A stretch of DNA of 64,000 bases, the filler included, from Basidiobolus ranarum (taxonomy: Eukaryota): NCBI GenBank assembly GCA_040143965.1. It is 13 parts of 13 records of this genome, joined end to end, with 100 filler letters (N's around TTAATTAATTAA, not from the genome) between each part and the next. Parts side by side here need not be neighbours in the genome. Positions count along the whole stretch, not along the records: positions 34,650 to 39,485 come from JASJQH010001812.1; 12 more parts are not named here. One strand, given 5' to 3'. A model generated the notes under the pieces. The model was not told the DNA's origin. It saw nothing but the letters and a program-made list of their open reading frames with translations, and did no database searches. Each line of letters opens with the position of its first letter. Position 1 is the first letter of the stretch. Made by a program: the position numbers and the translations under genes. This document shows, in pieces, positions 1 to 64,000 of the stretch.

Positions 1-457
1 TTTTATCAATATCATTTCCTTTACCTCCACCTCTATCGCCTTGCCCACCTCCTCCACCTTGACCACCTCCCCCACCATTTCCTTGACCATTTGATGTAGG
101 TAAAGGTTGGGAATTCTGAATTCCGGAATTAGTTCTTTTAGAAGCATTATTATCATTTGCATTATCAATCGAATTACTGGATGAATCCTCTTCAGCGAAA
201 GTTTCATAAACGAAAGAACCTGGATCTTCATAGTTAATTACTAATTCTTCGGAGCCATCTTCTGCTGTAATCGTTTGAGTGATACCTCCAGTAAAGGTAT
301 CTGAAGTTGGAGTTCCCTGATTGGGATCTGGAATTAAAGTTGATTTGGAACTATTTGTAATCTCAGGTTGGATTTTTTCACTTCGAGTTGCTGGTGATGC
401 TTTGACATACGAATAAGCTATTATCAAAGAGATGTTAAATAGTTTTTGAATCAACAT
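1..457 (-). CDS. Secreted protein, 3'-partial: signal peptide, acidic S/T-rich segment, KR site, Gly-rich region
   Basis: Manual translation from ATG at 457, open for 152 codons to the window edge: MLIQKLFNISLIIAYSYVKASPATRSE...ASKRTNSG...GQGNGGGGGQGGGGGQGDRGGGKG. Missing from the ORF track because it has no stop. Confidence 0.7.
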   Translation of the reverse strand, partial: MLIQKLFNISLIIAYSYVKASPATRSEKIQPEITNSSKSTLIPDPNQGTPTSDTFTGGITQTITAEDGSEELVINYEDPGSFVYETFAEEDSSSNSIDNANDNNASKRTNSGIQNSQPLPTSNGQGNGGGGGQGGGGGQGDRGGGKGNDIDK

Positions 458-901
458 TAGACTTTATCCTCAAGTATATCCAAATGGTAGAATTATGTCA
501 GATAATTCTGGAAATCGAATGATGTGAATTGTGAAAGGAATATTGAAGCTTTACATACTATCTCAAATGTAGCCATTATCGAGTTAATACCAACTGTAAC
601 AACGTTTCTAAATGCTTAAGTAATCCTGATCAAACCATGCCTCCATTTTGTTTCGGATATGTTTGAACCTACTATACATTACAACTGGTTGAAGTACCAG
701 ATCTTAGTTTGGATGGATCGAGTGCAATGTTTCAAGTAATCTCGAAGGATGATAGGCTCGATTGGTAATCCATATTTATTTTACATTCACACGTCGGGCA
801 TTCAGATATGATACCACTACTAGATTATTTCTAGAAGGATTTCAAAGATTTAGACACTGACTGTAGAGTGAAGAGTCAGATATTGCAGATAGTGTGAGTG
901 T

Positions 902-1970
902 TCATTTAGTCTTGTGAGCTCTCATCAAGGATTTCTCTCCTAAACGGATTAAGTTATCTCGAAAGATAGTGTATGCATTTGCTACATAGGCTGGGATTTT
1001 AGGGCTGGCCGTAGGTGGCAACAGCCACTTATCCATGCGAGTACGAATTTCTCCGAATACTTGGCGGATGTGCGGCGATGTTACATACCGAAGTCGTAAG
1101 AAATTTGCGTAAAAAAGGATGGCTAACGGTGAGATTCTCAAGCTAATTTCAATTTAACGTTAGACCATACTGTATATACATTAAGGAACACTGAAATTTA
1201 CGTTAGGGTCTCCTTCAAAATAATCAATACGACACCAAGAACTTCAATATACGATATACTACCCATACATCGCTCATAGTAAGCATCCTCAAATCGTTTA
1301 ATAGCAGTAGAGACTTGCTGGAAAATCGTTTGAGATTGGCCAGGAGCTGCATGGTGGTTAACTGATGGCGCAAGCACAGGTAATATGGCAGTACGAATGA
1401 AATCAATTACATGGAAAGAAGAATATATACTAAATGGAATCAAAGTAACTAGTAGATAGGATTAGACCGTAGTTTTTTGATGTATAGAGTTATACATATT
1501 TAACATACTGAGGACCGGAGAAGAAAGCAACCAAATAACAGTCATAACGAAGTATTGTACATTCTCGTCGTCGATTATCTTTTGCGCAAAGATAGTATTG
1601 AATTTAGGAATCTAAATGTGAAAATTCTAAGCATCTAGGTCGAGTACATTAAAAAGACAACAACCTACACCATAGGCCTTCCATAATGCCATCCCATAAC
1701 TAACTAAAGTACCCACGTAGGCTAAATAATACCAGGGCTTAGAGTCACTATAGCTGAATGGCCTTTTCAAGAAATAGATAATGCTGGATGTTGTGACTAC
1801 AACATGGCCCAACCACCATACAAATCGAACATTCTAACAGATATACGTGTATTTAGCAAGTCTTCTTTGGAGGGAGTAAGCTTCCTTACCATAGTCAAAA
1901 GTCTAACTCTCTGAGAAAAAGGTTTCACAAAGGCTTCGACTGGCTTCGTTGAGTTTTCTTTCATAGACAT
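902..1970 (-). CDS. POM33: Pom33/Per33/TMEM33-family ER/nuclear-pore membrane protein, multi-exon
   Basis: Spliced pieces: WWLGHVVV..WYYLAYVGTLVSYGMALWKAYG, IIDDENVQYFVMTVIWL, LIPFSIYSSFHVIDFIRT, FYANFLRLRYVTSPHIRQVF. DENVQY and FLRLRY are family hallmarks. Exon limits approximate. Confidence 0.85.
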
Positions 1971-4858
1971 GCTGCTAGAGATGAAATATACAAGAATACT
2001 CGAATATCGGCCGGAGCCAACGTTATTAAAGCGAATATGATGGGTTAATGATCGAAACATTAAATCATTGAAAATGAGTGGGAATGTAAGTAGTCACAAG
2101 AGGATCATTTGATTGGCCAAAATGACGAAATATGGACTGAATGCCAAATGAAATAGGTAGATGTCATCCATAGGGCCAAACGTCAGCATATATGTGTATA
2201 CAGTGCTCCCAGACTTGATTTGGTAATCATATATCATTCTCTATCCTTATTTTGATTGCCTTCAATGAGACATTGGAGGAACAAGCAGCTGGCATCATCG
2301 CTTTGTCTAGGATATTAAAGTAGCATATTTATATATCTGAACTAAATGATTCTAGGAGCTCTTTTACTGCTACCTTGGTCAGTTGAGCATCTGCGCCAAT
2401 ATGGCTGAAAACGCCCTTCTAGAAGACACATTTGCCTCTTTGGTACGTCTATTTAGTATGCAAATGGTCTGGTTCACTGCCCCTTATGGCCACCAGTATA
2501 CAATACAATAGTGTGGTCGATTCAAAGAATTATATAGTTATACCGTTGAAGCCTATGTTTTAAATAAAGAATCCAAGGTATCTCAATCTAGAATGGAATC
2601 ATCAGACTGCTGGCAGTACCATACATTTGCTAGGATTGGGTCGTCATCATCGTTATGAGCCAGTTCTTGTTTATATATGGATTTCTAACCCATCTCTGCT
2701 GTCATATTTGGTACATAGTGACTTGATAGAATTTATTCGAGCTTGGATGAGACCAAGATCAATAATTGTTGGTTGGTCTCTATAAAGGAATGCTGAATGG
2801 ATATCATATGGTCGGATTGTCCTGGTGCATCTCTAGCTCCAGTACCCAACATTGAAGATCACGCTCTTGATACGGTAAAGATCACATTGGGAAACTAATT
2901 GTTTGCGACATCTATCCAGAATTATAGAAGATGCTAACCTTGGAATGAACAGGATAAAGAGTTTCTTCGTAATAGATTTGAACTCGACTCTATCTTTCAA
3001 ACATAACGAGTACTATCTATCATCGAATGCTAAACTATAGCAAACAGTTTAAAGCTCCGATGTTGAATTAGAAGCGTCTTCTCTACCACATCTTCCTACT
3101 CTAAGCAAGTATGTTTATCAGATGGCTTCCCCAGCGCGTAAGTAGCATTGGAACCCATTTGAGTTGATCTACGAAGATCACTGCTACTTCTGCATCTGTC
3201 TATGGTTTAGATTGTTGGGCCATATAGCTATTTGTAGTTAACAAATGGCTTTGGTGCTTTCGAGAGATTGGGTTGATTACAAATTCATATGAAAGTTTCT
3301 TCCATCAGTTGTTATCACAAATAATATCTTCATATTAGAGTACTCTGGCTATTGAACTTGAGCACATCGGGAGTAATATTTCATAACAAGAGTAGTTGGA
3401 GCCAATAGGGGCTGATTTTGATCACTTTCATATTATTGTCTAATGCTTCACATCGGATACTAGCAAACTCAGACATGCGTGGAATTGATTCCAAATCAGA
3501 ACGAATGCAAATCAAGTATTACGACGTGCTAATTCCGGAATCCCACTTGCCGGGATTAACCACGATCTCACGGAGGCCGGTAAACCAGATCGGTTCACAC
3601 TTGTAATGACAATATTGCAGATGAAACGAAATTGCTGGAATGGATTACACCAAAACAGATCATTTGGTTTCTGTAACCTCCTCAATGGATGAAACAATCT
3701 CTCAACGATACTATAATTGGAACTTTTGTCATCTTGAGGTGAATCCTTGCTTCTGACTATTCGCTCTGCAAATGCGCCTCATGCATATCGAAGCAATGGA
3801 GCCTTTTCATACCTTCGACCATTGCCCTCATGTCTAGCTTCGGTGCAACCTATGGTGGTGAGTCCCAATGTAAAAGGAGCTATAGAGGATTTGTCTTCTT
3901 TGATTGGCCGTAAAATGGGGATAAATCGCTCGATAGACGTTGTCCATTGGCTGAATTTCTTGGAGTTGACGTAGCAGATAAGGTATCACTAGTACTGTTT
4001 GAACATCAAACCAGTGACTACACTCTGCTATGAATACCGCGAACCAGGTTTGAAACGAAGCTGACCCAGACTCCAAGGGCAATTGTCTCCTAGTTTATCG
4101 TCAAGGTGTATACAGTCAGAGTTGATGATAATCTCTGACGAACAGCCAGTTGCAGGTTTTCATTTTGTTGAGAATATACACGTAGCTGGAGTGGGCTGAG
4201 GTGATATCTACCGAGAGGACACCGGTAACTCATGGGCGATGCATTCGAACAAGAGGAATGGGGCTGTAAGAATGTCTCATACTCCGGTATACATCACAGA
4301 ATAGTTCTATGATTCCAGATATTCAAAATTCTCTTTGCACCTGGATACCGCTTATCCGATGGCGAGATGACTGTCTATCCTCCACACAGCGTAGTCAAAT
4401 CAGATCTATTTGGCGCTAAATCCAAAAGCTACATCAATAACTTAGCCTTTGAACTAGGCATATGTTTAATCGCATTAATCTGAGTTGTCCAATGAAATTG
4501 GAAACAATACTAAGATCATTTCGAGGCATAGAACTCTGTTCCAGTCGCAGTAGATTGGTTTCAACGACTACTCAGCTGTTGGCCAATCATCATCAACTAT
4601 GACCGAAGCTTGGCTGCTAGATATGTGCAGTACCATTGCTATTCAAGAGCCATTGTGAAAAACATTCAAATCCTGGTGCCGTGAATACCGGTCATCTCAT
4701 GAAACACGGTTCCTATCATAGTACAAGCATGCCATGTAATCGAAATGACATTTCCAAACCGTCATATGGATTGATTAAACTGAGTAATAAATAGTTCACA
4801 AACCTCATCCAACCTTGGAGTATGGCAGGAATACCGTACCGCTTACCTGAATAGCCCA

Positions 4859-4958
4859 NNNNNNNNNNNNNNNNNNNNNNNNNNNNNNNNNNNNNNNNNN
4901 NNTTAATTAATTAANNNNNNNNNNNNNNNNNNNNNNNNNNNNNNNNNNNNNNNNNNNN
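4859..4958. other. Artificial contig linker (first of 12)
   Basis: 44N+TTAATTAATTAA+44N, giving stops in all six frames. Repeated at 9814, 14769, 19722, 24668, 29612, 34550, 39486, 44421, 49354, 54283 and 59210. Intervening contigs shrink from 4855 to 4827 bp. Confidence 0.99.
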
Positions 4959-5620
4959 TGCTGAAGCCATAAACATAGTTAGCAAATGTATGAAAAATCC
5001 TGCAATGAAACATAGGATAGCTGTGAAACAGATAGTATGATATCTGAAAGGAGCAATACATCGTGGGGTTCAATTTAGAAAGCAGTAAAACATGCACTTA
5101 TATTGGAAGTATATGCTGATACAGACTGGGCTTACAATACAGAAGACCTGAAGTGCAGAACTGGATACTTTTTTGAGCTAGCAGGAGGGCCAATATGCTG
5201 GATTAGTAGGAAACAACAAAAAATTGCATGATCAACTACAGAAGCAGAATATATTGCAAGCTCTATGGCTGTTCCAGGAGCTACATGGCTAAGGAGTCTT
5301 CTCAAGGGATCAGGATATGAGCAAGTTAATCCTACCCCAATATATCAAGATAAAATAGTTGTATTAGGTTCACCAAAAATCTTTAGCAGTACTCAAGGAT
5401 GAAACATATTAACATAAGACAACATCTTGTACAAATGAATGTTCAATTGAACAAAATGAACTTTATTTTTGTAATACCAAAAACATGATTGAAGATACAC
5501 TAACAAAACCACTCAAACCTTCAGGCTTTGAGAAATTAAGAGCAGGCATAGGTATTAGTGAATATAAGCACAAAGCTGAATAAAATTTCAGGTATGGTGT
5601 TTGGATGATTAATCTCTATT
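4959..5620 (+). mobile_element. Degenerate Ty1/copia RT-end/RNase H fragment
   Basis: YADTDWA, TGYFFELAGGPICWISRKQ, STTEAEYIA, MKHINIRQH, EDTLTKPL, with stops and frameshifts. Confidence 0.85.
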
Positions 5621-5639
5621 CACATCTAGAAGTTGCATC

Positions 5640-6780
5640 CATTTTATATGTAAGCTAGCTACTATCAACTGATAAGGGAACTCCTGGCTTTGATTTTGGT
5701 CAATTTGGGAAAAATTGGATGACATTTTGATTAATTTGACATTGGGATCCATTGGTGTCAATACAGGCTAGCTTTTCTCCATGTTGAAGCTTTTTAGGAT
5801 GTCTAAGATGTAAGGTTCCAATTTCCAGTTTTTTTGATGTAAATACTGTGATCTGCTATGCATTTTTGAAGTTACAGTGATTACAAATGTATATCTATCT
5901 TGTTGTACCTTGCCTTGGGTTCCTGCTTGAGTCTAAAGAGCAACTATTGCAGTTTATTAACTGTGCAAGTTGTTATGGGTCAACTAATTGTTCTGGTTGC
6001 TCCATCTAGATCTCTTCTTCTAGATTTCCATTCAGAAAGGTTGTTTTAACTTCAATTTCATATTAATCAAGGTTTTGGATGACAGAAAGTGCCAGGATTA
6101 ATCTGATGGAGTTAAAGTTTCCTGCTAGAGCAAAAGTTTCATTAAAATCAACTCCTGGGAATAGCCTTTTGCAACTAACCTTGCATTGTATCTGCAATGG
6201 TTCCATCTGCTTGGTTTTTGACTTTGTAGACCAATTTGCAACCTATGGACTTTTGCCTGATGGCAGTAGACTTATAACCATCATTTTACTGTCCTAAAGT
6301 GAAGGAAACTCATCAGGTATTGCTTTTTCCCATAATGTTGATTCAGGACCCTTCAGGGCTTGATCTAGAGTCTGTAGCTTGTCACAGAATGCTGTTCAAG
6401 CATATACATGCCTGTTGGAACTATTCCACCAGCTTCCTGGCTTATTTCTCCTTCTACCTGATCTTATAGGTACTAAATCATTCTCTGATGTAATTGAGGC
6501 ATGAATTTTAGTTAACTGGGCTTAGATAAAATTGGAATCTTGTCAGACACTTACTGAATAGAGCTGATTGTGTTTTCCAGGTCAAGAACTGTGGTTTGAA
6601 GTGAAATACTTGCTTTTTCATCAAAATCATGTCTCTTCACTTAATTGGCCTCTGATTTTTGGCATCAGACCATCTGTAGGCCTTAGATCCAACAGAGTAA
6701 CTAAGAAATATGCCTTTGCTGCTTTTGGGCTCCAACTTTGTGTATTTTTGAGATGGAATTAGGCAATATGTTGAAATATG
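5640..6780 (-). mobile_element. Degenerate Ty1/copia integrase/RT fragment
   Basis: Minus-strand remnants: KAYFLVTL..SKAYR, CKRLFPGVDFNETFA, VKTTFLNGNLEEEI, QEFPYQL. Confidence 0.75.
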
Positions 6781-9479
6781 ACATATTCAGTGAAGTAAAA
6801 TTCAAGTGTCTAATTCTCAAATCTAAATCTCATCCAAAATACCTCCAAATCCCCTCAACACTATTATCAGGTGTTGAGCACCAAGCTAGCTGTTAAAGGA
6901 ATGTCTACTAGTACTATGATCAATATTTTTGCATCCACAGAGAGCTTTGATGGTAAAGACTTTCACATTTGTAAGTTCACAATGCAAATGATGCCAAAGG
7001 AGTTTTTGGGATTTGTTACAGGTAAAGAGATAGGGCCAACGGGACCATCAGACTTTATCCTTGCTTATCACAAGAAGCAGAGGAAAGCGCTCTCTAAACT
7101 TTGTCAACATCTCAGAAACTCAGAACTGAGACACATACACTGAGCCAAAAAAAGAGATCCCCATCCTCTTCTATTCCACAGCAGAATAGAGTTGCAGAGC
7201 ATGCTAATAGTACCATTGTGGACATAGCAAGTGCAATGTTACATGATCAAAAGTAAAATTACCAATATTGGGCTGAATCTGTCTCCACTGCATTAGATAT
7301 CAAAAGCAGATGCCAAACAAGATTACTACTAAACTCTACTCCATTTGAAGCCCTATATGGAGCAAAACAGAGTGTGGACCATCTCAGGATCTTTGTTTGC
7401 ATAGTATATTGCATAGTTCTAGCTCAAGAACACTCTAAGATGGATCCTAAAAGCAGAAAATGCATATTTCTTAGTGGCTGCAATGAATCCAAGGCCTACA
7501 GAATGAATGATATCAAAAAAAAGAAGTTAATCAAGGGAAAAGTTAAGATTTTGATGAAAAAGCAAACTTGTCACCCCATATCACAGTTCTTGATCCAGAA
7601 AACACAATCAGCACTCTTCAGGAAGTGTCTGGCAAGATCCAGCTCTATCAGAGCTTCATTTAATCAAAATACCAGTCCCTATTACATCAGCGGATGATTC
7701 AGGAGCCAGAAGATCATCCAGGAGGAGAAATAAGCCAGGGAATTGGTGCAATACTTCCAATATGTATGTATATGCTTAAAAAGCATTCTGTGATGAGCCA
7801 CAGACTTTAAATCAAGCTCTGAAATGCCCAGAATCAAAGATGGGAAAAAGCAATGTCTGATCAGTTTTCTTCACTCTAGGACAATAAAACATGAGTTTCA
7901 AGTCCTCTACCATTGGGGAAAAAGCTGATAGGCTGAAAATTGGGCTAAAAAGTCACAAACCAAGCTGAAGGAACCATTGAAGGGTACAAACAAGAAAAGT
8001 TGCAAAAGTTTATTCCCAGACTCCAGGAGTGGATCTTTATAAAACCTTTACCCCTGTAGCAGAGTTAAGTACTATTGGAATAATCCTGCCACTCCCAGCC
8101 ATCTATAACCTAGATTTACAACAAATGGATGTAAGCCACTCTTTCTGAATGGAAATCTGGAAGAAGAGAAAGCAAATGATTTAGAGGTACTTATGAGATA
8201 ACAAGCAGCTTATCAAACCAATTTCAGATGACTGATTTGGGTGAATTAAGTTACTTTCTTGGAGTCTAAATCAAGACCAATAAACCCAGTTAGAAGATTA
8301 GGCAGAATCCATCTAGATAGATCCTAGATATCCCAAAATGCTTCAACATGGAGAATAGCAAGCCGGTATCAACATTAATGGATCTCAATGTGAAATTGAT
8401 CAAAATGTCATTGGATTTAGCCCAAATTGACTAAAATCAAAGCCAGGAGTTCCCTTATCAATCAATGGTATGTATTTGATTTTTTACAAGGGTTGGGACA
8501 AATCTGGACATTGCTGAGATGATGGGGACTGTCAGCCAATATCTGAATACTCCAGGATCTGAGCACAAAACTGCAGTAAAACCAATATGCAGGTATTTGA
8601 GAGGAATGGTAGATCTAGTTCTGGAATTCTCTACCTCTCCCAATGCACAACATTTTGAAGGCTACAATAATGCAGATTGCAGAAGAAACCTTGATGATAG
8701 AAGATCAACAACTGGGTACAATTTTGTTTATGGTAATGGACCCATAACTTGCAATAGTAAGAAGCAACCAACCATAGCACTTTCGTCTGCAGAAGCAGAG
8801 TTTATAGCTGCCTCTGCTACTGCACAAGAAGCCATGTGAGTACGGGAGTTGCTTACAGACTTAGGATGCCTGCAAAAATGTGTTTTTACTGTATTTGATG
8901 ATATTCAAAGCTGTATTTCCTAAGCTAAAAACCTTACATTGCATGCTAGAGCAATTCGTATAGATATTGAGCATCATTTTGTTAGAGAAGCAAAAGAGAA
9001 TGATCTAATTGAACTTGTCAATCGCCCTATTGAAGAAATGAGTGCTGACATCTTAATCAAACCTTTGGATAAAGCATAATTTGAGATATAAAATGTAAGT
9101 TAGTTTTAAGAGAAATGCAAAATAATTAGATGAGTGGGAATGTTGAAGTTTGGTAAATAAAAATTCATTAGTTTATTCATATTCTGATTATCTACCACTC
9201 AATTCTACCATTCAAAAATGTTTGTTATTGCTCTACTTGATAGAAAAATCAATTAGATCAATTTACCAATATTCACTATTTTCTCAGAACTTCTCCAAAT
9301 CGTCTCAAATTGTAACCCATGCTTAACAGGCATGTTTATTATGATCTAAGCACATACAATAGTCTTATTTCTTATCAAACTATAAATCGGACATGTTGAA
9401 TTCAATAAAATTCCAATGTCTAATTTGCAAATCCAAGTCTTGTCACAAACACTTCTAAGTCCCCCAAACACTTTTATCA
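6780..9479 (+). mobile_element. Internally deleted Ty1/copia LTR retrotransposon relic (partial 5' LTR, PBS, gag start, integrase, RT, RNase H, PPT, 3' LTR)
   Basis: gag FDGKDFHICKFTMQM; integrase QQNRVAE..HLRIF..KMDPKSRKCIFL..SKAYR; RNase H DDRRSTTGYNFVYGNGPITCNSKKQPTIALSSAEAEF; PPT GAGTGGGAA at about 9132-9140. Confidence 0.9.
9141..9479 (+). repeat. LTR, family A (about 340 bp, TG...CA)
   Basis: Starts TGTTG straight after the PPT and ends TTTTATCA. Homologous to 34133-34483 (+), about 15540-15885 (-) and about 18932-19250 (-). Confidence 0.85.
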
Positions 9480-9913
9480 AATTGTGATGATTCTTTGGCC
9501 AACCATATATATTGGATAAAAGCTATACAGAGCAGCTATTATCATTGAAGCTACTTTAAATCAAGATGACTTCTCATGATACTACTTGGGAGCCTGCCAG
9601 ACAAGTTTGGGAAACTCATAATAGCCCTGGAATCAAGATCAGAGCTATTATCTATGCGTTATGTTGGAGCTAGGCTGGTGCATCAGTGACAAAGGAGATC
9701 AAATTCCCAGCAAAATAATGCAGATCAGACATTTCTTGAAGCTGTAAATCATCCAACAAGCCCAATAATGGTGCAACTAATAGGAAATCAATAACCTGCA
9801 AATAATGCAAGACNNNNNNNNNNNNNNNNNNNNNNNNNNNNNNNNNNNNNNNNNNNNTTAATTAATTAANNNNNNNNNNNNNNNNNNNNNNNNNNNNNNN
9901 NNNNNNNNNNNNN

Positions 9914-10343
9914 AACAGCAGTCAAAGTACGGGATCTAGGGCGAGCTTGCTTGGCGCGGCTGCGACGAGTAGGCTTGCGCATGATACGACGTTGAGCAAT
10001 GAAAATAACGTGGCGATCGGAGAACTTCTTTTCAAGCTCGCGAGTAAGGCGTTGTTGAACCTTGTTGCAAGCCTTGAACAAAGGAACTGGGACGAAGACA
10101 ACGATAGCCTTCTTACCACCACCAATCTCAACCTTGAAACAGAGAGAATTAGTTACTATTTCTTATACAAACAATCTAGGATTGACATACTTCCTTAGCG
10201 GCAGAGATTTGGATAGGACGGAGGTCCTTCTTTAATTCAGGAACATTGTTTTCCAAATCAAGGAGGGCTTGAGCGACCATGAGTTCGAGCTCATCAGCAG
10301 GGGCAGCGCCTGCTTGCTTGACAATCTTGTTAGCGGCAGACAT
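9914..10343 (-). CDS. RPS7: 40S ribosomal protein S7 (eS7), 3'-partial; intron 10133-10190
   Basis: [76 protein letters not shown]. Confidence 0.97.
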
Positions 10344-11405
10344 GGCTACCAAACACAAAGCAGTTAATATTGATGGATGGGAAGTGAGTTTGGATTGGAT
10401 CCGGTATCCTCTTAATCAGGGAATATTCACTGTGTTTAAATGCTATATGCGTTGATAATTTACTTACTTTTTCTTTCCTCTCAAGAAAATCAATCCACTC
10501 TTTAAAAAGGAGGAAACAATATAAGAAGTGCGGTTAGTTTTATGAGGCCCCTCTGTTGAACAAATCTAATGCATCACGTGAGCGCAAAAAAAATTCATCC
10601 TGCTGCTTTTTTTCATTTTTTATTTGCCTGGAGGCTCAAGAAATCGAATCAACCATAATTCAACTACTGAAGGTCCAAAAAAAGGCATCAAGATTTCTGA
10701 GATCACTACAAAAGTGAAATCCAAGCATAAACTATATTTGAGTGGACAAAGTATGCAAGTCAAATTCACACGGAGTTAGCCAAGTTGTTGATGTTTTGAA
10801 CTACGTACAAGTATTTTTAGCAACTTAGGACTGCTTTATGTCATAGAGCAATACCTCCTTAATGGTATGAAGGCCTACCAAGCATGTTGCGGTTGTTGAG
10901 CTTTCACCTATACAATAAACCGAGACATTTGATGGAGTGAAACATGAAGGTTGCTAGACTAATGGTGATGAAATGGTTGGATATGATTGCATGATTGAAA
11001 AGTGCGGCTCAGCGTCTGTTTTACCACTTATCTTTCACCAACAAATGAATTCGTCACATGCAAAAGGTAGACTCAGCTCTGGTTGCTGTCTCATACTTGT
11101 TACTGGTTGGCCTTTTGGACATTAATGGTTTGTAATGTTTGTGAATAAATTCGTCTTAACAAATTAGATTATTTGCTACCCTTAAATATTCGATCTGTTT
11201 TTATCATAGAAACGTCTTTTTATCTTGAGCACCCTGGCCGAGCCCACTTGTATTCTTTTCCGGTAACACCCTATTATCACAGCCTCCCCTACGTTGGTTA
11301 TTTTATTGCTTGTGCGTTATTATTCCTGTTATTAGTTTTCTATCTCATCCAGAGTTCTTTGATTTTTGCGATTCATTAATCGACTATAGTTAATTCTAAA
11401 TAATC

Positions 11406-12486
11406 ATGCCCGCTACTTTACCTTCGCAACAAGCAGAGACGGATTCGTCTTCTGCTCAAAATACCACAAACAATAATAAGCCAGTCCAAGTAAAATTAGT
11501 TTTATTGGGTGAGTCTCTGCTCTGAGTAGTTACAAACCCTACCAAATGAAGTATTTTAGGAAGAGAAACTTCAACGAGACGTTTAGCTCCACCAATATCA
11601 TCTCAGTTATTTATATTTATTGATACTTGTAGGTGAAGCTGCAGTAGGGAAATCTAGTTTGGTATTACGTTTCGTAAATAACGAATTTCAAGAGAACAAA
11701 GAGCCTACTATTGGCGGTTGGTTTTCAAACTTTATCAAAATTATCCTCTGATATTCCTACTGATCTTTCTTATTTGACTTAAGCCGCTTTCTTAACTCAA
11801 AAATGTCGTCTCGAAGATAAAGTTATCAAATTTGAAATCTGGGATACCGCTGGTCAAGAGAGATTCCACTCTTTAGCGCCTATGTATTATCGTAATGCAC
11901 AAGCTGCTGTTGTTGTATACGATATTACTAAAGCTGTAAGTTTCTAAATATAGTACTAGTTATACTTCTTTCGACATTAACGTATGTACTCGAATTTCCA
12001 TAGGCTTCGTTAGATAAAGCCAAATCTTGGGTTAAAGAGCTTCAACGTCAAGCCAATCCCAATATTGTTATTGCCCTCGCCGGTAATAAAGTCGATTTAA
12101 CTGCGGCCGCAGATGAGGACCATGAAGAAACTGAGGAAGAGTCTAATAATGGTGAACAAAGTATTAGAGAAGTATCTACTGAGGAAGCCAATGCTTACGC
12201 TAATGAGGTTGGATTGTTATTTTTCGAGACAAGCGCAAAGACCGGAGAAGGCGTTAATGAAGTGTTCACTGAAATCGGTAAGTTTCTTTCGATATATGTT
12301 AAAAATAGGTTCTCTATCAACATATCTCTTAAATATTCCAATGTTATAGCCAAGAAAATTCCACTCGAGCATATTCTAGCTATGTCGCGTACTCGCCCAG
12401 GTGCAAGTGGGAATACCAACGGACGAGTTGATCTTCGTAACAACGGTGTTACTGGTAGAGACTCAAAATCAGGTTGTGCCTGTTAG
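11406..12486 (+). CDS. Rab5-family GTPase (Vps21/Ypt5x-like), 5 exons
   Basis: [61 protein letters not shown]-terminal CAC prenylation motif; GT-AG introns. Confidence 0.95.
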
Positions 12487-13442
12487 ACAACATATTGTAA
12501 CTACTCTTTGGATTCCGATCCAATCGGCTTTAATGCCTCGAAGCTCTCATCCATTTTCTCTACATAGCTATCTCTTGAACAAAAGCTTGAAATTTTCTCA
12601 CATTCAACTCTATAACTCATTCCTTCCGTTTTACGGATCTTCACTGGCTCCTCAATGTTATTCAAGTTAACTTGCATAAGGAATAATAAACAAAATCAAG
12701 AATATTTTTAGTAGATGAGTTTCTCAATTGGTGTTACATAAGAATACCAGGAAATAAGACCAATCTGAATATCAATATTTTTTTAATGTCATTAAGGTAC
12801 ATGTGATTGTGTCAGAAATTTATGTAGATTTCTTATCATAAAAATTGGCTGATTACCTTCAAGAGACGTAGTTTAGACAGGATCAGGATGAGTAGTTTAG
12901 GAATAGAGCTAGCAAGAGCAAAAAAAAGAGATGGGTATACTTTGACACCATTCATTTTCAAGAATACGTTGAAGTTGGAATGGACCGTCAATCGGAGAAT
13001 CGAATATCGGTCGCCCTTAAACGTTTGTATATTTCAATCGCAATAAAGTACTTGCCAAATGAATCCATCTCCCACTTCCAAAATATCAAGTTAGAGTTTT
13101 TCTCTAGTTCGAAAAAGATTAGACACTTTAAATACAATTGAAAACATTCCCATTCAGACGTTCAAAGTTACGAAAAAGGAGTTTACATTGATATTGGTCA
13201 CTCATCCGGTTATTTGAGTTCAATTTAAAGAGGGAGAAGGAGGAAGATTAATATACAGGGAATATTAGTGAAAGATAAGTGTCCGAACTGAAGTCAAGAG
13301 GTAAAAGGAAGGCAGACTATTAAAGGCAACCTAGCAGTGAGCTTACAAAATACCGTTGTTAAGATCCTCAGATAATATACCTGTCGGTGGTTAGAATGCA
13401 GGAATGCTAGATCAAGATTCGCTATGAAAGAAAGACGCATAT

Positions 13443-14768
13443 TCACGATTGTGTTTCAGAGTCTTGAATTACCTCGATCTCTTGCGACTGATTGTTATAG
13501 TATTGCTCCGGCAATTGTGTATGCTCTGAGCGTGAGCATTCCGAAGGAAAGTGTCGCTCAGGTAGTTTAAGGATAGGGCTTTCCCAAATACGACCAGGGT
13601 AGTATGGCGGACCTCTAGCATTGTCGGGTGTTAGCATCGGTGAATAAGGCTTAGAGTATTGAAACCTAGGGGCCTCAGGCGTATACGATGGTGGTCCTCG
13701 GTAGTCGGTAATACGAGGAAAGGAATCGGAAGCCCCGTATCTAAATGGGTTATAGATACGTTCATAATAATTATCTCTATAAGTCAAGGGCGATAGCCTC
13801 TCAATTTGCATTTGATCTGTAGGTGTTCTTCTGAGAGCAACTGTAGCTGGTGGAAAAGATATAGGCGAAAGACTCCGTGAATATATATCCGAATATCTCT
13901 GATCATTTCTTGATTGAGCAGGATGTAGACCATTGCTTGGAGGAATAAAAGGGGCGGTCAATTGAAGATCAGTTGTATTTGTATTGCAAAGATAGCTCAG
14001 TCCAGAATTAGGAGAAGATATCGACACTGAGTTGATGCCTGGAATATTGTCATTAAGGTTATCTCGGTTCTCTGAAATATAAACAATCTTAAGTAAATGT
14101 TAAGAAGTGGAAGAGTCCGACTGAAACTTTTATAGTACCATGTCTATGAAGGGCGCCTTGCCCATCCGATATAGATGGCTCCATTGGATTTGCCCGGTAC
14201 ATTTCTACCTCTGGGGCACGATCGGGATATACCACTGTTGATCTAGCTCCTGTATGGGAGCTGATCTGCATAGGTAAAGGGATCTCTGCAAGGTTAGGAA
14301 ATCGCTGACTTAGCGGCATTGTCGAAGCAGAAACGCTCTCAGAACGTTTGAACATCACAAATGTATCCTCATCCTCATCACTGCCACTCTCCAATGTTAG
14401 ATCTATAACCTCGCTCTTCCGTTTTTTAGATCCAGTGGTTTTAGAGTCGCTGGAATCCAATTGAAGGTCTAAATCATCTGGATCCATAATTTGCTTGCTC
14501 TTATCTTCTTGAATGAACCAATCCCCATTAGGTTCTACAAGAATACTCTCGATACCCTCAGGTACCTTTTGAAGAATATCCTCGAAATACCTACAAACGA
14601 TCAAACATGATTAGTGATACCCACAACAAATCAGATATAAGATGTCGAGTACAAACCCATCTACAACAATGGTATCCCATGCTAAGGAGCGATTGCAAGT
14701 CGGGCAAGTCCAGGTCGGAGTTTGTTCATTCATTGTAAAAAATGTGAACCCATCAAAGCTTTGGATGT
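13443..14768 (-). CDS. SIZ1: Siz/PIAS SUMO E3 ligase, 3' part (end of SP-RING, SIM, disordered tail)
   Basis: HIQSFDGFTFFTMNEQTPTWTCPTC..IVVDG|YFEDILQ..VEPNGDW, then the SUMO-interacting motif EVIDLTLESGSDEDED. Confidence 0.88.
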
Positions 14769-15539
14769 NNNNNNNNNNNNNNNNNNNNNNNNNNNNNNNN
14801 NNNNNNNNNNNNTTAATTAATTAANNNNNNNNNNNNNNNNNNNNNNNNNNNNNNNNNNNNNNNNNNNNCTAAGTGATATTTGACTAAATAATGTTGACTA
14901 ACTAATATGTGATATATGAAATAGTTAGGTGTATAAAGATAGGGATAACATATATGATAAAGCCAATAAACTTCAACAATATATATGTAAGCTTAATTGC
15001 TGGCCAGCAAACAGATTTTGTTCACTAGACAAGAGTGTCTATTAAATTATGAATCGGTGAGAAAATTGCAGCTCCAGCAACTATGGCTTTGAAATTTGGC
15101 ATATATTAGCTGAGTGTGCTGTAAATAATTGTGAAAACTCCATTTCTTCTCATGAGCTAGATTTGTAATGATTACCAATTCAATCTGCTAAATAACAGCA
15201 TTTAAAAAAACATGGCTTTTCTGTTTTTCTTCATGCATCACTAAGAGATATTTTGGTGTGGTTCTGACTTGCTCATCAATCCTCCAATCAGAGTGATTGT
15301 TGATTCTTGGAATGCTATGGCTCAGCTAATTTTAAATTTTGTGGCTTTAAACTTTTTGAGTTAGTATTTTTGCTACTTTTGACAATTCTGCATAGCTTTT
15401 TGTAACATTTTTCTATCTGTAGCAAATAAACAGTGATGGGTAACCATTGCAATATATGACAGCACAGAAATCAATACTGTATCAGTGAGTACTTTGGTAC
15501 TGGATCAATGATCTAGATATGGGTTATTGCATCATGATA

Positions 15540-18500
15540 ACAGTGTTTTGGAGATTTAGAAGTGTTTTAAACAGGATTTGAAATTGTGAATTAGACATTT
15601 GGATTTTATTGAATTGGGTGGTCCTATTTATAGGAAACTATATATATATGACTATTAGATATTCTTAGATCATAGAAAACTTTCCTGTAAGGCATGAGTG
15701 AAATTTGAGATTACTTGGAGAAATCATGAGGAAATAGTAAATATTGGCATCAGTGATCTGATTAATATTTCTATCAATTAGAGCAATAAACTCACATTTT
15801 GGGATGGCAAAATTGAGTACTAAATAATCCGAGTAAGAATAAACTGACTATTGATGATGAGTTGCTATTTATCTCAAATAAATTTTCCTACTCAACTAAT
15901 TATTTTGTATTTCTCTTACGTCTAACTTATATCTTAATAATTCATAATGTACTTTATTGTACTTTAGCTAAAGGTTTGGTTAAGATGTCAGTAATTATTT
16001 CTTCAGTAGAGCAATAGGCCAGTTGAAGTAGAACATTGTCTATTGCTTTTCTAACAAAATGAAGCCTAATATCCATAAGCTTTGTTGTACCATGAAATGC
16101 AGGGCTTTTAGCTACTGAAATGAAACTTTGACTATCCTTAAATACAGTAATAGCATGTTTTGCATATATCCCAAGTCTGTAGACAACTTCCTTAACCACC
16201 TAGCTTCCTGTGTAGTAGCAGAGGCAGCCATATACTCTGCTACTACAGTGGAAAGATGTTTAGTTGGTTGTTTCTGACTATTCCAAGTAATGGAACCATT
16301 ACCTTATAAAAGAGTATAACCAGTAGTTGAACTTCTATCAAGAAGCTTTCTTCCCCAGTTAGCAGCAATGTAGCCTTCAAGATTGTGGGTACTATCATGC
16401 CAGAGTGTTCCAGAACTAAATCATCAGCTCCCCTTTTTCTTGCTTTGGATTCCCATGAAATATCTTAATTGACCCATATCAGTCATCTGAAAAGGGTTTG
16501 ATAAGCTGCTTTTTGTCTAATTTACTATTTCTGGATTATTTGTAGCAATGAACAAGTCATTCACATATAGAGCCAAGATAAGCTTCCCATATCCAGTTGC
16601 CTTGATCTAAGTACTCTTATCTGCTGTGCATCTTAGAAATTTCAGTGATTTCAAATAGGTATCCATTCTGTTGTTCCATGACCTGTGAGCTTGCTCAAGT
16701 TCATATTGCAACTTTGGTAGTTGACACACCAAATCATGGTGTTTTAGGTCTTCAAATTCCTTTGATTGTTGCTCATAAATCTTTTCTTCTGGATTTCCAT
16801 TCAGAAAGGCTATTTTTACATCCATTTACTGAAAATCAAAGTTATGGATGGCTGAAAGTAGCAGGATCACTGTCATGGAGCTACAATTTGCTGTGGCAGC
16901 AAGGGTAGTACTAACATGAATCTCAGGAGTTTGGGGAGAACCATATAGAATTGATTATGATTTGATATTTCTATGGTTCCATTGGCTTGGCCTTGACTAT
17001 ATAGACCCATTAACAACCAATTTGCTTTCTCCCAGATGGTACAGGCCTTAAAACTCATGTTGAACTGTCATGAAGTAAAGAAATCTTAACTCACATTGCT
17101 CTTTCCGCTAAATTTGATTTTGGACACTCCAGAGCTTAATCAAAAGTCAGTTGCTGGTCATGTGCATGAGCATAGATATCATTGGACGTGTTCCCTCAGC
17201 TGCCTGGCATATTTTCCTTTGGGATGATCTTCCAGTTTCTGAATCAACCTCTGATTTAATTGGGGTTGGAAATTTAGCCAAATTGGGCTGAGATACAGCT
17301 GGAATTGTGTCAGACACTGTCTAATCAGTGCTGAATGTGTTTCTGGATCAAGAATTGTGATTTAAGGTGCAAAATTGCCTCTTCATCAAAATTGTGTGTA
17401 TGTACTTGATTAGCTTATGCCTTTGGGTATTTAACAGTCTGTGGGCCTTCAATCCATCACATTAATCCAGAAATAAGCATTTACTACTTTTGTGTTCCAA
17501 TCAAGATCATGTTTAAGCTGTAATTTGATAATTGGTGGTGCAATCAAAGTTCATTAAATGATCCACACTTGGTTTTGTTCCATATAGGTCCCCAATTGGA
17601 GTAGCTTTTTTTAGGAATCTTGGTGGTCATCTGTTTAGAGAATGACCACAGTGGAGACATGTGAAGCCCAATATTGGTAATGTGACTTTTGATCATGTAA
17701 CATTGATCTTGCTATCTCCACTATGGCCTTATATTATGCTTTCTGCAACTCCATTTTGCTGAGATGTATATGGTATGGTAGTTTGTTGCTAATTTCCATG
17801 TTTAGTATAATAACTTGCAAAGTCTCTGCAGTGGTTTTCTCCACAATTCTCACTGCTTGATATCTATTTTTTGTACTGATTCTTTTTCTACCATAGCTCT
17901 ATAGTGCAAGAATGTAGTTTAGACTTCAGGCTTTGATTTGAGAAAAAACACCCAATTATTTCTTGTTTAGTCATCATCAAAGGCTATAGAGCACCATTGC
18001 CCTTCCAGTATGATATTCTGGACTTGGGGCAGATTCTTGCAGGATCCAATCTCTAAAGCGCTTGAAAAAGCTGACAGTGATGTTTTCCATAAAAGCAGCC
18101 TTCACCCAGAACCAATTTAGAGAAATTTTCAATCTCTAAGCCTAAACCTAACTGATTTTACATAATTCGTGTGAGTTTTTGAGCCTCAATGTTGTCAAAT
18201 CTTTTATGCCATGTTTTGAAGCATGTATCACTAGTTTCGGCCAATTTTATATGCTCATGATGTAATTTGTTGAATTCTTGCTTTTATATGTTTTGAGTTT
18301 GGATCCCATTATCCAATTTGTTAGTATTCTGATATATGATAGTGCGTCCCACCTTGCTGAATGTAAAGATTAGTACTTGAGCTGTTGCTCTCTTACTATG
18401 AGTAGATTCTTAGCTGTATTTAGTGCAGAGAGTACTTCTTCCAATTTTGCATATGGTGTCAATGATTTGGGTGTATATTGAGCACAACTTTGCCCTTTCC

Positions 18501-19250
18501 AACTGCATATGGGGCATAGTCATCTGCTAAGTAGACTTTTCTTGTTTAGATGGGATTTAAGCTAATAATTGCATCTTTTTTTCTTGACATATGATAGAAA
18601 TTTGTAGTCTCATAGAGTCTCTCCAGTGTTTTAAACTTATTTTGAATGTGTTTAATGTGTGTACCTCAGTTAAGAGTCTCTGAGATGTTGACAAAATGTA
18701 GAGAGTGCCTTCCTCTGCCACTTGTGAGAGGCAAGGATAGCTTCTTGTAGTGCCTTTGGCTCAATTTCTTTTTCTGTAACAAATTCATCAAGGTCATTGA
18801 CTTTCAGCTCCATTTGTATCTTTGACTTCCAAAGGTGAAAGTCTTTACCGTCAAACTACTCTGTGTATGCAAGAATATTGGTCAAAGTACTGGTAGACAT
18901 TCTTTTGACAGTTAGATTGGGTCTACCAACCTGATCAAAGTGTTTGGCAGATTTTGAAGTGTTTTGGACAAGATTTGGATTTATGCATTAGACACTGTAG
19001 TTTTATTGAATTGTATAGATCCTGTTTTTATTTTACTATGATATAATATTAAAGAACTTGCTTAGATCATGCCAAACATGCCTGTAAAGTAAGGGTGAAA
19101 ACCTAATGTTATTGGGAGATGTTTTGAGACACAGGCAGAAATTAGTAGAAGTGATCTAGCTCATATTTTAATCAATGAGAGCAACAAACACATATTCTTG
19201 ACTGGCTGAAATGAGTGCTAAATAATCAGAATATGACCAAAATGTACCAA
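15540..19250 (-). mobile_element. Decayed Ty1/copia element retaining both LTRs
   Basis: Family A LTRs at about 15540-15885 and 18932-19250; gag start FDGKDFHLWKSKIQMEL near 18850; integrase QQNGVAE; RT MDVKIAFLNG and LYVND (decayed YVDD); RNase H TKLMDIRLHFVRK..DILTKPL. Confidence 0.88.
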
Positions 19251-20324
19251 CACCATCTGCAAAATTAGTTGATTTACTCTATGTACCTGATATAGCTAAG
19301 AATCTACTCTTAGTTGGCCAAACAAAAACTCAATGACTAAGTTCATGTTCAGCAAGGCTGGACTTACTGGCACGGATCAGATTACTACCAAATTAGTTAC
19401 TGGGATCAAAACTCATAACTTACACAAGCTAGAAATCAACTAATTGCACTCTGAGCATGTTAACCTGGCCAAAACCTGCCAAAATAAGCTGTCAAATGTG
19501 ACATAGAAGATTAAGCCACATTGGGGAACAAAAACTGACTCAAATGATTGGAAATCAGCTTTTTTCAGGCTGAGAAATTGAAAATATCAACCAATTGGAT
19601 CTGTTGTTGCACAGTTGCCAATCAACTGTGGTAAAAGTGTAAGAAAACCAATAAACACCTGGTTGATAAGATTGGATTGAACTCTCCACTCCTCAATAAT
19701 CAAAGCTGCTTCCTTTACTGTNNNNNNNNNNNNNNNNNNNNNNNNNNNNNNNNNNNNNNNNNNNNTTAATTAATTAANNNNNNNNNNNNNNNNNNNNNNN
19801 NNNNNNNNNNNNNNNNNNNNNACTAGAAAGCATCACCAGGACATTATCCTCGTTCCCGCTACCAAACAGTAAATCACAGGGCGCTGTTTTGTATAAACTC
19901 ACCTGCTATGCTCGCTATTATAATCCATTAACAAATGAATTGCCAGCTCATGGGATACGTTGGCATTAATGCTCTTTAGCTTGTACCTCTCAACCTCCAA
20001 CAAGATTCGGCTTTATGTATTATTAGTACAACTGATGTATTACAAATAAAAAGAATCCCATGGTTGTTCCCTATTAAGGAGGGAAATATTAACACTCCAG
20101 AATACAACCGATGCCTGGATTTAACCATCCTGAAATCGGGAGTATAATATCCGTATGCCGCATGCCGATATCCCTCACATAGTTAGAATTGATTTCAAAA
20201 GAATCCGTAAAACTTTTTACTTGTGCAACCCGGTAACCTTGCCATATTAATTTTAAGTTTGGTGCAAACGTAATATCTATTCTTTCTCCTTCAATTCGTT
20301 CAACGAACACTATCTTTCTTTAAG

Positions 20325-22050
20325 ATGGAGACAGTTCAGAGTTTCACTCCAATTGCTGACTTTTTCAACACAATTTCCTCCGTTCTTCACTCCTTATACT
20401 CTCATATTCCTGGCTCCTCTATTGTCATCCGCTACATCAAGAACTCCTACCAGAATGACCCTTTCCGTGTGGTTCTGGAACTATGCTTGATTTTCTTTGC
20501 TCTTCGTTACCTCCTTGCTAAAAAATATCGTATCGATAGCAATTACATCAAACTTACTGAAAAGGTATTTCATTTTGACTTTTTTCTGCTAGTGTATCCG
20601 TTAACACAACTATTGCTGTATTTTAGGAAGTTGAAGACTTGGTTGAAGAATGGCAACCTGAATCCTTAGTTCCTACCCTCTCCGACTATGATAGAACTGT
20701 TTTAGACAAAGTACCAATTGTCGCTGGGTAACTATTCCTCAAATATCTATAGTCGCCTATTTTTCTTGGGCTAAACCTGTATCATATCAACAGTCCCCCT
20801 GGTCCAAAACAAAAGCTTGCCGATGGTAGAACTGTGCTTAACTTTGCTTCATTCAACTTCTTGGGATTAATGGCCAACGAGGATATTAAAACCGAGGCTA
20901 TCGATACTCTACGCAAATACGGTGTGGGTTCATGCGGTCCACCTGGTTTCTACGGCACCCTTGGTAAATTTTAGCTAATAATGCATCGTGATGATTATGA
21001 AAATAATGGGATTAATCTGATTTCTTTTAAACAGACGTTCACAAGCAACTTGAAAAAGATATCGCCAATTTCTTGGGAACCGAGGAAGCCATCATTTACT
21101 CTCAAGGATTCTCTACCATCTCCAGTGTCATTCCTGCTTACTCTAAAAGAGGAGATATTATTGTCTGCGATTCTGGTGTTAACTTCTCTATTCAAAAGGG
21201 TGTTCAAATTTCTAGAAGTGTTGTTAAATACTTCAAACATAACGATATGGATGATCTCGAACGTGTCCTCAAAAGCATTCAGGAAGAAGATATTAAGGTT
21301 AAGCGTCCATTGACTCGTCGTTTCATTGTTGTTGAAGGTTTATACTTGAATTATGGTGATATTGTGCCTTTGGCCAGATTAGTAGAGTTGAAGAACAAAT
21401 ATAAGTACCGCATTATTTTGGATGAAAGTTTGTCTATCGGTGTGTTAGGAAAGCGTGGTGCCGGTGTGACTGAGCATTCCGGGGTTCCAGTTGAAGAAAT
21501 TGATTTCCTAGTCGGATCCATGTGCCATGCTCTTACTTCATCTGGTGGCTTTTCAGCAGGTGCTCGTGAAATTATTGATCATCAGAGACTTTCTGGTTTG
21601 GCCTACACATTCTCTGCTTCCCTTCCAGCTGTCTTGGCCGTCAGTGCCCGTGAAGGATTGAGTATCATTCAAAAGAATCCAGACCTCATTAATAATCTCC
21701 GCAGTAACATCACCGTACTCCGTACTACTCTTCTTAATGTTCCTTCCATCACACTTGGTGAGGCTCATGAACAATCTCCAGTGATTCATATTCGCATTCA
21801 CTCTAGTGTTATTGAGAAACTTAATTTGAGCAAAGATGACCAGGAGAAGATTCTTCAAGATATCGTCGACGAGGCTGAGAAGGACGGAGTTCTTCTTACT
21901 CGCTCTATGTATGTTCATAGCCAAGAACTCGCGATACCTTTACCTAGTATCCGTATTTGCCCTTCTGCTGCTCATACTAAGAAGGAGACCGAAAAGGCAG
22001 CCAGCACCATCAAATCAGTCATCACCAAAGTACTAAACAAGCGTAAGTAA
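20325..22050 (+). CDS. LCB1: Serine palmitoyltransferase subunit 1, 4 exons
   Basis: [98 protein letters not shown]. Confidence 0.97.
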
Positions 22051-23729
22051 ACTGAAAGTTGAGACAGCGGTTCTGCGTTAACAGTGCGTGCTTAAGAATG
22101 AATACTTCATTCCATAGATTCTATATTCGGCCATAGTATTCATATTAATCATTAGTATTTGAATGGCTGTTTTTTATTATTACTCTCAAATTACGGTGAT
22201 ATTACTACCGTAGTGTTCTATTTATCTACGTTTATTTAATAGCTTTAGTTTTTCTTTATTCAACTTCTACCACATGTATAGTTTCTTTATCATTTGAAAA
22301 CAATACAATAAATATGGAAGAAATCCTTTGACTTATTTGGATAGGCTGATGCCTAATCGTAAATCCTTCGGCCCTGCGTCCACTATCATCGTGCAGAAAT
22401 GAGACGTATATATTTAGAGAGTGTGTATCAGATGTTGGAAACGATTAGAAACCAGTGCAAACGTATACAGTGAAGATCAATATCATGATGGGTATCCTTC
22501 ACAATAGAAAATGATTCTAAAATAGGTCGGACTCGCGTCGCTTCATTGGGAATGATTGTAAAGCATGATCTTAATACAGAAAGAAGTACATTTAAAATCA
22601 CTAACCTAGCTTATCTCTAATGCAACATCCATTTCAATATGGTCCCTTCTCGGGACATGGCTGCCCAGGAATCAATCAAATGCGTCATCTCATGTATCCT
22701 TGATATTGCCGATAACGCAATGAGGCCAGTACCTCAAAAGAGTACATGCAATATTGTATTCGCAATAAGGCGTCGAAGTCCAGATGGGTAGAATAACAGG
22801 TACTTTGGTTGAGGTCTCAAATCGAACATAATTAACGTGGAATAGAAATATGGAATTAACTGAGCACCAACTCTATCATGGCATGCGATTAGAGAGCTGT
22901 CCAACTTCAACGCTCTATATATAAGTAATACACATGCTCACACAGCTGTCTCCACAGTGACTTTTAGTCACCTTGAGAGTGTAAATACAGTTACACACGA
23001 CACTCGATAGAAATCAAACATATTTACAACTTTGACACAAAGAAACGGATTACTGTCATTGAACATACTCCTCGACACATATATGGCTCATATATATACT
23101 CTCATAGCTTGATAGCATCGATATTTGGTTGGATTCCGTGATAAACTCACATATTATAAAGTAGAAACTAATTGGACCAGCCTGGTAGTAGGTCACCAAA
23201 CACAAATTGGTAATAGTTGGCACTATTACAACTGCAAAAATATGATATTTTGGACATCAACCTTTCTCAAAGCTTGTATTGGTGTATGTGGAAACATGCC
23301 TATTGCTCTTTAAGTAATTGTAGGAGCTATAAACTCCATACACGTAAATGCACAAAACTGATGAAATTATTGTGATATTAAATTTGATAACTTGGAGTTC
23401 GTTATTCATATGAGCAAAGCAAAGTATCCTCATGATATTCAATTTGTACCACACTATCATTTACCAAGCTGTGACGCACAGGACTAGTAGAATCTAAAGC
23501 AACTTGGATTTTTATAATGTAATAACATATTTCATTGCCTTTTGTATGCTTAGCGTTGTTGAAATAAGCATGGCCTAAACATCTATATAGTCACATATAG
23601 CTTAGTATTCAGTTATTCCATATCTCACAAAGATATCACCCATTATTCTCAATTGGAATTTACTTAGAATATTTTTTCCAACTTGGAAGTTCTCAGATAT
23701 ATAGATTTTTCAGACTTGCACTAGAAGCC

Positions 23730-24667
23730 CCAAGCTTTGTACACATACTCCAGAGACCTTCCACAACAGATTGTACACATTTGTTTGCTTACATCTTGAT
23801 AAAACTATAAATGTCAACTTCTACTCAATAAATCAATAAGTGAATACCATCAATTTCTCTATTTTCTCCAAGCCACCTCCAACATGCTCCCAAAATCCAA
23901 TGTAGTCATATAGCTAGCACGCCGAATTCCATTACTTTATTGTTCATTATCTTCAGGAGGAATTTGCCCTCAATACTTTTACAAACTTGTGCAGGAGACC
24001 CCAAACTTTGTAGACATGTTCCTGGGTTCTTCCTATGCATTTCTTACATATTGGTTTGCCTATCCTCTTATAAAAGTATTAATATCAACTTGTGCTTAAC
24101 TAATCAGTAAGTGAAAATCACTAATTCATCTTGTTCTCTGAATTACTTCCAACAGCTCCCAAAATATATCAGCAATCCTCAGACTCAAATGAGTCAGTCA
24201 ACCCAGTAATATCAATCCATTGCATAGCAGTAACTGCTCCAGTACAAGAATAATTCAACAGTATTATATTATTATTCATGTGCAGAGCTCTAATGATTCA
24301 ATGGAACCCACATTGCCGACTATAGAGCAATCTCTAACAAAAATGAATTATGCTCACATGCAATACCTTGTAGTCCATATTTATAATTAACAGGAAGTGT
24401 TGCTCTGGAGAAATATGATACCTCCATTAAAGTGTTCTTAGAGTTTGTTAGGAGTGGTACAGAGAACTATAAGAAATGATATTTTCACCTATTGATTTGT
24501 TGAGTTGAAAGTTAACATTTATAGATATATCTGTCAAAGTATTTGGGAGCCTGTTGGAAGTGGTTTGGAGAATTAGAGAAAGTGGTGGTTTTCACTTGTT
24601 GATTTATTGAGTTGAAGTTGACATTTATAGTTTTGTCAAGAAGTAAGCAAACTAAGATGTAGCATAT
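23730..24667. repeat. Cluster of LTR fragments (family B) in direct and inverted orientation
   Basis: Core ATAAATGTCAACTT..CTCAATAAAT..AGTGAAAACCA..CTCCAAACCACTTCCAACAGGCTCCCAAAT at about 23785-23895 (+), 24055-24165 (+), 24440-24525 (-) and 24535-24660 (-). Same as the LTR at about 56905-57008. Confidence 0.75.
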
Positions 24668-24850
24668 NNNNNNNNNNNNNNNNNNNNNNNNNNNNNNNNN
24701 NNNNNNNNNNNTTAATTAATTAANNNNNNNNNNNNNNNNNNNNNNNNNNNNNNNNNNNNNNNNNNNNTGTTTTGCTTCAACTGCTAGTATGGTTCTGATA
24801 GAATTAAAATTTGTTACATGGGCAAAAGCTTTATTGTAGATCACACGAGT

Positions 24851-26389
24851 ATGCCAGAATCAGGAACCCTTTTTTTCCCGGAAGACTATGCGCCAGATAC
24901 TTTCAAACTCATCGAACTTCCACCTAAAGTAGAAGAGCTGATGGAAGAATGCCGAGACTCTGGCATCACCATCAAGTAAGTGAAAATACTCCCATCCAAG
25001 TGATGCCCATTTAAACGAATACATTTACTCCCTTAAAGCTTGACTTTGTGTTTATGTTACTTGTCAGAACTCCCCCTCTCTCAGTCTCTAAATTTAAGTC
25101 TACTATCTAGTTTTTCCATTCGTGGAGGTCTTGAAGAAGAGGCAGTATTCTGTACTCCCAATGAAACCTATCAACTGAAAGAAGTACTCACCTCTAATTC
25201 CTTATACGTTGTAACCCCCGAGAGAGATAGGTCAATTACTCTATCTCATGGCACAATACCTGAAGGAAGTGTTCCATATCAGATTGTAGATAAACTTAAT
25301 TCTATCGTCGAGTTAATTCAAGTTCCACCCAAACTGAACAAAATCCCCTTGCTGATTGGGAATTCTTTGTATCGAGGACCAAGTGAAGATGCAGAGGTTA
25401 CAGCTAAACAGGTAATCAGACATGAGAAGTAACAAGTATGTCCTCAAATAACTCAATTTGGGATTATTTTTCCATTTAGACCCTACATCGTTGGGAAGAT
25501 CTTCAAGCCCTAGTTCAAGCTAGTGATGAAGAACTGAGATATGGCCTGAAAGAAGTTAATGCAGTTTGTATAGATGGTCAGTACTGTTTGCGTTCTTTAC
25601 AACGTACAAAAGAAAACCAATTGACATCGCACTCTCTCTCTTCGCTCTTCCATAGGTTACTGGAGAATGATAGACCCAGGTTATCTCTCCATTGTACTGG
25701 AGCTAATACTCAACCTAATAAGCGCTGAAGAAATAAACCCCGAAGCACTTGAGCCAGAACGATTTCTGACAGAGCTTGCTGATGCCGAAATTCCGGAATT
25801 TATTGTGACCCATTGTCTATCCAGCTTCTCCCATCCAAATTCAGGTTCGACCCAAGATTACTGTATTCTTCTTTCGGAGAATTACTAAGACTTTTACCTC
25901 ATGATTAGATGATACACTTCGACTCGACAAAGATAAAGTGTGTCGATTCGTTGGAGAGCATTTGTTAGAAGAAAGAAATGACCATAAATGGCCTGAAAAA
26001 GTATTTATCGATACGTGGCAGAAGAAAGTCGATATATTTCCAGTTAATCTTACCCTACTTGAAGTAAATAATTGATTCACTGCTTCAATTTTCCTACCTC
26101 TTTCTCTAACTCTACTTATTTTACCCTCTAGGGGCTTTACTTTACTGAAGTGTCAATCAACAAAGAGCGTTACATTACCTATGTCCCTATCAGCTCCCTT
26201 CCAACCGATCCAGCTGGTCGATTCCGACAATTATTCTTACTAAAGCCCAGGGGGGCAGCGCACGAAATTCTTCCATATATATCAGATCTCGCGATAGGTA
26301 AGAAGCGAGATGCATTGTTATTGTAATTTGCTCGTACCATCACAAATGGGGGAGGCATATCTTATACTAGCCGACAGAGACTAATGTGA
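24851..26389 (+). CDS. DCC1: Sister-chromatid cohesion protein Dcc1 (Ctf18-RFC), about 6 exons, with in-frame TAA at 26324-26326
   Basis: FKLIELP, IRGGLEEEAVFCTPNETYQLKEVLTSNSL, LVQASDEELRYGL, GLYF..SSLPTDPAGRFRQLF..ILPYISDL..DALLL*FAR..SYTSR. Confidence 0.88.
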
Positions 26390-26881
26390 GATGGGTCTCA
26401 AGTGGTATGACTAGACCTATCCATCAAAACACCCTCTAATTGCCCTTCATCTATGTATTTGCGGGTGAATAAGACATGGGATCTCTTCGATTAGTAATAA
26501 AGGGTTCTCAAGAGTTAGTGCTATCGGACCTTCGCATAAACAAGTGTGTAGATGCACTTGTCCAAGTCTACATAGAAATAAATCATGTGGCAAGCTACCC
26601 TTGCCAATACCTCAACGGTTCAAGAGCGTTATTCAACATCTATTTGGATGTAAGGAACTAACAGTCACCACCAATATACAATTTGAAGTGATTTCTCAAT
26701 TTGTCGCTGTTTACCATTTTTCGGTAGGCTAAAGAATTTTTTTGATTTCCAAGTAATCATTCACTCAATCATCTGATTGGTGAATCTCTGGAATTTCGTA
26801 AAGCTCAAAACCGATGCAGGTGCTCTTTAAATCGTTCTCTTTCGGTGTGGATAATTCTTTCGTCTGCAGAAATTAAGCAAT

Positions 26882-27553
26882 ATGGTAAGAACCAGTAAAT
26901 GTTTAGTCAATACCTGTATGTGTTGTTTCTAAAGTCTGAAACGAAATGGTGTTACAATTTACCGATGATGAGAGTTAGCATGAGGTCTCTTACCGAACCT
27001 AGTCCATTTTCTTGAATTATCCATCCATCACAATCGTTTATTATCCAACACCTATGATAGTATGCCGTATTATAACCAATTGCTAACTTCTAATTGATAT
27101 TTTTAGGCTGACTCTCAACAATCCACTGAACTCAAGAAGAAGAGAACTTTCCGCAAGTACTCTTACCGCGGAGTTGACCTTGATCAACTTTTGGACTTGT
27201 CCAGTGAACAGTTCATGGAGTTGGTCCATTGCCGTGCCCGCAGAAAGTTCAACCGTGGACTTAAGCGTAAGCCCATGGGTCTCATCAAGAAGTTGAGAAA
27301 GGCCAAGACTGAAGCTCCTGCCAATGAGAAGCCTGAAGTTGTCAAGACCCATCTCCGTAACATGATCATTGTTCCCGAAATGATTGGTTCTGTTGTCGGT
27401 ATTTACAACGGTAAAACCTTCAATCAAGTTGAAATCAAGCCTGAAATGATCGGTCACTACCTTGGTGAGTTCTCTATCACCTACAAGCCTGTCAAGCACG
27501 GTCGTCCCGGTATTGGTGCCACCAACTCTTCTCGTTTCGTTCCTCTCAAGTAA
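26882..27553 (+). CDS. RPS15: 40S ribosomal protein S15 (uS19); intron 26885-27106 directly after ATG
   Basis: [75 protein letters not shown]. Confidence 0.98.
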
Positions 27554-28572
27554 ACTGTTACTATGTTTCTGTAATTCAATTCCTATCTCAAGGCTCCAAC
27601 ATATTAGCCGTGGTCAAAATAAATGTAATCAACGGATTAGAACTTCATATTTACAGTCGCTCAAGTGTAGTAGATGCTCAATCCTCTACCATATTTCTAT
27701 CTTCAAATCGCTCAAACAGACTTTCTGACCTTAGATGTCGCGATTTGAATACTAACAACGGATTATAAGAGAATTCGCAGATCTTCAGAGGCATGAGTTT
27801 AATTAACTGGAGGTATAGACGAAGCTCCGAAGCAACCGATAGACCATCAAAGCACTCGACTCATAGATGTATGCGAAAACTAATCGATGCTGATGCCAAA
27901 TTACTCATGTACAGTGTCACACTGAAATCTAACGAACAGAGCAGATATATATATATAGTCGACACTCTCAGAATATAGTCACCACATAAAGGTAGAAAGG
28001 TTGTAAAGACCGATAGGACTAGTAACCTTCTGGCTAGATGAGTTTCTAAACTCTGGTTCATTAGATTCCTCTAATGATGATAGTGTAGAAATCAGCTCAG
28101 TTTTAGTATCCTCAGATACATCGATGTATGTTATTCAGCCGTTATAAAGGTTGTGAAGTTTAAGCGAAAGAAATGGATTATTCATATGGTATTCGTGAGA
28201 GTGTGAGCGGTGCTACTGTAGTAGTCATATCTAAATGGAAAGATGATTTCTCGAGCTCCACTCCAATCTGAACTGGGTATTCTTGAAGTAATAATAGTAA
28301 TACTTCATTGGTAAAAGTAAACATTGAATTAGTAATACAATAAACACCTACCTTGATTAAAGCTTCACAGTCATTTAGAGTATTTCATGAATTGTGTAAG
28401 TATCAAGTTGGAGTAGCCAACATGGATTTATTTACTGATATGAAATGTGTACAATAATCATTTTACTCATAAACTGAAAATAATTTCGAACAAAAACCAG
28501 GGCTTGGAGGAAATAGGGAGATTTCCATTTCTCAAGGTTACTATACAAATCATCAGAATAGATGATGGTTGG

Positions 28573-29343
28573 CTACTTGAGTATAACTGCTGCATTGCGT
28601 GCACCCAAGAAATCTTGGACTGCACCGGTAGTCATATTCTTTACCACTCCAAACACTTCGGCGGAGTGATAACGAAGGCTGGTTTTGGGATCAGTATATT
28701 TTCCCTGTTTGAATATTATTAAATATCAGCTGAAGTTGGTATGTGAACAAGGTTCTTGAAACCGTACCTCTAAGCCAGTAATATCACAATATTTTTTCTG
28801 AGGGAGGATAGAAGGTGGTGCTTCCAAACTAGAGTCTATATAGAGTGGCGACAGATTAGTCAGGTATAGGGTCAACAGACAATAAGGAGAAAAGCAAAAA
28901 AAGTACTTACAAGTAGGATAGTCGGCGGGAATTGGTAGAGTCTTCTCAGCGGAAAGTACTTGTTTTAACGTTTTAAATTTTTTGCTAGGTTTAAATTTCG
29001 GATTTTTGAAAGGTTTTTTAGCAGCTAAAATGTTTACAACGTTTAGTTCGTTTTTCTCTTCCAATTCGCTTTCTCCAAGCCCCATCTCTTTATCCTTAAG
29101 TTTAACATTTGTTTCTTTCTTATCCTTTTTCCTAGGAGGTGATATTTCTTCTTCTGAGTCATCTTCCTTAAAAATAAAGTCTCCAGTTAAAAATTCGAGT
29201 TCGAGTATATATGAGTAAATTCACTATGCTATTTTCTGCTCTGAGATAAAAAGTTTATCACTTTAAACACTCACTTCGATAGTTCTCCTATTCATGGCGG
29301 AACGACGTGTAAGTAAGCGTCTTGGTGAGTCATCAACTTTCAT
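28573..29343 (-). CDS. IES6: INO80 complex subunit Ies6 (YL1 C-terminal domain), 4 exons
   Basis: KPFKNPKFK..KTLKQVL..PT|YSSLEAPPSILPQKKYCDITGLE|GKYTDPKTSLRYHSAEVF..FLGARNAAVILK*. Confidence 0.92.
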
Positions 29344-29711
29344 ATTCTCCTCTATTTTAGCAGCATCGTTACTCTATATTGGTTTATTTTAAGAAAGGGT
29401 TCGTTTTCAGTTTATCGTTTTCAAAAAAAAGGTCGGTTCAAAGGTATGTGTACCCTAGTGCTAGATCTCCTAGTAGGTGTTCGTTTTGCCCTGATAGGTA
29501 CAATATTTTAAGTTAGTATTTTGGTTTGACCAGGAAGAGAATCGTGTAAGTTTACATGTCTTTCAAGTCAACTCAACTCAACAAAATAGCAAAGCTGTGC
29601 GTGACAAGATANNNNNNNNNNNNNNNNNNNNNNNNNNNNNNNNNNNNNNNNNNNNTTAATTAATTAANNNNNNNNNNNNNNNNNNNNNNNNNNNNNNNNN
29701 NNNNNNNNNNN

Positions 29712-30049
29712 CATTTGTAAGATATGAGAAGACTATGGCTGATTTGACATATGCTGGGGAAGAATGCAGAAGGCTAGGATGTGTCACTGCTAACAAGTGG
29801 CCCAGAGGAGGGATACTCACAGAGAGGCAAAATCTTTATAACAACATTTTTTCCCATTATAGCGCAAGAGTAGAACATAGCTTTGGTTTCCTAAAGAGAT
29901 ATAGCATTGTAGCAGGAAAGTATAAAGGAGAATCATATTGTGGGCCTCAAGCAAAGTTAGGCAAATTAGTCAAAATCTTGAGTAATTCTCAATACATTCA
30001 TACTCAAAGATATCCATTGAGAGCTCTAGACTTAAGTCACTATGAATAA
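29712..30049 (+). mobile_element. PIF/Harbinger (IS5-like, DDE_Tnp_4) transposase C-terminal fragment
   Basis: MADLTY (ADxGY-like) ...LTERQNLYNNIFSHYSARVEHSFGFLKRYSIV carries the N-x-R-x2-VE-x2-FG-x-LK signature; CpG-poor. Confidence 0.8.
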
Positions 30050-30619
30050 AGCTTTCATCATCTTTTAAATGTGCAATAATGTCTAAAAGTACTCTTCTCA
30101 AATATACCACATACGTCAAATAAACTGTTTCCAAAATGGTAAATAATATTATGCCGGATAGTGCCCAATCATGCCAATTTGTGCAGGCACACTTTTTAGC
30201 TGAAGTGGATCCAGCATCCACTGGTGCTATATTACTAACCATTAGATATTAAGAGCACTTTGATAGCTTTGGGGCTGTTTGTTTTTTGCTTTTATCTTTG
30301 AAAGTTGTGGTTTTGGCTGAGCAGTCACAGAGATCTTGCTATTCTTGTTTCATAAGTTTGTGACAAGCTTCCTCAAAAATTATAAATGTGCTACCAGTAT
30401 AGCTTCTGGTTGAGCTGTTTATTCCCCAGAGTATATTTAGCAGCAGGTATGTAGTTTTGTTGAGAGGCAGGTGGTCTATGCCCTGGTGCATTGCATTCAA
30501 AGCTGATGTCATTTTTGTAGGTATTCAATGTCTTGGTAGTTGGTTGATTTGGCCTACCTGTTAGCAAGCTCTACTTGGTTAATAGATTGGCTTAAATTCT
30601 GTCATCATTTGTAGTATGT

Positions 30620-33600
30620 GATTGTTACCCAGTCCAAATCACCATAGCCTTCAAGATTTCATTCAACAGAAGTGCCAGAGTTTTCCAGAACTAGATCTAC
30701 AGTTCCTCTCAAATACCAGAATGTTGGTTTTACTGCTGATTTGTGCTCATATCCTGTTTTTTACAAGTTGGCTGATAGTTCCCACTTCCACAGTAATGTG
30801 TGGATGTGCTACAACCATTGTATATATCAAACTCCCCATCATCAACTGATAAGGGAACTCTTGGCTTTGATTTGAGTCAGTTTGAGCCAAATCAGAAGAA
30901 ATTTTGATTAACTTTACATTAGGACCCATTGGTGTTGATCTAGAATTGATAATCCCCATGTTGGAGCTTTTTAGGAAGTCTAAGATATATATAGACTGAT
31001 TCAGCATCATCTTCTGATTTGGTGCATCACTATTTTTTGAATTTTGTGGAAATATCTTATTTTACCCATATCAGTCATCTGAAACTGGTTTCATGAGCTG
31101 TTTTTTATTTGATTGGGTGCTTCTATACCATTTGTGCCTGTGATGCGGTCATTCACAAATGGGGCCAAGCAAAGAATCCTGTTTTTTCTTGTTTTGCTGT
31201 AAATACTGTTACCTGCCTTGCATTTGTGGAATTCCAGGGATTTCAAGTCAGTATCTCTCTTGATGCACCAGGCCCTGGGTACCTGCTTGCTTTGGTATGG
31301 CAATTTTTGCAGTTTACAGACCATATGAGGGTGTTTTGTGCTGATCAAATCCATCTGGTTGCCCCATATCAATATTTTCTGCTAAATTTCTATTCATAAA
31401 GGCTGTTTTAAATTCAATTTGATCTAAGTCAAGGTAATGGATGGCCAAAAGAGCCCGGATTGATGTAATAGAGCTAAACCTGGCTACTGCAGTCAATGTT
31501 TCATTGAGATTAACTTGTGGAGTCTGCATATAACCTTTAGCAACTGATCTTGCTTCGTACCTCTCCATCCATCAGCTTGGTTTTAACTGTGTAGACCCAT
31601 TTGCAATCTATTAGCTTTCTCCCTGATGGTAGAGGACCTTAACTAGTGTTCTAATGCCATGAAGTGAATAAAACTTGTTGGATATTGCTTTTCTTCACAG
31701 TTTTAATTCAAAACCCTCCAGAGTTTGTCAGACACAACCTGAATAGTGCTGAATGTGTTTTCTGGATCAAGATGCATGATTGGAGGTGAAAGATATGCTT
31801 TTGCATTGCAAATCTCTGCTCTTAATTAGCTTCTGTTTTTGATATGAAACAGCCTGTAGGCCATAGATCCTTCATGGTAACCAGAAATAAGTATTTACTG
31901 CATTGGGGTTGAAGTTAAGAGCATTTTTGAGCCAGGATTGGGCAATATGCTGCAAAACCACCGATCCTGACATGATTCACACTTGGGTTTGCTTTGTACA
32001 GGGCATTGAATGGATTAGAATATCTTAGCAGTTTTTTTGGGCAACTTTTTGCAGTACAGGCAGCTTCAGCCCAATATTAGTTATACAGCTTTTGATCATG
32101 TAACAGTGATCTAGCCATCTGCATTGAAGTCCTATGAAACTTATTCTGCAACTCCATTCTACTCTGGAATATATGGTACAGTATTTTGCTGCTTGATTTT
32201 ATGTTTGGAACAGAATCTAGCAAAGTCTTTAGTGCAGTATTCTCCACCATTATCACTCCTAAGCATCCATATCTTTTGTATTGCTCTTTTCTCTACAATT
32301 GCTTGGTAGTTCTCAAATATAGTTATGGCTTCTGATTTGATTTGAGTAGAGCTACCCAAGTAAATTTTCTTTTGTCATCAATTAAGGTCAGAATGCTTCA
32401 GGACAAAATTCAGAATCGCCTGGATCTCCCCCAAGTTTGAAAACAGCTATCACTGTTTTTTTCCATATCCATACCTTTACACAGATCAACTTTGGCAGTA
32501 ATCTCAATCAGCCTGGAATAAGCTGATTTTGGTTCATTTGGTCAGTTTTTGCTCCCTCATGTTTCCTAATGTTTGATAACCATGTTTGACATTGTAATTA
32601 GTGGTTTTAACTAGGCTTGCATGCTCAGAATGCTGCTGATTTGTATGTTGATTTCTAACTTGTATAAAGTGTACATTTAGATCCCTGTAGCTTATTGTTA
32701 TATCTCTGGTCTGTGATAGTACATCAAGCCTTGCTGAACATGGAATTTAGTCCTTGGGCAGTTGCTGGGTCTACTGCAAGTATATTCTTAGCTATAATTG
32801 GTACATAGATTACTTCATACAACTTTGCAGATGGTGTATATAAGTTTTGATCTACATTGGGCACAACTGTGCCCTTGCCAACTACATCTAGTGCATTGTC
32901 ATCATTTCAGTAGACTTTCCTCGTTTGGATGGGCTTTAAGCTGGAAAACCAATCTTTGCTGTTTGACATTTGTGGAGAAGCTCCTGTTTAATGTACCACA
33001 ATTCTGTGCCTTCCTTAGTGGTTACTGGTAGGGCAGGAACATTCAGATGATCTCCATCAGTGCGTATTTGATTTACTTGATTCCATTTTAGCTTCCCACA
33101 AAAGTCATCCTTTGGAAGCCATTTAATAAATTGCCTGGTTTCTTTCAACTTTTAAGGATGATTATCTTTTCATCAAAGGCCCCATTATTGAAGCCTGTTT
33201 AACTTTTTGTGGCTCCAAAATGCCTGATCTGCAGTTTTTTGCAGAGAATTAGACCTTCTTCATTCCTCATTCAAAAGCCTGGCTTCAACTCAGTCAATTT
33301 TAAATGGCCCTGATCATGAATCTAGAGCTATGATATTATTCCCAAACTTGCCTAGCAGGCTCATAAGTAATGACTTGACTTTATCATCTTCATTTCAAGG
33401 CACTCCACTCAATGAGAGCTGCTCTGCCATAGCTTGGATCCAATCTATATGATCAGCCATATAATTACCAGAATTCAACTGAGTTGAGAATAAATTCCAT
33501 CCACAATATAGCCCATTAGCTAGACTTTTAGTCTCAAAGAGTTTTGCAAATGTCTTTTGGGCATTTAGGAGATTTTTAGCTGAGTATATGTGCCTTAGTT

Positions 33601-33830
33601 GAGAGTTGTGCAGATGTGAACAGAGCAAGAGAGTGCTTTCCTCTGCTTCTTGTGGAAGGCTAGCATGGCATTTGGTGGTCCCTATGGCTTTATTTTTTCT
33701 CCCGAACAAGCTCCAAAAGGTCTTTATCTTCTAGTACCATTAGGATCCAGAACTGCAAAATGTGAAAATCTTCACCTTCAGGCTTCTCTATTAATGCAAT
33801 AACATCTGTAATAGGACTAGTAAAAAATCT
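30620..33830 (-). mobile_element. Decayed Ty1/copia gag-pol
   Basis: gag LFETKSLANGLY..MADHI; integrase LRSDNGGEYCTKDFARFC..TVPYIPE; RT RYEARSVAKGYMQ..ETLTAVAR..LDQIEFKTAFMN; FPYQLMMGSLIY. Confidence 0.9.
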
Positions 33831-34549
33831 TATAGGAAGTTATTTACAGACTTAGGATATATGCAAAAACATGCTATTACTGTATTTGAAGATGATCAAA
33901 GTTGTATTTCATTAGCTAAAAATCCTACATTTCATGCTAGAACAAAACATATAGATATCAGGCATCATTTTGTTAGAGAAGCAATAGAGAATGATATAAT
34001 CGGAATTGTCTATTGCCCTACTACAGAAATAATAGCTGATATCTCAACCAAACTTTTAGCTAAAGCACAATTTGAATAGTTAAGATATAAGTCAGGTTTA
34101 AGAGATATACAGAATAATTAGTTGAGTGGGAATGCTGAAATTAGGTATATAGCAACACATTATTTAGTGGTTGGTTTATTCATATTCTGACTAATTAGTA
34201 CTCAATTCTGCCATTCCAAAATGTGTGTTCATTGCTCTAATTGAAAGAAATATCAATTAGATCACTTTTACCAATTTTCACTATTTTCTCAAAACTTCTC
34301 CAAATCACCTCAAATTTTCACCCATGCTTAACAGGCAGGTTTGTTTGATCTAAACACATCCAATAGTTCTATCTCATAGTAAACCATAAATAGGACATAT
34401 TCAATTCAATAAAACTTAAGTGTCTAATTCAGAAATCCAAATCTTGTCCAAAACACTTCCAAATCCCCTAAACACTTTTATTAGGTTATTAGCCCCAAGC
34501 TAGCTGTGAAAGGAATATCTACCAGTACTATTAGCAACATTTTTGCAAT
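33831..34549 (+). mobile_element. Copia RNase H end, PPT, LTR (34133-34483), PBS and start of a next gag
   Basis: VFEDDQSCISLAKNPTFHARTKHIDIRHHFVRE..ADISTK; PPT GAGTGGGAA; LTR; GGTTATTAGCCC; then sequence matching the gag leader at about 6880-6930. Confidence 0.88.
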
Positions 34550-34649
34550 NNNNNNNNNNNNNNNNNNNNNNNNNNNNNNNNNNNNNNNNNNNNTTAATTA
34601 ATTAANNNNNNNNNNNNNNNNNNNNNNNNNNNNNNNNNNNNNNNNNNNN

Positions 34650-36063
34650 ACTTCAGATGGGTGAAGTTACTTGATCAAACTGAGAGCCAGGAAGTTGTAT
34701 TGAAGATGTATGCTTGCTCTCAATTAAGAACCCTTCAGAGGTTGTATATTATTCATATTATCATTGGCCCTTGCTCTTCATTGATCTCTTGTTTTCTGAG
34801 CTTAGGGTGGAGGTTGGAAATGTACTGTTGTGCACACATGCTCATATCAACAGTATTACTCTTAACTCTGTCGCTCCACGTACCACCTACGTTACGTCTT
34901 CTTGGTACACAGAGTACAAGCTTATTAAGCCTGGTAAACCATTACCATCCCTCCTCGAACAGGTTTAGATCATTTCACCAGATATTCGTCCAAACACGTT
35001 AATTTAATCTTTCATACATTTCGATTCAATAGTATGTCCCTGAAATCTCACCCAAACTCATTCAAAACTTCGCAACTAGTAAGTTTACTCTTGACACATT
35101 CCAAGTAATTTCCAGATATATCCTAAACATGGATGATTTTTGGTTGCATTAGGTGGAGGTTACTTTACACTACCCACCCCTTTCTCCACGGTCCGAGACT
35201 TACAATTATACGATGCTGACTTTGAAATAACCCCATTTACGTACGTTGTGCTTTCCATAACCTCGGGGATATGTACTAATTAGTTTCGTGTATGTTAGAG
35301 AGGTGGAGGCCTTAATTGACAAATTAGCTCAACGAGAGAGAGTTCAGATTGTGTGCCAAGGTTTTGTGCAAGGAATCCATTTACGACCAAATAAAAGAAA
35401 GCACAATGAAGATAACATGGATCCAAGTCTACCTGAATTCGCGGACAAACTACCTATATCCTATGTAAATTGAAAGAAATCCTTAGTATACAATTACCTA
35501 CCTTTACTAACCAATATTCCATTTCTCTCATTCAGAAATATAATAACTCTTCCATAGTTCAAGAAGAACTACCTGAAGGCTCGTTGACGATTAGTCTTGA
35601 TTTGATAAGTATCAACCGAGATATCACTTTGACACCTTTGATCTTACCAAATTCTGGAGAGTTTCAAGCTGGCAAAAATCTTCATCATGTAAGGTTCTTA
35701 TTATTCGGCACTACATAAAAGTTAACTTACTAATGAAAATCTGAATGTTTTATGTTTGTCAGCGTGATTCATTATCTTTGTGGACTTGGCGCACTTTCTT
35801 GACTTTATTTCAACCATTTTTACCGAAAAATACTTTCAAACCGGAACTTCCAGTAGACCGAATTCTTTTACAACAGGTAAAGAAATTTGTGGCTTAGTTG
35901 GTGTAAATTAGAGTGTTTAGTAGATGCTAATTGAATATCTCTTTCATAGGAACTTTTAGAAGCTTTACGCAGTCAACGGTTGGTCTTCGTTTTGGACCTC
36001 ATACGTTATAAGCCCGAAGAGATTCATTTGGTACTTTCAAAAGTAGTACAAATCTCTAACTAA
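34650..36063 (+). CDS. Putative RADX (CXorf57)-like ssDNA-binding OB-fold protein, 5'-partial, 8 exons
   Basis: In-frame GT-AG exons 34650-34740, 34806-34962, 35033-35078, 35153-35240, 35299-35464, 35536-35688, 35763-35876 and 35950-36063. Product includes FRWVKLLDQTESQEVVLKMYACSQ, GGYFTLP, EVEALIDKLAQRERVQIVCQGFV, LISINRDITL, RLVFVLDL..IHLVLSKV. Gene model is solid; family call is from recalled motif similarity. Confidence 0.7.
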
Positions 36064-37186
36064 ATATATCTTGTTCATTAGTTGAGTAGATTATATGAGC
36101 GGACTCTTGTTGGGTAAAAAAACGCATAATTAAATGCAAGAGGGCTAAACGAATGCAGGAATTGAATCAATCTATCTCATAACATTACATAGCGTATATG
36201 AACGAACACATTAACGCAGAATAGAAATAAAAATTCAAATGAATGAAGTGCTTGTCAAATGACGCAGTATAATCCAATCAGAGATGAAGCATCGTATAAT
36301 GTAATTAGTGTCAATAGTCATGAAGGTAAACTAGGCTAAACCTGAGCATATGGTAAGATACGTAATGAGATATGGCATATAGTGAGATATGGCTAATACT
36401 CGTTCCCATACAGTACCTGTATTAGGTTTCACAGAATTAGTGACAATATGGTCGACAGATATTGATTGCTTGCATGTTGATTCATGTGTTGAGGGAAGTT
36501 GAAACATCAAGTGATTCCTATGGGAAGCCAAGGGAAATTCATGCTAAACCGAGGAGAATTCATGCTAAATAGATCCTGTGAATGATTTGGCGCGAAAGCC
36601 CATCATTTATGTGTACATATCATTTCTATACCTGGCCTTCTCTTCCATGATGAGAAAACAATTCGTCATGTGCTTGGTTTGCCTGTAGGCTGTGTGGGTG
36701 ATCAGGTTACCAGGAGGAAAAGGGGCACTAAATTTAGTGACTCGCTTTCTTAGATTAAATTTATATATAACCTCAATCTAAACCCAGTCACAGCACAATT
36801 GCACAATAGATTAGACAATCTAATCCGAACATTGTTGGACATATTTAAACCGCCAATCTCGCATTGTCATTGACCATTCACAGACCTGAAAAAACCCCGA
36901 TCATCCACGGTTTCAACAGCAAGCTTATCTTTCACTTTCTCCTTCCACTTCTAATCTCCACAATCCCTTTCTTATCAAAGGATTCGTCTATCGGCATCTT
37001 TACTGGCATCCTTATCTCTCTTGTTCGCGATCACTCTCTAACTGCCGGCCCCGATAGTATGAAAATTGTGATATAAATCGTCTAAAGGCATTCTTCACCC
37101 AACTTATTTTCACCTGAAGCCCTTTTTTCTTCTTAAAGTGTGTTCTATACTCTCGTTACTTTTAAACCCATAGAAATTCCACCCTC

Positions 37187-38812
37187 ATGTCTCATAGGGC
37201 TACTTCATATTTTCTTTCATGCTGTAAAAGCGCTGTAAGGAGACCTAATACGATGGTGCCACTCAACAGAACACAGATAACCTCTCTAACGCGTGGAAGT
37301 ATGTGGTCTTTTGGCTCAGTCATGAAGAGACATCATTCCACAGAGCATGATATATCTACCCCATTGACTTCTAACTCAGATGCATCCAACACGATTACAC
37401 CAAAGTAAGAGGAGCTTCGTTGTCTAAATTCCTTTAAGAATATCGCTGACCAACCTCCTTAACATTCATATAGAGATGTTCATGAGACTTTCAACGAGGC
37501 ATGGTCTCATATAGAAAAAGAGTATGGCAAACAGAATCTCAAGTATGTCCTCATCAGCTTGATAGCGGAAAATCATACAACTAACATCCGATTCTCTTTT
37601 GGCAGTTACCCTACAGACATTGTTTGGCTAATGGGTAGGTCTTATGTATAGATATATGGAAGAGCACGAAAGACAGAAACTAATCATTCATCTCTCTATA
37701 CAGGTGCCCCGGGAGCTGGTAAGGGTGCGAATACACCGTTCATACTTAAGGCCAAGAGAATCACCAACCCATCGATTTGCATGAGTTCACTGTTAACTTC
37801 ACCGGAAATGAAGAAGTTGATGGATCAAGGAAGGATGATCGGTACTTGTACAATACAATTTAATGACCAATGCGAGGATTCTAAACTAATCCACAATTCT
37901 TCAGAGGATTCACAAGTTCTTGAATTGATGTTTCGCGCCTTGCTGGAACGTGATTCTAATGTTGGAGTCTTGATTGATGGATTTCCTAGAACAAAGACTC
38001 AAGTATCCTGCTTGAAGTTATTTTATGACAAACTTGTGGAGCTTCACGAGCAATTCAAGTATACACCGCTAGCAAGTCGATTCAAGTGATATATTTCTAA
38101 TTGTTCCAGATTTACCTGGTTTCAAGGTATTAATCAATGATTTGGTGGAAATTAGGATGCCAAGCTTCAGTATAGCTGTTCTCTATGTCGATGAAGATAT
38201 AAGCATAGCTAGACAGTTAAAGCGGGGAAAGCAGATTCGAGAGCATAATGAATTGGTAATTACCATGAATTATCCGATTCATCCATTTTATCGTCGATAA
38301 CCTTTTAATCTCTCCTACAGGTAAGAAAGACTGGAAAGGGACAATTGCTAGAAGAACGTGTTACGGACTTTGACGAAGAGGTAAATTAGCCACCTTAATC
38401 AGCGCCTGTTTTTCAAGCTAACCTGTTGTAACGCTTTAGATCGTTCGCAAACGCTACCAGGTGTTTACTCAGCATTATAGTGCTTTAATGGAACTTGGTA
38501 GGTGTTAAGATGGCCATGTTAAGATTGGAGTGGGTCACTGATATGTTTTGTCTAATAGGAAAATACTTTCCGTTCCACTTGGTAAACGCGTCATCGACAT
38601 TAGAGGATGTTGCTCGTCAATTCAATGCTTTCTTAGGTAAGTTTGAGTTCACTAGGAAGCATCAGTAGCCTACACTAACCCTATGCTCACTTGTAGATCC
38701 AAGCAGTATTTCAGATGCAAGCACTAACGTAACCAACACTATCAAATCACCTTTAAATGAGCACCCAGGAACCCAATCCAAGGCTCAGTATAACTTGCAA
38801 TCACGCCATTAA
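37187..38812 (+). CDS. Atypical adenylate/NMP kinase with probable mitochondrial presequence, 10 exons
   Basis: P-loop WLMGAPGAGKGANT, VLIDGFPRTKTQV, LYVDEDISIARQLKRG, EERVTD; Arg/Ser-rich, acid-free N-terminus; nine GT-AG introns. Confidence 0.85.
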
Positions 38813-39050
38813 CCTTGGTCGCCAAGTAACCATTTACTCCACATAACAGTCCCCCAAGCTAAGACAATGGTACCATATCACCCATTCAACTGTCACAAAT
38901 AAATATAGAATTATATTATACATTTTACGTTATATGCACATATGGGGGTGGAGGATGAGGATACATGATCCTGATTAAATGCTTATCAAAGTGACTGAGT
39001 ATCGATGAAACAATAGCATACATCTACATGAGGGGACGTGGCATTCAACC

Positions 39051-39485
39051 TCAATAGATCTCGCTAAACACAAGCTTCCTGTAATCATAAAAGAACAGAG
39101 TCCCTTTTCGGAAAGGCTCTTTCCACGCGACACCAGCATACTGAATGGCCATAAAATTGTACCACCAAAATAAAGTGAATGCCGCGCCAATACTCACCAT
39201 CGAAGGAATAATGAATCCAGGGAATCGCGAGATGTCCGTCTCTAAATCGAACGAAATTAATCCTTTGATTAACAAATGATTCCTGGATTCTAAATAGAAT
39301 GGCCGTATACATTCCCATATCATTATTACAAAGAGCGACGACGTTCCATTGAAGCCCCGATATTTGAGTAGTTGTTTGGGTTTTAGGCCTCCATCATGCT
39401 CCCAAAATATGATCGACATCAGATTTCGCTGTAATACTAGAAAAACTAACCAATGTACGATTGGCATCCAAATGGTTGTCCAATC
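39051..39485 (-). CDS. C-terminal part of an unidentified membrane protein
   Basis: Open from the contig edge for about 144 codons, with hydrophobic/aromatic segments (HWLVFLVL, SLFVIMIW, GAAFTLFWWYNF). No family recognised. Confidence 0.5.
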   Translation of the reverse strand, partial: DWTTIWMPIVHWLVFLVLQRNLMSIIFWEHDGGLKPKQLLKYRGFNGTSSLFVIMIWECIRPFYLESRNHLLIKGLISFDLETDISRFPGFIIPSMVSIGAAFTLFWWYNFMAIQYAGVAWKEPFRKGTLFFYDYRKLVFSEIY

Positions 39486-39585
39486 NNNNNNNNNNNNNNN
39501 NNNNNNNNNNNNNNNNNNNNNNNNNNNNNTTAATTAATTAANNNNNNNNNNNNNNNNNNNNNNNNNNNNNNNNNNNNNNNNNNNN

Positions 39586-42500
39586 CTCAACAGATTACGA
39601 TGAAGCCGACAGACTCTACTTCGAAAACATCAACTTGGAGAGAGTACTCGATATCTATGAGATCGAGAACTCCAGTGGTTGCGTACTTGCTATGGGTGGT
39701 CAAACACCTAACAACATCGCTCTTCCTTTACATCGTCAACGTGTCAAGATCTTCGGTACTTCTCCCGAGATGATTGATACCGCCGAGAATCGTTACAAGT
39801 TCTCTCGTATGTTGGATAAAATTGGTGTCGATCAACCTCTCTGGAAAGAACTCACCAGCTTGGACGAGGCTCATGGTTTCTGTGCTAAGGTTGGTTACCC
39901 TGTATTGGTTCGCCCATCCTATGTTCTCAGTGGTGCTGCCATGAATGTTGTCTACTCCAGTGACGATTTGTCCAGCTACCTCAACCAAGCCACTGCTGTA
40001 TCCCGTGATTACCCCGTGGTTATTTCCAAATTCATTGAAGAGGCCAAGGAGATTGAGATGGATGCCGTTGCTTTAGATGGTAAATTGATCATGCACGTTG
40101 TCAGTGAGCACGTTGAAAATGCTGGTGTTCACTCGGGTGATGCTACCCTTGTCCTTCCACCACAGGATTTGGACCCTGAGACTGTTCGTAAGATTGTTAT
40201 CGCCACTGAAAAGATCGGTAATGCCCTTAACGTCACTGGCCCATATAATATTCAATTTATCGCCAAAAACAATGAGATCAAGGTGATCGAGTGTAACCTT
40301 CGTGCCGCTAGATCCTTCCCATTCGTCTCCAAGGTTACTGGTGTTGACTTGATCGAGTTGGCTACCAAGGCTATGCTAGGCGTTCCTGTTCAAGCATACC
40401 CTCCTACCGATATTCCTGAGAACTGTGTTGGTGTTAAGGTTCCTCAATTCTCCTTCAGTCGTTTGAGCGGTGCCGATCCCATTCTTGGTGTTGAAATGGC
40501 ATCCACTGGTGAGGTGGCTTGTTTCGGTAAGGACAAGACTGAGGCTTATCTTAAGGCTTTACTTGCTACTGGGTTCCAGCTTCCAGAGAAGAACATCTTG
40601 CTTTCTATTGGTTCATTCAAAGAGAAGCAAGAATTCCTTCCCTCTGCTCAGAAGTTACACGCTATGGGATATAACCTCTTTGCTACTGCTGGTACTGCCG
40701 ATTTCATGCAAGAACACGGTATTCCCGTCAAGTACTTGGAAGTCTTAGGAAATGATGACGATCAAAAGGGAGAATACTCTCTTAACCAACATCTTTCTCA
40801 TAACTTGATCGATCTTTATGTCAATTTGCCATCCAAGAATAGATACCGTCGCCCAGCTAGTTATGTCAGTCGTGGTTATCGTACTCGTCGTATGGCTGTA
40901 GACTTCGCCATCCCATTGATTACCAACATCAAGTGCGCTAAGCTCTTCGTCGATGCTTTAACTCACAAGCACAAGCTTTCAATCGACAAGGTCGATTATA
41001 AGACTAGCCATCGCTCCATCACTCTTCCTGGCCTTGTTAATATTCAGACATTTATTCCTGGCCTTGTAGATGACAAGAGTACTGACTTCGATGCTGTCAC
41101 TAAGGCTGCGGTCGCCGGTGGATTTACATCAGTTTGCGTGATGCCCATGGGTGCCAAATCAGCACTCAAAGATATTCAATCTTTGGTTGCCGCTAAGGAT
41201 AATGCTCACCTTAAGGCCCATTGTGACTACTCCATCTCGGTTGCTGCCACTGCTGATAATGCTGGTAAACTTGCTCAAGTGTTTGTAGATGCTAATACTT
41301 TGTTCGTATCATTCGACAAACGCTATGACGGTTACACCGAGAAGCTCTCCAATGTTGCCAGCTACTTCGAAACCTGCCCCAGAGACGTTGTCCTCGTCAC
41401 TGATGCTAAGGATACTGCCCTCGCTTCCATCTTATTATTGGCTAGCTTACAAGGACGTTCCGTTCACGTTACCAACATCTCAACCAAGCAAGATATTACT
41501 CTTATTTCCTTGAGTAAGGAACGTGGTCTTAAGGTTACCTGCGACATCGCTGTCTTCAACTTATTCTTAACCGAAGACAAGGGTGGATTACCCGAGAGAG
41601 ATGTTAAGGCTCTTTGGGAGAATTTGGATGTAATCGATTGCTTCTCCGTTGGTAACGTTCCAGTCAGCTCTTATGCTGCCACTGGCAAGGAAGCCCCTGT
41701 TGCTTACGGAATTAAGGAAACCCTTCCTTTACTCTTGAGCGCTGTTGTGCAAGGTCGTCTTACTTTGGATGACATCACTGCCAAGTTTTCGGAGAATCCT
41801 CGTCGTATCTTCAACTTACCTGAACAACCTGAAACCTATGTTGAAGTTGACATCGAGCGTAAGTCTGTCCTTGCTCAGGACGACTCTCCATTCGCTGGTA
41901 AATTGATCACCGGTAATGTACACCGTGTTGTCTTGCGAGGCAAGACCGTCTACTTGGATGGTGGTTTACTCTCCGATGGTACTGAAGGTAAAATGATTCA
42001 CAGAATCGCTGCCCCTCAAGATAAGGTCCCTCCTTCTCCTATCATCACCTCTATCACCTCCCCACGTATTCAACCTCTGGATCAAGTTGAAAAGGAGGAA
42101 CCAGTAAGCATGGTTGACAAATTGGAGCCTAGAAAGCAATTACTATCCAAGCTTCCAAGCGCTATCTCCACTATTCTTGCTAGATCACCTTTCCATCGTA
42201 AGAATATTGTCTCAGTGAAGCAGGTTACTCGTGATGAACTTCATTACTTGTTCGGTCTTGCTCAAGAGATAGGTACTCAAGTTGAGAAGCACGGCTCCCT
42301 AGACATTCTTAAGGGCCGCGTTCTTTCAGCCATGTTCTATGAGCCCTCCACTCGTACCAGCACTTCCTTCCAAGCTGCCATGCTTCGTCTCGGAGGTACC
42401 GTAGTCCCTATTACCGCTGAAGGATCCTCCGTTGTCAAGGGAGAAACACTCCCTGATACCATCCGTACTCTTCAATCCTACTCTGATGTGATTGTCTTGA

Positions 42501-43111
42501 GACATCCCGAAGCTGGAGCTGCTCAATTGGCCGCCAAATATTCGGACATCCCTATTATCAACGCCGGTGATGGTATTGGTGAGCATCCTTCTCAAGCTTA
42601 CCTTGATATTTACACCATTCGTGAAGAATTGGGTACTGTCAATGGTTTGACCATTACCTTGATTGGTGATCTTAAGAATGGACGTACTGTTCACTCTTTG
42701 GTTCGTGTCCTTGCCAATTATCATGTTCATTTGAACTATGTCAGCCCCGCTTCTCTCAAGATGCCTGAAGAAGTTAAGAAGGAAGTTAGCAAGATGGGCA
42801 TTGTTCAACGTGAATATGAAGACTTGAACGAAGTGATTGGCCTTACTGATGTCTTGTATGTCACCAGAGTCCAAAAGGAACGTTTCGACGATCTTGAAGA
42901 GTATGAACGCCTCAAGGATGCCTACATTATCAACAATAATGTCATGAACAAGGCTAAAGAAAATATGATTGTCATGCATCCTCTTCCTAGAGTCAACGAA
43001 ATCGATCCTGAGGTTGACTTTGATCAACGCGCTGCTTACTTCCGCCAAATGAGATACGGTCTCTATGTACGCATGGCCCTACTTGCAGCTGTTCTCGGCA
43101 AATCATACTAA
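39586..43111 (+). CDS. URA2: Multifunctional pyrimidine synthesis protein (CPSase C-half, pseudo-DHOase, ATCase), 5'-partial
   Basis: [43 protein letters not shown]; ATCase [39 protein letters not shown]. Confidence 0.98.
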
Positions 43112-44520
43112 TTGTCCCTCTCCCTCCTTCCCTCTAAAAAAAACACTTGGAGATCAACATCTCCTTATTCTATCTGATATTATACATATTCCAATCTCGA
43201 TAGATCCAAAACTACCTTTGAAACATATAGCTCACTATTAATTTTTTTATTAGATGTATTTTTCCCTTCATTCACCTCACCTCACCTCCTCTCCTCTCCC
43301 TTTCTTTCTCTTCGCTTGGTTTTCATTTAGTCAACCATTTTATTTGATGAATATCCCAAGCAATATTCATGACAGTTCCAGCGTGAAACAGATGTCAAAG
43401 TCACCTAGTTGGTGGAACAATTGTGTACTTTCCTTCAGTTTCAGAACAATCGGCATTTCTTACAGTCCCAAAAGTAAGATATTAAACCATTAAATAATAA
43501 ATCAATCTATCTTATAAACTGTATATCTATATACTGTTCCTTCCATAACAATCTTATCACCAATCTTATCAATCATTGATATCTGGTAAACCGCATTAGG
43601 ATTCGTGCCTCATGTGAGTCCTTTTGGCGTTATTAATTATGGGTAATCATGCGCAGTACACAAATCGAGAGATTGATTTACCTAAAAATATCGACATCTC
43701 TCTATACCTAAATATGGCAGCGCTGGTATGGATAGGTATCCGATGGGGTTACATGGTTATGCGGTAGAACAATCCTAGGTAAAAGGATAAGGGTAAGGGT
43801 AAGGAGATGTGGTACTAAAGAGGGCCAGCTTAAAATGATCATCTTCTGTCAGTATTACAATATTCGGTTCTATCAATGGATATCGGCTATCATAAAATTC
43901 GAAATTTGGCAAATGGCAAATCCGTTAAACACTTTGATTTTCTGCGTTTAGATAGATTGCTTACATTAAGTTAAAATCACTTGCCTAGACTGTACTAACA
44001 TAATGCTTAATTTACATCACAATGGACATTTGTAAAACGTGAAATTAATCATCGCAATTTCCATCTATCATCGAAAATGAAAAGAAAGCGATATATTTTA
44101 AGGAGAACAAGCTACCCCTCCCCTTATGTTTCATTCTCCCCATCAGGAACATCGAGAATCAAGGTTTAAAAAAATTATTCTTACTGATCGAATGGTTCGA
44201 ATAATTCCTCATTTTTAGAGACCAGAAAAAGTTCTATTTCCTCTCAGGATCGGCTTACTTCTGAAAGAAACACCTCTTTGGTAACCCCTCCCTTATTGTC
44301 AGTTTTTTATTTGGAACTTTGGTGTTGTAAAACATGTCCTTGATTACTCAACTTTCAAAGAAAGTTATTCAGGTACGTGGTGGTGTCACTGCTTTACGTA
44401 GTTTCGTTACCGTTAGTGCTNNNNNNNNNNNNNNNNNNNNNNNNNNNNNNNNNNNNNNNNNNNNTTAATTAATTAANNNNNNNNNNNNNNNNNNNNNNNN
44501 NNNNNNNNNNNNNNNNNNNN

Positions 44521-44600
44521 ATGAGGAGAATACACACGAAGAGGACGAAGAGGAGGAGGAGGTAGAAGAGGAGGAAGAGGAAGAGGAAGAAGAAATCTAA
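44521..44600 (+). CDS. Acidic C-terminal tail of a gene lying off-contig
   Basis: EENTHEEDEEEEEVEEEEEEEEEI* using mixed GAG/GAA codons, followed by AT-rich 3'UTR-like sequence. Confidence 0.55.
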
Positions 44601-47453
44601 GTAGACATCATCCATAATACAATATCGGTTTCTTTCTAACCTACCTACTTTCAAATGAAAATGTAATTATATCCTACCTTTCTTTGTTCCACTTACTCAG
44701 TATTTTCGCACTTCATGGTATATCCTGTATTTTATGTAGCTATTGCTGTTTTTTCTTGATAGACGAACTACATTTAATATCAAAAGCTAAATCTTATCAT
44801 CTCTAAATCAATCTATACTCTCCTTATTCCTTAGTATCTGTTAGCTCTAACTATTCAGAAGAAATACGTGTCTTCGTAGGAAGTTTAATAACTTATTTTT
44901 AGAGGGTATGCAATGTAATTTTGTGGAAGTTCTTGTCGGGGGAGACTAAATATCTGAGATTTTGAGTTGCCGCCATATCAAAGCTAAAGCTTTGCATACT
45001 GTGATCACAAAGGATAAGAGTATCTGTTGTACGCTAGTAAAATGTACATGCCCCTCATAAGTTTATGTTCCATCATAAACACCGCGAAATCCCATTTGCC
45101 AGTGCAGCGGTGATACCCGAACAGCCATGGATATTTCGATGCACTGGCGTACCCTCTATCCCACTCTAAAACGAAAGCTTGATCGCAAGTACTACTGTCA
45201 TCATGCACTATCCATCTCCACAGTGTGTCTGAATTTTCATATTTGCCTGAAATTAGGTGTGCATGTTGAAGAGCCTGTAGCAATTGATTTTAGGAAATCA
45301 TTCAATAAAAATCACCTATTGGGTACAGATACTCCATTGTTGCACTAGAAGCGCAGGTTTCTCTCAAAGCAACGAGTGGAAGCTTTAACTTCTCGCATGC
45401 TATTTGATAGGCTCCAATACAGCAATCGTTCTATTAGTGTGGCCGAAATGGCGTACGAGACATCCAAAATAATGGAGATGGTAGAAAGGTGATGTCATGA
45501 GGGGTTAAGAAATACCTCAATGATGTTTTCATTGATCCCCGAAAATTGGGAATGCTCTGAAAATCTTCGGATTATCCTGGTTGGCCCGATTGGGGAGGGT
45601 GCATGTGTTTACTAGATACTTGAAGAAAACGCTCTTGGCTACTTGGATAGCTAGATCTAATTGGTTCAACTTTATTCACCAATTTGGTAGGGGGTTTCCG
45701 CAATCTAGACCCAATGTTCATGTTGACAGAACAAATTGAAGCAGCGGTATTTGGCCACATTTAGGGCCATTGGCATCCTGAGGCTCGGCTCTCCGTAGCA
45801 GCTGAGATCAATCTAACTCAACCTCCATCTATGTAAGTTCTTTCTTGTGGTGATAGTTGCCGGATTACCTTGCATATCAAAGCACCTTGAACACTCGACA
45901 GGGTGGCGTTGAAGTGCAGGGTCGCATAGATAGAAATCGACAAGGGTGTCGGATCAAGATATTCAGAATGTCGCCTCGAGTATAAGCATGAATCTATGAT
46001 GCAATCTACCTCGATGAGTGATCGAGGTAACTGATGGGGAATCTTTATCCAACCCCGTAACTAACAAACAGGAGACCATTAGAATTCATAGGTGAGGATG
46101 GTGGGGGAAGGGGAGGACAAATGATGGGCAATCTCATAGGCGTGGCGGATATCGCAATCGACCAATATCGTTGAAGCGTGCCTAAAAGTAAGCAACTTCA
46201 AGTGATACGTAAGTAGCAACTGGCGTTTTTAGAAGAGAGTGGCCATGCAACCATTCCCGAACTTCCAAATCCGTTTCTTCCATTCTACAGACCGGATCGA
46301 GTGACCAGTTATTTTCATATGGAACTTGAATTTAAAATCAATCCTGGATGGCTGATCTATACGATGTTTAGAGCTTCTTGCCATCGAGCGTCAATCGGAT
46401 CTGATGTACTGTCCATCATTTCCATCGAAGGAAGTCAAATCTCTCGTTGAGATACACACTCCGCATTCGTACATAGCTACTGGCACGTATTCGTATTTGC
46501 CAGAACAGGCTTCAGGATCATCATTTCTTGGCTGGGTACATTGACAGCTTGGGAGCTTAATACGCCATTTACGAATCTATCTACAAGTAACTGGAAACAG
46601 GTCGCACAACCAGTGGGGTCCTTGACTACATGTACATGGTGTCAATCGATAGAATCCCTCCCCTTTTATTCGGCAATAAGGTAGGAGCATGCGTAACGGG
46701 TATGAGCTTTGGCATTGGTTTGGGCTCAAGGAAGCAATTTCCATGAACTCCAAGTTGGTTTCCAGGATTCAAGTGGATTGGTAAAGTTTCCCCATCCACC
46801 TTATCCTCATCCGTTCAAGTTAGATTAGCCAAAAAAGACTAGAGTGGTTTCAATTTTCGTAAATCTGCTTGTTCTCATCAGAATATTCTGAGATCGTACG
46901 AGTCCAAGATAAGTGGGATTTTGGTTAGATGAATTTCCTTTGTTGCGTCGTCAAAAGCGCTTTCTTTTCCGCTCGCTTTTGACTACGGCTCACGTATTGA
47001 GACCATCTAAAGGTTATTTTGGCCAGTTTGGATTGAAATTTTTTATGGGGGATTTTTTTGGAGGCTGGAAACCCTAAGAAACATACGAATGACATACCTA
47101 AGAAAATACATATGGTACATGTGCGATTTATCTACGTTCTAACTACACGGTAGATCCTCTTCAACAGTTCTACTGCGAGATGTGACCTTGTTTACAGTGA
47201 TATCATAATTCAGTGAACGAAGTACGGTTAGCGTGGGCCTGATAATAGAAGCACAAAAATGTCGGAAATCGAAAAAGAATACATGCTGTGATGGAAAATG
47301 ATTAAAGGAAATAAAAGAGAAAGCCATAGAAATTTTTACAATGCTTTGAAGAAGGAACTGACATGACGTGAAAAAGTAAAAAGCAAAACTGGGTAATGAT
47401 GTGTGAAAAGAAAATGCTTAGTGTGCTTTCTACGTTGTTAAATAATCCTTTGA

Positions 47454-48215
47454 TTACAATTCCTCCTGGACGTTATTCTCGCTTGATGGTAATGCGTGTA
47501 GTCTAAGATGTCTTCGAAGGTTGGATTCAACTGAGAACTTTTTATGACAACCCTCGTAGACACATATGAATGGTTTTTCTCCCGTATGAGTATACATATG
47601 TGTTTTCAATGAACTAGGCCGCGAAAATCGCTTCTGACATATTTCACATATATGCCGCCGATTGTTTGTATTTCGAGATAACGCCAGGAACACTGGACCT
47701 TTGTAATACTCGTTGACTCGGTCCTCAGCAGGGTCATTATCAGAAGAAGAGTGAGAACTTGCTGCGACGGTTATGGTCTTCTTGGTAGGGGAGATCGAAT
47801 GAACAGAGAGGGTTGCATCTTTCTTGGAGAAATCAACAGTTGCTACGGCTCGGAAGGAAGAAGAATTAGAATGGTAATGAAGTGGTTTTTTACCAGAATC
47901 ATCTTGCGTAATGGGAAACTTTTGATCTTTATCATATGGAAAATTGCCTTTCAAACGAGATCGTGGTACTTTGTCAACCGAAGAAAGGTATGAATTGGCC
48001 AACTTTTTATCGAGTTCACCATGCCAATAATGCAAGGGATCCGTTTGTACCCTGGGCTCCAGTACTAGTAGCTTATCACCTGGAGTCTCTTCATGAACCG
48101 AGGAATCTATGGTGTTACTTACTTTAAATGGCTTACTCCATGCAATCTGTTCAGTGGATTGTTCAGAAAAGTCCCGAAAGTGTGGGAGTGGAAAGCTGGC
48201 GTTATTTAGAGACAT
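47454..48215 (-). CDS. C2H2 zinc-finger transcription factor (two fingers)
   Basis: CEICQKRFSRPSSLKTHMYTH-TGEKPF-ICVYEGCHKKFSVESNLRRHLRLH; intronless 253-aa ORF. Confidence 0.92.
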   Translation of the reverse strand: MSLNNASFPLPHFRDFSEQSTEQIAWSKPFKVSNTIDSSVHEETPGDKLLVLEPRVQTDPLHYWHGELDKKLANSYLSSVDKVPRSRLKGNFPYDKDQKFPITQDDSGKKPLHYHSNSSSFRAVATVDFSKKDATLSVHSISPTKKTITVAASSHSSSDNDPAEDRVNEYYKGPVFLALSRNTNNRRHICEICQKRFSRPSSLKTHMYTHTGEKPFICVYEGCHKKFSVESNLRRHLRLHALPSSENNVQEEL

Positions 48216-49453
48216 GAAAATGGCTCCGATATCTGATAAAGTAACGGACGCTCAAAGGAGTTCACTCAAGTAAGGTTATCGGGGGCTAAAAGGGAACTTT
48301 ATGTTCATAAAATATAGAAAGCTTTTCAGAGGAGGTAATCGAGGCTAACGAGGAACTAGATATCTTTGAGCTTAGGCAAGCAATTGGATTGATATCAACT
48401 AAATCGATAAAGATCTATAAAAATTAATAAGGTGTAATAAAGAGAAATCTAAGGCACATCTCTGCCTTTAAGAATTGTCAGATCGCCACAGGTGGGACGA
48501 TCTTGTTTATTGGTTGAATGAATATAGTAATGAAAATTAAAATGGTAGATGCAGTGGCAGAATATCGATATATTTGTGAAAGAGGCGATTCCTATTTGGT
48601 ATAATAATTTCCCATAAACTCCGAGATTTCCGCAAACTAGTTGGCCAAAGATCTCCAAATAAGAATAGCCATCAAGTTGATTTTTGGGATGAAGACTCCC
48701 AAAAGATACAAGTGTAACGACGGCGTATTAATGTACTTTCTATCTGGAGCACTGATGGTTTCCAACTGAAACTCACCATGCTCACAATCCACCGCCAACT
48801 GCACTCTATAGGGTCATCCAGCCCCGCGGAAAATTCCAAGACATCGTTGTGTGTTGTTGCGGGGCATCCATGAGATGTGTACCACGTTGGATAGGGCGTC
48901 CCTTCAGCATGTGGTTCACAGCTATTAGAAAGAATAGTACCTCAGCTGGTCTGATGGGAAAGCAAAACTTTCGTCACGTTGTCATAAAAGCATATTCACC
49001 GGCTCATCTCAGACTGACCCTCTACGCGGATTAACTACATCACGTACAGATTCTGATAGTACTTCCAAAATAAACCAGGGCCAGTCTCGAAGCATCCAGA
49101 ATCTAGTAAGCAACTCATTACAAATAGTAGCGTTTGATCGAATGCAACTGAATATCCTATGCATCCCTAACGTACAATTGAGATCGACAGTAGTGGGTAT
49201 AGTTCGATTTGTAAGAACTATCGGAAAGGATATGTTTGTGACACCACTTGGCCTTCCCAAATCTAGTTCAGTCTCTATATGCTTCGGTTGAGTGCGCATT
49301 GTTAGCCCAAGGTTCGGGAAACTTACGGGATTCCGGTTGGAGTAAGTTCTCATNNNNNNNNNNNNNNNNNNNNNNNNNNNNNNNNNNNNNNNNNNNNTTA
49401 ATTAATTAANNNNNNNNNNNNNNNNNNNNNNNNNNNNNNNNNNNNNNNNNNNN

Positions 49454-49855
49454 ACTTGTGAGCATCGTGAGTCGTGGTAGACTTGTGAGCAGCGTGAGTC
49501 TCGGTAGACTTGAGAGCAACGTGAGTCTTGCTAGACCTGTACATTTTGTGCGACGCGCTAGACCTCTGGGAATGCTCAGTGTCTGTAGACTTCTGAGTTT
49601 CGTGAGTTTCCGTAGACTTGTCAGAGCCGTGAGTCTTAGTGCAACTCTGCGTTTCGGGAGTTTCTGATGACTTGTGAGTTACAGGAGTCTTGGTAGACTT
49701 CTGAAGGTCATAAGTTTTGCTGGACTTGGCAATGTCGTGGGCCTCTGTGGACCTTTGGGAATCGGGGACCACGTTAGACTTGTGGGAATCGCTAGCTTCA
49801 GTAAATTTGTGAGAGTCATGAGTCTCAGTAGGCTCGTGAGTATCGTGAGTTGCGG
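49454..49855 (-). repeat. Coding 27-bp degenerate tandem repeat, about 15 units (consensus roughly THDxHKSTE)
   Basis: THDTHEPTE/THDSHKFTE/.../THGSDKSTE/THETQKSTD/.../THVALKSTE/THAAHKSTT/THDAHK. Confidence 0.85.
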
Positions 49856-51551
49856 TTTCCTGACTTTCGGGAAACTTGCTAGACCAGGTAGACCCATAGG
49901 ATACTGAACCTTTGGTAGACTTGATTGACTGATTATGGCCTTTAGTTTTTTGGGACCTGTTTGTATTGTGGTGGCTGAGAATATTTGGTGTTGACGGATG
50001 TGAGGCAGAAGGTTGCTTGATGCCCCTACAGGTTACCCCGCGCTTTGTCAGTACACAAATTTGATTGTTTTGACACATAAGTCTTCTTAATTTTCCGTCA
50101 ACCCAGGCAAGTATGACCCCTGATTTACCCTCATTTTCGCAACTAGCCTTTTCGCTCTCTTGAGTTTTGCTTGATATTTTAACGTCTCTGGATTTGCTGG
50201 ATTTGTTGGATTTATTGTCTTCGGTGATGTGGGAATGGGATTTCGTAAGCGGGACCTTTTTTTCACTTGACATGGATTGATGAATATGTCTACTCTCTGT
50301 TATACTGCTGGGCCCGGACTTAGAATTTGTTCTCTGGGCATTGGATGTTCCATATTCGGATTTCTCATTCTCATTGGTTGTTGTATTTGTGTCCAGTTTC
50401 GGGTGTGTGTTTGTGTTATCCGTACTGGAGGTAGTATTAATCTTAGATGTGGTTGGCGCACGACCATGAGTTTTAGGGAGATCTATCGTTCGGGTCTTTT
50501 TACTAGGTGTTGCTATTGCTGAGGGCGTTTGCAATCCTGTTATCTCTAGTACGCATTCGATCCCGAATTGACCTGTTTCAGCATTTTGAAAATTAACACA
50601 AATCGAATTTTGTACACAGGTATTAAGAATCATTTCTCCAAAGGAGCATTCTTCGTATGGGCGGCCATATCCGGATTCGGTACATGCGATGTCATATGGA
50701 CATGTGTTCATTCTGGAGATTGTTTTTTCTGCTACCACCATCGTATGCGCATTTGTGATATATTGAGTTTTCTTTACTTCACTTCCGATCAAGGATACTT
50801 CATTCAGTATGCAATTTCCCTTATTGCAAATATAACCTGGTAGACAAGCGACAGGTTGCCATCCACCCCAATCTGTACATACTCTGCCACTCGTGTCAGA
50901 ATAACAACTGTATGCTCCAACCTTACAGCGTACTCCAGTTGGAGCCGGTATATAAGCAGATTCTGTGACAATGGGGCCTAAGGGAGAATTACAAGCTGCG
51001 ATATTATCTATTCCGGTGTAGCATTCTAATCCTTGCGCACATGTATGTTGTATTATTATGCCATTAACACAGATGTTGAGATGTATATTACTTGCGCACG
51101 TGGCCGTGTATGAACTATCGCAGGTAGCATCTGAGACTTTTATTGATGTTGCTGCTACTGTCTTGACGGATTTGGATGTATAATGAATCACACCAGTTGG
51201 GATTGTCGTCGCGATATCTATGAATTGACATATGGAATCCTGATTATCTGGAACACATACGTACTGTATTCTGGGTTTTTTCTGCCATGGGCATTCATAA
51301 ATTATCCATTTTCCGCCAAGGCATTTTTTGTATTGATGACGTTTACCTGGGACGCAGGAAACCGTACCATCATTGCAAGGTGCAAGTGTTGTGACGGCTA
51401 CACCGTGAGACAGCATGGAAGTTAATCCTGTAATGGTATTTTGAATTCCAGGGGTGATTGTTACTTTTCGAGGCGGCTTGGCTGACGCATATTCTGCTGT
51501 CAGAAGTAGCAAGGCGGCGATCAAGGCTGGCCACCTGGGTTTAAAACGCAT
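49454..51551 (-). CDS. Large secreted protein with about 5 CBM19-like Cys modules and a His/Ser/Thr/Lys-rich 9-aa repeat tail, 3'-partial
   Basis: Signal MRFKPRWPALIAALLLLTAEYASA; modules such as CNDGTVSC..YKKCLGGKWIIYEC and CKVGAYSC..VCTDWGGWQPVACLPGYIC; ORF open for about 700 aa to the contig edge. Confidence 0.8.
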
Positions 51552-52089
51552 TGTATAGTTCCCCTCGTAGCACTTGTACATCGTTACTTCATTATTTATA
51601 TAGATTGATGGTAACTGATGTCCATTTAAAGCATATCTTTCCTTTCTTAATTCAGTTGTATATACTATACATCACACTCATTGGCCATGTTGACATCCAA
51701 AATCTATATTGCCGTTCCTGTAATGTTAATGGTGCTATATTTCATGCAATCTAAGCTGAACCTATTCTATTCACCTAATTACTCTCTGGTGATATTGGTG
51801 AAAACAAGTTCTTCATTTATCCGCGAGGAGTTTGAACAACTTCTAGTAGAAAACCTCCACCATTTATAGCTTGTGATATGGACACCTGTTCTCTTTCTTC
51901 TCGAGAATTCTATGTATTTTGATCACGTATTTTTCCAATCTACCGCTACATTTAAGCGACGCTCGAGCCGATGATTTGAACTTATTACCGCTACTCTGGT
52001 CCATAAATATATTGCCATTTAAGTATTCATGCGCGTCTTTTTTTTCTTATCTTTTGAATTCACTTGGATACTTTCAGCCCAATATGCAC

Positions 52090-52960
52090 TTAGATTCGAG
52101 CCCTTTTTGAGCAAAACATTCGATTATTTATAAATGCCAATGAATTGCTCACACTATCGGAAATACACCCATTGCTGCTTAAGCACTTTGATCGCCAATC
52201 CGTGGTTATAATGCCGATATCTTTAGGGTTAGTATATACTAGCCAAGAGTAGTTATTCAATACAGGAACTGGTCGATGCAAATTGTTTTCACTGAGGAGC
52301 CAAAGTGCGAATTAGATTCCTCCAAGTCTTCTGTGATCACAACACTCCGTCATTTTACTGCATGTATAACGCATGCGAGTTACAGCGTTGTCACTGCAAT
52401 GCTGTTGTGCTCACTCCAATCTTCTCGCAGTACCCGATACAGATTACTGGATCATTATCCCAGATGTTGGTTCACATTGAACTAGAAGTATCGTTTTTTT
52501 CAAGCCATCGGGTTTGCGATATATGATTGGCCAACATCTATTTTCAAACATCCGAACACCCTCAATTTGCCTGTTCAATTGGTTAGCAGGATGCGGTAAA
52601 TCTTCGGTTGTGTAACATACCATATTCGTATCGTAGACAGTTCCACATTTGGGAATTGAACTTCTCATGAATAGCCGGTAAAATCTGGAGTAGTGGTTAA
52701 ATCTGAATATGGACGTGTCGGAATTAGTAACAGGCAAATTTGTGAACCTAAATACATTCCTGATTTCACATGAGATAATTGTATTCCACAGGGGAGGTGG
52801 GATATAACCGCCACATTTATCACCCAATGACTGCAAATTGCAAGAAGTAGCCATTGGAAAGCTGTAAACACCGTACTTCTTGAATTATAGAGAGTAGATG
52901 AAGATTGGTTACCGAACCAGAACAACGCCGCTGATATATAGCACCCCCCCCATTGCACTA
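52090..52960 (-). pseudogene. Possible fragmented gene
   Basis: Three successive or overlapping minus-strand ORFs (97, 136, 63 aa) of Cys/Trp-containing sequence in different frames. No family recognised. Confidence 0.25.
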
Positions 52961-53750
52961 CAATGTTATTGCGGTAGCTACACTATTCGCGCATCGTCCT
53001 ATACAAACGAACGCTTATTAGTTTGGAGTCAAGAAGCGCCGTTAATACTCTAGAATGTGAATTTTCGAATGTTTCCACTAAAATTGTATACTGTGTACTT
53101 TCTGGCAAAAAAGAATGAAGCTAATCTGTAATATTGGGCTTTTATGACTATCCGACATATTTACTGAACGAAGAATCGCAAGTAGGCTTGAGAAGCTGAT
53201 TTCCTCCATTAATTGGTAAATATAACCCTATTTACGTATTTTCTTGGAGATAATATCTCAACGCAGACGTACTAATATAACAATCCAAGTAGCAATTACA
53301 TAAACCAATTGGCTTATCACTGAAAATGAATCTACTAGGATATTCCGCTCTATATCCTGCCGGTCTTGTGATGGGTGAATTGAATAATGGTAACCACAAG
53401 CTGACAGAGTACGAATAATTGTTAATATGAGAGTAAATGACGGCAGCCTTGAACTCCAAATATATTACATGAATATTTACGAATCATTTACTAAGGTATA
53501 AATCACTTCGTGAGTACCTATATACTATATCTGTCGCGGGCTTTCTATCCGATTACCGTATCATCTGTTGGACGATGTTTATATAAATGGTTAACAAAAT
53601 TAGCTAGCTCTCTTCAATCATAAAGGGTCGAAGATTTCTCAGTCGTCACAAATATAATCAACTATGCACTACCTTACACTCATTATGCTCTATAGAGTTG
53701 CAAAATCACTTTCTTTTATTGGAACAAATGTTGCAGAGTTGATGGAGTGT

Positions 53751-54282
53751 TTAACAAGCCCCTAAGTCGAACCAAGCGCTACTAGCGTCAGGAGTCTGAC
53801 TTTGAGTCCACCATTGCGCCTTCCATAAATGACCCTTGTGAGTAACTTTTTGAGACTCAAGGTAGGCAGTTTGATCATTCCAAGCTGCAACCCCGTTACA
53901 TAAACCAGGATTAGGACTAAATGTAGGTGTGGTACTAGTAGTAGCAATGGTCGAAGTGGTGGAAGTACTGGTAGGTTTAGAAGTACTAGTGCTTATTGGG
54001 GTAGTAGAAGTAGTAGTTGGAGTAGTATCCTTCACAGGACGAATTGTAATAGGTGGGCGTGCAGCCAATAGGTCTCTACCATCATCCGGGCCATCATTGG
54101 GAAATTCAGGAATAGTAGGATACCCTGGAAGGTTAGCAACCAAAAGCTTGGGTCCAGTAATATAACCATCGGTGGACCCTTTAATCTCGATATCTGCACA
54201 GTTCATATAATATTCCCGATTTCCGATCTTGTTAATCCATGCCCAGGCAAAGATTGCATTCTTACTTGAACCAGCAGTACTT
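53751..54282 (-). CDS. AA11-type chitin LPMO C-terminus, Thr/Ser linker, CBM5/12 chitin-binding domain; 5'-partial
   Basis: Upstream in-frame translation gives [23 protein letters not shown] (AA11 signature), then [14 protein letters not shown], a T/S linker, and [37 protein letters not shown]. Confidence 0.9.
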
Positions 54283-56125
54283 NNNNNNNNNNNNNNNNNN
54301 NNNNNNNNNNNNNNNNNNNNNNNNNNTTAATTAATTAANNNNNNNNNNNNNNNNNNNNNNNNNNNNNNNNNNNNNNNNNNNNAAAAAGTGAAAAATAACA
54401 CTCGCGCCAAATTGTGCATGACTGAACGGTACCGGACCTTTCACCTCAGCATTCTACACGTGACTTAGGACATTTCAGCTTGACTCATTCTGAGGTGTGA
54501 ATGATTTATCTTAATTTGGAAAATGTTTTCATACACCAACTCCGTAGTACACTTTTTTTTCAAACCGGTATTTGGTATGATCCAAATTAGTAGTGATCTT
54601 GTGATCCTAATGAAACCCAGTGTTGAGTCATAATGAGTTTAGACAATTATGTCAGGGAATGCATATTCCAGGATTGAACAAGGAATGATCCAGTTAGAAG
54701 TAAAATGATTCACCCAATTTGTGTAAATGGGATGGACTGTTTCGTCAGCTCTTAGTGATGGATTTCGTTGTTTGGAATGGATTCCGCAAGTTCTGTGTGG
54801 CCATTTCCACCGACTACACGTTGCTATTGCGTTATCAAGACCTGCGCACTAAGAGAATCATTGACTTGGTGTGTATTGTGAGTCATCTCGTGGAGAGATC
54901 TGGTCTCAACTCACCCCCTTAAATCTAAATTAAGTTACTCATCAGATTTGAGGAGAAACAGCTCATCCTGACTCCAACCAGTTCACACGGTGCAACCATC
55001 GAGATGTTTGTAGTAAATAGAATAGATTAAGGCGTATTAGGACTGTGGGCTAGACTACCAGTGATCCCCCAGAATCCATACGACCTAGATCACTAGCTGC
55101 ATTATACTTTCACTGCGAAAGTACGTGCTGATCAATTAGAGCGGGAGTAATCTCGATTCAGATAGATCCTTAACCCAACTCCACTCGATATAAGTACTAT
55201 ACATTTATCCAAAATCGTATTGAATTACCATTATTTACCCGAAGTTACTTAAAAGAGTGAGTATTTATACTTGAGAAATATACGCCATGTTCATACCTCA
55301 ATTCTAATCATTACTCTCATGGTAAAGCTACTTCTTCTATAGAACATCAATGTATCTAAGTATGGCTCACCACTTGCATTATTATTAGCATATAGATGAA
55401 ATCCATCTTTTGAATACTAAATCTAAATTCCCATGGGAATAGGTAAACTGACATTGGAGGCTCTAACTCTTACAGCATTGTTATTCTATGCTCATTTGTA
55501 TTGATAGACATCGTTCAGTATAACAAATACAATTAAAGGGGTTATTTAAAACTTTCGAACGGTGTCTAATATCCATCAACAAATACCACTAGCATCTAGC
55601 TCTAACTCTAACCCTAATCCTAACCTTTTTGTTGAACATACGCTAGTGAACAATTGATTCCTTTATTATGCCCTGAGATCGATACCTACTAAGAGTGGAG
55701 ATCATTTCATGCTATAGCCATACCCTAATTCTAAGCGTATTTTTGAATGGTTGTTGAATATTGCACTAGTCGTTTGCACTCAGTGGGTAATTCTCCGTGA
55801 ATGGATAGTTATTGGTCGTAACACGTACATTTATTTGGTGTTATAGAACAAGAAAAATATCCAGTTTAAAGGTAACACATCCATATATAAATAGGTCATT
55901 TTGGTACACACAATAAAAACAATGGGGATGTCTGGGCTTACTTATCGTAGTACTACAACCATCCTTTAATAAAATCAAACACAAATCCAACTTAAAATTG
56001 CTTTCAATGTTGATGTTATGTCAAGTTACGTATTCCAAATGGTGAATGCTTCTAAAATATATAAAGAGGTATGAAGTAAGAGACCAATTGAGGGTTTTCT
56101 AGCAATATAACGAAAGTCCTATGGA

Positions 56126-56542
56126 ATGAAATCCCAAGAAGTTCAATATACGGTAGATTTCAAAAGTGAAGGGGAACTTATTGGAACTCTATGGGTCAAA
56201 GTAGATTTTCAATACGATGAAGATATTGTTGAAGCAATTAGAACTGATGCAGGATATACCCAGTTATCCGATAATCCTGAACACCTCTTCAGTAATCATA
56301 TCACTGAGTTGGAATATGGCTCCGATTTAGAGTATTATGAAGTCAATACTTGGATAGATGTAGAAGCCACAAATGGTTTAGGAATAGAAATCATTACTCA
56401 AGCACTTCGAGAAACAAATGCTCAAAGATTCGCCGAAAAACGTCCTCTATTTGAACCACCCATCTTTTTTGAAAAAGAGTCACTTTGTGTTTGTTTTAAG
56501 TGCTTTAATAATGGTCGAGTTACTATAGCTGCTCATTATTAA
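56126..56542 (+). CDS. Intronless acidic hypothetical protein, 138 aa
   Basis: Clean ATG-TAA ORF with globular composition; TATATAAA about 65 bp upstream; AT-rich 3' flank. Confidence 0.6.
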   Translation: MKSQEVQYTVDFKSEGELIGTLWVKVDFQYDEDIVEAIRTDAGYTQLSDNPEHLFSNHITELEYGSDLEYYEVNTWIDVEATNGLGIEIITQALRETNAQRFAEKRPLFEPPIFFEKESLCVCFKCFNNGRVTIAAHY

Positions 56543-56889
56543 GCTTTTCTGTTGTTAAGTAAATTTATTGATATATGCAAGTTTATTTCAATTTAATTGT
56601 ACTTTGGTTATATGAAGATACATATTGAGTGAAGCCCATTTTCTGAATGAATTTTGTAAATCAATAATTTTACAAACTAGTCATAAATATATATTCTATC
56701 CATGTCCTTGTAAATAGCATGAAACTATCTATAAACCTTACATTTTATCAGATACTATACTCCATTTTTAAGTGATTGGAAAAAAAGTGAATCAAAGTAA
56801 ATTGACATTATCAAGATGAATATCACCCAAATATCTAACATTTACTGGTGGTCCCACCAATACTCTTACACATTCTTCTTGTGCTCCAT

Positions 56890-57400
56890 GTCAAAGTATA
56901 TTGGGAGCCTATAAATGTCAACTTTCTACTCAATAAATTAATGAGTGAAAACCATCACTCTCTCTAACTCTCCAAACCACTTCTAACAGGCTCTCAAATA
57001 CTTTAATAGATTATGAGCCCCAAGCTTGCACTCTCTGTAATGTCTGCTTCTCAAATTTCTGTAACTTTTCCCACATCCAAAAATTTAGATGGAATCAATT
57101 ATGAAGTTTGGAAAATTAAAATGAAAATGCTACTGTGAGAAAAGGAACTCTGGGACACTGTTATAGGAGAACAAAATACAGAACCATCTGAAAGCAAAAT
57201 TTAACTTTGGGTCAAAAAGAACAAGAGTCTTTAACACAATTCATATTAATACAATAGATAAATTACTAATTGATTGTTCAAGAGTCAAAACTGCCACAAA
57301 GGTATAGATAGCCTTGTAAGACTTCTACTCATCATGTTCTGCTGCCAACAAGAGGTTTCTAAGAACATAATTCTTAAACTTAAAGATGAAGCCATACTAT
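56890..57400 (+). mobile_element. Copia family B 5' end: LTR, PBS and decayed gag
   Basis: LTR 3' part ends about 57008, then (G/A)TTATGAGCCC PBS, then MSASQ..NLDGINYEVWKIKMKMLL*EKELWD (copia gag N-terminal motif). Confidence 0.85.
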
Positions 57401-59209
57401 CAGTGTCATAAGATAACTGTAATGTAGATATCAATCAGTATTAGTCAGCAGTAATACGATATTCCAGTAGTTAGTAATAGTAGGTCACACAATAGTCTTA
57501 TGAACATATTCCATTGAAGGTCACATGGTCATATTGCTGCCCTTTTAATAGGTCACAAGCTCATCTTGACTCTGCCACCCCAATGTGTAACAGCTGATTG
57601 CTGTCCTGCCACAAGATATCTTGGCTAAGAACTGTGCTATCCCACTATGATATGGCTAGATCCTGATATAGTCAATAGATTAGTAATTAGCAAATGAGTC
57701 ATTACTCATCTGATCTATCAACTTATGCATAAATACAAGAGTCACACTCTCAACAAAGTTCAGTTGAGTATAAGTCAATAAAATATCAGCTTACTCAACC
57801 CCCTGAAATTCTCAGCTACTCAAGAATTATCACAAACCATGATCAACATCTAGCAGCATATCCTCATAGTTTTCTGGACTTATCAGATCAACTTAACTTG
57901 CACTTCTGCCTACATCATTCTGGTCACATAACTGTGGTAACTGCATGGTATCTTGACTTTCAGCAGTGTCATCAAAGCTTTGGGGAAAACCATAACTAAT
58001 GGTCTCAGTTGGCAAATATAAGTGGTCTTTGTGTATTTATTGCTAATGGTACTCACCAGGCTTAGCATAGCAGGTTGCTTTGTACAGAGACCAAGCTTGT
58101 GTTTATTTTTTATATGAGCATTCTGGCTTTCCTAGCACATGAGTTTGTGACAACAATAGCAGGGTTTCTTGTAATATTTGAACTGCATAATAAGAGGGAC
58201 ATTGCTGAAGAAGAAAGAACACCCACTACATAGGTGTGGCCTTTTTGGTACATCAAATCAGTTTTATCAGCTGATTCTAAGATTGGGTCAGCAATGAGTC
58301 AGCAGGGGATTTACAGCATATTTCCTGTAATGGATGGCAATTTTGGCTTATTATAAGCCCAATAAAAATAAAATATACCTGATCCAGATGGGATCCTCCC
58401 ATCTGGAGTCAAATACCTTCCAAGTACCATCAAAATATTGGTAGCTTACATTCTGCCATTTATTTTGATGGTATGATAGCAGCTTCTTAACTGTATATTG
58501 ATGCTTATACTTGGCATGCATTACTCATTCTCTGACAATTATTGGAAAAAACCAAATTTTCAGTTGCAAACATCACCATTTTTTGCTTCAGGGTTTTAAT
58601 AAATATAGATGCCTTTGATCAGATATCTTAGGCTCTGTATTCCAGCCTTATTGAGAATCAGAAAATAGAAGTATCTTGTTGTGCTTATTCTGTGCTTATG
58701 CATATACTTGATGGATCAGATAGAACTATACAATATCAATATGCTTTACCAGAAAATGATGGTGAAAAATTGCAAAACATCTAAAATTTAGAGTAGCACT
58801 AACACTTAGTAAATTGTGGACTTTTGTTGCCATTGATAATGGGATTAAGCTCTTGGAATTTGCCAAAATTCTATCAAGATGAGGAAAATATATCCCTAAT
58901 GTGCAGTCAACAATTGTCCTGCCACAAGTTAATGTGTCATTACATAATAGATTACCTTGTGGCTAAAGCAATAATAATGTGTACTTGGATTTATCTTGCC
59001 AAGGTGAGTTGATGCCATAAGCATATCTTTACAATATCCAAAAATAACTCCTAATGTAGCTTATAGTTGTCAGTCAAAAATCTCTCCAAGATACCATGTG
59101 ACAATATACAAATCTAATACATCCAGTCTTTGTATCTGAATAAATGCATAGAAGAGTGGTGTCATGATTCTGATCTTGGCATACTGATCCACTACATATG
59201 GAACTCTTC
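57400..59209. mobile_element. Unclassified decayed repeat, possibly a CACTA/EnSpm-like transposase remnant on the minus strand near 59000-59200
   Basis: Almost no CpG and no intact ORF. Minus-strand remnant FRYKDW..LSHGILERFLTDNYKLH*ELFLDIVKIC is only weakly suggestive. Confidence 0.35.
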
Positions 59210-59309
59210 NNNNNNNNNNNNNNNNNNNNNNNNNNNNNNNNNNNNNNNNNNNNTTAATTAATTAANNNNNNNNNNNNNNNNNNNNNNNNNNNNNNNNNNN
59301 NNNNNNNNN

Positions 59310-61340
59310 GTGATGGATAGTGCCAAATTGTGCTGCATAAATTTTAGAATACTTTATCCAATATGATAAATACAGCACAATCTGGCACTATCACAGAGAA
59401 CAAGTCCAGTATTGTGGCATGTGAAGGATGCTTCTATAGTGAAAAGAGCACCCACTATATAAGGATGATATTTCTGGTATATCTAATCAATTTTATCAGC
59501 AAATTCCAAGATGATCTCATAGATAAGTCATCAGGGGATTTGCAAGATATTTTCAATGGTGTATGGCAACTTTGGCTAATTATAAGTTTTTTGTAAGCAA
59601 TTTCATTAGGTCAAGCTTACCATCTATATATTTTAAGGTCATTGAAATAACATCCTCAATCTAAATTAAAATTGGCTTTGAAGCAAAAGCCTGCAGGCTG
59701 GAATGGAAAATTTAGCAAGATGAGAAGACTTATTTTATGAGTAGTCTAGCACTACACTATCCATTTTTAAAGGCATTGACATGCCAGGAACAGACTCAAG
59801 TAACAATGAAGCGTAACTTGATTCACCAGATGTATTCCTTAGTTGCAATAGCTCAAGTGAAGAGGTTACGATCCCCCAATTATGTAATAACGCAATAGTT
59901 GAGCAAAGCTCTGTAGAGATGCTGTCAAGACTAATAACTTTGAACATGCCTACTTCACAAGCTATTGAACACCTCTCCATAGTTAATTTGTATAGAATCA
60001 CCACTACAAAGGAATCTCAGGCAGAACACAGTAATGATGTATATGAGTTCATAAGTAAAAACTACAAAGTTGCTATACAGGCCATGACAAGCAATAATGC
60101 AGGCCTTGCACACCACTTACAGGTCTTCTCATTTTCCTTACCCAACAATACTAATACATTTGTGTATTTATTGTAGGATTTGCACATTCAAGTATTTTCC
60201 ACAAATGATGTTGCTACTTTAAGACATACCTATATTAATTGTAAATTTCTCAGTAAATTACAAATGTTGCTATGATTTATCTCTACAATGATGGCTAATG
60301 CTATGGTTCCAGAAGATGTATCCTGATTGGCTTCACACTGGCCAATCATAATTAGTCTTGGCTGAAACAAAAGATTTCTATGCTGAACATTCTAGGACTT
60401 CAGTAACCTCCTTGCCACTACCTTATATTGCTACTGACATGTCACTTACCCCCAGCTCCCCAATTGCTTTAATATATATTCACTGCTATGCCACCCTGTT
60501 TGCAATCATTTAAAGGCTTATCACCAGCCAAGAGCTCTGTTAGTAAGCTAACCCACTTGCACAAAGCTATATCTAGAGATCCTGAAAACAAATTAGTGTT
60601 TAAGTGGTAAATGTGTAAAATTTAGGTTATGTTTTTCACTAATTTGTTGATCTGTAGTTTTCTGATATTATAGCCAATCTTGTGCAACTATTTTGCAAGA
60701 TTTTTAAATTTCACTCCTGAATTTTATAAAATTGATTACAAACAATTCTAACTTGATGATTCCATGATGGAAGTAAACAGGCAGCCCAAAACAGATTAAA
60801 TTGTAATGATTTCCCTACATTAACCATCCTCCAATTTCAGTTATGGAATACCTTTTTTTACATTGCCCATGATAGTACATTGGCACAGCTAAATGTGACA
60901 AGTTCACCATCATAGTATTCTTTATGTTTGGTATTTCAGTGCATTGTGTCTGTAACCAACTTAGCTAAGATGATCTTTGTGAGATTTACATATAGTAATA
61001 CAAAGGATTTGGCTTGATGAGTAATTCTCCATATATGTGCTTGATACGTAACTCTCACAAAGTAAAGCATGGTCCTGCAACCTCTAGTCACAGTGATAAA
61101 TGGAGCAAAGCAGGAATGGAGTATTGGCAGTGGTTGACTTACTCACAATTGTATCCATAAATTAACCTTACAGGGAATTTGAAAGCACATGAACTGGGGC
61201 ATAGACTGGTATGCAGCCAATTTTCTTCTCACTCTGCAAAGCTATAGATCCATATCAAACAGGTCTGATATGCAGTATTGAGTGAGGAGAACCATGTAGT
61301 TCAACTAAAGACTAAGTTATGTGTAGTGATATTATAGGAC
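59310..61340. mobile_element. Unclassified decayed repeat DNA
   Basis: Near absence of CpG with TG/CA excess, as in the copia relics; only short ORFs. Confidence 0.4.
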
Positions 61341-61350
61341 TCTGTAAACT

Positions 61351-62317
61351 ACTCTTTCAGTGCCACTCGTTGGATGGACATGTTGTATTTCAACAATAAA
61401 GATATATTTTCAATCATTATGTGGTGCCCATAGTGTTACCGCTAGCGAGTAAATGACACTGCCAGAAGGGCTGAATATATTTGCCAGTAATATAACGCAT
61501 ATGGTATGTGCTTCATATATATCAAAGCCTCAAGATATTGTCAAAAAATTCAGTAATAATAGTTATTATAGTATGCACTTGGAATTATATCACTGATTGA
61601 GGTCAACATGATGTTACTTGCACTTGAATACATTTATTTTTTTGCTACTTGGAACATCAACAAAATAAGTGTATTCATTTGCCACCACTTAGAAAGCATA
61701 ATTTATGGAATACAAGCACTCCAATGACAGCATCTATTTGAATCGGAGCAATACTCAATGCAGCAAAGCATAGGCCTAATAGTGTCATCACCGCTAGGAC
61801 TCTCAGCCTCGGCCGGAACCGGATTCGCCTCGGCGGTCAAGGTGGCCAGAGCAAAGACAGTTACGAGAAGAGTAGTGAAGGAAAGTTTCATCTTTCGGAT
61901 GGCAGAGAGAGAGAAGATAAAGATTTGATGCCTTTAGAATTTCTGGATGTTAATCTTTTATACTCTTGAAAACTGAAGGCTTTGCTACATCATCGTGGGA
62001 TGGTGTTTTCTCGTTTAGGGAGTTAAAAGTTCATCTGCTGGTACTTTGATAATTGAGGGAATTTGAAGCTCATCAACTGGTGTGTCGACTTGTGTGCAGT
62101 CAACTTTCTTGTCACTATGTAAGACCATATATCCATAGCAATCAGGTCTTATATGTAGTGAGCAAAACCAAGTAGGGAGACTAAACACCAAGTTATGCAT
62201 ATTGATGCTATATACATATATATAATATTCTTTCAATACCACTCGTTAAATGGTCACGTTGCATTTCAACAATAAAGATACTAGCGCCCATAGTGTCACA
62301 GCTATCGAGTAAATGAC
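61351..62317 (+). repeat. Diverged direct repeat pair (about 61351-61457 and 62227-62317) flanking the peptide gene
   Basis: CTTTCA.T.CCACTCGTT..ATGG.CA.GTTG.ATTTCAACAATAAAGATA ... GCCCATAGTGT.AC.GCTA.CGAGTAAATGAC is present in both copies; copy 1 has a short insertion. Confidence 0.85.
61703..61891 (-). CDS. Small secreted cysteine-rich prepropeptide, 62 aa
   Basis: Signal MKLSFTTLLVTVFALATLTAEA, acidic spacer NPVPAEAESPSGDDTIRP, core MLCCIEYCSDSNRCCHWSACIP. TATAAAA at about 61956-61962 (-), CT-rich 5'UTR, AATAAA at about 61633-61638 (-). Confidence 0.85.
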   Translation of the reverse strand: MKLSFTTLLVTVFALATLTAEANPVPAEAESPSGDDTIRPMLCCIEYCSDSNRCCHWSACIP

Positions 62318-64000
62318 GTCACCAAATTATTTCGGGAAAACTATCCACTTCTTTGGCTGAATTTACATTTGATGACTTGAGCCATCGCAATATTTTTCTC
62401 GTAGATAGCTAGGTAGGAAGAACTACCCTCAATCGGGCATATTTCAACACATGTATGTTGCACGAGTTATGACGGTGCTATGTTTTATACTAGTTCTGAT
62501 CATATTTGAAACGTTATAATACTGAGATTGCCCACTTCAATGGAAGATATAATTGCATGTTTGATATATTTATTGAAGTGGATAGATATACGTGAAGCGT
62601 AGTAGAGAAAACCTATTTAGAGGGTTTCCATCCGTTAGTTACAAGCATTGCACATGCAGTATTTACATCCATATGAACCACAGCCTCACTGCTGCCATAA
62701 TATTCGGCTTCTAGATTAGTCAGTGGCTAGGAGGAGAGCAGCGACAGAGAATCCCATCATTCAAAATTTTGAGTTAAAGAATAGATATTGATAATGCATT
62801 TAAAACTCGTCAAGTGGTGAATACTGTGCTACCGCCATTACTTGAATTTATGACCATGAGAAGAATCCATGAAGATGACGATTCAGGGTATACAAAGGTT
62901 CACTGGCTAAATTTTGATAATTAAAGTATGCAGTAGCTCACACTAGTTTCTTCCCACTGTAATTGGAGAAGCCAGGATAACTCAAGACATAAACAACATC
63001 TCACGTTAAATCTTAGTAGGCATAGGTTACACACGCACCAGTACTCCAGCAGTTCCCAGAAATGCTGTACTGGGCACAAATAGATTCCGTAGATGTGGAT
63101 CATGTGAAAATATAAGCATTATTGCTAAAAGACTTACTAAAAATAACTTGCGGTTCAAGCCAATGGGTGTGAATTGGTAGAAGACTATTCAAGCCATGCA
63201 AGCAACCTTTGATCTCACCAAGTGTCAGCCATCGCCAGGAATCATCTACTGGTTACTCAGTCGATACCCATCGTGTTCAAATCTAGATATGGATCGTGTG
63301 CTAATATTAGTGCTATTTTCGCAACACTTGATCATATATTATACACTTGGCATTATTGAATAGAATCAGCTGTTATTGGTGTATATGTAGGCTAAGAGTG
63401 ATAGTCGAGAGTGACATTTGGATGCCACAATATTCCTTAGAAACATGAACTTTACTCTTTGTGTGTTTGCTTATGTCTTTTAAATAAGCTACTAGTCTAG
63501 TCACGATATCCATAATACAGTAATCATCAAAACCTACTCTTATAGATACTGAACTCGAATCACTGAATTTCAGCAGTCAAAATATTTTCAATACTATGGG
63601 AATAGTTGAGGGAATTTTGTTAATTGGTTCGAGGCGTAAGAGTCGGGTAACAAGATGTGACTTAGAATGATTATCCTTCATAAATCTCGGAATAGGGATA
63701 AATATTGGAACTAATATCCGAGGTGATATTCCGTCTTGATTGATCTCATGTGTAAAACAGTCAAGTTGTTCATTGATCATTTGGTAATACTTTTGATTTC
63801 TAATTAAAGTGGCTTATCATAGAGTTAATGGATTGATCAACACACTTAAGAACTTTTTTGCCCGAATTTCAGTGTTATTAACCAATCTTTTACCGCACAA
63901 AGAGTGTGTCTGTACGGCCAATGTGAGACTCACTCATTTGACTATTTCGACAAACAACACATATCATCACGTTTAGTATTCTGCATTGTACACGCTGCTT

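Follow-up and report, generated by a model that had tools for sequence, protein, structure and literature searches.

Human RADX binds single-stranded DNA and keeps the RAD51 recombinase in check; in the accessible passages of the literature, it is described as a mammalian protein. A gene of the early-diverging fungus Basidiobolus ranarum, located at positions 34650-36063 (+ strand) of the window analyzed here (a 64,000-nucleotide stretch made of 13 genomic pieces joined by synthetic spacers), raises the question of whether the RADX family also exists in fungi and, if so, which of its functional sites are retained. The features on which the analysis is based are the following.

34550-34649, no strand: synthetic contig spacer (N44, TTAATTAATTAA, N44), which precedes the first base of the 4836-nt contig
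34650-34740, + strand: exon 1 as present, open at the contig edge, with the OB3 strand block FRWVKLLD..MYACSQ, whose human RADX counterpart starts from Y402
34806-34962, + strand: exon 2, remainder of OB3, with the loop that matches the human RAD51-binding patch in the alignments with human RADX
34870-34881, + strand: V-A-P-R codons of exon 2, aligned with human Q451-V452-P453-K454
35033-35078, + strand: exon 3, linker region between OB3 and OB4, from the splice model
35153-35240, + strand: exon 4, start of OB4, with GGYFTLP aligned with human G504-P510
35218-35220 and 35227-35229, + strand: exon 4 codons for D and I, in the alignment columns of human E526 and L529, respectively
35299-35464, + strand: exon 5, OB4 helix and strand EVEALIDKLAQRERVQIVCQG, then a hydrophilic stretch where human RADX has its disordered insertion
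35357-35359, + strand: Q codon of exon 5, aligned with human Q553
35536-35688, + strand: exon 6, end of the linker and middle of OB4, with similarity to fungal relatives only
35763-35876, + strand: exon 7, OB4 helices, with similarity to fungal relatives only
35950-36063, + strand: exon 8, terminal OB4 hairpin (..LVFVLDL..IHLVLSKV..), collinear with human 816-852, with the stop codon at 36061-36063
36040-36042, + strand: K codon of exon 8, aligned with human K847

Conceptual splicing joins the eight exons in frame into 308 codons followed by a single terminal stop. All seven introns have GT donors and AG acceptors (7/7 for both) and measure, in order, 65, 70, 74, 58, 71, 74 and 73 nt (range 58-74). 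The reading frame of the joined exons, which opens at 34652, contains one stop, as compared to 16 and 23 in the other two frames. From residue 19 to residue 308, the joined translation is identical, letter for letter, to a deposited B. ranarum protein of 290 aa (KAK9760767.1); in a second deposited isoform of 259 aa, the exon-7 donor is read through for six codons and translation then ends at a stop (35877-35897). Both deposits record a contig of 4836 nt, the length of the one analyzed here. Since residues 1-307 align in one piece with a protein from Calcarisporiella, every exon is backed by homology. The 5' half of the gene is missing only because the contig starts at the synthetic spacer, and no further pieces of it turned up elsewhere in the window when this was searched by tblastn with three full-length relatives. 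The original prediction of an intact 3' half of a gene, split into eight exons, is thus confirmed, with the 5' end lost at an assembly break.

The relatives of this gene product were found in other fungi. The joined protein is 77.7% identical over 188 aa to its B. meristosporus orthologue, 26% identical to the Calcarisporiella protein (residues 1-307, 109 bits) and 25.5% identical to a Paraglomus protein (residues 1-308, 92 bits); with the last two, which are full-length, the fragment is collinear along its whole length. When 1.84 billion representatives were searched with the 259-aa isoform, which covers the C-terminal half, three matches at E<=0.001 were obtained: the query itself, the Calcarisporiella protein (E 3.6e-7) and one repeat protein, which we regarded as spurious. 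A word-index search with the B. meristosporus orthologue returned the orthologue itself and an archaeal RPA-like protein, and one with a three-sequence alignment returned the Calcarisporiella and Paraglomus proteins; no animal RADX was returned by either. In the databases, the three fungal relatives carry a precomputed match to the Pfam RADX family (PF17659), yet they are named hypothetical or uncharacterized, and the two deposited records of B. ranarum itself are devoid of any Pfam match.

The Pfam RADX scores of the three relatives largely exceed the curated cutoff of 33.4 bits: 123.1 bits for the B. meristosporus orthologue (E 1.2e-35), 140.1 bits for the Calcarisporiella protein (E 8.9e-41) and 81.0 bits for the Paraglomus protein (E 6.7e-23). 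In a phmmer search of the PDB, human RADX (8u5y) ranked first for each of them (E 1.2e-28, 9e-32 and 8.9e-18, in the same order). The best chains other than RADX were of the RPA type, with E-values of 0.013, 0.12 and 0.3, respectively (0.01-0.9 for RPA-type chains as a whole), and no POT1 or CTC1 chains were among the PDB sequence matches listed for the three relatives. The RADX identity originally proposed from shared motifs is therefore supported: with the Pfam cutoff at 33.4 bits, the relatives score 81-140, and among solved structures they match 8u5y best, with RPA far lower.

The B. ranarum fragment taken alone behaves differently from its relatives. Neither of the two deposited isoforms gave a Pfam RADX match at E<=1 or a PDB match at E<=10, and in a single-exon Pfam scan 0 of 7 exons matched any family at E<=10. 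The expectation that the spliced fragment would be recognized by HMMER as RADX was thus borne out for the three fungal relatives and not for the fragment on its own. For this reason, its link to RADX rests on its strong collinear similarity to the three relatives and on a profile of the part of the protein encoded in the window, built from four sequences (KAK9760767.1 and the three relatives, trimmed at the YRW block). This window-part profile matched a single PDB protein at E<=10, namely RADX (E 3.8e-14), profile positions 1-203 aligning with human residues 402-595. A collinear terminal stretch (human 816-852) was found as well; the scores of this terminal block against human RADX (-2.9 and 1.2 bits) are not significant alone. 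In the region encoded by exons 6 and 7, the profile alignment detected no similarity to human RADX. Among the five sequence blocks that had been proposed as common to vertebrate RADX and this gene, four (RW..D.T/CSQ, LLCTH..YVTSS, GGYF.LP and EV..L..RE..I..QG) were found by HMMER at the places named for them, and the terminal one is recovered by collinearity and not by its own score. Taken together, these data support the assignment of the 34650-36063 gene as a probable member of the RADX family, which is related to RPA and has four OB folds, and they support the view that the family, whose published descriptions are from mammals, extends to early-diverging fungi. We give a probability of roughly 0.85 to the reading that the gene is the 3' half of B. 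ranarum RADX, with a mechanism of action to be expected from homology.

Structural comparisons point in the same direction, with less weight. AlphaFold models of KAK9760767.1 and of the Calcarisporiella protein, obtained from alignments of four rows, were low-confidence predictions, with mean pLDDT values of 39.9 and 43.9, respectively. When the Calcarisporiella model was compared by Foldseek, the top three among the listed chains were chains A, B and C of 8u5y (E about 8e-20), and RPA70 came next among them (E 3e-13); the TM-scores were only 0.23. Because of the low pLDDT and TM-score, and because Foldseek also scores residue identity, this evidence on the fold is weak: the suggested comparison with RADX held as far as the ranking of the chains is concerned, and the models themselves turned out poor. 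In the ESM Atlas, the nearest structural cluster to KAK9760767.1 is chordate CXorf57/RADX (TM 0.51 by query). For the Calcarisporiella protein, RADX clusters are the top three feature matches and occupy the top two structural rows, and its Atlas model aligns over 503 positions (4-703) with an 851-aa chordate RADX cluster (TM 0.51). In the feature search with KAK9760767.1, clusters of POT1-type OB folds came out on top (0.93), with the RADX cluster in 13th position (0.90).

Among solved structures, human RADX (CXorf57; PDB 8u5y and 8u61) is the top match of the fungal proteins and the sole significant one. They are collinear with it from OB1 through the OB4 strand that closes with QG and again in the last hairpin, and have in common with it the blocks YRW..D.T, CSQ, GGY..P and EV...L..RE..I..QG. 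The aromatic residues at the positions of the OB2 platform (in the relatives), the P-[KR] pair at the place of the RAD51 loop and a possibly interrupted OB4 would be further likenesses. On the other hand, identity to the human protein is about 16-20%, the fungal proteins are about 690-750 aa long as compared to 855, no human counterpart is detected for exons 6 and 7, and most of the residues forming interface hydrogen bonds are changed. According to the RADX structure paper, OB4 is without other structural relatives. Its human disordered insertion (S566-I676, 110 residues) would correspond to roughly 40-60 residues in the fungi; in B. ranarum, the stretch after the QG strand is hydrophilic, poorly aligned and much shorter, and lies in the same place.

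The conservation of single functional residues is uneven. According to PMC10962997, mutation of the QVPK patch of human RADX abolishes RAD51 binding. In the corresponding columns of the four fungal sequences, the basic residue is kept in 4/4, the proline in 3/4, and the Q and V in 0/4, the B. ranarum version being VAPR, which may correspond to the loop by which human RADX binds RAD51; RAD51 antagonism is a possible function of the fungal protein. The ssDNA platform, which lies outside the window, could be inspected in the three relatives that include OB2: W279 and Y301 are kept in 3/3, position 250 is aromatic in 3/3, K304 is basic in 3/3, and Y307 and Q262 are each kept in 2/3. The other human ssDNA contacts (R248, F264, F309, N331, R333 and R396) are mostly changed in these proteins. 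The residues that form hydrogen bonds between OB1 and OB4 in human RADX are also mostly changed (K141 and R142 kept in 0/3, E526 as an acidic residue in 2/4, Q553 in 2/4).

Given the gene structure, the homology and the retained sites observed here, a mechanism can be proposed by analogy with the human protein. The fragment would encode the final OB3 strands, with the putative counterpart of the RAD51 loop, and the whole of OB4, in which the 110-residue human insertion would be reduced to about 40 residues; the full protein, judging from its relatives, would be about 690 aa long. By homology, it would most likely bind ssDNA through the aromatic platform of OB2 and self-associate with the aid of OB4, and its OB3 loop would most likely contact Rad51, so that Rad51 filaments would be limited on ssDNA at stressed forks. 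As far as the available passages of the literature go, ssDNA binding, oligomerisation on ssDNA and antagonism of RAD51 filaments are known for human RADX only. For the B. ranarum protein, these activities, as well as the cellular role, are predicted from sequence homology.

The POT1-type clusters ranked first by the Atlas features of KAK9760767.1 are a reason to consider that the gene might instead encode a different multi-OB ssDNA protein (POT1, MEIOB, a paralogue of RPA70 or a protein like CTC1) with nothing but the OB fold in common with RADX. The weak Pfam matches of the relatives (tRNA_anti-codon OB, Rep-A_N, CDC24_OB3 and OB_MEIOB_N) go in this direction, as does the statement of the RADX structure paper that OB3 of human RADX is like POT1 and its OB1 like RPA70N. 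RPA70 is, like the fungal proteins, a multi-OB ssDNA binder, the Paraglomus OB1 passes the Pfam Rep-A_N cutoff (27.2 bits, cutoff 26.7), and OB2 of the relatives aligns weakly with the RPA DNA-binding domains (E 0.01-0.9). Nevertheless, RADX prevails over the rival OB families by many orders of magnitude along about 480 collinear residues and several domains, the scores against RPA70 being at least 15 orders of magnitude below those against RADX. Profiles for POT1 (PF02765, PF16686 and PF25507), CTC1 and Rep_fac-A_C gave no Pfam match at E<=1 with the B. meristosporus and Paraglomus proteins and KAK9760767.1, or at E<=0.1 with the Calcarisporiella protein; for Rep_fac-A_C and REPA_OB_2, the same result at E<=1 applies to both B. 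ranarum isoforms, B. meristosporus and Paraglomus, and at E<=0.1 to Calcarisporiella. Moreover, B. ranarum OB4 has one cysteine, which makes a four-cysteine zinc ribbon impossible there. Among the listed Foldseek chains, telomere end-binding proteins (about 1e-7) and a CST-POT1/TPP1 entry (1.9e-6) are far behind RADX (8e-20), and the window-part profile matches no PDB chain but RADX, though the bank contains POT1, CST and RPA chains. With RADX far ahead in Pfam, in PDB phmmer and with the window-part profile, we rejected the RPA/POT1-type reading, which we consider very improbable. Even less credible is an origin of the fragment from animal DNA, by contamination or recent transfer. Basidiobolus lives in the guts of amphibians and reptiles, the contig is short (4836 nt), and the RADX clusters of the Atlas with at least 50 members are chordate. 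Against this, related genomes carry the gene on contigs of 203,631 nt (B. meristosporus), 695,387 nt (Calcarisporiella) and 10,912 nt (Paraglomus), the introns are uniformly 58-74 nt long, and the fungal proteins are far more distant from human RADX than vertebrate orthologues, for which an identity of at least about 50% is reported. The presence of relatives in three other fungal genomes, the short introns and the large distance from human RADX led us to reject contamination.

A more serious alternative is that the protein is a true RADX homologue with a different role in fungi, for instance a general or telomeric ssDNA binder that does not antagonize Rad51, or a monomer. The QVPK patch is kept in type at only two of four positions, the OB1-OB4 interface residues mostly differ from the human ones, and so do about half of the ssDNA contacts. 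The human OB4 insertion, which is long and probably regulatory, is much shorter in B. ranarum, and Foldseek alignments of the Calcarisporiella protein give just 16-20% identity to human RADX. However, the basic residue, which is invariant, and the proline, which most of the sequences retain, are found precisely in the loop that the human protein needs intact for RAD51 binding, the aromatic residues aligned with the ssDNA platform are retained in the relatives, and the domains follow the same order from OB1 through the final strand. We consider this divergence of function unlikely, while giving it clearly more room than the two readings discussed above, and we continue to favor a B. ranarum RADX that would act as the human protein does.

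As for what was known of the distribution of this family, the RADX structure paper cites a 'lack of RADX orthologs' in connection with modelling and draws comparisons only with other animals. The passages checked in the RADX literature that touches on fungi do not mention a fungal RADX, although the orthologue tables of the structure paper may name non-mammalian taxa; similarly, the passages of the RADX literature touching on metazoa that were checked contain nothing on taxonomic distribution. The value of the present finding is limited, in that the detection is an ordinary profile homology, already made by Pfam on the three relatives, and the window contains half a gene. Sequence searches place RADX homologues in three fungal phyla, Basidiobolomycota, Calcarisporiellomycota and Glomeromycota. 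These clear homologues would date the RADX family back at least to the last ancestor that animals and fungi share. The fungal RADX genes are small and poor in introns, and as such suited to biochemistry, and their distant sequences reveal the RADX sites under true constraint, namely W279 and Y301, position 304 (basic), position 250 (aromatic) and the P-[KR] pair in the RAD51 loop. A tentative view, to which we lend somewhat less than even credence, is that RADX may be an ancestral opisthokont regulator of Rad51 and not an animal invention, its antagonism being older than the animal-fungus split and having been lost toward the model yeasts.

The gene model of the original prediction, on the plus strand at 34650-36063, was rebuilt from the sequence with the following exons.

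34650-34740, plus strand, exon 1
34806-34962, plus strand, exon 2
35033-35078, plus strand, exon 3
35153-35240, plus strand, exon 4
35299-35464, plus strand, exon 5
35536-35688, plus strand, exon 6
35763-35876, plus strand, exon 7
35950-36063, plus strand, exon 8

All seven introns (65, 70, 74, 58, 71, 74 and 73 nt) are bounded by GT..AG. Read in frame from 34652, the joined exons give 308 codons with a single, terminal stop, and the other two frames contain 16 and 23 stops. Residues 19-308 of this translation are identical to the deposited Basidiobolus ranarum product KAK9760767.1 (P0007, 290 aa), which begins at the first methionine; the proposed intact, spliced, eight-exon 3' half of a gene was therefore borne out. 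The frame is open up to the contig edge, so the gene was cut by the assembly and not by mutation. When the three full-length fungal relatives described below were compared with the window by tblastn, matches were found only at 34652-36057 and none on other contigs; the missing 5' half is therefore on no other contig of the window. A further isoform in the databases (P0001, 259 aa) continues through the exon 7 donor into a retained intron 7, adding six codons before a stop (35877-35897). This isoform would be without the last hairpin of OB4, the fourth OB fold of RADX, where, according to the human RADX study of Balakrishnan et al. (2024; PMC10962997), mutation of residues blocks oligomerisation.

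There are 24 N runs in the window, each exactly 44 long. They form 12 pairs, spaced ~4.9 kb, with 12 bases between the two members; in the pair adjoining the gene the letters between them (34594-34605) are TTAATTAATTAA. The N runs span 4859-59309; 13 contigs, each about 4.8-4.9 kb long, are linked by N44-TTAATTAATTAA-N44. The paired runs and their 12-base letters therefore indicate short contigs chained by a synthetic spacer, and features flanking a spacer are not genomic neighbours. The gene's own contig is 34650-39485 (4836 nt), the length given for the contig in the database entries of P0001 and P0007, and the DNA before 34550 is part of an unrelated contig. These two contigs also carry the following features.

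30747-34079, mostly minus strand, decayed, stop-broken Ty1/copia-type retroelement on the preceding contig
33395-33730, gag piece of that element (Retrotran_gag_2, E 4.6e-7)
32159-32374, its integrase core (rve, E 1.7e-7)
31314-31571, its reverse transcriptase (RVT_2, E 6.9e-12)
37166-38300, plus strand, adenylate-kinase-like gene downstream of the RADX-family gene on the same contig

In the latter, the ORF at 37652-38089 scores 31.4 bits against Pfam ADK (E 2.4e-7; cutoff 26.8), and adjacent open frames suggest that this gene has several exons.

The window fragment is hard to place on its own. None of seven exons searched singly against Pfam (0/7) matched a family at E<=10, and P0001 and P0007 gave no RADX match in Pfam at E<=1 and no match in the PDB at E<=10. 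Relatives were found by three routes. Exon 2 as query retrieved P0002 (583 aa), the orthologue in B. meristosporus. An exhaustive representative search with the divergent C-terminal half (P0001) returned, besides P0001 itself and one repeat protein regarded as spurious, a protein of Calcarisporiella thermophila (P0004, 708 aa, E 3.6e-7), and a profile search gave one of Paraglomus occultum (P0006, 753 aa). These species represent three phyla, Basidiobolomycota, Calcarisporiellomycota and Glomeromycota. Between the joined window protein and P0002, identity is 77.7% over 188 residues; the window protein also aligns end to end, without a break, with P0004 (26%, 109 bits) and P0006 (25.5%, 92 bits), so every exon, the last included, has a counterpart. 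The deposited P0002 model stops 18 residues past the exon 5 counterpart and is without equivalents of exons 6-8, which are present in Calcarisporiella and Paraglomus; its 3' end was probably mis-called. The relatives' proteins are named hypothetical or uncharacterized in the databases. All three already carry a precomputed match to the Pfam RADX family (PF17659), so a database signal exists, though unnamed; the P0001 and P0007 records carry no Pfam match.

The three relatives, not the window protein alone, passed the PF17659 cutoff of 33.4 bits, with 123 (P0002), 140 (P0004) and 81 bits (P0006) over profile positions ~69-567 of 848. Among all PDB sequences, the best match of each was human RADX (8u5y, 8u61), with E values of 1.2e-28, 9e-32 and 8.9e-18, respectively, as compared to 0.013, 0.12 and 0.3 for the next chains, archaeal or human RPA; comparison back to solved proteins thus favoured RADX over RPA. 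When the relatives were cut at the YRW block, aligned with P0007 (4 sequences) and searched as a profile against the PDB, RADX was the sole match at E<=10 (E 3.8e-14), profile positions 1-203 corresponding to human residues 402-595. A second collinear stretch (profile 291-327, human 816-852) is not significant alone. Of the five RADX sequence blocks named in the original prediction, four stand at their proposed places in these alignments, and the fifth corresponds to this weak terminal stretch. The locus holds the 3' half of a gene, intact and spliced, with homology to RADX through OB3 and OB4, and we put the probability that the gene is a RADX homologue at about 0.9.

Pfam DUF5088 (PF17008) also lies over OB2-OB3 in P0004 (residues 223-409; 39.3 bits, above the cutoff of 29.4) and P0002 (residues 229-418). 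DUF5088, whose function is unknown, may correspond to a module related to RADX.

Membership of another OB-fold family (RPA70, POT1, MEIOB or CTC1) is excluded because the RADX scores are large and specific and the Pfam domains of those families are lacking. The gene could also have been animal DNA contaminating the assembly; this is excluded by its short introns of fungal type, by how far it stands from vertebrate RADX and by the orthologues in other fungi, on contigs of 203,631, 695,387 and 10,912 nt.

With only four aligned sequences as input, the AlphaFold models were of low confidence (mean pLDDT 39.9 for P0007 and 43.9 for P0004). Foldseek, run on the P0004 model alone, placed all three 8u5y chains first (E about 8e-20, TM 0.22-0.23) and RPA70 next (3.4e-13), a ranking that adds little because the model is poor and residues are also scored. 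By structure in the ESM Atlas, which rests on the Atlas's own models, the nearest cluster to P0007 was a chordate 'CXorf57 homolog' (TM 0.51 by query, 197 positions) and that to P0004 an 851-aa chordate RADX cluster (TM 0.51, 503 positions). By language-model features, RADX clusters were nearest to P0004 (0.94); for P0007, POT1-type OB clusters came first (0.93) and RADX 13th (0.90), which fits the published resemblance of RADX OB3 to POT1 (PMC10962997).

Human RADX is described as a protein of four OB folds that binds ssDNA almost wholly via OB2 and oligomerises head to tail, mainly by OB1-OB4 contacts that involve E526, L529, Q553, N759 and E761 of OB4 (Balakrishnan et al. 2024; PMC10962997). 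Human numbering was obtained by indexing HMMER alignments by hand, and reproduced the paper's R240, R248, Y250, W279, K304, R310, E327, R396, S566, E842 and K847. The window protein begins opposite human F/Y402 in OB3 and enters OB4 at GGYFTLP (human G504-P510); a helix and a strand ending in QG correspond to Q553-G554, and the terminal hairpin is collinear with 816-852. Where human OB4 has a 110-residue disordered insertion (S566-I676; PMC10962997), the corresponding part of the window protein is hydrophilic and roughly 40 residues long.

Sites were counted in one alignment, OB1 and OB2 sites in the three relatives and OB3 and OB4 sites in 4 sequences. On the OB2 ssDNA face, W279 and Y301 are kept in 3/3, position 250 is aromatic and K304 basic in 3/3, and Y307 and Q262 are kept in 2/3; R248, F264, F309, N331, R333 and R396 have mostly been replaced. 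Animal RADX orthologues also differ from one another at F309 and R232 (PMC10962997). Changing human Q451-K454 (QVPK, an OB3 loop) to alanines abolishes RAD51 binding (PMC10962997). The counterpart in the window protein is the following.

34870-34881, plus strand, V-A-P-R

In the fungi this loop keeps the basic residue in 4/4, proline in 3/4 and Q and V in 0/4. At the OB4 interface E526 is acidic in 2/4, those of the two Basidiobolus species, position 529 (human L) holds I or L in 4/4 and Q553 is kept in 2/4, and no alignment was obtained at N759 and E761; at the OB1 interface Y138 is aromatic and E140 kept in 1/3 each, and K141 and R142 are kept in 0/3. The human interface residues are thus mostly not kept, so fungal oligomerisation, if any, may use other contacts.

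Reasoning from the human protein and the kept sites, the full fungal protein would use the aromatic face of OB2 to bind ssDNA, might use OB4 in self-association, and may contact Rad51 through the OB3 loop and so limit Rad51 filaments. We judge the chances that this Rad51-antagonist mechanism is conserved to be about even; the gene may instead be a true RADX homologue whose role has changed in fungi. A literature search of limited scope found no report of a fungal RADX. The B. ranarum gene adds a member to a known family; its detection is in itself ordinary, and what it says about the evolution of Rad51 control is of genuine, if moderate, interest.
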